From: Narcine bancroftii
Taxonomy: Eukaryota
DNA length: 64,000 nt
Assembly (NCBI RefSeq): GCF_036971445.1
Contig: NC_091469.1
Span: 9,362,001 to 9,426,000 of the forward strand
Reading direction: 5' to 3'
Shown here: one piece after another, positions 1 to 64,000 of the stretch
Numbering within the stretch: position 1 is the stretch's first letter
Layout of the letters: the number at the start of each line of letters is the position of its first letter
Program-made: the position numbers and the translations under genes
Notes under the pieces: model-generated
What the model saw: the letters and a program-made list of their open reading frames with translations, nothing else
What the model was told of the DNA's origin: nothing
The model's database searches: none

Positions 1-632
1 GAGAGGGTAGTTTGTTAGACACGTGCTGAGGAGTATCTGCATTATTACCATTGTCATCATTCCAGATATTCCCATCCCAATCCTCAATTACATCAGGATC
101 GTCGCCATTCATTATCATGGCATGAATACGATATGGATTGGGTTCTACTCCATGCCTTTCCTTATCTGCACAGAGCTGCTGCCGGAGTTTAATATTACGG
201 CAGACAGTTTGAACATGCTTATCTTCCAATTCTTTGGCTCTGTCCTGACTGGTGCGAACAATTTCACTCATCATGGAGCAGCGTTGTCGCATGGCTTCTA
301 GCTCCTCCTCTAATTGCTTTCTCTTGCGCTGAGATTCTACTTCTCTTTGAACTGATTCTGCTTCATGCTGAACGGAGTGGCGCAAGGCTGTGGCCAGCAA
401 CCAAAAACCATCCGTCAGCATCCCCTTTTTAATCAGGAAATCTTTTTTCTCGAAGGAGAGTGGCAACCCGCTCTCCCAGAGGTGCACTTGATGAATCTAA
501 CTTCTCATCCCAACTAATGGGTGGTCCCAACAAAGCCAGGGTATTGGCCAACATGCCAAACCCATCGTCTTTGGAAGTCCATCCAGGAATCAAGAAATGC
601 TCAGGGCTCACCTCTTTCTTTCGGCGAAACAT
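1..632 (-). pseudogene. gag: Retroviral gag-like ORF (ERV-L/class III-like), N-terminal part, runs off the window; one +1 frameshift in an A-run at about 443-448
   Basis: ATG at 632 lies just after the PBS. MFRRKKEVSPEHFLIPGW...LLREK, then after removing one A: DFLIKKGMLTDGFWLLATALRHSVQHEAESVQREVESQRKRKQLEEELEAMRQRCSMMSEIVRTSQDRAKELEDKHVQTVCRNIKLRQQLC...RIHAMIMNGDDPDVIEDWDGNIWNDD, open to base 1. The WLL / coiled coil / WDGxIW layout resembles ERV-L/Fv1-type Gag. Confidence 0.75.
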
Positions 633-641
633 CTTGAGACC

Positions 642-660
642 AATCCTGCTCGCAGCGCCA
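642..660 (-). promoter_or_regulatory. Primer-binding site complementary to the 3' end of tRNA-Ser
   Basis: Minus strand TGGCGCTGCGAGCAGGATT, 2 nt after the LTR-terminal CA; the plus strand reads AATCCTGCTCGCAGCG-CCA, like a vertebrate tRNA-Ser(CGA/TGA) 3' end. Confidence 0.85.
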
Positions 661-662
661 AT

Positions 663-1437
663 TGTCTTGGGTAAACTTATACCTCTCATTTTGTTCATTT
701 TAGATTGGTCACAGTGTTTGAGCTACCGAAAGAAAATAGACACACACACCGAGAGCAGTTCAGTTTAAACAAAAGTTTATTACTAATTTAAAAGCTGATT
801 TCACACTACAATATGCAAGCCCTTTCCAACTATACTTATCAACGCTTGGACTGGTCCCAACTGCCAAAGTGAGGCAACGACTGCACACTTGTAGTAGGTT
901 GTCAGGGCACTGGTAGCAGCTTCTCCACCTCCCCTGACCGGGACGTTGCTCGGACTCTGGCTGTTCTTCCTTCTTGACAAGGGGTGTTCCCACCCCTCGG
1001 AGAGTCTAAACTTCAGTAGCAGGACCACAGGCTTATATACCCCCCAAAACAATTAATCATGCGCCTACTCCTTCTAATATTTGTCAGTCAAAATCAAAAC
1101 TGAACATTACATTCTACAATTTAGAGGATTAATTATTATGGAACCAGGATGTTATGATTTCCTGGTTTATCTCGTAGATACAAAGACTTATTAAAACTTC
1201 TCGAGCAAGACAGGTTGTGACCAATTCGTCAATTTCAGAGTGTTGCATTTGACAACTGCTTTCCCTGGGCCTCACAGTGGAATTCCATTTCAAAGTGTAT
1301 CTTCAGATAAGTCCCCATGGCTGAGTTTAATTACATCTGCTAGTTCTGAAAGTAAGGTGACCTGCGTGTGGACCCAGTGTCGTCAGTTCCACATAAGCAA
1401 AAAGCATCTGGGTACATGGTTTTAATCCTCCATTACA
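663..1437 (-). mobile_element. 5' LTR of the endogenous retrovirus (about 775 bp)
   Basis: Minus strand begins TGTAATGG (1437) and ends ...CCAAGACA (663); TATATAA at 1033-1039; AATAAA at 776-781 followed by a GT-rich tract; PBS directly downstream. Confidence 0.8.
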
Positions 1438-1602
1438 AAGAACCATATATTTCCAAGTCAGGATGGCAGGTGGCTTTGACGACAAGTTCCAGATAAAGGT
1501 GACCCTCATGTTTATGCTTCCCTTGTTCTTCTAACCGGTTGAGTTGGTGGGTTTGGATGGTACTATCTAAAGATAGCACCTAACAAAATTAACATTAACC
1601 AC

Positions 1603-1800
1603 TGCACAGTTAGTATGTCAGTTACACAACATTATTATAACACCAGCAATCTGTGTTCAAATCTGTTGCTGGCTGTGGGAGTTTGTTCATTCACCCCATG
1701 TTCATGTCGGTTTCCTACAGGTGGTCCCAAGTCAGACAGGGTTACTAGATTAATTGGTCACATGGATGTTATTGAATAGCCTGGTGCTGTATCTCTAAAT
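1603..1800 (+). mobile_element. Degenerate V-SINE-like SINE
   Basis: gttcaaatc B-box-like head, gagtttgt...ggtttcct core, ttaattggtcacatgg tail shared with other copies. Confidence 0.6.
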
Positions 1801-2315
1801 TGATTTTTTTTATTCCAAAATTGAATTATTTGATCAATCAAAAATGTTGAGTGAAAGCAGCAGATCTCTGGAAATAGGTTGAATCAACCTTGAATTGTGA
1901 CCTTGCTGAACTTTTTGTGATACTAGTTAAGCTTTTGTTTTTCCAGCAAATCTGGTTTTTGTCTAATTTTCCACCTGGTCTGTTTTTGCTTTGAACACTT
2001 GAATTCAGCAACTTCCTCAACATAGTTCAGAGAGATTGTCGCATCTAACCAAATATCTTTTTCCTTTCTTACTGAAAACTGAGTGGATATTAACACTATT
2101 ATTAACTGACATTAATAGATGTCAAACCTGTAGGAAATAGGAAGAATTTCTTCTGAGACTCATGGATGTTAGAATTCTGTCCTCCAGAAAGCTGTGGATG
2201 AGGATCTATCCAAGACCAAAGTGGCTACATGCACAGGATTACATTTAACGTGATTCTATCAAGTTCATTCAGCCAGTTAGTCCGTACTCCACTCAATGCT
2301 CTTCACAACACATGA

Positions 2316-2455
2316 ATTGCTGGAGGAACTCAGTGAGTCAGTCAGTATCATGGAAGGTAATAGACAGTCAGTGCTTTGGGCCATAACTGCCAAAGTGCTT
2401 GGATTCAAAATGTTGATAGTTCTTTCTTCCTGAGTTGCTGCTCAACCTTTTCAAT
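2316..2455. mobile_element. Degenerate foldback of two Penelope pseudo-LTR arms
   Basis: tgctggaggaactcag...gacagtc arm followed by an inverted aaaatgttgatagtt...gctgctcaacc arm. Confidence 0.5.
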
Positions 2456-2490
2456 CATGGTGGCATTTTATTTAACCAATACATGGTCTC

Positions 2491-2819
2491 CAAGAGACCT
2501 TGGTGCCTGCCACATTGACCACCGCCAGTGGGCTGATAACGCCTCAAACCGTGCATCTTGGCGCCTCACAGTTTGGCGGGCAGCAGCCTCCTTTGAAGAA
2601 GACCGCAGAGCCCACCTCACTGACAAAAGGCAAAGGAGGAAAAACCCAACACCCAACCCCAACCAACCAATTTTCCCTTGCAACCGCTGCAATCGTGTCT
2701 GCCTGTCCCGCATCGGACTGGTCAGCCACAAACGAGCCTGCAGCTGACGTGGACTTTTTACCCCCTCCATAAATCTTCGTCCGCGAAGCCAAGCCAAAGA
2801 AGAGAAAAGAGAAAAAAAA
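2491..2819 (+). mobile_element. 5'-truncated RTE LINE (about 320 bp) with a 10-bp target-site duplication
   Basis: Encodes LGACHIDHRQW...CNRCNRVCLSRIGLVSHKRACS*, near-identical to 29925-30220; A/G-rich tail; TSD ACATGGTCTC at 2481-2490 and 2820-2829. Confidence 0.9.
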
Positions 2820-3825
2820 ACATGGTCTCACACACCCACCCACACACCCAATATGCATTTTCTCATCCATGGCTCCTCATGTAGCTTCTTTTGATTAATT
2901 GTGTGGACATTCAGATGCTAAATTATGAGTTAATTTAAATTTTAAAAAATCTACTAATCTAATTAAATGCTTGCAGCCTTTAGCTATAGATGAGCATTTA
3001 TTAATATTAATTGATGAAGATGAAAGCCCAATGAAAATTTGTAGATCCGCAATCTTGATAATAAATATTTAGTTGTGTTAATGAAATATAAATTAACCAG
3101 AAGAAATTTAAAGCAAAATGGCCTTTTTGCTGAACAATAACTGCTGCTCATTTTATAAAAAAAATGAAATTATGCAAGAACCTAAACAGAAACCTGCTCT
3201 GAATTAGTTTCTAAGGAGTTACTTCTAACAGCTCTGAGTCTTGAGCCTCCCTTTGTTACACTAATCATGGACTGCTCCAACACCACTAAAGGACTGTCTG
3301 CTCCATTGTAATGTCATCTTTTTTCCCCACCTGGATTTACGTGAGTATTGTTTATCTTTCATATGATTTTAGTCTTTAATTATATTCATTTTGTTTTAAA
3401 TATTTGTTTGGGTGCAGCAGGTAAGGAATTCAGTGCACAATGACAATAAATTCATTGTTATATTATTACAAGTGTGATTATATTGTGAGGCTGATGTAAT
3501 AGTTTGAAAGACAGGTGGTTTTGTGAAATAAGAACAGGAAACTATATTAAATTAAAGTGCAGAAATTTTCTTTGAGGGGGTATTTTTAATGGTACACAGC
3601 AGGAATCTGTTTCTGAAGTCATGTGCTGTAATAGTAATAGGATTCGTTTCAAAGATCATTACCTTGATGTTACAGTACAGAAGTCTGGTTCTGCAGTCAG
3701 GCTGTTGTAATATTACATGGCAGTCACCTGATTCACGATCCTATGTTAATACAGGCCAGGAATCTGCAATTGTGCAGAGGTTAGCATCTTGTGATGGCAA
3801 TTGCATTCAGCATATCAAGTCCAAG

Positions 3826-6800
3826 TGTAGCATCTACTATGACAGCACGAGGGAATCAAGAGACATCCACATGGTGCCAAGGTAAACCCAGTAACTGACT
3901 TTATTGTTTGAATTCTTCATGCTGCCAGCAGGGAAACACCCACTTCCAGTAACATGTGCGCCAGCTTCTGGAAGTGACATCAGTGTGTCGCGGCATCACT
4001 CCCTGACTGGTGGTGCACCACCCAGAAGCAGTGATGTCCCCCAGGCAACATGTGTTAACTGTGGGCTTCTCAGGAGTGAAGGTGGACCCGCGCCATTTTG
4101 AGTCAGATGACTGGGGCAGAAATTCAGCCCATCTAACCACGCAGTAGTTCGGCCTGCTACCACCCCCATGCCCTCACCCCAGAATTGGTGCCGGCTTCTG
4201 AGTAGGTTACCATACTGGCTTTGGGTGGGCAACCTCTGCATCTGACAGGCTGGCCTGAATCCAGATATGCTGCCCTGAAGTGGTCGATTGTGAACCTGTC
4301 CAGTCAGGAGCGAACGTCCAGTGTAAAAACACTGTCCCATTGCAACACCTCAAATGAGCCTTCATAGGGACACTGTAGGGGTGTTCCTTGCTGTTCTCTC
4401 TGCACCAAGGCATAGTTAATGGACTATAGGCCTGCAGGGATGTGGTAGGATGGAGAGCAGTCTCAGGATGGTGGCAGGGCACCTGTTTACCCACTTGCAC
4501 CCTTAACCTCTGGAGGACATCTAGGGCACTGGTCTGTAGGCCTGGGGTGGGAACAGGTAGATCTTACTTCGGTGCTGTACAGATGCCCAAAAGCATCCAC
4601 AGGAGCTTGTCCACCCTTCAGGCCTTGTTGAGCTTTCAGGATAGCCTTAAGGTGGCAGTGGAAATGCTTGACCAGGCCATTTGCCCGAGGCTGGTAGGCT
4701 GTGGTGTGGTGCAACTGGCTGCTGCAGAACCTAGTTAGGTTAGCCCAAAGCAAGGAAGTGAACTGTGCCCCTCATTCTGAAGTAATGTGGGTTGGGACTC
4801 TGAAATGCACAATCCAGTAGGAGAAAAAGGCTCTGGTGCAAGTCTCTGTCGCACATTGGTAGGGCTTCCAGCCATGGGGTAAAAAAGTTGATTGTTGTGA
4901 ACAGATACTTTAGACCCAACTCACGGGGAGTGGGCCAACAATGTCCATGTGCTCAAATCGGAGCTGCACCAGCTCAAAAGTCTGGAGTGGGGCCTTGGTG
5001 TGTCTGTGCACCTTGACATGTTGGCACCACTAACAAGCTTTAGCCCTCAGGGTCACATCATGGTGGAGGCAGTGCCACATGAACTTGTCCAACAGCAGGC
5101 AGACCTTAAGGAGGGGAGGGACAGGCCAGCGAACTCTCACTGTCACCAGGTCGTGGGTAGGTCTGGGGAAGCCCATGGATACATCACACAGCAAGGACAG
5201 GCCCCGGTGAGGGGCAGAAATTGCTGACCTTCAGGTTGGTGATGGCTATCCAGTAGGCCTGGTCATCTGCATCCTCAGTTTGGTCCCTGGCCACCTAGGT
5301 GACATCAAGCCCTCCTGAGGTGGCAGCAATTGTGGGTTTGGATAATGTATCGGCCATCATGTTGGATTTGCTTGCAATGTGGCATATGTCCGTTGTGTAC
5401 TCAGATGTAGGAGAGGTGATGCTGTTACCTTGACAACCATGGGTCTGAGGCCTTGCTGAGAATAGGTGAGTGGTATGTGGTCTGTGTAGGTGGTGAAAAC
5501 CCTTCTATCATGTACCTGAAGTGTCTCATCACCTGGTACAAGGCCAACAGCTTATGGTCATACATGCTGTATTTGAGCTCTGGTGTCCGGAGATGTCTGC
5601 TGAAGAAGGCCAGAAGGCACCATTGCTCATCGACCCATTGCTCCAACACTATGCCCACTGCTCTGTCTGATACATCTCTTGTAAGAGCTGGGGGGGGGGG
5701 GGGGGGGAAGAAGCTAGAATCTGGGTGGGCCAGGACTGTGGACTGTACTAGAACCGCTTTCGTGGTCTGGAACAGTTCTGTGGTTTCCGGAGTCCACTGG
5801 AGCATCTTGTTACTGAGCTTGGGGGTCAAACAGGGGCTGCATGAGGGTGGTCGTTTTCTGCGGGAAGCGATGATAAAAATTCACCATCCCTAGGAACTCC
5901 TGCAGGACTTTGTTTGCACTCAGCTTGAGAGTTCTGGATGGCCTTGACCTTGTCCAGCAGTGGTTTGACTCTCTCTTGGGTGATAGTGTCTCAGGAAATT
6001 GATTCTCTCTAGGCCAAACTGGCACTTGGCTGGGTTCACCAAGAGTCCAAACTACTGCAACCTGTTAAAAGGTGAATCAGGTGTGTCCTGGCATCAGGGC
6101 TAGCAATGAGGATGTCGCCCAGGTAGACAATGAGGTTGAGGTCCCTGTCAACCATGCCCATAAGCCACAAACATCTGGGTTACATTCTTTTATCCAAACG
6201 GCATCCACAGGAATTCAAAAAGGCCAAAGGGTGTGATAATGGCAGTTTTCGGTACGTCACTGAGATGCACCAGGATCTTGTGGTACCCTTTGACAAGGTC
6301 TACCTTGGAAAAGACTCAGCAGCCTTTGAGCTTTGTGGCAAAGGCCTGGGCATGTGGGATAGAGTACCTATCTTGACTGTAGCATCATTAGGCTATCTGT
6401 AGACTCCGCACTGGTGCCAACCTCTGGAGCTCTTCTGGTACCATGTGGAGTGGGGAGGCCCAGAGGCTGTTTGAATAGCAGATGATTCCCAGCTCCTCCG
6501 CAGTGGCGAACCAGGACTTGGCTTGTTGGAGTTTGTCTTGTGGGAGGCACTGAGTCTGTGCATACATTGGAGGCCCAGTGATCTCAATGTGGTGCTCCAT
6601 GCCAAGTGGTAGTCTGGCATTGTGGAAATTTGGTGCCAGTCAGGCCAGGTACATAGACAATAGGCAGGTATACTCATTTCTATCCAAAGCGTGAATTCAT
6701 AATAACAGTAAAGGACATTGCCGCAGAGTAAGGGGGTATGACTGAAATGTGGTAGCGTCCACCAAACAACATTGGTCACGTCCACCAAAAGTTCATGTCT

Positions 6801-7370
6801 CCGGAGGAAATCTGTTCCGAGTAGGGCCTGTACCCACCGCTGTGATGGTGCTCTTCAACTGGAAAACTGTCTGCTGCATGGATTGTGACCAGGAGGGTGC
6901 CATAGCTTAGGATAGAAGAGCTGTTAGCTGCTTGTAGAGGGAGGCCCTTGGGATTGTGTTTGGTCTTGAAATACATCATTGGGATGAAGTTTATCTCTGC
7001 ACCCATGTTGACTGGGAAGTCACTCTTCATTCATTGGTCCCTGGAGTAGGCCTTTATGAGTGCCAACTGCTGAGGCCTCTATCGGCAGATGGCTTGCCCA
7101 TTTCCCATCATTGTGTTTGGTTTGTTGGTGGGGTAGGAGCATGGGGTGCACCACGAAGCATTCGAGTCCCATCTTCAGTGATAGAAACAGTATTCGCTCT
7201 GTTTGGCTGGGTGCTTGTTGCCCCATGGTTGGGCCACGGCTACTGCTGGGGAGCCCAGTGGAGACGCTGAAGTGGTGGTGCTAACAGCATAGATGGTTTG
7301 CACGTGGATGGAGTGCTGTTGCCAGGGTACCGAAAAGTCTGCCTGCCTCCTTGGCTACCAGGTGTGGGTG
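3826..7370 (-). mobile_element. Decayed Ty3/Gypsy LTR retrotransposon (gag end, PR, RT, RH, IN, PPT, 3' LTR at 3826-4162; 5' LTR missing)
   Basis: Protease-like FPVNMGAEINFIP; RT SNSLWASPLHMVP and LQEFLGMVNFYHRF; RNase H DVSDRAVGIVLEQ...LAFFSRHLR...YSMYDHKLLALY; integrase HTTAYQPRANGLVKHFH; G-rich PPT next to a TG...CA LTR; many stops and frameshifts. Confidence 0.9.
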
Positions 7371-7540
7371 CTCTCACAAACACATAATATGCAGTGTATA
7401 ATAATCATATACATAAAGATACAATTTAAAATAAAAATTATGAATATTTTGGGTTGACTCACTTGGTTACAGAATACCATTCATCATTCTTGAGGTTAGA
7501 GCATGGATTAGTACATTAATTTAAAAATTAAAAAAGCATC

Positions 7541-7768
7541 TCAATTCAGACACAGCATGGTAACAGGGCATTTCAGCCTACGAGTCCGAGCCACCCAATT
7601 TACATCCCATTAACCTTCATCCCCTGTGCATTTGAAACCATGGGAGGAAAACACACAGACAAGGAGAGAATGTACAAACTCCTTACAGACAGTTGGATTT
7701 GAATCCCAATACTAATCACTGGAGCTGTAAAGGTATTGTGCTATCCACTCTGCCAGCCATGCCACCCT
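7541..7768 (-). mobile_element. V-SINE-like SINE
   Basis: gagaatgtacaaactccttacagacag...ggatttgaatccc is the reverse complement of the SINE head and core. Confidence 0.7.
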
Positions 7769-8557
7769 AATGGCACTGTTGTGGCCGCTACAGAAACTTG
7801 TTTGACAAAAGAACAAGATTAGCTGATGCAGGTGGCAGGGTTTAGATGTTTTAAAAGGATAGGTTGTTAAAGATGGGAGAGTAGCATTTCTGGTCAGGGA
7901 TAGTATCATAGCTGCAGAAAGGGAGGATGCTGTGGAGGGATTGTCAACTGAGTCAGTGTAGGAGGAAGTCAGAAATAGGAAGGGAGCTATCACAGTATTG
8001 GGAGTAGTCTACAGGCCTCCAAATAGACCTTGAGGCACCCTTGAGGCACTGAGAAACAGATTAAATAGATACATTTTGGAATGGTGCAGAAATAACAGGG
8101 TTGTTAAAGAGGAGAATTCAACTTCTCAAATATTGACTGACACCTCCTTATAGCAAGAGGGATAGATAGGTCAGAATTTATCAGATGTGTTCAAGAAGGA
8201 TGCCTGACACAGTATGTGGACAAGGCACCTAAAGGACATACTGGATCTAGTACTGGGTAATGAACTTGGTCAAGTGACGTACTAATCAGAGGGGGAGCAT
8301 TTTTGTGATACTGACCACAACTCCGAGCTTTGGCATAGCTATAGACAAGGATAAAAACAGAAAAAAAAATGGTAAAGTGGTTAATTGGGGAAAGCTAATT
8401 ATGATATGAGGCAGAAACTTGGGAGAGTAAATTGGAACAGATGTTCTCGGGAGTAAGCACAGAAGTAATGTGAAGGATCCTCAGAAACCATTTGCGTAGC
8501 GTTCTGGACAGGTTTGTCGCACTGAGAGTGAAAAGATGGTAGGTAAGAAAAGGGAAC

Positions 8558-9139
8558 AATATTAAAAAAATGTATTTATACATTTCAAAAATCAAAAATC
8601 ATTTTGTAATATTTCTAATCCATTACAAATACATGTGGTGTACATACACAAAAGAAAAAAACATCCCATAATCTCCCTCTCCTTCCCTTTCTAACCCTCT
8701 ACAAAAGGAAAAGAGACCCTCAACAGAAGCACCCCATACTGTAAAACTTTGTATAATATGCAGAGACCTATTTTAGGAGAAAGGGAATGACTGAGTTTTA
8801 TTTAAATAGTCATAGCAACACTTTGTAAATATGGGCTCCATATTTTTCAAAATACATGATATTTTACAAGTAATTTTTTTCCAAGTCTGTGCAACTCTAA
8901 ACTTCTGCATGCCATCTCTCGATTCCCAAATCTATATCAGACTACAAAGTTATTGCCATGCATTGTCCAAAGCAATGATTACAGATTTCACTTGAAACAT
9001 ATTCAATTTTAATTTGGGTTTAACCCCTTTAATATTGCCCAATAAAAACAGCATTGAATCCTGTGAGAATTTAATTCCAATTATTCTTTCTAATAAATTA
9101 CCAATTTCCAATCAAAAAAATTTAATCTTAGGATGCTGT
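8558..9139 (-). mobile_element. L1 3' fragment inserted in the CR1
   Basis: L1 ORF2 C-terminal-like remnants (MLFLLGNIKGVKPKLKL), AT-rich tail, 7-bp TSD AGGGAAC at 8551-8557 and 9140-9146. Confidence 0.7.
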
Positions 9140-9371
9140 AGGGAACCATGGTTGACAAAAAGGGTAAGGCAGTTATTAAAGAGGAAGAAGGGAGCATACA
9201 TTAGATTTAGGAATCAAAATGTAGGAAGAGCTCTTCGGAATTATATGGTCGCCAGGACAGGACTTTAAAAATGACTTAGGAAAGCTAGAAGGGGGCATAA
9301 GGAGGCCTTGGCAAGTAGGATTAAGGAAAACCATATGGTGTTTTCTGCATACTTGAAAAACAAGTAATGAT

Positions 9372-9587
9372 AGTAGAGCGTGTCGAAAGAATCAAAGATG
9401 TTGATCCAAATCAAGGTTTTTATTAACTAGAAGACTGGCGTATATCACATGTAGTCCAAAATGACCTGGTCTGGCTAGGAGCAACCCTTTAAGACCTGCC
9501 AGTAGGCGTGGCTATGCTCTCAGCCAATAAGTCATCCTACACTACAATCTGTATAAATACATTGTTGATAGAATCTGTACTATCACA
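9372..9587 (-). mobile_element. Short solo LTR, same family as 57590-57807
   Basis: Ends TATCACA; shares gtcgaaagaa...ttgatccaaa...gacctggtctggctaggagcaa...ctctcagccaat with the inverted copy at 57.6 kb; interrupts the CR1. Confidence 0.75.
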
Positions 9588-11051
9588 TAGGTCACTTAAG
9601 GATAAAGAAGGCAACATACATCTGGAGGTGGACAAGGTTGGGGAAGTCTCAAATGAATACTTTGCTTTAGTATTTACCAGAGGAAAGGACCTTGGTCAAG
9701 GTGAGGTCAGAACCAGACAAGCTTATGTGCTGCACCAAGTTGAGATTAAGAAAGAGGAAGTGCTGGATTGTTTGAAAAAATATTAGGATTGATAAGCCCC
9801 AGAACCAGACAAGATATACCCAAAGTTTCTGTTGGAAGGAAGGGAAGACATTGCTGGGATGTTGGTAATGATCTTTGCATCCTACTTGGCAATTGGGGTG
9901 GTGCCAGCAGATTGGAGAATGGTCAATGTGATTCCCTTGTGTAAGAAAAGGTAATAAGGAGAATCCTAGGATTTATAGATCAGTGAGTCTCACATTAGTG
10001 GTGGAAAAACATTGAAATGAATTTTTAAGTACAGGATTTATGCACATTTATGGAAGTAGTCGCCTCAGGAAGAGTCAATGTGGTCTTGTGAGGGGAAGGT
10101 CATCTCTCATGAGCCTAATCAATCTTTTTGAGGAGGTCAGAAAAGTAATTGATGAAGGTAGGGTGGTAGATTTTGTGTACATAGATTTTAGTAAGGTATG
10201 TCCCCAATATGGGAGACTCACTCAGAAAGTCATGAGGCATGGAATCTGAAGAAACTTGGCTGTATGGATTCAGAATTGGCTTGTCTGCAGAACACAGTAG
10301 TAAAGGATGGAAAGTATTCTGCCTGGAAATTAGTGACTAGTAGATTTCCACAGGGATCTCTTCTGGGACCATTGCACTTGGAGATTTTTTATAAATGACC
10401 TGGATGAAAAAGTAGAAGGATGGGTCAGTAAGTTTGTAGATAATACGAAGGTTGGAAATGCTGTGGATAGCGTTTAAGGTTGTCATAGGTTACAATAGGA
10501 TATAGACAGAGTGAAGAGTTGAGTGGAAAAATGGCAGATGGAGTTCAATTCAGATAAGTGTGAGATAATGCATTTTGGAAAGTCAAACTTGAAGGCAGAA
10601 TACATGGTTAAATACTTAACAGTGTGGAATAGACAATAGGTGCTAGAGTAGGCCAATTGGCCTGTCGAGCCAGCACCGCTATTTATTGGATCATGGCTGA
10701 TCTTTCCAAATTCATACATCGCTCAAGGTTGATGTGCCAGTTGATTGGACAGTTAAGAAGGCCAATGGTATTCTGGGCTTCGTTAATCAGGCGATTGAGT
10801 TCAGGAGTCATGAGGTCTGTTACAGCTCAATAAAACTCTGGTCAGACTACACTTTGAATTTTGTGTTCAGTTCTGGTCACCTCATTGCAGGAAAGATGTT
10901 GAGCCTATCAAGAGGGTGCAGAGGACATTTATCAGGATGTTGTCTGGATTGACAAGGTAGACAGCCAGCACCTTTTTTCACCAGGGCAGGAGTACATGGA
11001 AAAATAAGGGGCTCTGAAATAGGTAACACTTCATTTTTGGATAGGTAAATG

Positions 11052-11364
11052 TTCTTTTTCTTTCTTTGGCTTGGCTTCGTGGACGAAGATTTATGGAGGG
11101 GGTAAATGTTCACGTCAGCTGCAGGCTCGTTTGTGGCTGACAAGTCCAATGCGGGACAGGCAGACACGGTTGCAGCGGTTGCAGGGGAAAATTGGTTGGT
11201 TGGGGTTGGGTTTTTCCCTCCTTTGCCTTTTGTCAGTGAAGTGGGCTCTGCGGTCTTCTTCAAAGGAGGTTGCTGCCCGCCGAACTGTTAGGCGCCAAGA
11301 TGCACGGTTTGAGGTGATATCAGCCCACTGGTGGTGGTCAATGTGGCAGGCACCAAGAGATTTC
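11052..11364 (-). mobile_element. 5'-truncated RTE LINE (about 310 bp)
   Basis: KSLGACHIDHHQW...CNRCNRVCLSRIGLVSHKRACS* plus the same 3' UTR and tail as the other RTE copies. Confidence 0.9.
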
Positions 11365-12039
11365 CTGTACTGTGCTGAAATGTTATATTGAATCTCACAG
11401 CCCACAGGAAGAAGCCATTTCCCACCCCGACAGTCCTGTTTTCAATGTTCCTGTGCCTTCTTCCTGATGGTGGTGGGTCAAATATACTGTGTGATGCATG
11501 AAAAGGGTCTGATGCAGTGTAGGAATCTGCCTTGTAATGGCACAGATCTAGCTCAACGTGCTCTGGACAGAATGCATGAGGTTTGTGTGCTGCAGTGGAA
11601 CCGAACAGGAATCTCGCCCATTAATCTGTATATTACAGAAATCAGGTTCAGTGATGGAGATTTCTTTCAAGGAGGAAATTATATTCAATGGTCATCTTGC
11701 TGTATCAGAATGAATTACACCTTCTCAGTGCTGACCGAATATCATTAGGAAGGCGATTGGAAGTAATATCTGTCAACAGCTAGTGTTACAGCCACACATC
11801 AGTTATTACAATGTCTGAACATTGTTGTTGGAAGATCCTGAAACATTCAGCTATTTTCTGCTCCTTCATCAATAAGCTTCTGTGTCTACAATGTCAGTGG
11901 TATTAGCTACTTGCTAATGATGTTCAAGCACCACTCATCTTCTTGCAAGAAAGCATCGTCATGAGTCAGAAAGCATTCATTTTTATACAGACTTGTGCAA
12001 GGCAATATTTGTGCAAATTACACGTCAGTCTCTGGAACT

Positions 12040-12430
12040 TTAAATATAGAAGAGCTTCATTGAACAGTACAGCACTAAAACAGGTCTTTTGTCCCACAAT
12101 ATCTATCAAATTGGTTCTTATCCATGTCCACACTCCATTCCCTGCATATTCATACATCTATCCAGAAGCCTCTTAAACATTGCTATTGAATCTGCTTCTC
12201 CTTGGTCCTTTGCTTGCACCTATCGCTCTATGTGTAAACATCTATAAGCCTCTGATGCCAAATTTGTCCAACTTCTCCCAACCACTTACACACTCTAAAC
12301 CAGGCAACATCCTGGTAAATCTCTTCTGCATCCTTTCCCAAACCTTCACCTCCTTCATGCAATGGGGTGACTCAAACTGCACACAGTACTCCAAGTTCAG
12401 TTGAACCAAGTTTTATATAGCGGCAACATT
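12040..12430 (-). mobile_element. CR1 3'-end remnant
   Basis: Reverse complement contains cttggttcaactgaacttggagtactgtgtgcagttt (LEYCVQF) and a CR1-type 3' tail. Confidence 0.6.
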
Positions 12431-13340
12431 ATTCTTGATCTTACACTTCAAAATCCTTCTGATCTTTGAAGTTTTCATTTTAATTAGGTTGTTAAGGTTC
12501 CCAGATCATTTGAGATTCCTGGAATTCAGGAAGGTGAATCCTCAGAAATATTACAAGCTGCCCAGGGGACAATCCAACATTTTGCACTGGAGCACTCTCC
12601 TCAGGTCTGCCCTTTCATCCACTGAGCTTCAGAAACAACAGCTGTTCAGATTGCACACCTACACAATCTCTGGAGCGAGGATGGTGTCTGCTCAATTAAA
12701 TGGATGCAACAAAATGACGACTTGAGATTACATTTCTGATCAAGATCTTCACCTGAAATGCAAATTCTGTTTCTCTTTCCATTGATATTGTCTGATCTGT
12801 TGAGTTTTTTTTCCAGCATTTCCTGTTTAATTAAATCCAGCATCTGTGGTTTGTTGATTTTCATTTATAATTTAAACACCCTGAATTTTTTTCTTCTCAT
12901 TAAAGTCATGTTTTTAAGATGGTGTTTATTAAACCAGTGTCTACTTTAAAAGTTTCATGGGAAGATGGTCAAGATTGATGCTTTAATCTATAATATTCTC
13001 ATTGTTCATGGGAAGAGCTAAGAAGCAGAATTTTACATCACAGCATCTGACCATTCAGCTTAGCAGGACTATTCTAGTTTTTAGCCTCACATAAACCTCT
13101 TGCTGTACAACTAATTCTTACAACTGTCTGAATGGCAGGAAATTTAAAACATACATCAGAAATATTTGTAGAAAATGCAATCTTTTTTTTAAAAAACAGA
13201 TGCAAAGGCAACCTCAGGGCAAATGTAAGCTCATATTTTATAAGCCTTTCAAACTTCTCAGATTGCTTGCAAGTTTTTACTATGAAGAAGGTACATTTCC
13301 CAATAATTGTTACCACCTGCGAGAGAGAAGATTGAACAGG

Positions 13341-14870
13341 AAAGTCTGGAGATGCTGGCACTGTAGGGCATTGCACAAAAGTTTTGGAGAAATTTCAGCA
13401 GGTCATGTAGCATTCATAGGAAGCAAATGATCAACTTTTCAGGCCTGAGTCCCTCATCAAGGACTGAGCAAATCCCAGGTGCCCGAATAAAAAAATGGGG
13501 AAAGGAAGTAGGGAGAAAAGCACAGGTCACAGGAGGATATGGGTAGGAGGACAGGAGAAAAAAGCAGAGATGATGGGGAGAGGGAAGGTGTAGGAAAGAG
13601 AGAGAGAAAACTAATGGAAACTGGAAAAGTTGAAACTCTGCAGACATTTTCTAAAACCCACCATTTCCTACAGTTACCTCAACTTCCACACCTTGTCCCC
13701 TATAATGATTCTATCCCTTTCCCTTCACATCTGCTTCCAGGATAAGCTCATCCATTCCAGAACAGCTGAGATGTTCTTCTTCATAAAACACGACTTCCTC
13801 TCCGTTTCCCATACATCTGCCCTGTCCCCTCTGCCATGAGTTGCAACAAGTCACTACCTCTCCACCAGTGTCTGCATCAAACAGATTATCCTCCACAATT
13901 TTGCCACCTACAATGTGATCACACCACCAGACAAATCTTCCCCTCTCTTCTTTACTCCACTTTCCACAGGAACCACTCCATGACTCCCTTGTCCATACAT
14001 TTCTTCCTACTAATCACCCCTCAATACCTAGTCATGTAACTGCAGTAAATGCAACACTTGCACCTCCACTTCCTCATTCACCCAAACAGTCCTTCAAAGT
14101 GAAGCAACACTAGTTGTGAATCTTCAGGGGTCATCTACTGCATTCCCATTGTTCCTGTTATGGCCTCGTCTACATCAAAGAAACTGAATGCAGATTGGCT
14201 GATCATTTCTCTCAGCAGCTGCAAGGATGTGGACCTTTAATTTCACACCCCATTCCCACAGACATTTCTGTTTCCTGATCTCATGCACTGCCAAACCAAG
14301 GCCACAGGCAAATTGAGGAACAACACCTCATTTCATCTCAATTGGATGGCATTCATATCAACATCTGTTTTCTGTTAAGTCTCTCCCTCTCTCTTTCTCT
14401 CCCTTTCCTCTGTCTCTTTTCAAACCCCTTCAACCCTTCACTCTCCATTCAGAGAGCTACTTCCCTACCCCTTTCATTTCTCACCATTTTTTCTTTTCTT
14501 CCCCAAGATTCCCCTATTACCTCTTGCCATTTTCTCTGTTCTGCCTCCAGATTCCCCTTTCATCTCTTGCCTGTTGGCCTCTGCTCCAGTCCCTTTATTG
14601 AGATTAATGTGAAAAGTGTGATATTTCAATAAAGTGTCACAACCTGAAATGCTGACTGACCATTTCTCCCCACCAATGCCGCCTGATCCATTGAGTTCTT
14701 GCAACAATTCTTTGCCCAAAATCGCAGCATCTGAAGTCTTTGTGTGACTTTTCCCTGAATCTGATGAAGAGTCCACAGTTTGAAACATTAGCTGTTCCTC
14801 TCTCCACCTGACCTGCTGGAGGTTACCACCATTTTCTGTCTTCATCACAAACTTCCAGTGTCTGCAGTTT
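13341..14870 (+). mobile_element. 5'-truncated Penelope-like element: inverted pLTR, RT C-terminus plus GIY-YIG remnant, two tandem 3' pLTRs
   Basis: DIFxKPT...SYL-like RT thumb at about 13640; GVIYCI...GLVYIKET GIY-YIG remnant at about 14125-14190; CT-rich tract; pLTRs at 13341-13470 (inverted), 14625-14740 and 14755-14870. Confidence 0.8.
14756..14794 (+). ncRNA. Degenerate minimal type I hammerhead-ribozyme motif in a Penelope pLTR
   Basis: CTGATGA-AGAGTCCACAGTTT-GAAACATT; the core boxes are intact, but the stems and the ACGT palindrome are decayed. Confidence 0.5.
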
Positions 14871-15345
14871 TCAAACAAGGGTGGTGGAGGGGGGGTACAT
14901 TCTGAGTGCAGAAGCTGGGGTTTAGAAACTATTGGAAACTGCTCCACCAGGATAGAAGGTCAGATGAAAGGCACTGCCACCCTCACAGCCTCTCCCAGCA
15001 AATTCCTGTGGAAACCTTAGAGAGCTATCACCCTCAACTAGCTTGTTAAGCCTCCCTAAACATTACCTGAAATAATCACTATTTTAACCATTTGGTTTTA
15101 TTCAGAATTGCACTGTTAATTCATAAAATTAACTAGAGTAGAAATTTCCAGAACCAGCCAACTGTTGCTACAAGTGAAGATTCAGACATGTGTTCAGAAT
15201 TGAGCATTTCAAAGCTTTAGCTATTCATCTTCTGTCTCATTTGCCTCAGAAAAATTCAGAACACTCTCCAATGAAAAGATAACAAACTTTTGAATAAATC
15301 AACAAATAATGTAGTAATGATGCAACTTTCCATTCAGTCAAATGC

Positions 15346-15432
15346 AGTATAGGTGCCTACCCAATTATCCGGGATCATCAGGACCAGACACCTGCTATTG
15401 TTCGGAATCTTCCAGATTTCAGAATAATTTTA
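15346..15432. mobile_element. End of a Tc1/mariner (Tigger-like) MITE, interrupted by CR1
   Basis: TA followed by taggtgcctacccaattatccgg, a TIR-like start resembling the start at 20877. Confidence 0.35.
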
Positions 15433-15439
15433 AAATGGC

Positions 15440-16440
15440 AGTCCTTTTAAGCTTATCTGCCTGAGTTGCACTGCCATCTCTCCCTCCTCTCCCCCCCCCC
15501 CCCCCTTACTAGCACATGGCACAGACAGCCATCCTGAGATTTTCACCCTTGATGTCCTGCTTTTCAACTTCTTCCCTAATTCTCTGCAATCCCTTTTTGA
15601 GGACATCATTCCCATTTTTAACTATGTCATTGGTCCCCACATGGGCCAAAACTTCTGGCTGCTCTCCCTCCAGAATACTGTGGACTCCAGTAGAGACATC
15701 CTTATCCCTGGCACCTGTGAGGCAACATACCAACCAGGATCCCTGATCTCATTCAGCAAACCTCCTATCTGCTCCCCTAACCAGCAAGTCCCCAACTACA
15801 AGAGCCTTACTCTTTTCCCTCCTTCCCTTCTGAGCCAAGGGTCCAGCCCCTGTGACAAGAGACCTGATGTCCATGACTTGTCTCTGTAGATCATCCCTCC
15901 CAACACTATCCAGAACAGTATAATTATTGTTTAGGGGAAAACAGCAACAGGAGTACTCTACACTGCCTGTCTCCCCACTTTCCCTTTCTTCACAATCATC
16001 CATTTCCAATTCCTGACTCTTGGCAGTTCATCCAGCTGCAACTCCAGTTTCCTAACCCAATCTTCCATGAATTACAACTGGATGCACTTCTGCAGGTGTA
16101 ATCATCAGGAATATCTGTGCAGTCCCTGACCTCCCACATTCTGCAATCAATGCACTCAACTGCTCTTACTACCTCAATTACCTGCTCTTCAATTTAAATT
16201 AGAGTAATGTAGATAAACTTAAAAAGACTTACCAAACCTTACTTCAGCTTCTGCTCATTGAAGCCTCTCAAACCAAAGCCTTGAAGTTCCACTCCTTCAC
16301 TGGGCCACACCTTTAGCAAGCCCTCCTTTTTATTGGTCCCTGCTAATTTACTTAATTACCCAATTAATCCCTCCCACAATCATAAATTACCAGCAGTCAC
16401 CAAACTCTTATGGTTGAAGTGCCAAGTGAACAGCAAGGTA
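15440..16440 (-). mobile_element. CR1 LINE 5' region with ORF1 (zinc finger plus SGNH esterase), frameshifted
   Basis: AVECIDCRMWEV...YTCRKCIQL-like zinc finger; ALVVGDLLVRGADRRF; MVCCLTGARDKDVS...PEVLAHVGTNDI. Confidence 0.85.
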
Positions 16441-17290
16441 AGTTATCCTTCTGTTTTTAACTTCTACCATCTGACCAACATTATGCATCTGGACACTAGG
16501 GCCCCCACCTGACTTTCAAAATCACCAGGGAAAATTTAATAAATAAACAAATTGACCCTTAAAATTAATTAAATAAGTAAATACCAATAAATAAATATCA
16601 AATGTCTTTCATTAGTTTCTTATAAATTTTTGTAATAGATTCTTAAATATTAAAATTAGTCTTTCACTATTTTAAACAGAAATTTAGAATGTATAGAAAG
16701 AGATCCTTTTAAGGGTAAAAGTTCACTCTTGTGTAAACTTAATTTATATCCAGAAAATTGTCCAAACTGAGTGAACATAGAAACCTCAGCATTTGAAATA
16801 AAAACCAGTAAATTGTCCCCATAGACAGATACTTCATGTTTAATTTAATTTCTGATTAATCCTTTAAATTCTCTACATTGTTGAAGGGTTACTACTAATG
16901 GTTCTAGTATTATATCAAAGAGTAAAGGAATTGATGGACATCCTTGTCAAGTTCCCCTAAATAGCCTAAACATTTTCAACTGTTGTAGATTAGAACAAAT
17001 TGAAGCCATAGGATGCAAGTAAAATATTTCAATCCAATTAATAAAATCTGGAGCAAAATTAAATTTATTTAAAATAGCAAATAAATATTTTCATTCCACT
17101 CAGACAAACACTTTTTCTCAGGATGAAATTTCTACAGCTATCTCCTCTTTGCAGTCTGGTAAATTTCCAGGTCCAGTGGAATTCCTGCAGAGTTTTATAA
17201 TTTTTTTTATAAAATGGCTTGTGCATCATCTAAACCCTGTATTTGAAGATTTGTTTAAAGAAGGTATACTTCCCTCATCTTTTTTGAGGT

Positions 17291-17452
17291 TGTAGCAGGC
17301 GCACAGCACGGTAATGCGAACTGCCACCGTCAGTTGACAGACTGTTCACTAACGAGCTCATTAACAGACAGGGAATAAAAGGTCCGTGTATGTCTGCAAT
17401 AAACCAGTCTTGAGTTGAATACCTTTGTGTGTGTTTGCCTTTATTTAGTAGC
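17291..17452 (+). mobile_element. Short LTR-like element inserted in the L1
   Basis: TGTAGCAG start, AATAAA followed by a GT-rich U5-like tract, ends ...AGTAGCA. Confidence 0.55.
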
Positions 17453-17462
17453 ATTTTTTTTG

Positions 17463-19152
17463 GGGGGGGAAGCATCCGAGGCACTCTAGTATTTGCCAAA
17501 GCCCTTTCCTGCTCACGGTGTCAAAGGCTTTGGTGAGGTCAACAAAGGCGACGAAGAGTCCTTTGTTTTGTTCTCTGCACTTTTTTTGGAGCTGTCTGAG
17601 GGCAAAGACCATGTCAGTAGTTCCTTTGTTTGCGCGAAACCCGCACTGTGATTCTGGGAGGACATTTTCGGTGACACTAGGTATTAGTCTATTAAGGAGA
17701 ATCCTAGCGAAGATTTTGCCTACAATGGAGAGCAGCGTGATTCTCCTGTAGTTTGAGCAGTCTGATTTCTCGCCTTTGTTTTTGTACAGGTTGATGATGA
17801 TGGCATCACGAAGGTCCTGAGGCAGCTTTCCTTGGTCCCAGCAGAGCATGAAAAACTCATGCAGTTTGGTATGCAGAGCTTTGCCGCCAGCCTTCCAGAC
17901 CTCTGGGGGGGATTCCATCCATACCTGCTGCTTTGCCACTTTTCAGTTGTTCAATTGCCTTATATGTCTCTTCCCGGGTAAGGACCTCATCCAGCTCTAG
18001 CCTCAAGGATTGTTGAGGGAGCTGGAGCAGGGCGGATTCTTGGACTGAGCGGTTGGCACTGAAAAGGGATTGGAAGTGTTCTGACCATTGATTGGGGATG
18101 GAGATCTTGTCGCTGAGGAGGACTTCGCCGTCTGAGCTGCGCAGAGGGCTTTGGACTTGGGGTGAGGGGCTGTACACAGCCTTTAGTGTCTCATAAAAAC
18201 CCCCTGAAGTCGCCAATGTCGGTGCTAAGCTGGGTTCGTTTGGCGAGGCTAGTCCACCACTCATTTTGGATCTCCCGGAGTTTGCGCTGAAGGTGGCTGC
18301 ATGCGTGACGGAAGGCTCGTTTTTCCTCTGGCCAGGAAGGCTTTGCAAGGTGAGCCTGGTGGGCAGATTGCCTCTTTGCCAGCAGCTCCTATATTTCCTG
18401 GATGTTTTCGTCAAACCAGTCCTTGTTTTTCCTGGAAGAGAAGCCCAGTACCTCTTCAGTGGATTGCAGTATGGCCGTTTTCAGCTGATCCCAGAGAGTT
18501 TCAGGAGACGTGTCTGTGAGGCAATTTGCATCCTCGAGCTTTGCTTGGAGGTTTGCCTGGAAGTTTCCTCTCACTATGTCTGACTGCAAGTTTCCAACAT
18601 TGAACCTCTTTCTGGGGGCTCCACTTTTCTTGAACTTTGGCTTGAAGTGAAGGTTGAACTTGTAGCGAACAAGCCGGTGGTCAGTGTGGCATTCCGCGCT
18701 GGGCATGACCCTGGTGTGGAGCACATCTCGTTTGTCTCTTCCTCGCACCAGAACGTAGTCCAGGAAGTGCCAGTGTTTGGATCGGAGATTCATCCAGGTA
18801 GTCTTCAGGCTGTCTCTCCGCTGGAAAAGGGTGTTAGTAATGACAAGCCGCTGTTCTGCACAGAGTTCCAACAGGAGGCACCCATTGTCATTGCACTTGC
18901 CGACAACATACTTGCCAAGGATTCCTGGCCAGGTTTCTGAGTCTTTGCTGACGTGAGAGTTGAAGTCGCCAAGGATGACAACTTTGTCAGCTGTAGGGGT
19001 GCGTTGGATGAGGTTGCGCAGGTCAGTGTAGAACTTGTCCTTTTCTGCTGGTTCCGCCTGAAGGGTTGGAGCGTAGACACTGATGAGGGTGATGCGACGC
19101 TTGTTTTGAAGGGGGAGTCGCATGGACATGATCCGGTCAGTAGCTGCTTCAA
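17463..19152 (-). mobile_element. Internal RTE LINE fragment: APE endonuclease plus RT N-terminal half, with frameshifts
   Basis: ITLISVYAPT, VILGDFNSHV, WHFLDYVLVR, HTDHRLV; SNYRRITLLSIVGKIFAR, PESQCGFR, FVDLTKAFDTVSR. Confidence 0.92.
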
Positions 19153-19958
19153 GGCTATAATTCTTATTTTGAAAAAGGAAAAAAAGCAACAGAATGTGCC
19201 TCTTATAGACCAATTTCATTACTTAATGTTAATACGAAGATTTTATCTAAAGTGTTAGCGTATGGATTAGAAAATATTTTACTGACATTTATTAACTCTG
19301 ACCAGACAGGTTTTATTAAAAACCGCTATTCCTGCTATAACATATTTTCTTTCTACCCATGCAATTGAATGTGTTATTTTTCTATCTTAACAGTGTAGGG
19401 TGACTATCTCATTGGTGTAGTCTGCAGAGTCTCGCTAGGATGATTGGTGCGAATGGACTAAGAGGCCACAAACCGAAACTTTGGATGGCATTGAAGTGCA
19501 CCTTGAGCATGAACCCCATCGCTGATTGGCTGATTCCAGGAGCACTGTGGTGCCTCGTTCGTGGTCGATCTGGTACCATTGCCATGATCCTGAGAAAGAA
19601 CCCAAGAGTGAAGACAAGGTTAGAAGGATAAGCATAGAATTCTAATCATAGAAAAGCCTGGGAAATCTTTCTGTGAAAATCATTTTGGAATTGATTAGAT
19701 TTGGCTACATCTGTTAGTCAGGGACATTTTATTGTTGAACTCAGATGCTAGTAAGATTAAAAACAGTCTGAAAATCATTTAGGAAATCAGGGTTTGGAAA
19801 TTGGACAGGCTATGGACAAAAGCAATATGGGCACCCCAGTATAGCAAATGTGTTATCTGCATCTGAACCATGGTAAAGACTGTCTTCACTTGCCAGCTGG
19901 TTAAACGAAGAGATGAGCAAATGAGAACCTGGTAAATTAAGAGTATGAATTTATTTGG

Positions 19959-21072
19959 GCATTTTTTGTTGAGTATTAAACATTATTTTAATGCTTAAAA
20001 AGCCTTCCCTTGTTGTTTGAAAGCTAGAAAAGGACTGGCTGGGAAAATTTAAATTTTTTTTTAATAGTAAACTGTGAGTATGAGACATAGTTGAAATGAT
20101 CCTCTGGTGAAGACAATGAAAAAGAACATACTTAGGGATCCCAATTAAATGTCTGGGATATTGACTTTGTTTGGTAACCATAATGATTGGCAGCTCCCAC
20201 TCTATCTATTGTCCCCTGTGCATTACATTTTTTTTAAAGATTCTGAAGTGAAACTTTTCTGCAGGAGTTACAGAAACTAATCCTGCTAAGTTATTTGGAT
20301 AAACTGGATATCCAACCAGAAGGTGCTAAGTGGAGGCTTGCAAGCATCACAAGTCCTGTAGTATGCATTACTCAATAGAGACGTTTATTGAAATAAAAAT
20401 TAAATGGGATATTTAAAGACCACAAATCCTTAAACTTGAAATAAGGAACATAGTATTCTGATAATATTCAGCATTCCAGCAACATCTACAGAATGTGAAA
20501 ATGAATGATTATTTCAGTGAAGAGTCATCATTATTTACAAAGGTTTGAAATAATGACAGAATAATTTGTATAAAGATTAAATTGGTAGATAAAGGAACAG
20601 TTAAACCATTTGGATGAAACCATGGATGACAAACAAGGAAACCTATTGACAAAGGAGAGAACATCAATGGGAAATATTTATAGGCAAGGTGAATAGACAT
20701 GAGAAGCAATGTTAACAGTAAGAATGCTAAGATGAATGTGAGATGCTATTCAATTATAAAACAGGTGAGAAAAAACTGAAGATAAAAAATGAATGAATGC
20801 AAAAAGAACAGGAATAAATGAACACAAAAACAATGAAGAATTTTGCTGAGGTGAAAGGAAACAGGAAGTAAATGCATACAGAACAGCGCCAAATACCCAA
20901 AATGGTTGGGACTGGGCCTATGTCGGATAAACTCTTTTTTTCGGAGAACTGGTTATTTTTAAAAACAGCCCAGTAGCAACATAAAATCTTTGTAAGTGTT
21001 TAAACAACAAACAAACAACAAGGGAAGGCTTTTTAAGCATTAAAATAATGTTTAATACTCAACAAAAAATGC
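19959..21072. repeat. Perfect 61-bp inverted repeat (arms 19959-20019 and 21012-21072)
   Basis: gcattttttgttgagtattaaacattattttaatgcttaaaaagccttcccttgttgtttg and its exact reverse complement. Confidence 0.9.
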
Positions 21073-21110
21073 TGGCCACTGCCAATAATCAAGACCTCCC
21101 CAATGAGGCC
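20877..21110. mobile_element. Probable Tc1/mariner-type non-autonomous DNA transposon fragment
   Basis: TACAG...aaatacccaaaatggttgggac...cggataa TIR-like start followed by an AT-rich body. Confidence 0.4.
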
Positions 21111-21157
21111 CCTACTGCTGCCACGAGTCCGAGGTCCCACTCGTGCCTGGGAGGCCA

Positions 21158-21439
21158 CGTAGTGGCCTCACCACCGGCCTACTGCAGGGGGCAACCTCTG
21201 TACCAGCAGGAGTGAAAGGGGACAGGACAACATCTGGCTGGCTGTCAATCAGTCAGCCTGAATGAATCAAGCCCCACCTGGTCGGGTGTCAATCACCCTC
21301 TGGGATATAAGCCTCCTGAGGCCTCACTCAGAGTTGCTGCAGCCACAGCCAGCCTGGCTCTGTGGAAGTCTTTGTGGATTAAAGCTGTTGTTCAGTCTTT
21401 ACCTTATGTGTGTCTGATTCTGGCTAACAGCTCACCACA
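21158..21439 (+). mobile_element. Solo LTR
   Basis: (C/T)GTAGTGG...ATATAAG TATA box...ATTAAA...GT-rich tract...CACCACA. Confidence 0.7.
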
Positions 21440-21784
21440 ACGCTCTCCTTGATGACTTTGGGACAAGGGATTCTTCTGACTGCTTGTGTCTGGGTGACTA
21501 TGGGACATAGTTTGAGAAGGACAGTTTGACAGAAAAGTCAATAGAGGAAGGTAAACAAGAAATGGAAAGAGGAGGGGAGGGAGTTACCTGAAATAAGGAC
21601 AATTGTCTCAGGGTGTAGATCAATTACAGCTGTGGATGCAGAGAGACAGAAAGGAATTCATAGCAGAGACAACAGATGTGTATATAAGACATCAATTAGC
21701 TCCAGAACTTCAGCAAACTGCAAAGAAATTCATATCTGAAACCAAATTATTCCACTAACCAAAAGTGTGTGTGGGTTTTTTTTT

Positions 21785-21995
21785 ATTTAGGCATATAGCA
21801 TGTGAACAATCCATTCTAACCCTAGAGCCCCATGCTGCCCTAAATCCCCAATTAACCTACAATCCCCATACATTTTGAAGGGAGGGAGAAAACCAGAGCA
21901 CCGGAAGTAACCCACACAGACATGGGGAGATGGTACAAACTCCTTACAAACAGCACCAGATTTGTAAAAGTGTTGCGCGAGCTGCTACACCAACT
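21785..21995 (-). mobile_element. V-SINE-like SINE
   Basis: ggagaaaaccagagcaccggaagtaacccacacagacatggggagatggtacaaactccttaca (reverse complement of the core). Confidence 0.75.
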
Positions 21996-22074
21996 GTGTT
22001 TATGCATGCGTGCATTTTATTAAATAAAATTGATAGGAAATGGAGGCCCCAAAATGGATTCTCACTTTTTTTCC

Positions 22075-23030
22075 CCAAAAAAATAGACTTTATTCACAAT
22101 AAATTATTTACAAAAGAAAAACTGTAGAGTTTGAACCCACCCTTACTTTCAAATGCATACAGTCTCATCATGGTACTTTGTTACATTCAATTCCATTTAC
22201 ACCATTACCACAACTATTGCATCTCATCACTTCTTTCCCATGTTGTTTGAGGGACTTCCCCTCAGTCTCAACCCCTCAATACTTGATAACAAGAAGACTC
22301 CAAATTGTGGCTCTTCTAACTGGGAGGGCTCCTCTCACTGTCAGCCAGCCCAATTCCTGGTGTTTGTTTGTGAGCCCTGGTGATAAGGCATTCCACCACA
22401 TGACCTGGACGGTCTGCTCAGGAAACCACCCCACAATGTCTATCAAGTCCTCATCTCTTTGTTTCTGCAGGGCATTCCATGCTGAGAACTGCATGATGAC
22501 CTTGTGCTCAAAAGTGTTGGTCTGGAGAAATTTTTCCAGGTAGTATAGGTGGTGTGGCAAAGCCCAGCTGACTGGGACATTATGTGGCAATGGGGCCAGG
22601 CCCACCCTTCACAACACATGTGACAGGTAGACGTCGGCACACAACAGCACTTGATGCCCTCATACTTTGTTTCCATGCACAGCCTAATCTAGCCATATGT
22701 GAAGATGGTCATCAGGATGAAGGCCACGTTAGGTGCACCCTTGGATCCATTTTCTGGTGCCTCATCCATAGTAACACTTCTGCCCCTTTCCATTTTGGAT
22801 ATCCATATGAACCAGAAAACAACTTTGGTGACCACCACGGCGGAGGTGCTGGGATGATACAGCAGTCCAAGAGCACCTTTCACCTGATCACCATGTTTTT
22901 CTTCATTATTGAGAGGAAGCGTTATGCCCTCAGACCTAATTTCTGGTGTATCTTTGCAATCCACTCTGACCAATTCTTATTGCATGCCTTGGTTCCTTCA
23001 AACCAGATCACCAAAACCTTCAGTTAACAC
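22075..23030 (-). mobile_element. Tx1-clade LINE ORF2 3' remnant with tail
   Basis: WALPHHLYYLEKF, DIVGWFPEQTVQVMWWNALSPGLTNKHQELGWLTVRGALPVR, VFWFIWISKME; AATAAA and tail at about 22090. Confidence 0.75.
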
Positions 23031-23430
23031 ATCTTACTGTAAAGGGAGTAGTGGACTGATCAGACCAGTGTTATGAAGCTTGGACCATTTTAATTTTGAC
23101 AGAGGACAGGACTGAACCTATTGCAGAGAATTTGACAACTGCTAGGAGCTGCAATAGCATTGGGCTACCACTAGGGAATTTTGACAGCTATCAAAGCATA
23201 GGAACTACGTGCTGGAAGTCCGTGGACTCGCAGAGAGAGCAAGCCTGGGGCTTTTAACTTTTCTCCAGCAATGGGGAGAGCTGAAGGCATGTGCTGGGCA
23301 ATTTAAAAAGCTCAGTGGATTGGTTTCAAAAAGGTTAGTCAGTGGATTGGACTGCAGGCAGTCAGACAGTCGACCTGACTGTGCATGCTCATCTGGCAGC
23401 AACAACAAGCCACATGTTGAGTTGTTTTAG

Positions 23431-25090
23431 TATCCTCAGCACCACTTCCCCTACCACCTATTATGGTATCATCTGCAAATTTAGACATAAAACCATCTAT
23501 TGCATAATCCAAATCATTTATATGCAACTTAAAAAGAAGCGGCCCCAATGCTGACCCCTGTAGAACACCTTGTGTAACCAGTAGCCAACCAGAATGGGTT
23601 GCCTTTATTCCTTCTCTTGGTTTCCTACCGATCAGCCAGTGCTCTACCTATGCAAGTATCCTTCCTATAATTCCATCAGCTCTTACTTTGTTTAGCAGCC
23701 TTATGGGTGACACCTTGAAATCCAAATACACAACATCCATGGCATCTCCCTGTTTATCCTACTTCAAAAAATTGCAATGTTTTTCAGGCATGATTTTCCT
23801 TTAAGAAAAACCATGCTGACTTGGGCCTATCTTTTCATGTGCCTCCAGGTACTCTGTAACCTCATCCTTGACCATCAACTCCAACAGTTTCCCAACCACC
23901 AACATCAAGATGATAGGTCTATAATTTATTTTCTGCTGCCTCGCTCCCTTCTTAAAAAGGGGAGTGATATTTGCAAACAATGTTGGACTCCATTTATTGA
24001 TTTCTGGAAGATCATTACTAATGCCTCCACAATCTCTACAGCTATCACGAGGGTGCATTCCATCTGGTCTAAGAGATGTATTTACCGTTAGAGCAGTGGT
24101 TCTCAACATTTTTCATTCCACTCACATACCACTTTAAGTATTCCCTATGTCATAGGTGCTCTGTGATTAGTAAGGGATTGCTTAAGATGGTATGTGAGTT
24201 GGAAAGGGAGGGTTGAAAATCACTGCTCTAGACCCAATTGTTACTGAAATATTTTGCTTGAGAAAAATTGGCATTGGCCCATTTCATTTTGTTATAAAAT
24301 TGTGCACATATCAAGTCAATTAGGTACGATTAAAATGGTAGTTTTTCAAACTTTTACTTTTCACCTTGAGCAATCCCTTACTACTCACAGAGCACCTAGG
24401 CATAGGGAATACTTAAAGTGGTATGTGAGTGGAAAGAAAAAAGGTTGAGAAGCACAGTTTTAGATCATTTAGCTTCCCAACTACCTTGTCTCTCATGATC
24501 ATGACTGCACTCACTTCTCTTCTGATGGAGCAATGAGATTCTACAGTGAAGATCCAAGATATTTATTCAGTTCTTCTACCATCTCCTTGTCTCCAATTAC
24601 AATTTCTCCAGCATCATTTTCTATCAGTCCTATATCTACTTTGCACCCTCTTTTTACTCTTTATATATTTAAAAAAGCTTTTTATATCCTCTTTAATATT
24701 ATGTGCTATCCTCCTCCTAATTCATTGTTTATTTCCTAATCACTTTCTCAGTTGTCTTCTTCAAGTCTTTAAAAGTTTCCCAGTCCTCTATCCTCCCACT
24801 TATTTTTGCTTCCTTGTCTACCCTCTCTTCTGGTTTTACTTTGGCTTTACCTTCCCTCATCAGCCACGATTGTCTTATTTTTCATTTACAATTTTCTTAT
24901 TGTTTGGTATGTTCCTGTCCTGCACTTTCCTCATTACACACAAAAGCTCCAGCCATTGCTGATCTGTTGTCTTCGCTATTAGTGTGTTTTTTCTAATGGG
25001 TTTTGGCCAGTTCTTCTCTCATGTGACTGTCATTTGCTTTATTCCACTGAAATATCGATACATTGGACTTTAGCCTCTCCTTTTCAAATT
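23431..25090 (-). mobile_element. Decayed CR1 ORF2
   Basis: GPLLFKLHINDLD...SKFADDT; ANITPLFKKG...NYRPI...VVGKLLE...SQHGF. Confidence 0.85.
24094..24457. mobile_element. Composite hAT (Charlie/MER5-like) MITE made of two inverted units of about 130 bp
   Basis: TIR CAGTGGTTCTCAAC at 24094; first unit ends GTTGAAAATCACTG at 24225; second, inverted unit ends GTTGAGAAGCACAG at 24457; flanks resemble an NNTTAGAN target. Confidence 0.8.
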
Positions 25091-25098
25091 TCAATGTT

Positions 25099-25325
25099 GT
25101 TACAAGCCCAAAGGACCCCAAAACCCAACAGCAATAGATATTCACCACGACAAATGGCTATTTAAACAAAAATTGCTTTTAATGATCTTTAAACATGAAA
25201 ACAGAATCAAACTTTAACTTATCACTATTAACTTAACTAACCAAACTGAACCCACATCTAATTCTAAATGTATGAATATGTAATGTGTGTGTAAATCTAG
25301 GAAAGTTCTTTGCTTCACAGTCCAT
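25099..25325 (-). mobile_element. Gypsy-type LTR fragment
   Basis: TGTTACAAGCCC terminus with an AT-rich body, truncating the CR1. Confidence 0.5.
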
Positions 25326-26269
25326 CTATGTGATGCACCACATATTATTGGATGGTCAGCTCACAATGACATCCATCCTTTAGCCACAACTCAATGTCTA
25401 CAACATCATACTCTGCAACCTGCAGCTATGCAGCAAGATCATCCACCTTGTTTTAAATGCTGTGTGGATTTAAGTCAAATAACTTCAGACCTTTTTTTGA
25501 ATGTGCCGTGTCTCTGTCATCCCTCCAGCTATTATTTGTCTCATCACTTGCTTGTCATCCTTACTGTACAAGATCCTCACTTTACTACTGTTTCCCTCTT
25601 CTTCTGTCCTAGCACTTGGTACCCAAACCCTTGCTAAATTTGTTTAAACCCTCCTGAACAGCTATGTTAAACCTGCCCACCAGGATATTTGTCTCCAGTT
25701 TCAGGTGTAACCCATCCTTTTTGTATAGCTAGTTCACTTATTTTCTAGGTTAATTTTTTATTTCTTTAAGGGGTCCATGCTAAATACATTCATCTACCTT
25801 TTCTATCCCCATATACATTTTTGCTTTTTTAGAATTTTTATTTTATATTTGCTATTTTTTTTTACTTTTGCTGAGAGAAGTTGAGTAGAACATAAAGTTT
25901 CAAATGTGTGTTGTATACAAGTCTAACTGTATGGCAAAAGAGCTTTGACATTTCAATTACTTTCTCACCTTTCAGCTATGGCCCTCCAAGGACTCTGCTC
26001 AAAGTTTATGGGCCCCCTTCCCTATGATGCAATTAAATTTTGCTTTCTTTTGTACTTCTTTCCTACTGACTACTTGGTTCAAAATGTCGCAGCAATCTCC
26101 GGCAATTTTCTGCGGGCTGCCAAACCCCAGTTACGTACTCGTTTAAAATATTCACCTTCCCAGCTGTTTTCTTTACAATTAATTGTATGTGGTTTTTTTT
26201 TATGACCGACCAGCTGCTAAACACTTAATGATCCACAAATCTCCTGAGTAACAACTGAGACAGAAGCAA

Positions 26270-27300
26270 AAAGTCTACAAGGCAGAGGCCTTAAAGGGAT
26301 AGGCCACCATCAAGGTTGAGGTCAGAAATGAGGTGTCCAAACAAGACTGTAGTGCAGGGGTCTGAGACATCCCTTACCATCCATATTATTGGCAAATGTC
26401 CAGTCATTGGAGAATAAAATTGACGACGTGAGGACAAGGCTGCTTTATCAGTCGAGTAAGACAAATCTCAGTCCTTAAAGACAATTTTCAATATCTCACT
26501 CCAGAAGGGCATAGTACCCAACTTTTTCAAATAGGTGTCAATCATACTGGTGCCCTAAAAGATCACTGGGGGATCAGAGGTGGAGATGGTGATCAAATTT
26601 AAGTTCTTGGGAGTCACTGTCTCGAAGGATCTTTTCTGGACCCAACACACCAATGGTATCATGAAGAAAGTATGTCAGTGCCTCTACTTCCTCAGGAGTT
26701 TGCAGAGGTTTGGTATGACAACAGAAACCCTGGGAAATTCTTATAGAGGTGTAGAGGAAAGTGTGCTGACTGGCTGCATTGCAGTCTGTTATGGGAACAC
26801 CAATACCCCTGAGTGTAAAGTCCTCCAAAAGCTAGTGAACACATCCTGGGACATCACAGACAAAACCCTCCCCACTATTGAGTACATCGACAAGAAACCC
26901 TGCCGTCAGAGAGCAGTAACAATCATCAAAGATCAACCACCCAGCACATGTTCTGTGCATGCTGCTGCCATCAGAAAAGAGGTATAGTGGCCGCAAGGTT
27001 TGCACCACCAGGTTCAGGAATAGCTGCTACCTCTCCACCATCAGATTCCTCAACAACCTACTCAATCAGGGACTAACTTAAAGACTCTTTATTGATTTTC
27101 TTTTTTATTCTCCCTGTATAGCACAGTCAGATTGTTTACATTCATTATCTGTTTACAGTTCTTTGCTTGTTTACATGTTTACACTCTGTACAGTTTTTGC
27201 ACTACCAATTAGTGGTAATTCTGCCACACCTGAAGGAAAAAGAATCTTAGGGTTGTATGTGATGTCATGTATGTTCCCTGATAATAAATCTGAAATCTGA
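26270..27300 (+). mobile_element. Internally deleted Rex1/Babar-like LINE
   Basis: PSILLANVQSLENKIDD endonuclease start, then FKFLGVTVSKDLFWTQHT...LYFLRSLQRFGM; 3' tail AATAAATCTGAAATCTGA. Confidence 0.8.
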
Positions 27301-27559
27301 TTACATGCAAAATCTCAAAAAAATGTATGTACGTGAGGTGAAAAGAAAACAAAGCTCTTTTTCAAATGTGCTGTGGCCACCAGGGGTGAAATAGGCCCCA
27401 TTGACAATGGCTGGTTGAGAAATCTTGCACAAAATACATCAATCACAATCTTATACCAGGTTTCTGGCCTCAGTGAATACATACTGGCTTTGGGGTAGGA
27501 GAACCCAGGAGCCACATTCATATGAAAATGCCACTTATGTAAAAGTCCTTTAGACCAGA

Positions 27560-28678
27560 AGGCCATTAGATATAGGAACAGAAGTAGGTTATTCAGCCCA
27601 TCAATACCGTTCTGCCATTCCATTTTGTGCTGATCCATTCTCCCACTTATCCCCACCCCCTGGCCTTCTCCCCTTAACCTTTGGTACCTGACTATTCAAA
27701 TACTGATCAATCTCTTCCTTGAATATATTCAATGACTTGGCCTCCACAGCTGCCCATGGTAGAAAATTCCAGAGATTCACCACTCCCTGGCCAAAGAAAT
27801 TCCTCTACATCTCTGTTTTAACTGGACGGTCTTCAGTCCTAAATTTATGCTGCCTTGTTCTAGACGCCTTTACCATGAGAAACAATTTTGCCACATCTAA
27901 TATTTCCAAGCTCTTCAACTTTTGAAATGCTTCTATGATGTGCCCCCTCATTCTGCTGAGCTCAAAGGAGTGCACTCCAAGGGGCATAAAATGTTCCTCA
28001 TATGCTAATCTCTTTCTTCCAAGAATCATTCTTTTAAAAAATATATATTTAATTGTTTGCATCATTGCAGAAAAAAACATAAAACATTAATCAAATATCC
28101 ATAACCAATGATACAAAAAAAGTACTTTTATATTTTTCTCCCCATCCCCCCTCCCACCCAAAAGTAAGACCAGGAATTATTCTTGTGAATCATCTCCAAA
28201 TCTAGCACAACCTTATTTTTTTTCAATAAGGAGCCCAAAATTGTACCCAGTACTCATCAGGACTCATCAGTGCCTTATAAGGCCTCAACATCACATCATT
28301 GTTCTTGTACCCTATTCCTCTTGATATAAATGCCAACATTTCATTTGCCTTTACCACCAACTCACCCTGGAGATTAACCTTCAGAGTATCCTGCAGGAGA
28401 TCTCCCAAATCCCTTTGTACCTCTGAAATATGAATTTTACCCCTGTCCAAATAATAGTCTGACTTTTCATTCCTTTGATCAAAGTAAAGGACCATACACT
28501 TTCCAACATTGTAATTCATTTGCCATTTCATAACCCACTCTTCTAATCTACTAAGTCACTCTGCAGTGCCTCTGTTACCTTATCACTCCCTCTCCTTCAC
28601 CATCTTTGTATCAATCCAAATCATTGCCATATAATGTAAAAAGAAGTGGCCCCAATACTGAACCCTGCGGAACATTGA
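27560..28678 (-). mobile_element. CR1 ORF2 3' portion and 3' UTR
   Basis: WQMNYNVGKCMV...VQRDLG...KANEMLAFISRGIGYK...EYWVQFWAPY; VVNLWNFLP. Confidence 0.85.
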
Positions 28679-28995
28679 AGGGAAAATATTATTGCTATTT
28701 CCTCTGACCAGTATTTACATAATTTGATAAACCTTAGTCAATTATTCTCGCAGTCTAATTGGGTGTAAAAAAAAAAAAAAAGTAACCATGGCTTAGATAT
28801 GATTCAAGTAAAAGCATCCAGTCTGGATGGAGTACCCAGCCTTGTATGGAAAACCTGTTACTCAATATTTATTTTTTCTCTATTTGCACAATCTCTATTT
28901 TTTTTCTTGAACACAGTTTACAGTTACTGATATGTAGAAATTCTGTCCGACCCACATGAAAAAGGAATCTCAGGGTTGTGTGTGATGTCATATAT

Positions 28996-30220
28996 GTCAG
29001 ATACAGCAATGAGCTCTCTGAACCCTTCTCCATTAACAATGGCGTGAAGCAAGGCTGCGTTGTCGCACCAACCCTCTTTTCAATCTTCTTCAGCATGATG
29101 CTGAACCAAGCCATGAAAGACCTCAACAATGAAGACGCTGTTTACATCCGGTACCGCACGATAGCAGTCTCTTCAATCTGAGGTGCCTGCAAGCTCACAC
29201 CAAGACACAAGAGCAACTTGTCCATGAACTACTCTTTGCAGACGATGCCGCTTTAGTTGCCCATTCAGAGCCAGCTCTTCAGTGCTTGATGTCCTGTTTT
29301 GTGGAAATTGCCAAAATGTTTGGCCTGGAAGTCAGCCTGAAGAAAATTGAGGTCCACCATCAGCCAGCTCCCCACCATGACTACCAGCCCCCCCACATCT
29401 CCATCGGGCACACAAAACTCAAAACGGTCAACCAGTTTACCTATCTCGGCTGCATCATTTCATCGGATGCAAGGATTGACAACGAGATAGACAACAGACT
29501 CACCAAGGCAAATAGCACCTTTGGAAGACTACACAAAAGAGTCTGGAAAAACAACCAAATGAAAAACCTCACAAAGATAAGCGTATACAGAGCCATTGTC
29601 ATACCCACACTCCTTTTCGGCTCTGAATCATGGGTCCTCTACCGGCATCATCTACGGCTCCTAGAACGCTTCCACCAGCGTTGTCTCTGCTCCATCCTCA
29701 ACATTCATTGGAGCAACTTCATCCCTAACATTGAAGTACTCGAAATGGCAGAGGCCGACAGCATCGAATCCACGCTGTTGAAGATCCAACTGCGCTGGAT
29801 AGGTCACGTCTCTAGAATGGAGGACCTTCGCCTTCCCAAGATTGTGTTATATAGCGAGCTCTCCACTGGCCATCGTGTCAGAGGTGCACCAAAGAAGAGG
29901 TACAAGGACTGCCTAAAGAAATCTCTTGGTGCCTGCCACATTGACCACCACCAGTGGGCTGATATCGCCTCAAACTGTGCATCTTGGCGCCTCACAGTTC
30001 GGCGGGCAGCAACCTCCTTTGAAGAAGACCGCAGAGCCCACCTCACTGACAAAAGACAATGGAGGAAAAACCCAACACCCAACCCCAACCAACCAATTTT
30101 CCCCTGCAACCGTGTCTGCCTGTCCCGCATCAGACTTGTCAGCCACAAACGAGCCTGCAGCTGACGTGGACTTTTACCCCTCCATAAATCTTCGTCCGCG
30201 AAGCCAAGCCAAAGAAGAGA
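28996..30220 (+). mobile_element. Young 5'-truncated RTE LINE (RT C-terminal half plus C-terminal zinc-finger-like motif)
   Basis: NGVKQGCVVAPTLF, LFADD, a 292-aa ORF with FTYLG...LLERFHQRCL...LRWIGHVSRM...SRIRLVSHKRACS; tail aagccaagccaaagaagaga. Confidence 0.93.
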
Positions 30221-30299
30221 CACTGACCATATATTTGAACTTTGAATTCAACAGCTCCAGGATCCCCCTCTCAATTTAAGTTCAAAAATAGAAAACCTT

Positions 30300-30850
30300 G
30301 TAAAAAATTTAGCAAGTCCTACAGTATTTACTTGGAATATTGTGTTCAGTTCTGATTGATGATTACAGGAAGGATGTGGAAGCTATGGAGAGGGTGCAGA
30401 GGAAATTTACCAGGTTGATGTCAGGATTGGAGAATGTGTCTGAGAAGGCAAAGTTAACAGAGCTAGGGCTTTTCTCTTTCAACTGAAGAAGGATGAGAGA
30501 TGACTTAATGGATGTGATGTCTACATGATTTTGAGTGCTACAGGTAGGGTGGACAGACAGCATTTCTCTCCCCCCCCCCAGGGCAACAGTAGAAAATATC
30601 AGAGGACATCTGAGGTAAGGGAGGGAAATTTAGTGGATAAGTCAGGGATAGGTTTATTACACAGAGAAGTGGGAATTTGGAATGCATTGTGAGGGAGGCT
30701 GGTTCAATAGGGGCTTTTAAAAGACGGAGACACTTACATGCATACAAGAAAAAGAGGTGTAAGGTTGGGAAGGTTTAGTTGATTGAATAAGTTTCTTTTG
30801 GTCAGCTCAACATCGTGGGCCAAAGGGCCTGTTGTATGCTGCAATGTTCT
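30300..30850 (+). mobile_element. CR1 3' remnant
   Basis: LEYCVQF...RKDVEAMERVQRKFTR; tail gggcctgttgtatgctgcaatgttctatg. Confidence 0.75.
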
Positions 30851-31199
30851 ATGCTCATTCATGCAAGGAGAAGCATTCAACATTCTGGATGCGAGTGAAT
30901 CAATGACTCTGGCCATTTTTGCAGATTCTACCTGACGCTTCCTTTTTCCAACATTTTCTCTATGTTGTTGATTTCCTTTGCTTTCTTCAAATTTTCCTGT
31001 CCCTGTAAATTTCTTCTGCATCCGCATCCTTGTGCCATCACACCCTCCCTGCAAGTTTGTGTCCAGAGTATGAATCACAATGGAAAGGGAAATAGAGTGC
31101 AGGAGATGAGTGAACAGATAGCCAACAGTGAAGCCCATTGATCAATATGCATTAAGGATCAAGAAAGAAGCAGATGAAAGGGTGAATTATAGTCACATC

Positions 31200-31560
31200 A
31201 AATTCAAATTCAAGTTTATTATTGTTTGACTGTACATACATTACCAGATGAAACCATGTTTCTCCAAACCATGGGGCGCACAGATACTCAGAAAATGCCC
31301 AGTGCATAGTAATTACATATTTTCATAAAGGTATAACATGAAATAAATAAATATAAATATTTCACCATAATTACACTTATTTTCATTTATAAGAGACTCG
31401 AGGTTGCAGGATACTGTCCAATAATCTCACAACCTACAGGAAGAAGCTATTTCCCAGCCTGGCAGTCCAGGTTTTGATGCTCCTCTTTGACGGTAGTGGG
31501 TCAAAGATACTATGTGAAGATTGATGGGGGTTCTCAATAGTTCTTTGAGCCCTATTTATA
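31200..31560 (-). mobile_element. Rex1/Babar-like 3' remnant
   Basis: HQSSHSIFDPLPSKRSIKTWTARLGNSFF; (ttcaaa)n-type tail. Confidence 0.6.
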
Positions 31561-32254
31561 GGCAAAGGTCCCACAAAGTCTAAGAGGGAAGATGAGCCAA
31601 GATTTAAAAAAGAACCAATAGAGAGTGACATAAGAAAAAAATAATCACATTTAAGTTTTAAAATCTGTAACAACTGTTTGTTATGTGCAAGCATAAGATT
31701 AAATGGTTTAAATTGTTCCCTTTCTGGGCCAGAGTTGTCGATTGGCATTGAATGGCCAATTATCATGTCATTAGAAAGCTAATTATGCTTAATTTCCAAC
31801 CCCTACTTTATGTGGCAAAATTAATAGGCAATTAATATGCAAATCCTGTATTCTTTATAAACAACAGGGAGGCTAAGGGCAAGATGCCATTTGTGAGAAG
31901 CAAACAGTACAGCAATATAAATTGCACAGCAGATGCTGGAACTGGTTGCGACAAATGGCAGATCTCATTCATCCCTGGACTTTTGAACTAATAACTGGGA
32001 GCTTCTTAAAATGAATGCTAGTTTTTCAGTAGGATCTTTGCAATAAAGCAGTATGCTGGAAACAGCCATGGATTCAATTTAACTGCCCGCATTAACAACC
32101 GCCCTCTTGCAGGACAAGTGGGAAGGAAGCTCACTTTCATGACCCAGCAATGACAGATCAATTCCACAAACCCTGCAGAGTTTCCTAAAATGCTTTTGTC
32201 CATGTTGAGACTAAAGCAGGCTATGGAAATTAGACGCACAATCTCCTGAAAGAG

Positions 32255-32860
32255 GCATCACTGAGAACATCCCAACTCCTATACTCAATACTTTGATTTA
32301 TTGCAAAGTTCTATAAGACATTGGTGAGGCTAAATTTGGAGTATTGTGTGCAGTTGTAGTCACCTAACTACAGGAAATAAATCAATAAATTTGAAAGAGT
32401 ACAGAGAAGATTTTCTGGGATGTTGTTTAGACTTCAGGAATTGAGTTACAAGGAAAGGTTAAACAGGTTAGGAATTTATTCCCTGGAGCATAGAAGATGA
32501 GGGGAGATTTGATAGAGGTATTTAAAATTTTGAGGGGTATAGACAGAGTATAAGCTTTTTCCATTGAGGGTAGGTGAGAAACAAACCAGAGGACATGGAT
32601 TAAGGTGTAAGGGGAAAAGTTGAGGAAAACATTAGGGGGAAACTCTTTGCACAGAGAGTGGTGGGAGTGTGGAACAAGCTGCCAGCTGATTAAGTAAATG
32701 CGGGCTCAATTTTAAAATTTAAAAAGTTGGACAGGTACATGGATAGGAGGAGTATGGAGGACTATGGACTGGGTGCAGGTCAATGGAAGGAGACAGAATA
32801 ATAGTTCGGCACAGAATAGAAGTGGTGAAGGACAATTTTCTATGCTGTAACTTTCGATGC
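32255..32860 (+). mobile_element. CR1 3' end with a short inverted 5' piece
   Basis: KTLVRLNLEYCVQL...LGIYSLEHRR; the inverted segment at about 32255-32300 reads as the upstream CR1 sequence attgagtataggagttgggatgt. Confidence 0.75.
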
Positions 32861-33369
32861 TTCTATATTTAGCATTATTACCAGATGATTGTGGCACATT
32901 TTTGCCTGAGGCTTTGAAAGCTGAAGTGAGTTTCAGCTATAATAGAAATCTTAAAACTGCAACCTGGGTGAACAGGTAGCATGAGGCACTGATTCCAATC
33001 AATTATTATTTTTGAGGAATCACTGTCCCAAAACTTTTATTGCACTGGAAATGCACTGAGAGCAGGAAGATCCTAAGCTTTTTATGCCATGAGCCTTATA
33101 ACAAAAGAGACGTGCGATCTACCCTCACTCCGTGTGCTTGGATTGCTGAAGCACTCCAGAGGGAAAAGGCAGTGTCATTGTTTCTCAGGATAAGTGCCAG
33201 GTGATGAAGTGCTGACCACTTCACCTGTATCCTTGATACATGCTTGCCATTTAGGGCAGGCTCCCACCTGCACTATGAGTGACTGAAGTCAAAAGCTATT
33301 TCCCAAAAAACAATTTTCTATTCTTTTGATCCTTTTTCTCTCCCATTCTCTAAAGGAAAGGTTATCTAT

Positions 33370-33810
33370 TAACCTGGAAATCAGAAGAGAGCCTGAGAGT
33401 ACAGCAATGGTACATAGAAATGAATTTCCATTGGAAAAAATAACATATAATTTTAAAAATAAAGTCACAGTATTCGAACAAATTTGGGAACCCTACATGG
33501 AACACAACAGGGAGGACCTACCACGGACCTCCATCCCCTAAAATGATAGAATGAGAAGAAGACTACATGAACTGACCCAGTGTGTAAAAGTAGATGACAC
33601 AATTTTCTTGTTTATTTTCATTGTGTGATGACATTTTTTAATGGGGTTATTGTATTGTTTATGTTGAACGTTTAGTGGGTAGGGAGGGGAGTGGGAAGGA
33701 GGGAGGGAAGGGAGGGGGGAAAAGGGGAGAAAATTACTGTGTATATTCAAGAGGGAAATGTTTGTGTGTATTTTGGTTAATTTGGTTCATAGTGTGAAAA
33801 ATTTTAAAAA
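33370..33810 (+). mobile_element. L1 3' end
   Basis: PLEKITYNFKNKVTVFEQIWEPYMEH C-terminus, G-rich 3' UTR tract at 33675-33730, A-rich end. Confidence 0.75.
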
Positions 33811-34389
33811 TGAGTTGTAAGGTGAGGCAGAGAGGAGAGGTCTTTAGTGACCCTGAGGACTGGACTTGAGGGAAACAATTACTTAAGTCATCACGGGCTC
33901 TAGCCACAAACCAAGACATGAGATCTGTCTGAAACCCATGATAAATCTCAATGCCCACCTCCTGGGAATTTATTAAAAATTCAGTTATGAATAGGAAGCA
34001 TAACATTTTGCAGCATATGAAAATGAATTGCTAGGTTGAACACATTGCTCCCACTCACTGGACAGATGTCGATGAGACAGCTGGTGATCCCAATCCATGT
34101 CCAACATTAATGTGATAAATGTGGTGGCAATGTAATGGAACTAATGCCTAGAATGGGGCTCGCACAAGCTCTGAATGGGAATAATGTCTTCCACAGGGGC
34201 TGTCTAAACGATCCTTTAGAATGTACATACTTCTTACAGAGACTGGCAGATTTGAACTTGAGATGCTGTTGTTTCAATAGTATTGTGCTATCAACTACGC
34301 CACCTGTGCTGACTTTAAAAAGAACCATTAATATTGAAGTTTAATTCTGAAATACTATCATTGCTCAGGTTGTTTTCAAGTTATAGTTA

Positions 34390-34750
34390 ACGTAGAACAG
34401 TACTTGTCAAGAACAGGCTACTCAGCCCTTGATATCTGCTTTCAGTATTGTGCCAAATCTAACTAATCCCATCTGCCTGCATATGCTCTGTATCCCTCCA
34501 TTCCTTGCCCCTACATCTGCCTTTTAAAACTCCTCCTCAACATTGTTATCGTATCTGCCTCCACCCATCCCCTGCAGCCTGTTCCAGGTACATACCACTC
34601 GCAATGTAAAGAAAACTTACCTAAAAATTTCCTTTAAACTTTCACCCTCTTGCCTCAAAGTTATGCCCTCTGGCATTTGTCATTTTCATCATGGGAGAAA
34701 GATCCTCTCTATCCTATTTATGCCTCTCTTCATTTTATGTGCATCTATTG
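34390..34750 (-). mobile_element. CR1 3' UTR remnant
   Basis: Same tail pattern as the other minus-strand CR1 ends (ctaatcccatctgcctgcatatgctc...tatccctc). Confidence 0.55.
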
Positions 34751-35789
34751 ATGAAGAAAAAAAAAACACAACTGCCATTTCAAATGAATAGAGATAACAT
34801 TGGTAAATAATGAAAATCAATATCATATGTAAACTTTCAAATGTTATGTTCCAGGTAACCAGAATCTCCCTTCAGTTCTCATCCAGGAAAATATAAACTG
34901 CATATCACATTCAGAAACCATGGAAGGAAAAATAGATGTTTATATATATATTTAAAAAAAAAACAGATTTTTTGCATTGCGATTCAATTTGCATGAGCAG
35001 ATATAGTGGCATAGGCTAAAAGCCTGCACAATATCATGTACAATTGCAGAAGAAACTCATTATCTATGTTTTGAAGCTGTTATCTTTGAACTCTGCATTG
35101 GCTATGTTATAAAGATGGGAAAATATTCTGCTGTGGTGCAAAGAATTATTTTTATGGGTGTTTCTTTCTAAACTATACTTAATTTATATCATGCTCTGGA
35201 TATTATTTAAACATGTTTTCTTTCTCTTTCTCCCAAGACTGGCTGCTTTGATGCAGCATTTATTCACATCTATTTATTATTTATGCCTTCTTTTCTTAAA
35301 TCTCTCCCGTACTCTCTCTCTCTCTCCTTTAATTTTTCTCTGTGTGGTCCTCCCTGATATGTTTTTAAGGCAGAGACACAAAGAATGGATGTCCACATGC
35401 TAGTGTGTGGTGGGAAAGTAATAGCGGTGGTTAGTGAGAGATGAGGTGGATTGTGGGCTTGTCCAGATATAACTCTCTGCTGGGAAGGGTTACCATGGGC
35501 AGCATGGAGGGGTTGGTTCTACAAGATGGATGCAAAAGGACTGCATCCATATTGTATGACTCTGTGTCTCTATGGAAGGGGGGAAAGTTGGAACATGTAA
35601 GGATACAGCTAGAAACAATGAAGAAAAAGAAAACACTGATTTATTTTTCCTGTTTTGCCAGCATCTGTAGTCAAGAAAATGCTTGTATTTGTTTAATAGG
35701 AGGTTGTTCGAGCAATTTAGAAGACTAAAATATGATTGAGGAGAGTTAATAAGGTTCAATGTGAGTTTCATAGCATATGCACAAGTAGA

Positions 35790-35995
35790 GGTTGGGTGCA
35801 GTGCGGTTAACCTAGTGGTTAACACAATGTTATTGTGACCGGAGTTCAAATCTGGCGCTGTCTGAAAGGAATTAGTCTGTTTTCTCCCATGACCTGCATG
35901 GGTTTTCACTGGGTCCTTCTGCCCCTCCCATGCTCCAAAATAGTATAGGGTTGTAGGTTAATTTGGTGTAGTTAGTGGTACAGATCTCAATGGCC
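35790..35995 (+). mobile_element. V-SINE-like SINE
   Basis: gttcaaatctggcgctgtctg...tctcccatgacctgcatgggtttt...aggttaatttgg. Confidence 0.7.
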
Positions 35996-36424
35996 AAAAT
36001 CTAATCCAAATAAGTACTCCTTTTGGAGTTTTGGAAGACAGAACAATTTGGGGAAATGAGGGGAATGATGTGTATATGGCCAGGGAGTTGAATGGTGTGT
36101 GCTTAAGGGTGTGGGTTAGTCCAATATTGCAGGATTCACTGTCATATGAGGTCCAAACTTCTCGCTCTTCAATACTGGTCTTTCAGTTATTTCCATGTGA
36201 GGCATTCATAGCAGAACTCAGATCTTCAGATCTAGGTCATTATAGTTTGAGTCATGGAGAGAAGTTGGGGTGGGGGAATTAGAATGGGGTTAAAGTGGGT
36301 TGTCAGGGGTAAAAAGGCTGATTGCCACAGATTGTGTAGTTGTCTTTGCTGAACTTCAGCTGGTAGGGAAAGATGGGTGTTGGGGGGAGGAGCGATATTG
36401 GAGCTTGAGTCAGCTGCCAGAGAA

Positions 36425-36665
36425 TTTAAATGTAGATATACAGCATGGCAACTGGCCCTTCCAGCTCACAAGCCCATGCTGTACAATTCTACCAATTAAC
36501 CTACAAACCCTGTGTGTATGGACAATATGAGGAAACAAACGCGCCCAGAGGAAACACATGCACACAAGGAGAACATACAAACTTCTTACAGACCAGGGTG
36601 ATTCAAACCCAGGTCACTGGTGCTATATTAGCATTACACTAACTACAATGTTAACGGAACCACCC
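36425..36665 (-). mobile_element. V-SINE-like SINE
   Basis: ccaattaacctaca...ggagaacatacaaacttcttacagac...attcaaaccc. Confidence 0.7.
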
Positions 36666-37269
36666 ATTTTTTTGTGTGTATGCATATGCACTGTAGTCTG
36701 GAGAAACACTGATTTGGCTGGTTGCATATGTGTAGTCAGATGATGATGATAAACTTTCTTGCCAATTATTTTTGGATGTCGGTGGGCTTCCAATATGTTT
36801 CAACTCAGGAAGATGCTCCTCAAGATTGGATATCATGGATTTGGACCTTATCCCAGATGGAAATTCACCATGAAGCCTGCTGTCCATGTGAGATCAAACA
36901 TCATCTGTCCGACCCACACCAGATCAGAGCAACACCTGTAGATGAATATTCTCTCCTTTGGTTTTGGGTTTGTTCTCCACTCTCCCCTCCTCTCTCTGCA
37001 ACCTCTGTCAATACCACCGAGTGCTAATGCCTCTCCAATGTTAAGTTTGTCCATTACATGTGTTCTTCACTGCCAATGTTCAGTTCTAGGTTTGTTTTCT
37101 CCCTCCCTCTCTTGTTAAGGTTATTTTCTCAATTTTTATTGAATTACAATATTTTTAGCCATGTGTTCAAAATCTCATTGTTTTCTTTGGTGTCAAACAT
37201 TGTTGATTATGCTCCCAAGAACTGATTCAGAATATATTACTCCTTGAAAGACCCAGCGTAGACATTATT

Positions 37270-38330
37270 GGTGTCCAGTGGTGAAAGGTTGACAGACAGA
37301 AATCAGAGATCAGCAAGAGATATTTAATCTTCAAGTTCCTGGGAGTAAACCTCTCCAGCGACCTAATCTGGACCAACCTCATTGGCATGATGGACAAGAA
37401 AGTATGCCAATGCCTTTATTTTTTTGAGAAATCTAAGCAAGTTTGGCATGTCTCCCTTATCTTTCAATGACTTCCACAGGGGCACCATAGAAATCAGACT
37501 TGTAGGATCAACCACGTGTGGTATGAGCACTGTTCTGATCAAGATTGAAAGAACAGCAGATGGGAGTGAATTCAGCCTAGAACATCACCCAAACCTCCTT
37601 CTCCTGCATGGACTCCATCTATATCTCCCACTGCTGAGGAAAGGCAGGCAACGTGCTGAAAATTAATCATGTAGGGGAAAGTAACCCCTATCTTGCCAAC
37701 ATTTTACAGGGATACAGTTGAGTGTCCTGTCTGGCTGCACCATTGTGTAGCATGGTACAGTCAATACAGAGGACCATCAAAATGGCTGAGACGATCACGG
37801 AGATCCTCCATTTCCACTATTGACAACACTCACTGAGACCATTGCTTAAATGAGGCTCAAAGAATTATTGAGAATTCCTCCTACCATCCATCACACAGAA
37901 TTATTGACCCACTACCATCAGGAAACAGGTACAGGAGTATCAAAATGAAGACAGCCAGGCTGGAGAGTAGCACCTTTCTGCATGTTGTGAGATTTATGAT
38001 TAGTGTCCTGTAATCTTTTGACTCTTATGGTTGAAATGGAGTAAGTTATTACAGAATATCTTAAAATATTTATTTTATACTATATTTTTATGCATGTAAA
38101 TATTATGTTGAGAAATATTTTGTGTGTATGGGTGTGGAGAACGCTGTTTTCACCTATTTATATATGTGCAATCAAATGATAATGAACTTGAACTTGAAGG
38201 ATCCCTCCCACCCCGGACACATTCTCTTCTCCCTCCAGCCATTGGGAAGAAGGATCAAGAGTGTGAAAGTGCATTCTAAAAACTGTTTCTTCCCTGCAGT
38301 TGTGAGGGAATGGACCCCACCACAGAAATA
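37270..38330 (+). mobile_element. Nested Rex1/Babar-like 3' fragments
   Basis: FKFLGVNLSSDLIW; LRNLSKFGMSP; HPGHILFSLQPLGRRIKS...NCFFP; (cttgaa)n tail. Confidence 0.65.
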
Positions 38331-38479
38331 TGATGCTGGCCTTGTGTTTTATTGTAACTCTAAATTGTTCTCGTGTGTTTCAACTCCATATAGCTGTGTG
38401 AATGTTAGAGTTAGCCTATTTGATTGCTGACAGGAGAACCCTTCTCAATGTCACAGGTACAACATAACAAATAAACTTA

Positions 38480-39025
38480 AAACTTCAGATTCAGAATTTA
38501 TTATGAACATGCTGCAAAGTTAATTGTTTTGCAGCAATGTTATAAGACAAACATTGCTATAAATTACATTTCAAAAATAAAGAGTGCAAGAAAGTAGAAT
38601 AGAGTGAGATAGTGTCTGTGGTCATTGTCCATTCAGCAATCTGCTAGTAGAGGGGAAGAAGTTGTCCTTGTGCCGCGGAACGGTCATCTTCAGGATTCTG
38701 CACCATTTTCCTAATGGTAGCAGAGAGAAGAGGGCATGGTCTGGGTAGTGGAGATAAAGGCTGGTTTCTTCGGACACCACCTCCTTGTAGATGTCCTTGG
38801 TGGACTGAAGATTGGTACCCATGTTGTCGTTGGCCAAGTTAACAACTCTCTGGAGTTTTTCTTTCTGTCCTGTGCATTGGAACCTCCATACCAGATAGTG
38901 ATCAAACCAGCCAGAATGATCTCCATGGTACACCTGTAGAAATCTTTGAGTCTTTGGTGACATACGGAAACTCCTCACAAAGTATAGCCACTGGCAAGGC
39001 GTTTTTCATTATGTGTTGGCATGGA
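38480..39025 (-). mobile_element. Rex1/Babar-like 3' fragment
   Basis: RSFRMSPKT...KLQRVVN...HPDHALFSLLPLGK...NFFPSTSRLLN. Confidence 0.75.
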
Positions 39026-39524
39026 GCGCCAGAAAAAGACTTGAGTATTAAGTCATAACAATAAGTAGAGACTGCTGTTATTTACAACAATTTAAAAGAG
39101 AAGATGGAGTGAATTTATTAAGTTTATTGAAAACAAACCTTTCAAAAGGCAGCAGAATCCACAGAGGATTATGAACTGGAAAAAATAATTTGGCAAGAAG
39201 CTGTCAGATTGTGTGTGCTACAGGATTGTGTGAAAATACTCTTTAACAGGAAGAATGAAGAAATAGTTATTTTTAAAGGATGAAAGAAAATGAGAGCTCG
39301 TTCCCAGAGAAATTTAAGAGTGCTTCAATTGAAACTGAACAAGTTTATTCTGCATGCAGTGTGAGCAATTAATAAGTCAAATGGTGTGTTGGTCTTTGGA
39401 GGAAAGTTCACTGTGAAGGGAGCTTTGCTGTAGTTTTATATAGTTTTAATGAGACTGCTCTGGAGAGCATGTGTTTTGGTCTGTCTAGTATTTGCCTTAG
39501 AAAGAATTCTTCACTTAACTGGAG

Positions 39525-41115
39525 CAGCACACAGAATGCCAGAGGAACTCAGTAAGTCAGGCAGCCTCCATGAAAGGTAAGAGACAGTCGACATTTCAGG
39601 TTGAAACCTTTCATCGGGAATGGCAAGAAACAGGCAGAAGCCCAAATAAAAGGTAGGGGCGGGGGGAGTAGCATGGGTTGGCAGGTGATAGGTGAATGCA
39701 TGTGGGAAGGGGAAGAACTGTATTAAAAAAGTGATGGGAGGAAGAGGCAGAGGGCTGAAGAAGGTGCACTGTGATAGGAGGAAGGAAAGAAATGGGGTGG
39801 GGATCTGGAGGGTGAGAGTGACAGGCAGGGAGAGAGGATGGAGGAGGGGATAGAAAAGGAAAGGAGGAGGTGGTAAAGGAAAGTGGTAGGGGTTGATGAT
39901 AAAAGGAGAGGTTACTGTAAATTTCAGGTCAATGTTGATACCATCTAGTTTGAGACTTCTGAGATGGAATATGAAATATTGTTACTGTAATTTGTGGGTG
40001 AACTCAATGAGACAGTATATGATGCCATTGACAGACATGTCTGTATGGCAATGGGATTGAAATTAAAGTGGTTGGCCATTGGGAAGTCCTTGCTTTTGAA
40101 GCAGTCAGAATGAAGGTGCTCAACAAAACTATCTCCAAATCTGTGTTGTTGAGGTCACAACTGGAGCATTGGATGCAGAAGATGAGCCCTGCAGAATCAT
40201 AGGTGAAGCATTTCTTTGCTAGGAAGGACTGTTTGGGACCCTGAATGATGATGAGAGAGTAAATGTAGCATTTGGTCCAGTCACAGATATTAATGTCAGG
40301 AGAGACCCAGACATAATGAAGAGAGGCAAGGGGAAGATGTGTGACAGAAATTGCAGACAATAATATATTGGATGCAGAAGCTAGTAGTAGGTGAAGACAA
40401 GGTGAACACTGTCTTTTTATCAGGGTAAGGGCAAGAGCCAGGCCAGATGTGGGAGATACAGCAGATGTGATTGAGGGAAACATTGACAGAAGTGTTAGGG
40501 TAACCACATTTACTGAAGAAGGAGGTCATCCTTGATGTCTTTAAATAGAATGCCTTGTCTTGGGAACATGTACAGCAAGGATGAAGGAGCTGAGAGAAAG
40601 AAATAACATCCTGGCAAGAGATTGGGTGTGAAGATGTGTAGCTGAGGTAATGGTGGCAGTTGGTTGGTTTGTAAAAGATGTCTATCTTGCAAGATGCACA
40701 GACACAACAAGAAAAAGGAGAGTGTTGCCGGAGATGAACCAAGTGAACCTGAGGTCAGGGTGGAAGTTGGCAACAAAGTGGATAAAGTGAACAACCTTGT
40801 CATGGATACATGAGGCTACACCAATGTCATTGTTAATTTAATGATGGAAGAGTTGAGGAGCCTTGCTTGAGTAGGCTTGTAGCATTTATTGCTCCACAGA
40901 GCCAACAAAAAGTCAGGCATAGCTGGGACCCATGTGTCTGCACAATGCTACTCCTTTGAGCTGGAGAATGAGATGTTATTGGGAGTGAGGAAAAGTTCTA
41001 TGTGGATAAGGGAGATGGTGGAGTGGATTTGATTGGGTTTGCTATCCAGGAAGAAGTAGAGAGATTTATGGCCTTCCTTAATGGGAGATGGAAGTGTACA
41101 ACGACTGGACACATT
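39525..41115 (-). mobile_element. Decayed Penelope-like element (RT, GIY-YIG, 3' pLTR)
   Basis: VQSLYTSI, GVA...MGPSYA, IDIFYKPTNCHHYLSYTSSHP, IQGPKQSF...GLIFCIQCS; purine tract; pLTR at 39525-39625. Confidence 0.85.
39585..39622 (-). ncRNA. Near-consensus minimal hammerhead motif in a Penelope pLTR
   Basis: Minus strand CATTC-CCGATGA-A-AGG-TTTCAA-CCT-GAAATGTC-GACTG: stem II pairs and the GUC site is present, but U4 of the core is C. Confidence 0.55.
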
Positions 41116-41384
41116 CACAGTGAAAATCTTGCTTTTCCAGTTGTCGGGAGCATGTGAGATGTCCCTGATGTTGAGGGGAAGGGACTGAACAAAGGAAACA
41201 AGTTCAATGAGGCAGGAGGACGCGGAAACAATTGGCCTTCATGTGCAGTTAGGCTTGAGGATTGTGAATAGGAGGTAGAAATGGACAATGCTGGTGAACT
41301 CAGGAGCACTACAGCTGCAGGATTAGATTTTGACTTCATTAAAGACTGAAGAACATTTGAAGAAATGGGGTAGGGGAAGTCTTA

Positions 41385-42690
41385 AATCTACTCCCTGAAT
41401 CTTGAGGAAAACTTCTCATTACATCTACCAGTGGTAGCAACATGCCCACTTCTATCTTATTTATTCCTTTCATAATTTTATTTGTTTCTATCAGATCCCC
41501 TTTCATTCTTCTGTATCCCAGTGAGCATAGTCCAAAGCAATTTAATCTCTCCTCCTCTGCTAACCTCCTCATCTCCGGAATCAACCTGGTGAACCTCCTC
41601 CAAAGGTAATATATACTTTCTCAATTAAGGAGACCAGAACAGCACGCAGTACTTCAGGTACAGCCTCATCAGGGCCCTGTACAGTTGCAGCACAACCTCT
41701 CTGCTTTTATAGTCAAACCTCACTAGGTTTAAAAACTGTGATTAAATATTTGAAAGGATGTAGTCTGTTGGACTGCAAGTTATCTGGGGAAGTGAGGCAA
41801 GTATAATTTTTATATTCCATTCAAAATATGAAAGAATCATAATATCTCACAATAACTAATGATATTTAACTAAAAGAAAGAAGGACATTTGGAACGTTGA
41901 AATCTTTAGCACACCTGAAGTCCATGTTGTTGTTATGGACTAAGCAATGCGGGTTGCTCTGGGACAGATCGCATTAGGTCCAGAGGGGATTAGTTAATTC
42001 GGTACACAACTGTCTTGATAGTGGGAATCGAAGGGTGGTAGTGATGAGTTGTTATTCAAATTGGAAACGTGACAAGGAATCAGTGCTGGCTCTACCCTTG
42101 TACATCAGCTCTATTAAGAACTTGGATGACAATGTAGTAGTCTGCGTGGCTATGGATTATGGATAACACCAAAACTAGTGGAAAGTGAACAGTGAAGAAA
42201 GACGGCATGGTTAGCACAAGCTATCACAGTACCAGCAAATCCCAGCTGTCTGTGAGGAATATGTGACTCTCCCCATTACTGCATGGGTTTCCTCCGGGTT
42301 CTCTGGTTTCCATCTACATTCCAAAGATGTACAGGGTTAGTAGGTCAATTGGTCACAAGGGTGTATTTAGGTGATATGGGCTTGTGGGCCAGGAGGGCCT
42401 GTTACCATGCTGCATCTCTAAAATAGATTATCAATGATTACAACAGGTTCGAGATCAACTGGGAAAGAAGGTCAAGAAATGACAGTGAGAATTTAATGTG
42501 TGAAGTGTTGCATTTTAGTAAGTTAAATCAGAACAAGTCTTACACAATAAAGGGTATGGTTGTGAAAGGTGATTATATAGCAGAGACACCAGGGAATGGG
42601 TGCATATTTCCTTGAAAGTGGCGATGTAGATAGACTGGGTGGCAAAAAAAGCATTGGGCACACCTCCCGAGACTGATCAGTGAGAAAACT
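41385..42690. mobile_element. CR1 remnants (41385-41720 minus; 41950-42690 plus)
   Basis: MIPEMRRLAEEERL...MKGDLIETNKIMKG; ggaatcagtgctgg and ataacaccaaaact RT remnants. Confidence 0.65.
42200..42425 (+). mobile_element. V-SINE-like SINE inserted in CR1
   Basis: gctgtctgtgagga...ctgcatgggtttcctccgggttctctggtttcc...gggcctgttaccatgctgcatctctaaaa. Confidence 0.75.
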
Positions 42691-42699
42691 GAGTAAGGA

Positions 42700-42860
42700 C
42701 AATGTACAAAAGTGCTGGAGAAACTCAGCAGGTGACGCCACATCCAGGGGAAATAAAGGACAATTAACATTTCCGGTTTGAGCCCTTCAAAAAGGCAAAA
42801 GTCTACATTAAAAAAAAATGGGAGGAGGGGGGAGCAAAGGAAAGGGGTAGGAGCAAAGGC
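42700..42860 (-). mobile_element. Penelope pLTR remnant
   Basis: gtgctggagaaactcagcagg...aacatttccggtttgagcccttca followed by a purine tract. Confidence 0.6.
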
Positions 42861-43315
42861 AATAAGGTAAGGGTTTAAAGATTAAAAACTGTGTCTTTCT
42901 TAAAACAAAAACTCTGTTAATTTTGTGTCTTTCTCTTTTAAAAAGTTATTTGTAATGCTAGGATAGTGAATATGTCATAATATCTGCCCAGACTAACAAC
43001 TTGCTCATCATTCTTCAACCTGAGCACAAGAAGTCTTTCTTTGAATTTTTCTGTGTATCTCTTTAAAGTTTTAATATCTTTACATGTGTTTTATATCTCT
43101 ACTATCATATAGTAACTACTTTGTTATTCATCGTTATGAAGTCTTAATGCAAAGTTATGTAAAATGTTTATCTGTTTTAACAATGAATTAAAGCTACAAA
43201 AAGCAGCAGTCACAGAGTTGGATTTGTTGGATTAAAAAAAGAGATTGAAATTCGAAATATCATAGCTCATGCCTTTGGAAGATGATACTTTGAAATTAGG
43301 ATATATTAGAATAAG

Positions 43316-43380
43316 GAAAATGTCATCTATAAAGGGAGAAGGGAAATATCGAAAATGTCATCTGTAAAGGGAGGAGAAAT
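43316..43380. repeat. Imperfect tandem duplication, unit about 35 bp
   Basis: gaaaatgtcatctataaagggag... and gaaaatgtcatctgtaaagggag... Confidence 0.7.
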
Positions 43381-43565
43381 AACCTGAGAAGTGTTTGGCA
43401 GAGAGGGCAGAGGTGTAAGAATGATAGCTCTCTGATGGGAGAAAGAAGGATTTCTCCAGCACTTTTTGGTATGGCACAGATCCCAGTATCTGCAGATTTT
43501 CTTGTTTAACTCGTTAAGTGCAGGATTTGGGACAAATATGTTACAACTCTATTAGATGTTGTTGA

Positions 43566-44313
43566 CAGCAATGCTGCTGGAGCTGTTATAATGGTCGTTC
43601 TGCCACTGGTTCAGTCCTGGGAGAACATAGGCACAGTGCTGCTCCGAAGCGTTCAACTGCCTGGTCCTAAAGTGGTGGATACCCTAAAGGGCCTGTTAAA
43701 GGAGCCAACGGTGTTTATAAAGTAAAATCCTGCAAACGCAGGGGTCTGTGCCCAAGATGGCGGCACCTGTGCTCAGCAGCAGCTATGAAGGTTTGTAGAC
43801 TCCAGAGAGTGCAGATGAAGGCCACCAGAAATGGGAAGGAGAAGAACAGGAGGTGACCCTACAGGGAAGGTGACCATAACAGTGAACCAGCAAGGGGCTC
43901 CTTGGTTGATGCAGGCTGCAGGTGACTTGCGGTCCGGGGACTGGCTTGAGCTGTGGGCTGGTGGAGACTGACTCATGGGAACCAAGTATCAGAGCCAGGA
44001 TTCGAGAGGGTGCGGAGGGCAAGAAGGTTTCCTGAAGGACCTTGGATGCTAACGGCATCCTGATCACATGGGAAGTTTGGATCTGGAGCTAGAGTTGCTG
44101 ATGAATCAAACAGGAGTCTGTCCAGCTCCAGAGGCTACAAGAATGCTGCATGTGAACCCACAGACACTCAGTGACTCTGAAGGGCATCTCCTTTGCTTCT
44201 CTTTCTCTCTTGCTATAAGAGCACTGGGCAACACTAATGGCAAGTCTTTGTCTGCCATGGCAGGCAGAAGCAAATTTTGGGCACTATTACATGACAATAA
44301 ATGAATCTTGAAT
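43566..44313 (+). mobile_element. Non-coding non-autonomous retroposon (about 750 bp) inserted in a CR1
   Basis: CR1 sequence is colinear on both sides; internal AAGATGGCGGC; LINE-type tail tgacaataaatgaatcttgaa; no credible ORF. Confidence 0.55.
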
Positions 44314-44628
44314 AAGGCCAGATCAAGTATTGTATGGTCACCTAGCTATCTGAGAGATGTCATTGCTGGAAAATGTGCAGAGAAGATCTACAAGCAGATA
44401 TCAGGACTGAAGGCTTGATATATAATGAGAGGTGGGGTAATCTGTATATTTTTTTCCTTGGAGTGTAGAAGTCATCATTTTATTCCCCCAGGGTTAGGAG
44501 AATATGGAAACTATGGATTTGAGAGGAGAAATATTTAAACAGAAACTGAGGAGAATATTTTTCCTGAGAGGATGGTCAGTGTGTGGAAGGAATAGTAGAG
44601 GTAGGGTATGTTTAAGACATTTAGACTG

Positions 44629-44826
44629 TGATGCACCATCAATGATCACAAAAGACTGGAGTTGTGAAACTATAAGGCCTTTATTAACTATAGACTGGAA
44701 CAGCTGTCCACCTCATTGACTGATCGGGGCAGAATGGAATGGGGAGCATGCAAGGGACTATGGGTAGGATCGGTCTCGGGAGGTGTGACCAGCCGCAGCA
44801 GCCAATCATAGCAGTAGTTTACCACA
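44629..44826 (-). mobile_element. Solo LTR with a 5-bp TSD
   Basis: TG...ACCACA flanked by GACTG at 44624-44628 and 44827-44831 inside a CR1 tail; TTTATT on the plus strand gives the orientation. Confidence 0.75.
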
Positions 44827-45164
44827 GACTGGTACGTGGATAGAAATGGTTTGAAGAGACATGACCAAATGCAAGTAAATGGGACCAGATCAGGTAGGCA
44901 TTCAAAATATTGCCCAAAAGGTCTATTTTCATGCTGTAAAACTCTATATTCTGTGATACAATATCCTCTAAACAAAGATGTATCCTGATAACTAAGGAAT
45001 AGATTTGAGCAATTTGGTTTGACGTATTCAAACGTGCATCTGATTTTAAACAATTTTAATTCTTCTGTAATTGAAGGGGTTAGCTTATGAGAAAAGATTG
45101 AGTAGCCTGGGTCTATACTTATTGCACTTTGGAAGGATGAGGGGAAACTTAATTTTAATTATTT

Positions 45165-45385
45165 TTAATTTCTAAATACAGCACCATAACAGGCCCTCCT
45201 AGCCCACAAGCCCATGTTACCCAAATATACCAATTTACTGAAAAAGCCCTTGAGATTTTGGAGGGTGGGAGGAAACTGGAGCACCAGGAGAAAATCCACA
45301 CAGACATGGAAGCAATGTACAAACTCCTCGCAGACAGTGCCAAATTCAAACCCAGGTTACTGGTGCTATAATAGCATGCTGCTCC
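45165..45385 (-). mobile_element. V-SINE-like SINE inserted in CR1
   Basis: gtgggaggaaactggagcaccaggagaaaatccacacagacatgg...tacaaactcc. Confidence 0.75.
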
Positions 45386-45679
45386 TTCAAGAGGCATATA
45401 ATATTATGAAAGTCATAGATTACATTACAATGGGGATTGTTTCTACAGACAGGAAGGACTAGACCTAGGAGGCATAGCCTCAAGATTTAGGAAATCAGAA
45501 TGAACTGTTTTTTCAAGAAAGTCGTGCTTATTGTCATCAGATTATAAAAGTACAACCCAACGAGACAGTATTCTCCAGTCATCAATGCAAAACATGCAGA
45601 CAAACAACCAGACATAATACACATAGACAAACAATACAGATGCAAGACAAATTTTCAGATATACAAATATCAATAGTGT

Positions 45680-45835
45680 GGATCTTCCAGTGGTCACCCA
45701 CATAAATTCCACATTCTATTCCCTTGCTGATATGTCTGTCCGTGGTCTAATGTACTGCCAGACTTAGACCATCCATAAATTGGAGGAACAACATCTCATC
45801 TTCCGACTGGGCTCCCTCCAAATGGATAGCATTTG
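45680..45835 (+). mobile_element. Penelope GIY-YIG C-terminal remnant
   Basis: LPVVTHINST...DMSVRGLMYCQ...KLEEQHLIFRLGSLQMDSI. Confidence 0.7.
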
Positions 45836-46919
45836 TATATTCTGCCTTTCCAGGCCCAAAATGTTGGAAATATATCTTTGTCTCCGACAGATACTGAAAA
45901 GACTAGCTAAGTTGCTCCTGCATTTTGGTGTGTTTGGTGGTGCTGGCTCTGACCCTCCTGTAGCTCTTTCAGAATCTGTGAAATTCTCTGTCACAAGAAG
46001 CAGTAGAGGCTGCCTTATTAAATATATTTCAGGCAAAGTGAAGAATAAGGAAACTAAGGATAATGGGGAACAGGCAGGTAGATAGAGCCAAGTCCATGGG
46101 CAGATTAAATGGTGGAGCAGGCTCAACAGGCAAAATGGCCTAGTTCTTCCAATGTTCAAAGGAGCAGATGGAAATATACATCAAAAGTTTTCAAACAAAA
46201 GGTCTTTTATCATCCAAGAGTGAGTAATTTGAATAAGCAATCATGTGATGGGAGCAAATTGTGCATTAAAGATCATGTTTCCTGGAACACATGGATCTTC
46301 GAATATTTCATAACATTGTTATTACCTGTGGATTTTAACAATTTATATTCAAATTATATTTGTGATCACTCAGTAACATTTTAAAGTGCTTGTTGGCAAA
46401 TCTGATAAAAACACACCTTGAAACCCAAAGGACATTCTTAATTCCCTTCATCTGCCCATTAATTAGATTTAAGGAAAGAATTGGACTGCAAACACTATAA
46501 ATATGACCCAAAATGTTTTGCAAAGAGTAATAGTCTTTAATCTCTGAAGTGTTGATTAGAATTACAATAAATGAGCTTAAACAAAGAAAACAAACCAGAC
46601 TTTGAATTGCAATGCAGTGAATTTAACATCATTTTTTTTTCTCCTGTGGTAAATAGCAAAATAAAGGTCATCCAATCCAAACCAGCTATGTCAGCTAATT
46701 TTTACTAGCAAACACTATTCTGTTTGACACAATGCTGCTGGAGTCACTCAGCAGGTCACGCAGAATCTCTAAGAAGTAAAGGGTAATCAATGTTTCAGCA
46801 TTTTGTCAAGATATGATCAAAATGTTGACAGGCGTCTAAATTAAAAGATGGGGAGAGGAGGAAGGAGGAAAATCATTAGGGAGAAGAAGAAAGGAGGAGA
46901 TAGATTTTCACAATGGGAT

Positions 46920-48600
46920 GTATTCAAATTTCTGATTTATTGTCAGAGTACATACATGATATCGCATACAATTCTGAAATTCCTTTTTCCTGTGGGTGTG
47001 GCAGAATTACCACTAATTGGTAGTGCAAAAAATAAACTGTACACAGTGTAAAATGTAAACAAAGAACTATAAACAGATAATGAATATAAACAAACTGTGC
47101 AATGAGAGAACAAAAAAAATCACTAAAGTGCACAAGGAAGAATCCTTAAATTATTCCCTGAGTGAGTTTGTTGTTGAGGAGTCTGATGGTGGAGGGGTAG
47201 CAGCTGTTCCTGAACCTGGTGGTGCAAATCTTGTGGCGCCTAGATCTCTTTCCTGACGGCAGCAGCGTGAACAGAGGATATGCTGGGTGGTGAGTCTTTG
47301 ATTGCTGCTGCTCTCTGACAGCAGTGTTCCCTGTAGATGTATACAATAGTGATGTCCATGTTGGTGTTGCCATACTAGACCGTGATGCAGCCAGTCAGCA
47401 CATTTTCCACCACACCACTGTAGAAATTTTCCAGGGTTTCTGGTGTCATACCAAACCTCCCCAAACTCCTGAGGAGGTAGCAGCACTGAGTCACTTTCTT
47501 CATGATGCCATTAGTATGTTGGGTCCAGGAAAGATCCTCCAAGACAGAGACTCCCAAGAACTTTAATTTGCTCACTGTCTCCACCTCAGATCCCCCAATG
47601 ATCAGTTAATTGTAAACCTCTGGCTTTTCTTTCCTGAAGTCAACAAGCAACTCCTTAGTTTTGGTGATATTGAGTGCAAGGTTGTTGGTGCATCATTCAA
47701 CCAAAATTTCAATCTCCATCTTGTAGGTTGACTCATTCCCTTCCTTTATACAACACCCTACCGTGGTATCATCGGGAATTTTGTAGATGACCGAGCTGCA
47801 TGGTTGTAGGTGTAAGGTGAGTAGAGCAGAAGGCTAAGAACACAGCCCTGTGGTGCTTCAGAAGTGATGGAGATTGTGGAGGAGAAGTTCTTACCAATCT
47901 TCACTGATTGTGACCTGGAGGTGAGGAAATCCATGATCCAATTACATAGTGGAGTGTTAAGTCCCAGGTCTTGGAGTTTGCTGATCAGTTTTAAGGGGAT
48001 GATGGTGTTAAATGCTGAAATGCAGTTGATAAAGAGCATCCTGATGTATGCAGCTTTGCTGTCCAGGTGTTCCAGGGCTTTGTGTAGAGCCAATGAGATG
48101 GCACCCATCATAGACCTGTAGCTACGATAGTCAAATGGAATATATCCATGTCAATGATCACTCAGAAGCTTATCTGCTTCATCACCAGCTTTTCAAAACA
48201 CTTTATCACTGTTGATACAAGTGAAACTGGTCCATAGTTACTATACTCTTCTTAGGTACTGCTATGAACAGGTGGGTATCACACTCTACTGGAGTGAGAT
48301 ATTGAAGATATCTGTGAATTCCTTGGTAAATTGGTCAGTACAGATCTTTAATATTCCACCAGTTACTCCATCCAGGCTGGATGCTTCTTTCAGATTCATT
48401 CTCTTGAAGGCAGCGTGGATGTCATCCTCTGATACAGACAGGATGGGATTATCAGTGGATGTGGGGGTGGAGAGGGGTTGTTTTCACTGTTACTGTCATC
48501 AAAATGGGCGTAGAAGGGGTTGAGTTCCTCTGGGAGAGCTTTGCCCTCTGTAACTTTACTGAATTTGGTTTTGTGACAGCATTCATCAGGATTCTCTGAC
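46920..48600 (-). mobile_element. Rex1/Babar-like LINE RT plus 3' UTR
   Basis: AISLALHKALEHLD...YIRMLFINCISAFNTIIP...APQGCVLS; KFLGVSVLEDLSWTQHT; HPAYPLFTLLPSGKR. Confidence 0.88.
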
Positions 48601-49599
48601 AGGATTTGCTTCATGTGATTCTAGCTTGAGGCCAAAGCCTTGACTCCATCTCCAAGGATGTAATAAGTAAGAAGTTTGATACAATCCAGCATTAAACAAC
48701 TTGAGTGATGAGAAACATGTCCATGTTAAAGGTTACCCTTTACATCCTACAAGTGCTGCATGAGCTCTTGTGTTTCTCCAGCACTTTATCCTTTGCTCTT
48801 GACCCCAGAATCTGCAGACTTTCCTATTTAGCGCGTCGAAATTTACTGGATGATTGAGGCAGCAAAATTCAAGGGCAAGATCTTCTGTTTCACTTTGAGT
48901 GTTTCATTGTCAAGGTCATTTCTCTCTGAATAGTGGTGTGAAACAGAACTGCAATAACTGAAAAAAGATCTTTATAAAAGGTTAAAAAGTATGGGGAAAA
49001 TATTTTAAACAGTTATTAAACTTGATGTTTCATTGGTACAACATGAAAATGATAAAAGATGGAAGTGGTGAAGCCTATGCTTGGCTTACGTAAACAGATG
49101 TGGGATCTCAAAGTCAGCTTCACAGTATAAAAATATCATTTGTCTATTGCTGAAATCATCATCAAATACAATTGTCGAACAGTAATTCTTCCTGCCTCAC
49201 TCCCTGCTGCAACATATGCAGCCTTTTGTTGTCCCCACCCATCACCTCCTGGCCTTTGTCACCATCTCCACTCTCTCCTCTCTCACTTGTCTCTATTCAT
49301 CCATCAATGCCACTCATCTATTGTAACGTGGAGGATTATTCAATAGGTATGGCAGGAAGCTGATCAGGACAAAAGTCCGTTTCCATGCACTTGCAACCTG
49401 GAAGGTTATCTGACCACCCAGACAGAAAGTAGGTCAAAAGTCACCACCCCCTGTCAATCAATGTCAAACCCGCTCGCAGGTAAAGACACCACACACGTGC
49501 CACAGCTTTTACACACACTGGTGGCTCTAGGGCAGCGCAGAGAGATTGCTGTGTATTTACAAACAGTTTACCCACTGTGTTTGCAAATTGTTGGATGGA

Positions 49600-50640
49600 A
49601 TGATCTGTCAAAAATGCAGATGATGCTTCTCATATCCAAGCTTCTCAACCTGTAACATTGGGGTGAAATTACTGGTTGGAGGATTTTAATGTACTGGAGG
49701 AACAGAGATATATTCCCAAGACTTGAATTCCTCCCCACTGGCAATCAACACGAGTGCACCTCAAGGCTGGATGCTTATCCCAATGCTCTACTCTACACCC
49801 ATGATTGTGTGGCAAGGAACAATTCAAATACCATCCATAAATTTGCCAGTGACACTATGGTTGTCACCAGAATCACAGACCCCAATGAGGATGCACAAAA
49901 GAGTCAACTAGATCTGCTAGTTGAGTGATGTCACAACAACCACCTTGTCAGCAAAACTAAGTGGACTTCAGTAAAGGGAAACCAGGATAACACAAACTAG
50001 TCCTCTTTGAAGGGACAGCAGTGGAGAGGGTAGGGTGAGATACTTCAAATTTCTGGGTGTCAACATCTCTGAAGACCAATCATGAAGCAGGCTTGCCAGT
50101 GGCTATATTTTGTTAGGAGTTTGAGGAGATTTGGTAGGTCACCAAAGACTCCTGCAAATTTCTACGGGTACACCGCGGAGAGCATTCGGACTGGTGGCAT
50201 CAATTTCTGGTATGGAAATGCGAATGCAGATGACAGCAACAGGCTACAGAAGGTTGTGAACACAACCAGTGCCATCATGGACATTAGTCTTCACTCCATA
50301 AGGACATCTTTAAACACAATGCCTCAAAAAATGTAGCTTCTATCATCAAGGATCCTCACCACCCAGACCGTCCCCTTTCTTCACCATGACCACCAGGAAG
50401 GAGGTACAGGAGCCAGAGGACACACACTCAGCTTCTTCCCCTCCACAATCAGATTTCTGAATGGGCAATGACCTATAAACACTACTTCACTTATTCTCTT
50501 TTTGTACTGATTATTTATTTTTTGTCTTGTATTTACGGAATTGTAATTTATAGTAATTTTTCACCTGTAATGTACAATATTGCTACTGAAAAACAATGTC
50601 ATTACACATCCTCATTACCATAAACCTGACTCTGAACTGC
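49600..50640 (+). mobile_element. Decayed Rex1/Babar-like LINE
   Basis: INTSAPQG, YTHDCVAR...IHKFASDT, LYFVRSLRRFG. Confidence 0.8.
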
Positions 50641-51470
50641 TGTTCCTTTTTATAATGCTCTTAAAGTTGAAAATGCCAGCCAGCAACATGTTTCGATCAA
50701 GTTTATTCCCAATGTGTTTCACTGCATTTTTTAAGAGTACTCTTGCCTTTTGTTATGTCAAGGAGATTACAGATTTGGCACATATTTGGCGAGTGGCAAT
50801 GGTGCATATTAAAGGTTCCAAACATTACGCTATGAGACATAGATGATGGACATGATCACACCACTCAATTTGTTTTATGCTGGATATTATCAAACACATG
50901 ACATCTTTGCAGATGAAGCCAAGGCTTTTGTCATGAGCTGGAATTGCATATGGCGAATCCTGTCAGAGAACCCTGGTGAATACACCCCCCAATGGTCAAA
51001 AACAGCGACCTCTCCACCCTCCGCCCCTGCATACGATCTCTTCCTTCCTTCCTTCTCCCTGCTGCTTTTCCTCCTTCCTATTCCTCTTTCTTCTTCCTAT
51101 TATTTCTCCTCATTCTTCCTCTTCCTCCATTTATTTCCTTCCTCCTGGGCTGTTGCCCTACCTTGCAAGTCATCTCCTCCTTCTCCCCACCCCCGGCATA
51201 TCGGAGGCCATGAGGAATGGTCAGCAATGCCACAATATCAATTAAGAAACTGAAACAGAATGGAGCTGGATTGTGGGAGCATTCCCAGTGAGAGCATGCT
51301 TAATTGAGTCTTTTTTTTTAACATGCCCATTCAAGTGAAATTTTGGCAATTAAAGAATTGCTGAGGATCAGTGAGTCAGGAAACATCCATGGTTTGAAGT
51401 GGTCAGTCAAGAGGTCTAAGGTAAAAACATCATGAGATGGGACCAGAGAAGGAGTCACCCAGTACGAAGG

Positions 51471-51780
51471 AGTAACAGAATGCAGATGTGACCTTGTACA
51501 CTCAAGATAAGCTTGGCACTAACAAGAATGATGTGTAGCAGACTAACAGAGAAGGATAGCAACAGTTTATTCATTGGACAATGTCATGGTATGATCATTT
51601 ACTAAGTACGTATCCTGAGGTATAAAAAAAACACCACTTGCTGATAACGGCAGAATGCGCCTTCTCCAACTAACACTGTTAGTTGCAAGTGTTACAATCC
51701 GGTAATAAAGAACAAAGAACCTTGATTTCGACTCAGTCTGGTGTCTGACTCACTCATTCATGAACAAAGCAGACCTAACA
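51471..51780 (+). mobile_element. Solo LTR
   Basis: TATAAAA at about 51621, AATAAA at about 51704, ends CCTAACA; interrupts a Penelope pLTR remnant. Confidence 0.6.
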
Positions 51781-52394
51781 CTTGTCAGAGCTAAACGCTG
51801 ACAGAAAAAAAAAGGAGAAACCACATATAAAAGGGGAAAGAAGCTGGGGGAGGGGGTGGAGTCTAGAGGTGATAAGAAGATGTGTGAGGAAAGACATCGA
51901 TAATGCCTGGGCACTTCAAATTTATTCTCACATGTACCAAAGTGTTATGAGAAACTTTGTTTTACGAGTAGTCAATCTAGGCATCTCACAGATAGTACAG
52001 CAGGTGAAAGCAATCCAGACATGTAGGGTAACAGAGAGAGACAGTTGGGGCAGAGAAAAAGCAATATAACTTTACAGGTGTGTGTTGTTTGCATGTCTTA
52101 AGGCCTTGCTCTAAATCCGCTCCTCCACCACAGAACAATCGTATCGACTAGACACGATATTTGGGAGTTAAGTGGCTCCAAAGGGTTGATGTGGGTTTGT
52201 GTGAGGCATGAGTTTGGTGTGAGGGTAATTTGGTTCTCCATAAATACTGTTTCCCCTGCTGAATATTGACAGCAGATCCTTTTTCAACAGGATATTCACA
52301 TCTTAAGACATTTCATGATTTTGCCTAATTTCTTCTTGGCATTTTTTCGCTGAATCTAAACTTACCACTGTTAATTTAGACGAATCTCAAATAT

Positions 52395-52620
52395 CTCAAA
52401 GTGGTTGGCTGAGTTAGCATAGGAGGGGAGCAATGTCATTAGGAGTGTCAGTAATTCGAGTTCAAATCCAGAGATTGTAGTTTTCCTTGTGACCTCCTTG
52501 GGTTTTCTCCAGATTCTCCACTTTCCTCTCATTTTCCAAAACACAGCTATTTGGTTCATTGAGTGTAATCGGGAGACATTTGTTTCAATGGCCAGAATGG
52601 GCTTTTTCCATACTATAACA
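52395..52620 (+). mobile_element. V-SINE-like SINE
   Basis: gttcaaatcc head and gtgacctccttgggttttctccagattctccactttcctc core. Confidence 0.6.
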
Positions 52621-53749
52621 TGAAACAATAAAAATGTCAAGGATCTGAGGAGGGCAGAGAATTCTGGCTAAAACTGAAATAATTTTAGAACAAGCTTCTC
52701 TGATACTACAATTGTTTTGCAGGATTTTGTTAAGGCAATAAAAATAAGGTGCAAATTTTATTTTCAAGAACATTAAAAAAAACTTTCTGTATTGTGCATC
52801 AAACCAGAATCCAATAACATTTATCGGAGGATTTGGTTCAAAATGCTTTCTTTGATTCATCATTCAAACAAGATTGAAGAAGATATTAGGAACAGCACAT
52901 AAGCTGGCACACACTTCAAAGAATATCACAACTGCATTATCTGGCTAATGCTTTGCAGGTGATATTCTGCAGGCTGAAATATCCCTCAGTACTCTACAAG
53001 TATTACAGTTGATTGTAACTCTTTGTAAAAAATAACTTACATATTCCTTTTGAGCAACAAAGGTCCAAGAAAGTTATGCAAAAGAAAGATGTGTGAGAAT
53101 TAAGTGAGAAGATGAAAAAAAGGTCAAACTCAAGTTCAATTTTATTGTCATTTGTAGAAAAATGCAGAGATAAAGTTTGTTTTGCAAGCAGTCCACCAAC
53201 ACATCTTGTGTGTGGAACAGCAAGAGAGACCCAGTAAAGAAATGCAGGCCATTCATTGAATGCCTATGTTGTCCTTCCTTTAATGTTGCAGTGGTTAAGT
53301 TGCTGGAGTGATCATTCTGGACTATTGACCAAAAATTGTAAGATTGCATTCCATTATGCAGCTGGGGAAATTTAAATTTAAGTAATTAAAAATAAATCTC
53401 CAATCAAACATTAACACTTATCTCAAGAACAGTAAATATGAAATCACTATATTCTTTAAAAACAGGCCTGGTTCACTGATATTGTTCATCCAGTCTGACC
53501 TACACAGGGCTACAGAAACACTATCCCTTTTGAATAGAGGCTATCAGGGATGGACAATAAATGCTGGCAACAAGATGTGCTAATGTAATAGATGTCTGGA
53601 GATTCTGCATAATAGAAGGTCTTGCATCCAATTGAATTCATGCTGGTCAACAACCACACATTGATGCTCATTATCCACTCATCCATTTTATTTTCCTTAT
53701 TTCATCCCCTCATTCCTTTTTCTCCAATTTACAACAGCTCAGTATCCTC

Positions 53750-53890
53750 CCAACCCATTCATCTTTGGGATGTGGGAGGAAACCAGAGCACCTGAAGGAA
53801 CCCTACGAATGCACTGGGTGAACTTGCAAACCACAGAGAACCAGACCCAAGATAGGGATTGAACCCAGGTCTCTCTTGCTATGAGACAAT
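53750..53890 (-). mobile_element. V-SINE-like SINE fragment
   Basis: ggatgtgggaggaaaccagagcacctgaaggaaccc...gggattgaacccagg. Confidence 0.65.
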
Positions 53891-54664
53891 GGTATTATGA
53901 TATTGGCATTAATTGCATTTTAGATGGACACTGAAATATGCAGGGAGTTGGGAGATTTCTAGGCAGAAGAACTTTTGTTTATTTTTTTAAACATCATCTC
54001 AGAACAAACAGTGTGGGCTGTTCCTTTGCTGCACTGTTCCAAATTCCATATTTTAGGTTCTCTGATTAATGAAGCTACTTGCACCATGATGGCAACATGA
54101 ACAGAGTAGTTGTGACTTTGGGGGAACTGGATGTCAGTAGGAGGATTTTGGATTGTGGAAGACAAAAAGGAAATTGAAGGGATAATTGAATGACTGAAAT
54201 GGAGCTGTAACCTACAACCATTGAAACATCAATTCCTGCCCCTGTGAATGAGTCTGACCTGGACATGTGGCACACTGGGACCACTGTTCATTTTGCTTCA
54301 TCGATGCAAGGATTGGCTGGCTGTACCTCAGTTTTCTCAGAATCCCTTCAGTAGATCAATGTATGCTAATTGATAATCAGATCATGTGGCACTGTCACCA
54401 GAAAATCATCAATCTTCAGAAGCCAAACAACGGATACTTGATTTTTGTTTCTTGGAGTAGGCTGACGAACAGTAGAGAACTACGATTTAAAAGAACAGAT
54501 CAGAACTGATATTGAAAATAAACTTTAGAACTGCTGGATTTCTGCAATGATGCAACTGAGTTCAATATAGAATGCAGGAATTAACCTTTGTAAGAATTAA
54601 CCTAAACACACCAAGTTTCTCAGTAACATAATAAAAAAAGCATATTAGTTTGTGAAATTGTATC

Positions 54665-54890
54665 TGTAATGGAATGGATTATATGTACACATTGGCCAAT
54701 AAAGGCTCCGGCTGGCCTGCCCCCTGATGACACTCTCACCTGAACTCCTCCCCTGAGACCCAAGCCATCAAGGTCGAGCCACCTCTCCCTTCCCTGCACT
54801 TCCCTAGCCTGGATCCAGGCCACCTCAAGTCTTATGTCCAATAAAGCCTATCGTTCCCCTCAGTCTTTGTCCTTGTGGTCATTGGGGCAA
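54665..54890 (+). mobile_element. LTR-like element
   Basis: TGTAATGG start, C-rich body, AATAAAGCC followed by a U5-like tract. Confidence 0.45.
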
Positions 54891-55084
54891 CTGGTAGTGC
54901 CCAACAATCTGTAAGATCACAATGTAGCAAAATAATAAATACGCTCTCTCTTATCTGCAAGTTATGTTTCCTCTGAGCTTTTGATTTTAGAACAACTTTT
55001 GGGAACATTATAATGAACTAATATTGCAGAGGTTGAAAATATGAAATAAAAATGAAAACACTGAAAATGCTCAGGCAGAATTAG

Positions 55085-56270
55085 AGATTCAGATTTCAGA
55101 TTTATTGTCAGAGTACATACAAACTTGAGTCCTTTTTTTCCTGAGGGCGAGGTGGAATTATCTCTTATTAGTAATGCAAAAATAAACTATACACATGTAA
55201 ACAAATAAGAAATAGATAACTAATGTAAATAAATTGAGTGTGCAATACAGAGAGAATAATTCCTAGTAGATGTTCTCAGTGGTGGGGAGGGTATTGCCTG
55301 TGATGTACTGGGCTGTGTCCAATACCTTTTGGAAGGTTTTATGCTCAGGGGTATTGGTACCCCCATAAAAGACTGTGATGCAGCACAATTTCCACCACAC
55401 ATCTATATTGCCAGGGTCTTGTTGTCACACCAGACCTCCACAAACTCCTGAGGATGGAGAGGCGATGATGTGCTTTCTTCACAATGCCATTGGTGTGTTG
55501 GATCCAGGAAAGATCCTCTGAGATAGCGACTCACAAGAACTTAAATTTGCTCTCCCTTTCCACTTCTAAACCTCCAAAGATCACTGAATTGTATTCCTTT
55601 TGTTTTCTCTTCCTGAAATCAACAATCATTTCCTTGGTTATGGAGACATTGAATGAAAGGTTGTTGTTGACTCATCATTCAGTAAAGCTTTAAATCTTCA
55701 TTCTGCATGCTGACTCAATGCTTTTTTTTCCAACCCACTACCATGGTATTATGAGCAAATTTGTTTATGGTTTTATTGCCGTACTGAGCCACACACTGTT
55801 GTAAATTTAAAATGAGTAGAGCAGGGGCTAAGAACACAGCCCTGTGGTGCTCTGGTACTGATGGAGATTGTCAAGGAGATGTTCTTATCAACCCTCACTG
55901 ATTGTGGTCCAGTGGTGAGGAAATCCAGGATCCAAGTAAATAGTGGGGTGTTGAGTCCCACATCTTGGTGTTTGCTGATCTGTTTTGAGGGGATGATGGT
56001 GTTAAATGCTGAACTGTAGTTGATTATGAACACCCTGATGAATGGACCTTTGCTGTCCAGATGTTTCAGGGCTTTGTGTAGCGCTATCCACTGTAATCCT
56101 GTTGCTAAGACAGGCAAATTGGAACGGATCCATGTCGCTTTCAGCTAGAAGCCGATATGCTTCAACACAAGCCTTTCAAAACATTTCATCACTCTTGACG
56201 TAATGCTACTGGTCGATAGATATGAAGGCAGGTTATTACACTCTTCTTGGGCACTGGTATAATTGACACC
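55085..56270 (-). mobile_element. Rex1/Babar-like LINE RT plus 3' end
   Basis: ALHKALKHLD...FIINYSSAFNTIIP...WILDFLT...APQGCVLSP; (ttcaga)n tail. Confidence 0.85.
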
Positions 56271-56289
56271 TGTTTGATTCGGGGCTTGA

Positions 56290-56515
56290 ATTCTGATCAA
56301 GGGCCATCAAACTGAATAGCTAACTATGATTCTTTTTCCATAGATGTTGACTAGTCTGCTGAGTAACACCACCATTGCTGGAGAGAAAAAAAAAAGCTTT
56401 CTGCTGGAGGAACTCAGTAGGTCAAGCAGCATTAGTTGGAGAAAAATGAAATAGTCAATGTTTTGGGCTATAACCTTTCATCAAGATTGTTGCTCCAGAT
56501 TCTAGCACCTACAGT
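56290..56515. mobile_element. Cluster of Penelope pLTR remnants in both orientations
   Basis: ctgatcaagggcc...ctgctgagt arm, then tgctggaggaactcag...aacctttcatcaag, then ctccagattctagca. Confidence 0.55.
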
Positions 56516-57134
56516 CTAGAGTCAATTGTGTGCCCCCAGGTTAATAAGTTCCACGCTTGGAAATAGTTTCTTCCTTCAGGCTAAGAGATCGATGAATGGT
56601 ATCCTGTAATATTGGGACTCTTATAAATGAAATGAGTAAATTATTCCAAAATATTTATATTTATTTTATATTATATCTTTACGTATGTGAATATTGTGCT
56701 GTATATTGTGTGTGTGTCATGGTCTGGAGAAACACTGTTTCATCTGATTGTGCATGTATAGTCAGGTGACAAAAAACTTAAACCTGATAATATAGGACAG
56801 TGGCTTCATTTCCAGGGCAAAACCTGATGGCAACTTAACAGGGAAGAGCTATGTCTTTGGTGACTCGAACAAAATACATGCAAGAGCAATGGGTTAGGCT
56901 ACATTCTTTCTCAGACATTCATTGAAGTGAATAATCCACAACAAGTAATGCTGAGTATCATCAAAGAACCAACCATCGCCATGATGAAGATCAGGGAAAC
57001 CCTCACGCACAGTATCAGTAAGCAGAGGTCCAACGTCATCCTCCCAACTCTGAAGCATTTTTAGCCATTGAGCAACAAACTTTACCTCATGTGAAGGTCA
57101 TAGGTTGTGAGTTTGGGATTTATTTTAGCAATCC

Positions 57135-57310
57135 ATCCCATGAACCCAAGCTGCCTAAATACACCAATTAAACACATAAACCCCATATGTTCTTGAAGGG
57201 TGGAAGGTAAGGGGAGAACATAAGACACACACACATTACAGTGCTGGATTTGAACTCAGGCAACTGGTCTTGTAATAGCATTGTGCTAACAACTGCATTA
57301 GCCATGCCAC
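57135..57310 (-). mobile_element. V-SINE-like SINE
   Basis: tacaccaattaa...ggggagaacata...ggatttgaactc...gccatgccacc. Confidence 0.6.
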
Positions 57311-57589
57311 CATTTTTTTCCCATGAACTTAAATGCTTAATGTTTAATTTCATGCATTTAAAAAAAAATAATTTTAACATTTGAAAGGTTAACATTTTTA
57401 ATTGTTTGAACTACTTTTAAGTGTTCAAAAATATTGATTTCCTCTCTTCACTCTTACCTCCTGCACTGTTCCAGAGAAACTACACATAAACCTAAGGAAT
57501 AACAATTCATCTTGCAAACTGCCACAGTGTAGATTTCAGATTTGAGATTTATTGTCAGGGTACATACATGATATCGCATCCAACCCTAA

Positions 57590-57807
57590 GATTCTATCAC
57601 CAATATGTATATGTGCAGATGGTGGTGTAGGATGACTGTGATTGGCTGAGAGTGTAGCCACACCTAATGGCAGGTCGTAAAAGATTGCTCCTAGCCAGAC
57701 CAGGTCATTCTGGACTGGTCGACCTACTTGTGATATGCTCCAGTCTTTTAGTTAATAAAACCCTTGGTTTGGATCAACAAGTCTTTGGTTCTTTCGACGC
57801 ACATTAC
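57590..57807 (+). mobile_element. Solo LTR, same family as 9372-9587, 5' end clipped
   Basis: gattggctgagag...ctagccagaccaggtcatt...AATAAAA...ttcgacgcacaTTACA. Confidence 0.75.
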
Positions 57808-57883
57808 AATAACCTTCATGAAACTAGAAGGTGCGAATAAGCTAGTCAAATATTGCTCCCCTTTACATGTGTGCATGTGTTGG

Positions 57884-57885
<2 letters not shown>

Positions 57886-57923
<38 letters not shown>

Positions 57924-57925
57924 GT
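57886..57925. repeat. (GT)n microsatellite
   Basis: About 20 GT units with one interruption. Confidence 0.95.
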
Positions 57926-59109
57926 ACGGTTTGGCTTTGAAGACACATTGTTATTGTTCTCTCATCAACCTCAATGAGAATGATCAGATCTGCCACCTGA
58001 GCCAGGGTGGATAATGTCACGATTTAATATTCAAAATTGCATTAGTTGACGTGCACGCAAAATAATTTGAAAATCTTTGATTTTTTACCCCACAAAGGCA
58101 AACAAATGTTCACTAACTACTCCAGAAATTATTAAATCAAGAAAGAGAATTAAAAAAAAACTGCTTTCAGAGACAATGAGTAGGCATGGATTCCACCATC
58201 TCCTCGGATGTCCCCAGTTCTTGCTCTCCTGTCATTGCCGTAGGCTCTCATCCCATTGTTCAATGGTGAACACAAGCTTCCAAAGCACACCTTATCAACT
58301 CCTGGTTCTGATTCCTGGAAGCATTAGAAAGGTGTCAGCACCAGAGGCCTTCACAGTGCTCATTATATCTTCACGCATCCTGGACCCGATACCTGGTTTA
58401 TCAGAAGTTGGTTGTCTGCTGATTGAACCCCAAGCTGAGCCCACCACAGCAGCCGCATTTCATAGAGAATCCCAACAGGGTTGACAGAAGCTACCCCTGA
58501 CCTCTGGTTCAGTCCTGGCTGACCAAGTCTACTGCTGTTGTTCTCCTTCTCTGCAAAATTCTCTTCAAAGCTCTACCTTCTCGGCAGTGAAGGGGTGGGA
58601 GGGGGTGCCACGTAAACCAGCATTTGATTGAAGTCATTGGGATGAAGTCAAATATAAATTCTGCCCTGATGAAGTTCTGCAGTTGGAATTGTAGCTGTTG
58701 CTAAATGTCTCCATAGAATAAAGAGCAAACTATTAAGCTGAGCAAGTCATGTTGTATCTTTAGTTTATTAGGCAGTACTTTATTACAGCCCGAACAGCTT
58801 GAACCCCACCCCATGTCACCTATTGGCTGCATCCTGCTTGTTACCACAAAGTTGTCCCTCCTCTCAACTTGCCAATCCAAGCAGACATGCCAACCCACCA
58901 GCAGTGACAAACTCGACACACAACACGCATTGTCATGAGGCGGAGACAGAATTCAGTGGGAGGATTCTTGGTTGAAACTCAGTCTTGAATTCCAACTCCC
59001 TGAGCGTGGAACTAGGCCTGCAGTTCAGAGTAGAACCCAATAATCTTTAGAGACTGGCATGTTAAATCAATATTTTTCTTCACTAGCAGACTTCAGCAGG
59101 GATTTTATC

Positions 59110-59200
59110 TGAAGGCCGCCCCTGGCAATCGGTGTCACGTGACTCAGGCAATTGGATTTGAAAAGCTCAGATCAGCAGGAAGCTGATTGGGCAATAGAGA
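59110..59200 (+). promoter_or_regulatory. Probable proximal promoter: GC box, CLEAR/USF E-box overlapping an AP-1 site, two inverted CCAAT boxes, ETS core
   Basis: GGCCGCCCC 59114-59122; GTCACGTGAC 59134-59143; TGACTCA 59140-59146; ATTGG 59151-59155; CAGGAAG 59176-59182; CTGATTGG 59183-59190; no recognisable repeat here. Confidence 0.6.
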
Positions 59201-59282
59201 TCAGGTGATCCTGGGAAATTGTGACAGGTATTTTTAATTTGGTTCATCTCAGCAGACTGGAGTTGGAAGTTCTACACTGTAC

Positions 59283-59290
59283 ATGGAGCA
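59283..59290 (+). CDS. Putative end of exon 1 (ATG GAG CA, then donor GTGAGT) of an unidentified host gene
   Basis: CA|GTGAGT donor about 100 nt downstream of the promoter cluster; phase 2 joins in frame to the exon at 63873. Confidence 0.4.
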
Positions 59291-60459
59291 GTGAGTAGGA
59301 AATTCTCGACTAACTTGTTCTTTTCTACACTTCTTTGTTCAAGAAATTTCAAAGTTTTCCTGTGCTCTTGTGACTATCAAAGCAGATCACACTGTGATTT
59401 TGTTCTCTTGTTTGTGTACAATTTGTGTACAAATTGGGTGTGGCTCTCCTAGGCAGCATCTATTCTAAAACATCAATGAGTTAGATTAAAGGGTTTTGGA
59501 ATGAAAAACAGAAAATGCCTTGAGCTCTTCAACAGATAGGGTGAAGGGTCTCAGACATGAAACATGTTTTCTGTTTCCACAGATGCCAAGTTTTTCCAGA
59601 TTTTCCAATTTGTTTGTAATTCTCATTTAAATTCATTTGGGTTGTAGTTTCATTGTAATGCACTTCATTCTGTCAACATTGAAGACTTTGCTGGGGCATT
59701 TCCCAAGATTTAGAAACTCGGTGCATTTATTGTGAAAGAATAAGTGGTAATATTAAACACAAAGTTAAATGCTCATCATTGTGTGATTCCCTGCAGTCCA
59801 TCAGGGAATATTTGCAGAGACATGAACTGATTAAAGGTTTACCATCTCTGCAATCAATAGACTGACAATTATATTAATGCTGTCATTTGTCTTATTCTCC
59901 TGAGACAGTCAAGGACTATGGATTAGATTTACAATCACAAGCTGGTCTGAACCAGTAACATATGGTTAAAATGCAATTATTTATTTTGAAAAATTATTTG
60001 GATAACAACTCACATTAATTAGCTCTATCTGCATAAAATCTCATTACAAATATTTGATCTTTGGACATTTTATGAATAAACAACTGTTTGGAGTATGATC
60101 CACTAAAAAATTGCTGCTTGTATTTACTCTGTGAGCTTTAAGGCAGTTGATTATTTTCTAAAATGTGAACATACAACAATGCATCAAATTAATTCTTATT
60201 CCCATTGTTTCAAAGCTTGATGTGTTTAACTAATTAAAATAATGTTACATTCACCTGACTCATCTATGCTGGAAATGCTTTTTGGGGATAATGGCCAACA
60301 AAAATAATATTCAAAGTCTCTGAGTGTGGAGAAGAAATAGAGGGGAAAAGAAACATTGGTGGGAGGAACTTCCCTAATATGACCTAATAGAGCCTTTGAA
60401 ATTGGAGACACTGTTGTTCCACAGCTCTGGATGGTTTTAAAAATAATAGAAGAATCATT

Positions 60460-60980
60460 CAGCAATTTTAATTTTCATAGTTTGGAGGATGATTCTATTA
60501 ATGGATTGAAAAATAGCCTATTTCATGTTGGCAAGCTGTGATTATTTTGATGCCATGAGGATCAATAAGGCCCTTTAGCTGTTTTAAATCTTATACTAAT
60601 GATTGAAATTGAAGATCAGATGGTAATATTACGTTTTCCATTGGCACTATCAAGATGGGCAGCAATCAGACCACCAAACTTCTCAAAGGAATGGATGAAG
60701 TGTACAGGAAGGTGAGTTTAATCATCTTGGAGTCAAGAATATAAAAGTGCAGTTTTGAAGGAGTGCTGCACTTTGATGGTGTACAGAGAAATCTGGGTGG
60801 CTTGTCTATTTATATACAGAAAGCTGACAGATGAAAACAGTAAGCTGTTAGGAAGGCAAATAGAAAGTTGGTCCTCACTGCAGGTAGAGGGACAGAGTGA
60901 AATCGTCATGCTGTGATTTCTGCAGGGCTTAGTGTGACCAAACTTGAAACATGCTGGGAATGGTATCCACAAGTGAGGAA
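60460..60980 (+). mobile_element. Very old CR1 RT remnant
   Basis: Ghost of GVPQGS.LGP.LF.IYINDL...KFADDTK followed by KAN...I...LVRPxLE. Confidence 0.45.
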
Positions 60981-61920
60981 GGAAATTCTTACCTGGGCTG
61001 GTGCCAGAATACTAAGCTGAACCATACAAATGAATATTGCAACAATGAGTCCAATTCACAGCAAATAGCACAGCTTCAAACCTCATAAATACTTTCCACT
61101 ATCCACAAGTCAGGAGCATGATGGAATATTCTCTACTTGGCTGATTGAGTTTTGCTTCACTCACTCCCAAAAACTCTACAGCCTCCATGACAGGTATTCC
61201 ACTTGATTGGACTTTATCTTTCACACTAAATATTTACACCCTCCACCAATGGAACACCCTGGCCTCCTCCATCCTCATTAACAAGAGGCCACCAAGGTTT
61301 TTAACACATCTACTACCTCAAAGGCCTAAAGGAAGAGCAAAGTTCAAATTCAACTTCATTATTGTCTGACCATATGCATACAGGAAGACAAAACAACATT
61401 TCTCTGGACCACGACGCACATTTCTCACACAGCATAATATTCTAGAATAATTAATGAAATTTAATTTATGAGACCAAAGGTTATAAGGTACTCTTCAGTA
61501 CCTCCTTCCTATTGGTAGTGGGTCAAAGGTCCTGTGTGATGGATGGTATGGATCCTCAATAATTCTTTGAGGCTGATTTAATAACTCTCACATGAATGTC
61601 AATAATAGAGGAAAGGGATACCTCTGATTTTTCTCACACTTGGTGAAGTCCACACCATTTCACATCTGATCTTGAAGTATTCCTTCTTGGTTACTAAGTC
61701 CAAAAAAAATACCCGAGCTGTCTGTGCAGCAACATTGTGGGAGATTAAAAGCAAAACAGATGCCGGAAGTCCTGAACTAAAACTAGAATCACAGTGAATA
61801 CTCAGTGGGTTGAGCCGAGCACTGGTTCCTAAAGACGCAGCCCTTCAGTCCCTTGGTGCACAAATAAGTACTGGTGAGAAACACAAAAGCTGCGCGGCTG
61901 GATCTTGAGCAAATGAAGCA

Positions 61921-62070
61921 TTGTTGGAGGAACTCAGCAGCTCAGATGGTGTCTATGGGTAGGAATGGTCAGTCAACATTTTGGGTTGGAATCCTTCATC
62001 GATACTTGAAGGTTTGGACTTGAAATGCTGACTGATCATTTTTGCCCATAGATACTGAGTTCCTCCAGCA
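61921..62070. mobile_element. Foldback mini-element made of two inverted Penelope pLTR arms
   Basis: tgttggaggaactcag...ctatggg...tcagtcaacattt...ccttca, then tgaagg...aaatgctgactga...cccataga...ctgagttcctccagca. Confidence 0.75.
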
Positions 62071-62074
62071 GTTC

Positions 62075-62865
62075 AAGTTCAAATTGTCATTGCAACAAGT
62101 GCAACAAGCCAGAACACTTTTTTTTCCCAGTGTGAAACAGACAACACACATAAAGACAGATGACACATGGATATCCTACATATGCATGGATATGTGCGTA
62201 CATATGTTCTTAATGTAGATTCATGGAGACATTCAGCAGTCTCACTGACCGTGGGAAGAATCTCTTGTACTTCTCTATCTTTCCCCAATGAGAGTAGCTG
62301 CAAGATGCTGCTTGCAGGGTGGCAAGGGTCCTGCCACATATTTTGAGCTTCCTTTAAACAATAATCCCTGTAAAGGGTGGCACATATGGCGAAGCGGTTA
62401 GCAATTAGGTCAGCCTTCGAATTATGTGTTGTTGGTAAGGAGTTTGTATGTCTCCCTGTGTCTGCATGGGTTTTCCCTGGGGACTCTGGTTTCCTCTCAC
62501 CGTTCAAAACACACTAGGGGTGTAGCTTAATTTCATGTAAATTCGGCAGCATGGATTCATGGGTCAAAATGGCCTATTACCGTGCTGTATGTCTAAATTT
62601 AAATCGATGGGGGAAGGGGAACTCGAGGAATTCTCTCTGCCACTTTTATTTTCCTGTGGATTGACCTTTGATCCAAAGATCTACAGCAACCATACCACCA
62701 TGTGATGCAGCTGGCCAGGATGCTCTCCATGAAACTCCCATAGAAAGTTGACAGATAGTGGCCTGTAGCCTTGCCTGACTCAGCCTTGTCAGGAAGAGCA
62801 GCTACTGATGTACCTTCTTGACAAGTGAGGAGATTTTGTGTCCAAGATAGGTCACTTCTTAGGTG
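62075..62865 (-). mobile_element. Rex1/Babar-like 3' fragment interrupted by a V-SINE (62375-62600, plus strand)
   Basis: SDLSWTQN...FMESILASCITWWYG...KVAERI; QDPCHPASSILQLLS; SINE core gtaaggagtttgtatgtctccctgtgtctgcatgggtttt. Confidence 0.75.
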
Positions 62866-63084
62866 ACACATTGTTGGAGCATTTTCTGCTCAAATAATTA
62901 TGGTCATGACTTTATTGTCATAAACATTGTTTATCTGGACCAGACATTTTACTTGCTGCAGCTAAACAGCTTTTTCTAAAAACAACAGCAACTACAAAAC
63001 AACCAAAGATCAACAACACACTAAAAACTTAATAGAATTAACAATGCAACTTATAAATGCACAGGTATATAGATAATAAATATT

Positions 63085-63355
63085 TGTAGTGGTTGTGCAC
63101 AAGCACAGCAAAAGGAAATGAGCCAACAGGCCAATGTGATCTCCTTTAACACAACTGATTTTCTTTGAAGTTTGCACTGCAGTCTTTAAGGCCGTCTGGA
63201 GCCCACCCCTTGCAACACGCTGATGTAAGCGCGTACACATACTTCCAGACTGTGCCGAAAGAGAAGGACCCACGACACCATCTTTGCCATGGCTGCCCCA
63301 TTGACTGCGCGTGATGAGGAGCCGGTTCGTCACTGCAATTATGTGTGCCGCCACA
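63085..63355 (-). mobile_element. CpG-rich solo LTR-like element
   Basis: TGTAGTGG...GCCGCCACA termini; GC/CpG content contrasts with the flanks; style similar to the Gypsy LTR at 3826-4162. Confidence 0.5.
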
Positions 63356-63872
63356 CGTTCACAGATATCATCATGTAAAAATAAGATGGTGGCATTGTTA
63401 GTGCTGTGCACATTCTATAAGTGTAAAAACATTAGATTGATTCCTGGTCAAGGGATTGTTATCTTGGCAGAGCTTGTGATGAATAAACTAATTGGAGTTT
63501 ATGATAATGGGAAGGATCTGAAGGAAATGAGCAGGATTCTGAGAGGGATTAACAAGCTAAATACTCAAAGAATGCTTTCTCTGCTTGAAGATTCCATGAA
63601 CTTTCAAAATAATAAATTACAGGTACTCCCCGACTTTGACCGTGACTGGGACCAAAGGATCGGTCATATCTCAAAATGCACGCAAGTTGGAATTTTGCCT
63701 ATGCACATGGAGTACTGAAATCTTAAAGCAAACATTTCAATCAAATTTTTTTTATTGTAGATTTTACAATAATAACTTAAAGCTTCCTGAATTTGTCCAT
63801 CAACCTTGGGTGAATCTTTTCCTATTCTGGTCCATGCTTACCTTGTTGGTTCTTGATTCTGCATGTGCACAG

Positions 63873-63924
63873 GAACGGAGATGGCTACGTCCAATTTATG
63901 GATTCCGGGATGCCGACTAACAAG
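63873..63924 (+). CDS. Probable 52-nt exon of an unidentified host gene
   Basis: Pyrimidine-rich ...gcacAG acceptor, consensus AAG|GTAAGT donor, CpG-retaining non-repeat sequence; two open frames (NGDGYVQFMDSGMPTNK, or MATSNLWIPGCRLT). Confidence 0.65.
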
Positions 63925-64000
63925 GTAAGTATGTGCATTTTGGCTCTTACCTGCCCTGTATCCATGTTATCATTTATCAAATGCAACATAATCAGTGTAA

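What the first reader, a model, noticed from the sequence alone, without database searches (positions are those of the whole stretch)
1..1437. Well-preserved endogenous retrovirus 5' end: tRNA-Ser PBS and ERV-L/class III-like Gag in a probable cartilaginous fish
Seen: an intact LTR (TG...CA, TATA, AATAAA, a long R region of roughly 250 nt), a 19-nt Ser PBS, and about 210 Gag codons with one frameshift and no internal stop once it is corrected. The ORF track misses the second half because it runs off the window. Known: a WLL / coiled coil / WDGxIW N-terminus is typical of ERV-L/Fv1-type Gag, and the class III element HERV-S is Ser-primed. Inference: a young, possibly near-complete provirus of a poorly sampled fish class III or loki-like lineage continues to the left.
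Basis: partly seen in the sequence, partly recalled or inferred. Interest (0 to 1): 0.75.

Follow-up and report, generated by a model that had tools for sequence, protein, structure and literature searches.

The report
Worn retrovirus copy in electric ray
This is the front end (one terminal repeat, a serine-tRNA primer site and a frameshifted capsid gene) of one worn copy of a very abundant fossil retrovirus family, likely of the ERV-L type and likely from an electric ray, a class already reported as the commonest retroviral fossil in cartilaginous fishes.

Summary
The anatomy is real. On the minus strand: a 775-bp LTR (1437-663; both ends confirmed by other copies), a 19-nt PBS whose sequence ends tRNA-Ser genes (83 of 85 tRNA calls), and 67+143 gag codons split by one frameshift. 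Closest proteins are Narcine bancroftii gene models (85-93% identical), one named Fv1-like. The capsid of one matches an Fv1 cluster by predicted structure (TM 0.85, next best 0.54). A stingray relative joins this Gag start to a YIDD reverse transcriptase closer to MLV/foamy than to Ty3. So it is likely an ERV-L-related (class III) element; lokiretrovirus is unsupported. 'Young, well preserved, poorly sampled' fails: it is one copy of a very high-copy family, differs from most copies at 21 or more sites, and clade III is reported as the majority ERV class in cartilaginous fish. The family's own pol, 3' LTR and TSD could not be seen. One lead remains: the first ATGs after the TATA box lie in U5, in frame with gag, just behind a candidate R-U5 intron that holds the poly(A) signal (joint seen in 1 of 4 putative RNA runs).

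The parts
663..1437 (-). 5' LTR, 775 bp, TGT...ACA
   Evidence: sequence; other copies leave the sequence at 662-663 and 1437, depth collapses beyond 1437
1033..1039 (-). TATA box (TATATAA) near the U3/R border; start site estimated near 1010
   Evidence: sequence; start site not mapped
776..781 (-). poly(A) signal AATAAA, followed by a GT/T-rich stretch
   Evidence: sequence
723..835 (-). candidate R-U5 intron (GT...AG, pyrimidine tract before the AG) that contains the poly(A) signal
   Evidence: joint 722-836 in 4 contigs of putative RNA run X5, none in DNA runs X1, X6, X10; not seen in X7, X8, X9, X11; contexts. Weak lead
687..698 (-). two ATGs (698, 689) inside U5, in frame with gag; the first ATGs after the TATA box
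   Evidence: N. bancroftii models P0001, P0006, P0007 begin at these codons, which is an annotation choice and not proof of use
642..660 (-). primer-binding site for tRNA-Ser, 2 nt after the LTR
   Evidence: 83 of 85 tRNA calls Ser (TGA 48, CGA 26, GCT 5, AGA 4; Ile 1, Trp 1)
429..632 (-). gag piece a (67 codons from ATG 632, 89 from ATG 698), ends in a stop at the frame break
   Evidence: 91-93% identical to P0001, P0006, P0007
2..430 (-). gag piece b (143 codons): FWL, predicted coiled-coil helix, WDGNIW; runs off the window before the capsid domain
   Evidence: 85-90% identical to N. bancroftii models, 32-46% to stingray and whale-shark models; long helix in a low-confidence model of P0006
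1438..1442 (+). flanking 5-mer AAGAA, candidate half of a target-site duplication
   Evidence: sequence; other end not available

Best explanation
This is the 5' LTR, serine-tRNA primer site and frameshifted gag start of one copy of a high-copy LTR retroelement family, likely an ERV-L-related (class III) endogenous retrovirus of an electric ray. Shown: the LTR, PBS, broken gag, the high copy level and the Fv1/ERV-L-like Gag of sister copies. Inferred from retroviral biology: when active, the family was transcribed from the U3 TATA promoter, used the AATAAA in its 3' LTR, primed reverse transcription with host tRNA-Ser, packaged RNA with a non-myristoylated Gag (basic N-terminus, coiled coil, Fv1-like capsid with MHR, PSAP late motif, no zinc knuckle) and integrated with a probable 5-bp duplication. 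The very high copy level suggests spread mainly by retrotransposition in the germline (inferred). This copy cannot make full Gag in one frame and has aged for some millions of years at least. Its pol and env status is unknown.
For: Homologs at 85-93% identity in N. bancroftii, one named 'Friend virus susceptibility protein 1-like' by NCBI. Atlas model of P0006 residues 312-505 matches the 'Friend virus susceptibility 1' cluster at TM 0.85 over 188 residues, the other 9 rows 0.42-0.54. MHR pattern of PMC8278194 Table 2 in 3 of 7 proteins (P0002, P0003, P0006), PSAP in P0001, CCHC box in 0 of 7. Stingray model P0004 has a Gag start homologous to piece b (E 3.8e-8) and an RT with DYRELN and YIDD, scoring 151 bits to MLV-type RT, 126 to foamy and 73 to Ty3-type RT; YIDD is called typical of ERV-L-like class III. 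Summed contig depth about three orders of magnitude above the flank in X1, with holders under four coded organism labels. Same layout as frog XtERV-S: Ser PBS, 705-bp TGT..ACA LTR, 5-bp TSD.
Against: No pol of this family was seen; the RT evidence comes from a relative only 34-35% identical in Gag and from a low-quality gene model. No RT tree was built. No Pfam Gag or Fv1 family hit for the window pieces (E<=1), P0001/P0002 or P0003-P0007 (E<=0.01). No mammalian ERV-L or Fv1 sequence came back from three homolog searches and one phmmer scan, and P0002 had no real hit among solved structures. By language-model features the top Atlas rows were retrotransposon-gag clusters (0.90), with Fv1 at rank 11 (0.88). 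The TM score rests on a weak model (pLDDT 0.56). TGT..ACA ends also fit Sushi and Gmr1 Gypsy LTRs.
Confidence: 0.82

Rival explanations
1. Same Gag lineage, but this copy or most of the family is non-autonomous: LTR-gag-LTR or internally deleted, mobilised in trans like MaLR, BHIKHARI or the deleted XtERV-S copies. This refines the best explanation more than it replaces it.
For: No Gag-Pol protein among 600-2000 aa candidates or from the profile search; very high copy level; 19 deleted copies accompany XtERV-S; Bik-1 is a gag-only high-copy element.
Against: The searches are weak for this question (word-based; gag and pol may be separate ORFs). A stingray relative has RT in the same gene model as the Gag start.
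Confidence: 0.3
2. One reading: a young, near-complete provirus continues left of the window.
For: All LTR signals and the PBS are present; CpG o/e 0.41-0.54 against 0.15 in the flank; some U3 stretches match contigs without a difference (X6 1328-1437, X8 1159-1275, X11 1277-1430); a contig of X10 runs 243 letters past the left edge.
Against: 21 of 40 shown variant rows are nearly private to this copy, a floor of 1.5%, or 7-67 My with the two rates quoted in PMC4422223; the frameshift; piece b is 85-87% identical to sister Gags that are 91-93% identical to each other. Private differences could also mark a rare subfamily.
Confidence: 0.12
3. A lokiretrovirus or BHIKHARI-like element.
For: Bik-1 Gag also has an N-terminal coiled coil, so that feature does not discriminate. 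No loki Gag was available to compare directly.
Against: [quoted passage not shown]
Confidence: 0.04
4. A Ty3/Gypsy LTR retrotransposon.
For: LTR ends fit Sushi and Gmr1 patterns; feature-based Atlas hits to retrotransposon-gag clusters; a gag frame starting inside the LTR is recalled from Ty1-type retrotransposons (from memory).
Against: The relative's RT scores twice as high to MLV as to Ty3; Ty3-capsid clusters reach only TM 0.50-0.54 against 0.85 for Fv1.
Confidence: 0.04

Closest known systems
XtERV-S of Xenopus tropicalis (class III, ERV-L-related; PMC8278194)
   Same: Ser PBS of 19 nt, LTR of 700-800 bp with TGT..ACA ends, TATA and AATAAA about 250-290 nt apart, non-myristoylated Gag with basic N-terminus, MHR, PSAP and no Cys-His box; predicted splice donor inside the LTR
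   Different: XtERV-S has a 158-nt leader, is intact and low-copy. Here 9 nt separate PBS and ATG 632, the gag frame opens inside U5, the copy is broken and the family is very abundant. Sequences were not compared directly; pol, dUTPase and env are unseen here.
Mammalian ERV-L (MuERV-L, HERV-L), HERV-S and Fv1
   Different: No sequence-level hit to any mammalian member in four searches; HERV-L mostly uses Leu or Met primers; no sign that this copy is a domesticated gene like Fv1
Clade III / clade Huo ERVs of cartilaginous fishes (bioRxiv 2023.10.17.562709; PMC6001957; CmiERV lineage I, PMC4422223)
   Same: Host group and class; clade III reported as the majority of ERV RT hits in cartilaginous fish
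   Different: Those were RT-based surveys in few genomes; no description of a ray family with this LTR-gag layout appeared in my searches. Relationship to the SnRV-like CmiERV lineage is untested.
RefSeq gene models of Narcine bancroftii XP_069772250, XP_069792282, XP_069797066, XP_069743339
   Same: Other copies of the same family, 85-93% identical in Gag
   Different: Annotated as host genes (Fv1-like, uncharacterized, SPACA9 isoform); P0001, P0006 and P0007 run in one frame through the region where the window copy breaks
Foamy viruses (PMC3694450)
   Same: Splice donor in R upstream of the poly(A) signal, if the candidate donor at 835 is real
   Different: Here the candidate acceptor also lies inside the LTR; Gag has an MHR, which foamy Gag lacks

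Membership tests
LTR retroelement (Ortervirales) | LTR with TG..CA ends, promoter and poly(A) signal | tested here: met
   boundaries from other copies
LTR retroelement (Ortervirales) | tRNA primer-binding site just after the 5' LTR | tested here: met
LTR retroelement (Ortervirales) | second LTR and target-site duplication | not testable with these tools
   off the window; no genome held
Class III / ERV-L-related ERV | RT groups with ERV-L, HERV-S and kin in a tree | not testable with these tools
   no family pol and no named class III RT sequences in hand; proxy only: relative P0004 has YIDD and ranks MLV > foamy > Ty3
Class III / ERV-L-related ERV | Gag similar to ERV-L/Fv1 Gag by structure | tested here: met
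   sister copy P0006, TM 0.85 to the Fv1 cluster, next 0.54; predicted models on both sides; my own two folds failed
Class III / ERV-L-related ERV | Gag similar to ERV-L/Fv1 Gag by sequence profile | tested here: inconclusive
   no Pfam or mammalian hit; only NCBI's automatic name for P0002
Class III / ERV-L-related ERV | Gag motif set of PMC8278194 Table 2: MHR present, late motif, no myristoylation glycine, no Cys-His box | tested here: met
   on sister gene models; their C-termini are gene-model ends and may be incomplete; a GQR motif was not found in the N. bancroftii models
Class III / ERV-L-related ERV | 5-bp TSD; dUTPase after integrase (ERV-L proper) | not testable with these tools
   needs the left part of the locus
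Lokiretrovirus | RT sister to all retroviruses; env like paramyxovirus F; CGIN1-like integrase | not testable with these tools
   features from PMC7947760; pol and env unseen; no positive sign
Ty3/Gypsy (Metaviridae) | RT closer to Ty3 than to retroviruses | tested here: not met
   proxy RT of relative P0004: 73 bits to Ty3-type against 151 to MLV-type

The most novel reading that the evidence does not exclude
A very high-copy class III retrovirus family of rays whose gag gene starts inside the LTR: a leader free of ATGs runs to two in-frame ATGs in U5, the primer-binding site is translated as part of Gag, and a small intron wholly inside R-U5 removes the 5' poly(A) signal to make the gag mRNA. 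That would be a further solution to the 5'-LTR polyadenylation problem, related to the foamy-virus donor mechanism.
Probability: 0.2. Interest if true: 0.6.

Novelty: new member of a known kind. Interest (0 to 1): 0.33.

Why it matters
As it stands, modestly. It adds an apparently undescribed, very abundant ray family to a class known from cartilaginous fish, with relatives in a stingray and the whale shark, useful for dating ERV-L-like lineages deep in jawed vertebrates. It also shows that several RefSeq 'genes' of N. bancroftii (an Fv1-like gene, a SPACA9 isoform) are Gag copies of this repeat. It would matter more if the gag start in U5 and the R-U5 intron hold up, because the 9-nt gap between PBS and ATG 632 leaves no classical leader for packaging and splice signals.

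Tried and rejected
Own genome: none held, so the left extension, 3' LTR, TSD, pol and env were not examined. Pfam on the two window pieces gave only weak coiled-coil matches. Solved-structure search with P0002: nothing. Longer relatives of P0002: 0 of 7993 scored candidates. Profile search with alignment A2: only the 2 known proteins of 7999 candidates. Viral contigs with P0006 and P0004: 3 and 2 pattern matches, none confirmed. Atlas with P0002: no usable hit. AlphaFold2 on A2 and A3: mean pLDDT 38 and 32, so no fold search was run. No RT tree: no reference class III sequences were available through the tools. No holder is on record as RNA; X5, X7, X8, X9 are guessed RNA, with almost no depth on the unique flank, so expression is not claimed and depth was not used to rank parts. 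The splice-like joint of X5 did not recur in X7, X8, X9 or X11 (likeness 88 against 85). X1 contig 8 matches 1410-1700 exactly but has only 28 letters inside the LTR, under the tool's bridging rule, so it is not counted as proof of the junction. TGT..ACA and Ser priming were rejected as class markers. The R-U5-leader folds at z -2.36 (1 of 100 shuffles): noted, not interpreted. XtERV-S supplements: 0 hits for six terms in 9 files; figures that are pictures would not show. Earlier scan notes: nothing by sequence or words.

Full report
Observation. The element reads on the minus strand. The LTR spans 1437-663 (775 bp, TGT...ACA) with TATATAA at 1039 and AATAAA at 781. A 2-nt spacer, a 19-nt PBS (660-642) and 9 nt lead to ATG 632. 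Gag piece a has 67 codons and ends in a stop at 431-429; piece b (430-2) has 143 codons and runs off the window. No second LTR lies in the window and no genome is held. The LTR ends are confirmed by other copies: contigs leave the sequence at 662-663 and 1437, and summed depth in DNA run X1 drops from about 80,000 to 9-53 beyond the LTR.

Primer site. A scan of metagenome contigs for the 16 PBS bases behind a T-loop motif gave 123 loci. In 82 the match was the 3' end of an ARAGORN tRNA, 41 had no call; 83 of 85 calls were Ser, mostly TGA and CGA anticodons. The motif selects for tRNAs, not for the isotype, so Ser is a fair result, though the host's own tRNAs were not seen. PBS use is an unstable trait (PMC4724089, passages), so this does not classify the element.

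Host and family. Piece b found two Narcine bancroftii models, and the cluster look-up added two more. A phmmer scan of 1.84 billion proteins gave 5 hits: the first two, two from Hemitrygon akajei and one from Rhincodon typus. Window pieces are 85-93% identical to the N. bancroftii models, which are 91-93% identical to each other over the same region. The host is therefore likely this electric ray or a close relative; an earlier AI note on the same genome also says electric ray (not independent). Eleven of 13 listed runs hold the stretch, under four organism codes. Summed depth on gag in X1 is 20,000-83,000 against 9-53 on the flank. That is no copy number, but it marks a very high-copy repeat.

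Age. One search lists 118 variable places and shows 40; at 21 of these 40, 90% or more of X1 depth carries another letter (14 in gag, 7 in the LTR). That is a floor of 1.5%, or 7-67 My with the mammalian and assumed shark rates in PMC4422223 (part 1 of 2 read). The bracket is crude, and a rare subfamily would give the same picture. CpG is less depleted than in the flank and some U3 stretches match other contigs exactly, so the copy is not ancient either. It is an ordinary worn copy.

Class. The capsid domain lies outside the window, so sister copies were tested. NCBI names P0002 Fv1-like. The Atlas model of P0006 (312-505) matches the Fv1 cluster at TM 0.85, the other nine rows 0.42-0.54; by features, retrotransposon-gag clusters rank first and Fv1 eleventh. 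The MHR pattern from Table 2 of PMC8278194 (part 2 of 8, section 11 and passages read) is in P0002, P0003 and P0006, PSAP in P0001, a Cys-His box in none of 7. The stingray model P0004 joins a homologous Gag start to an RT with YIDD that scores 151 bits to MLV-type, 126 to foamy and 73 to Ty3-type RT. Against: no Pfam Gag hit, no mammalian ERV-L or Fv1 in any sequence search, both my folds failed, no pol of the family itself was seen and no tree was built. TGT..ACA ends are shared with Gypsy clades (PMC3601003, passages). I put ERV-L-related class III at about 0.8. Lokiretroviruses are not reported from cartilaginous fish in the two of four parts read or by term search (PMC7947760).

How it most likely worked. 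By established retroviral biology (inferred here): transcription from the U3 TATA box near 1010, 3' processing at the AATAAA of the 3' LTR, tRNA-Ser priming, packaging by a non-myristoylated Gag, integration with a probable 5-bp duplication. The copy level suggests spread by germline retrotransposition. This copy cannot make full Gag in one frame. Whether the family carries its own pol is open.

An unexpected layout. After the TATA box there is no ATG for 341 nt (P(0)=0.026), and the three ATGs that follow (698, 689, 632) are all in the gag frame; the first two lie in U5, upstream of the PBS. Three N. bancroftii models begin there, though annotators take the first in-frame ATG, and position 697 varies in 46% of depth. 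In putative RNA run X5, 4 contigs skip 723-835 with GT..AG ends on the minus strand and 2 more end within 3 nt of the same acceptor; the skipped part holds the AATAAA; DNA runs X1, X6 and X10 show no such joint. It did not recur in X7, X8, X9 or X11. Foamy viruses use a donor upstream of the poly(A) signal to suppress 5' polyadenylation (PMC3694450, abstract only), and XtERV-S has a predicted donor in its LTR. A search for a gag start upstream of the PBS gave no clear retroviral precedent among 10 listed papers (listing only). This is a lead at about 0.2.

Novelty. Clade III is reported as the majority of ERV RT hits in cartilaginous fish (bioRxiv 2023.10.17.562709, section 7 and passages; Table 2 is a picture and the supplements are closed). 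Clade Huo, which includes class III ERVs, spans all major vertebrate lineages (PMC6001957, section 7). An SnRV-like lineage is known in elephant shark. A frog class III element with a Ser PBS is published (PMC8278194). Fv1 derives from MuERV-L-like Gag (PMC5930517, passages). PMC10435555 (passages) screened 13 cartilaginous genomes; its supplements, which I did not read, could list a relative. Searches for a ray family listed no description, but Repbase and Dfam were not searchable. The scan's notes held nothing on this sequence. Verdict: a real feature, a new member of a known kind, interest 0.33.

Noticed in passing
window 699-1039, minus strand: No ATG in 341 nt after the TATA box (first-order Markov mean 3.5, P(0)=0.026; U3 has 11 in 398 nt); the only three ATGs down to 600 are all in the gag frame. 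Position 697 varies in 46% of X1 depth, so ATG 698 is not fixed in the family.
   Followed up: partly
window 722-847: Three joints in putative RNA run X5 (722-836, 725-836, 723-847; 6 contigs) end within 3 nt of one pyrimidine-tract acceptor; absent from 3 DNA runs and from 4 other runs.
   Followed up: partly
window 947-948: Many contigs in most runs diverge here, and summed DNA depth is far higher on R-U5 than on U3: possibly LTR subfamilies that share R-U5 and differ upstream.
   Followed up: no
window 1048-1201: A contig in X5 and one in X9 go back 154 bases with 39 extra letters: a tandem duplication in U3 of some copy.
   Followed up: no
P0001 (XP_069743339), P0005 (XP_020392837): Gene models named as host genes (SPACA9 isoform in N. 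bancroftii; SDCCAG8 homolog in whale shark) consist wholly or at the N-terminus of this Gag: annotation artefacts or chimeric transcripts.
   Followed up: no
window 17445-19222 (-), 29133-30164 (+), 2499-2813, 11052-11364: Non-LTR retrotransposon pieces (endonuclease and RT hits); the 300-bp end recurs three times at 91-93% identity. RTE-like by my recall, not tested.
   Followed up: partly
window 5425-5880 (-): Decayed LTR-retrotransposon pol fragment (RT_RNaseH hits), unrelated to the element by BLAST.
   Followed up: partly
runs X10 and X11: Two further coded organisms hold the family at depth 2-19 in few contigs, against thousands in organisms A and B: low-copy relatives or carry-over.
   Followed up: no
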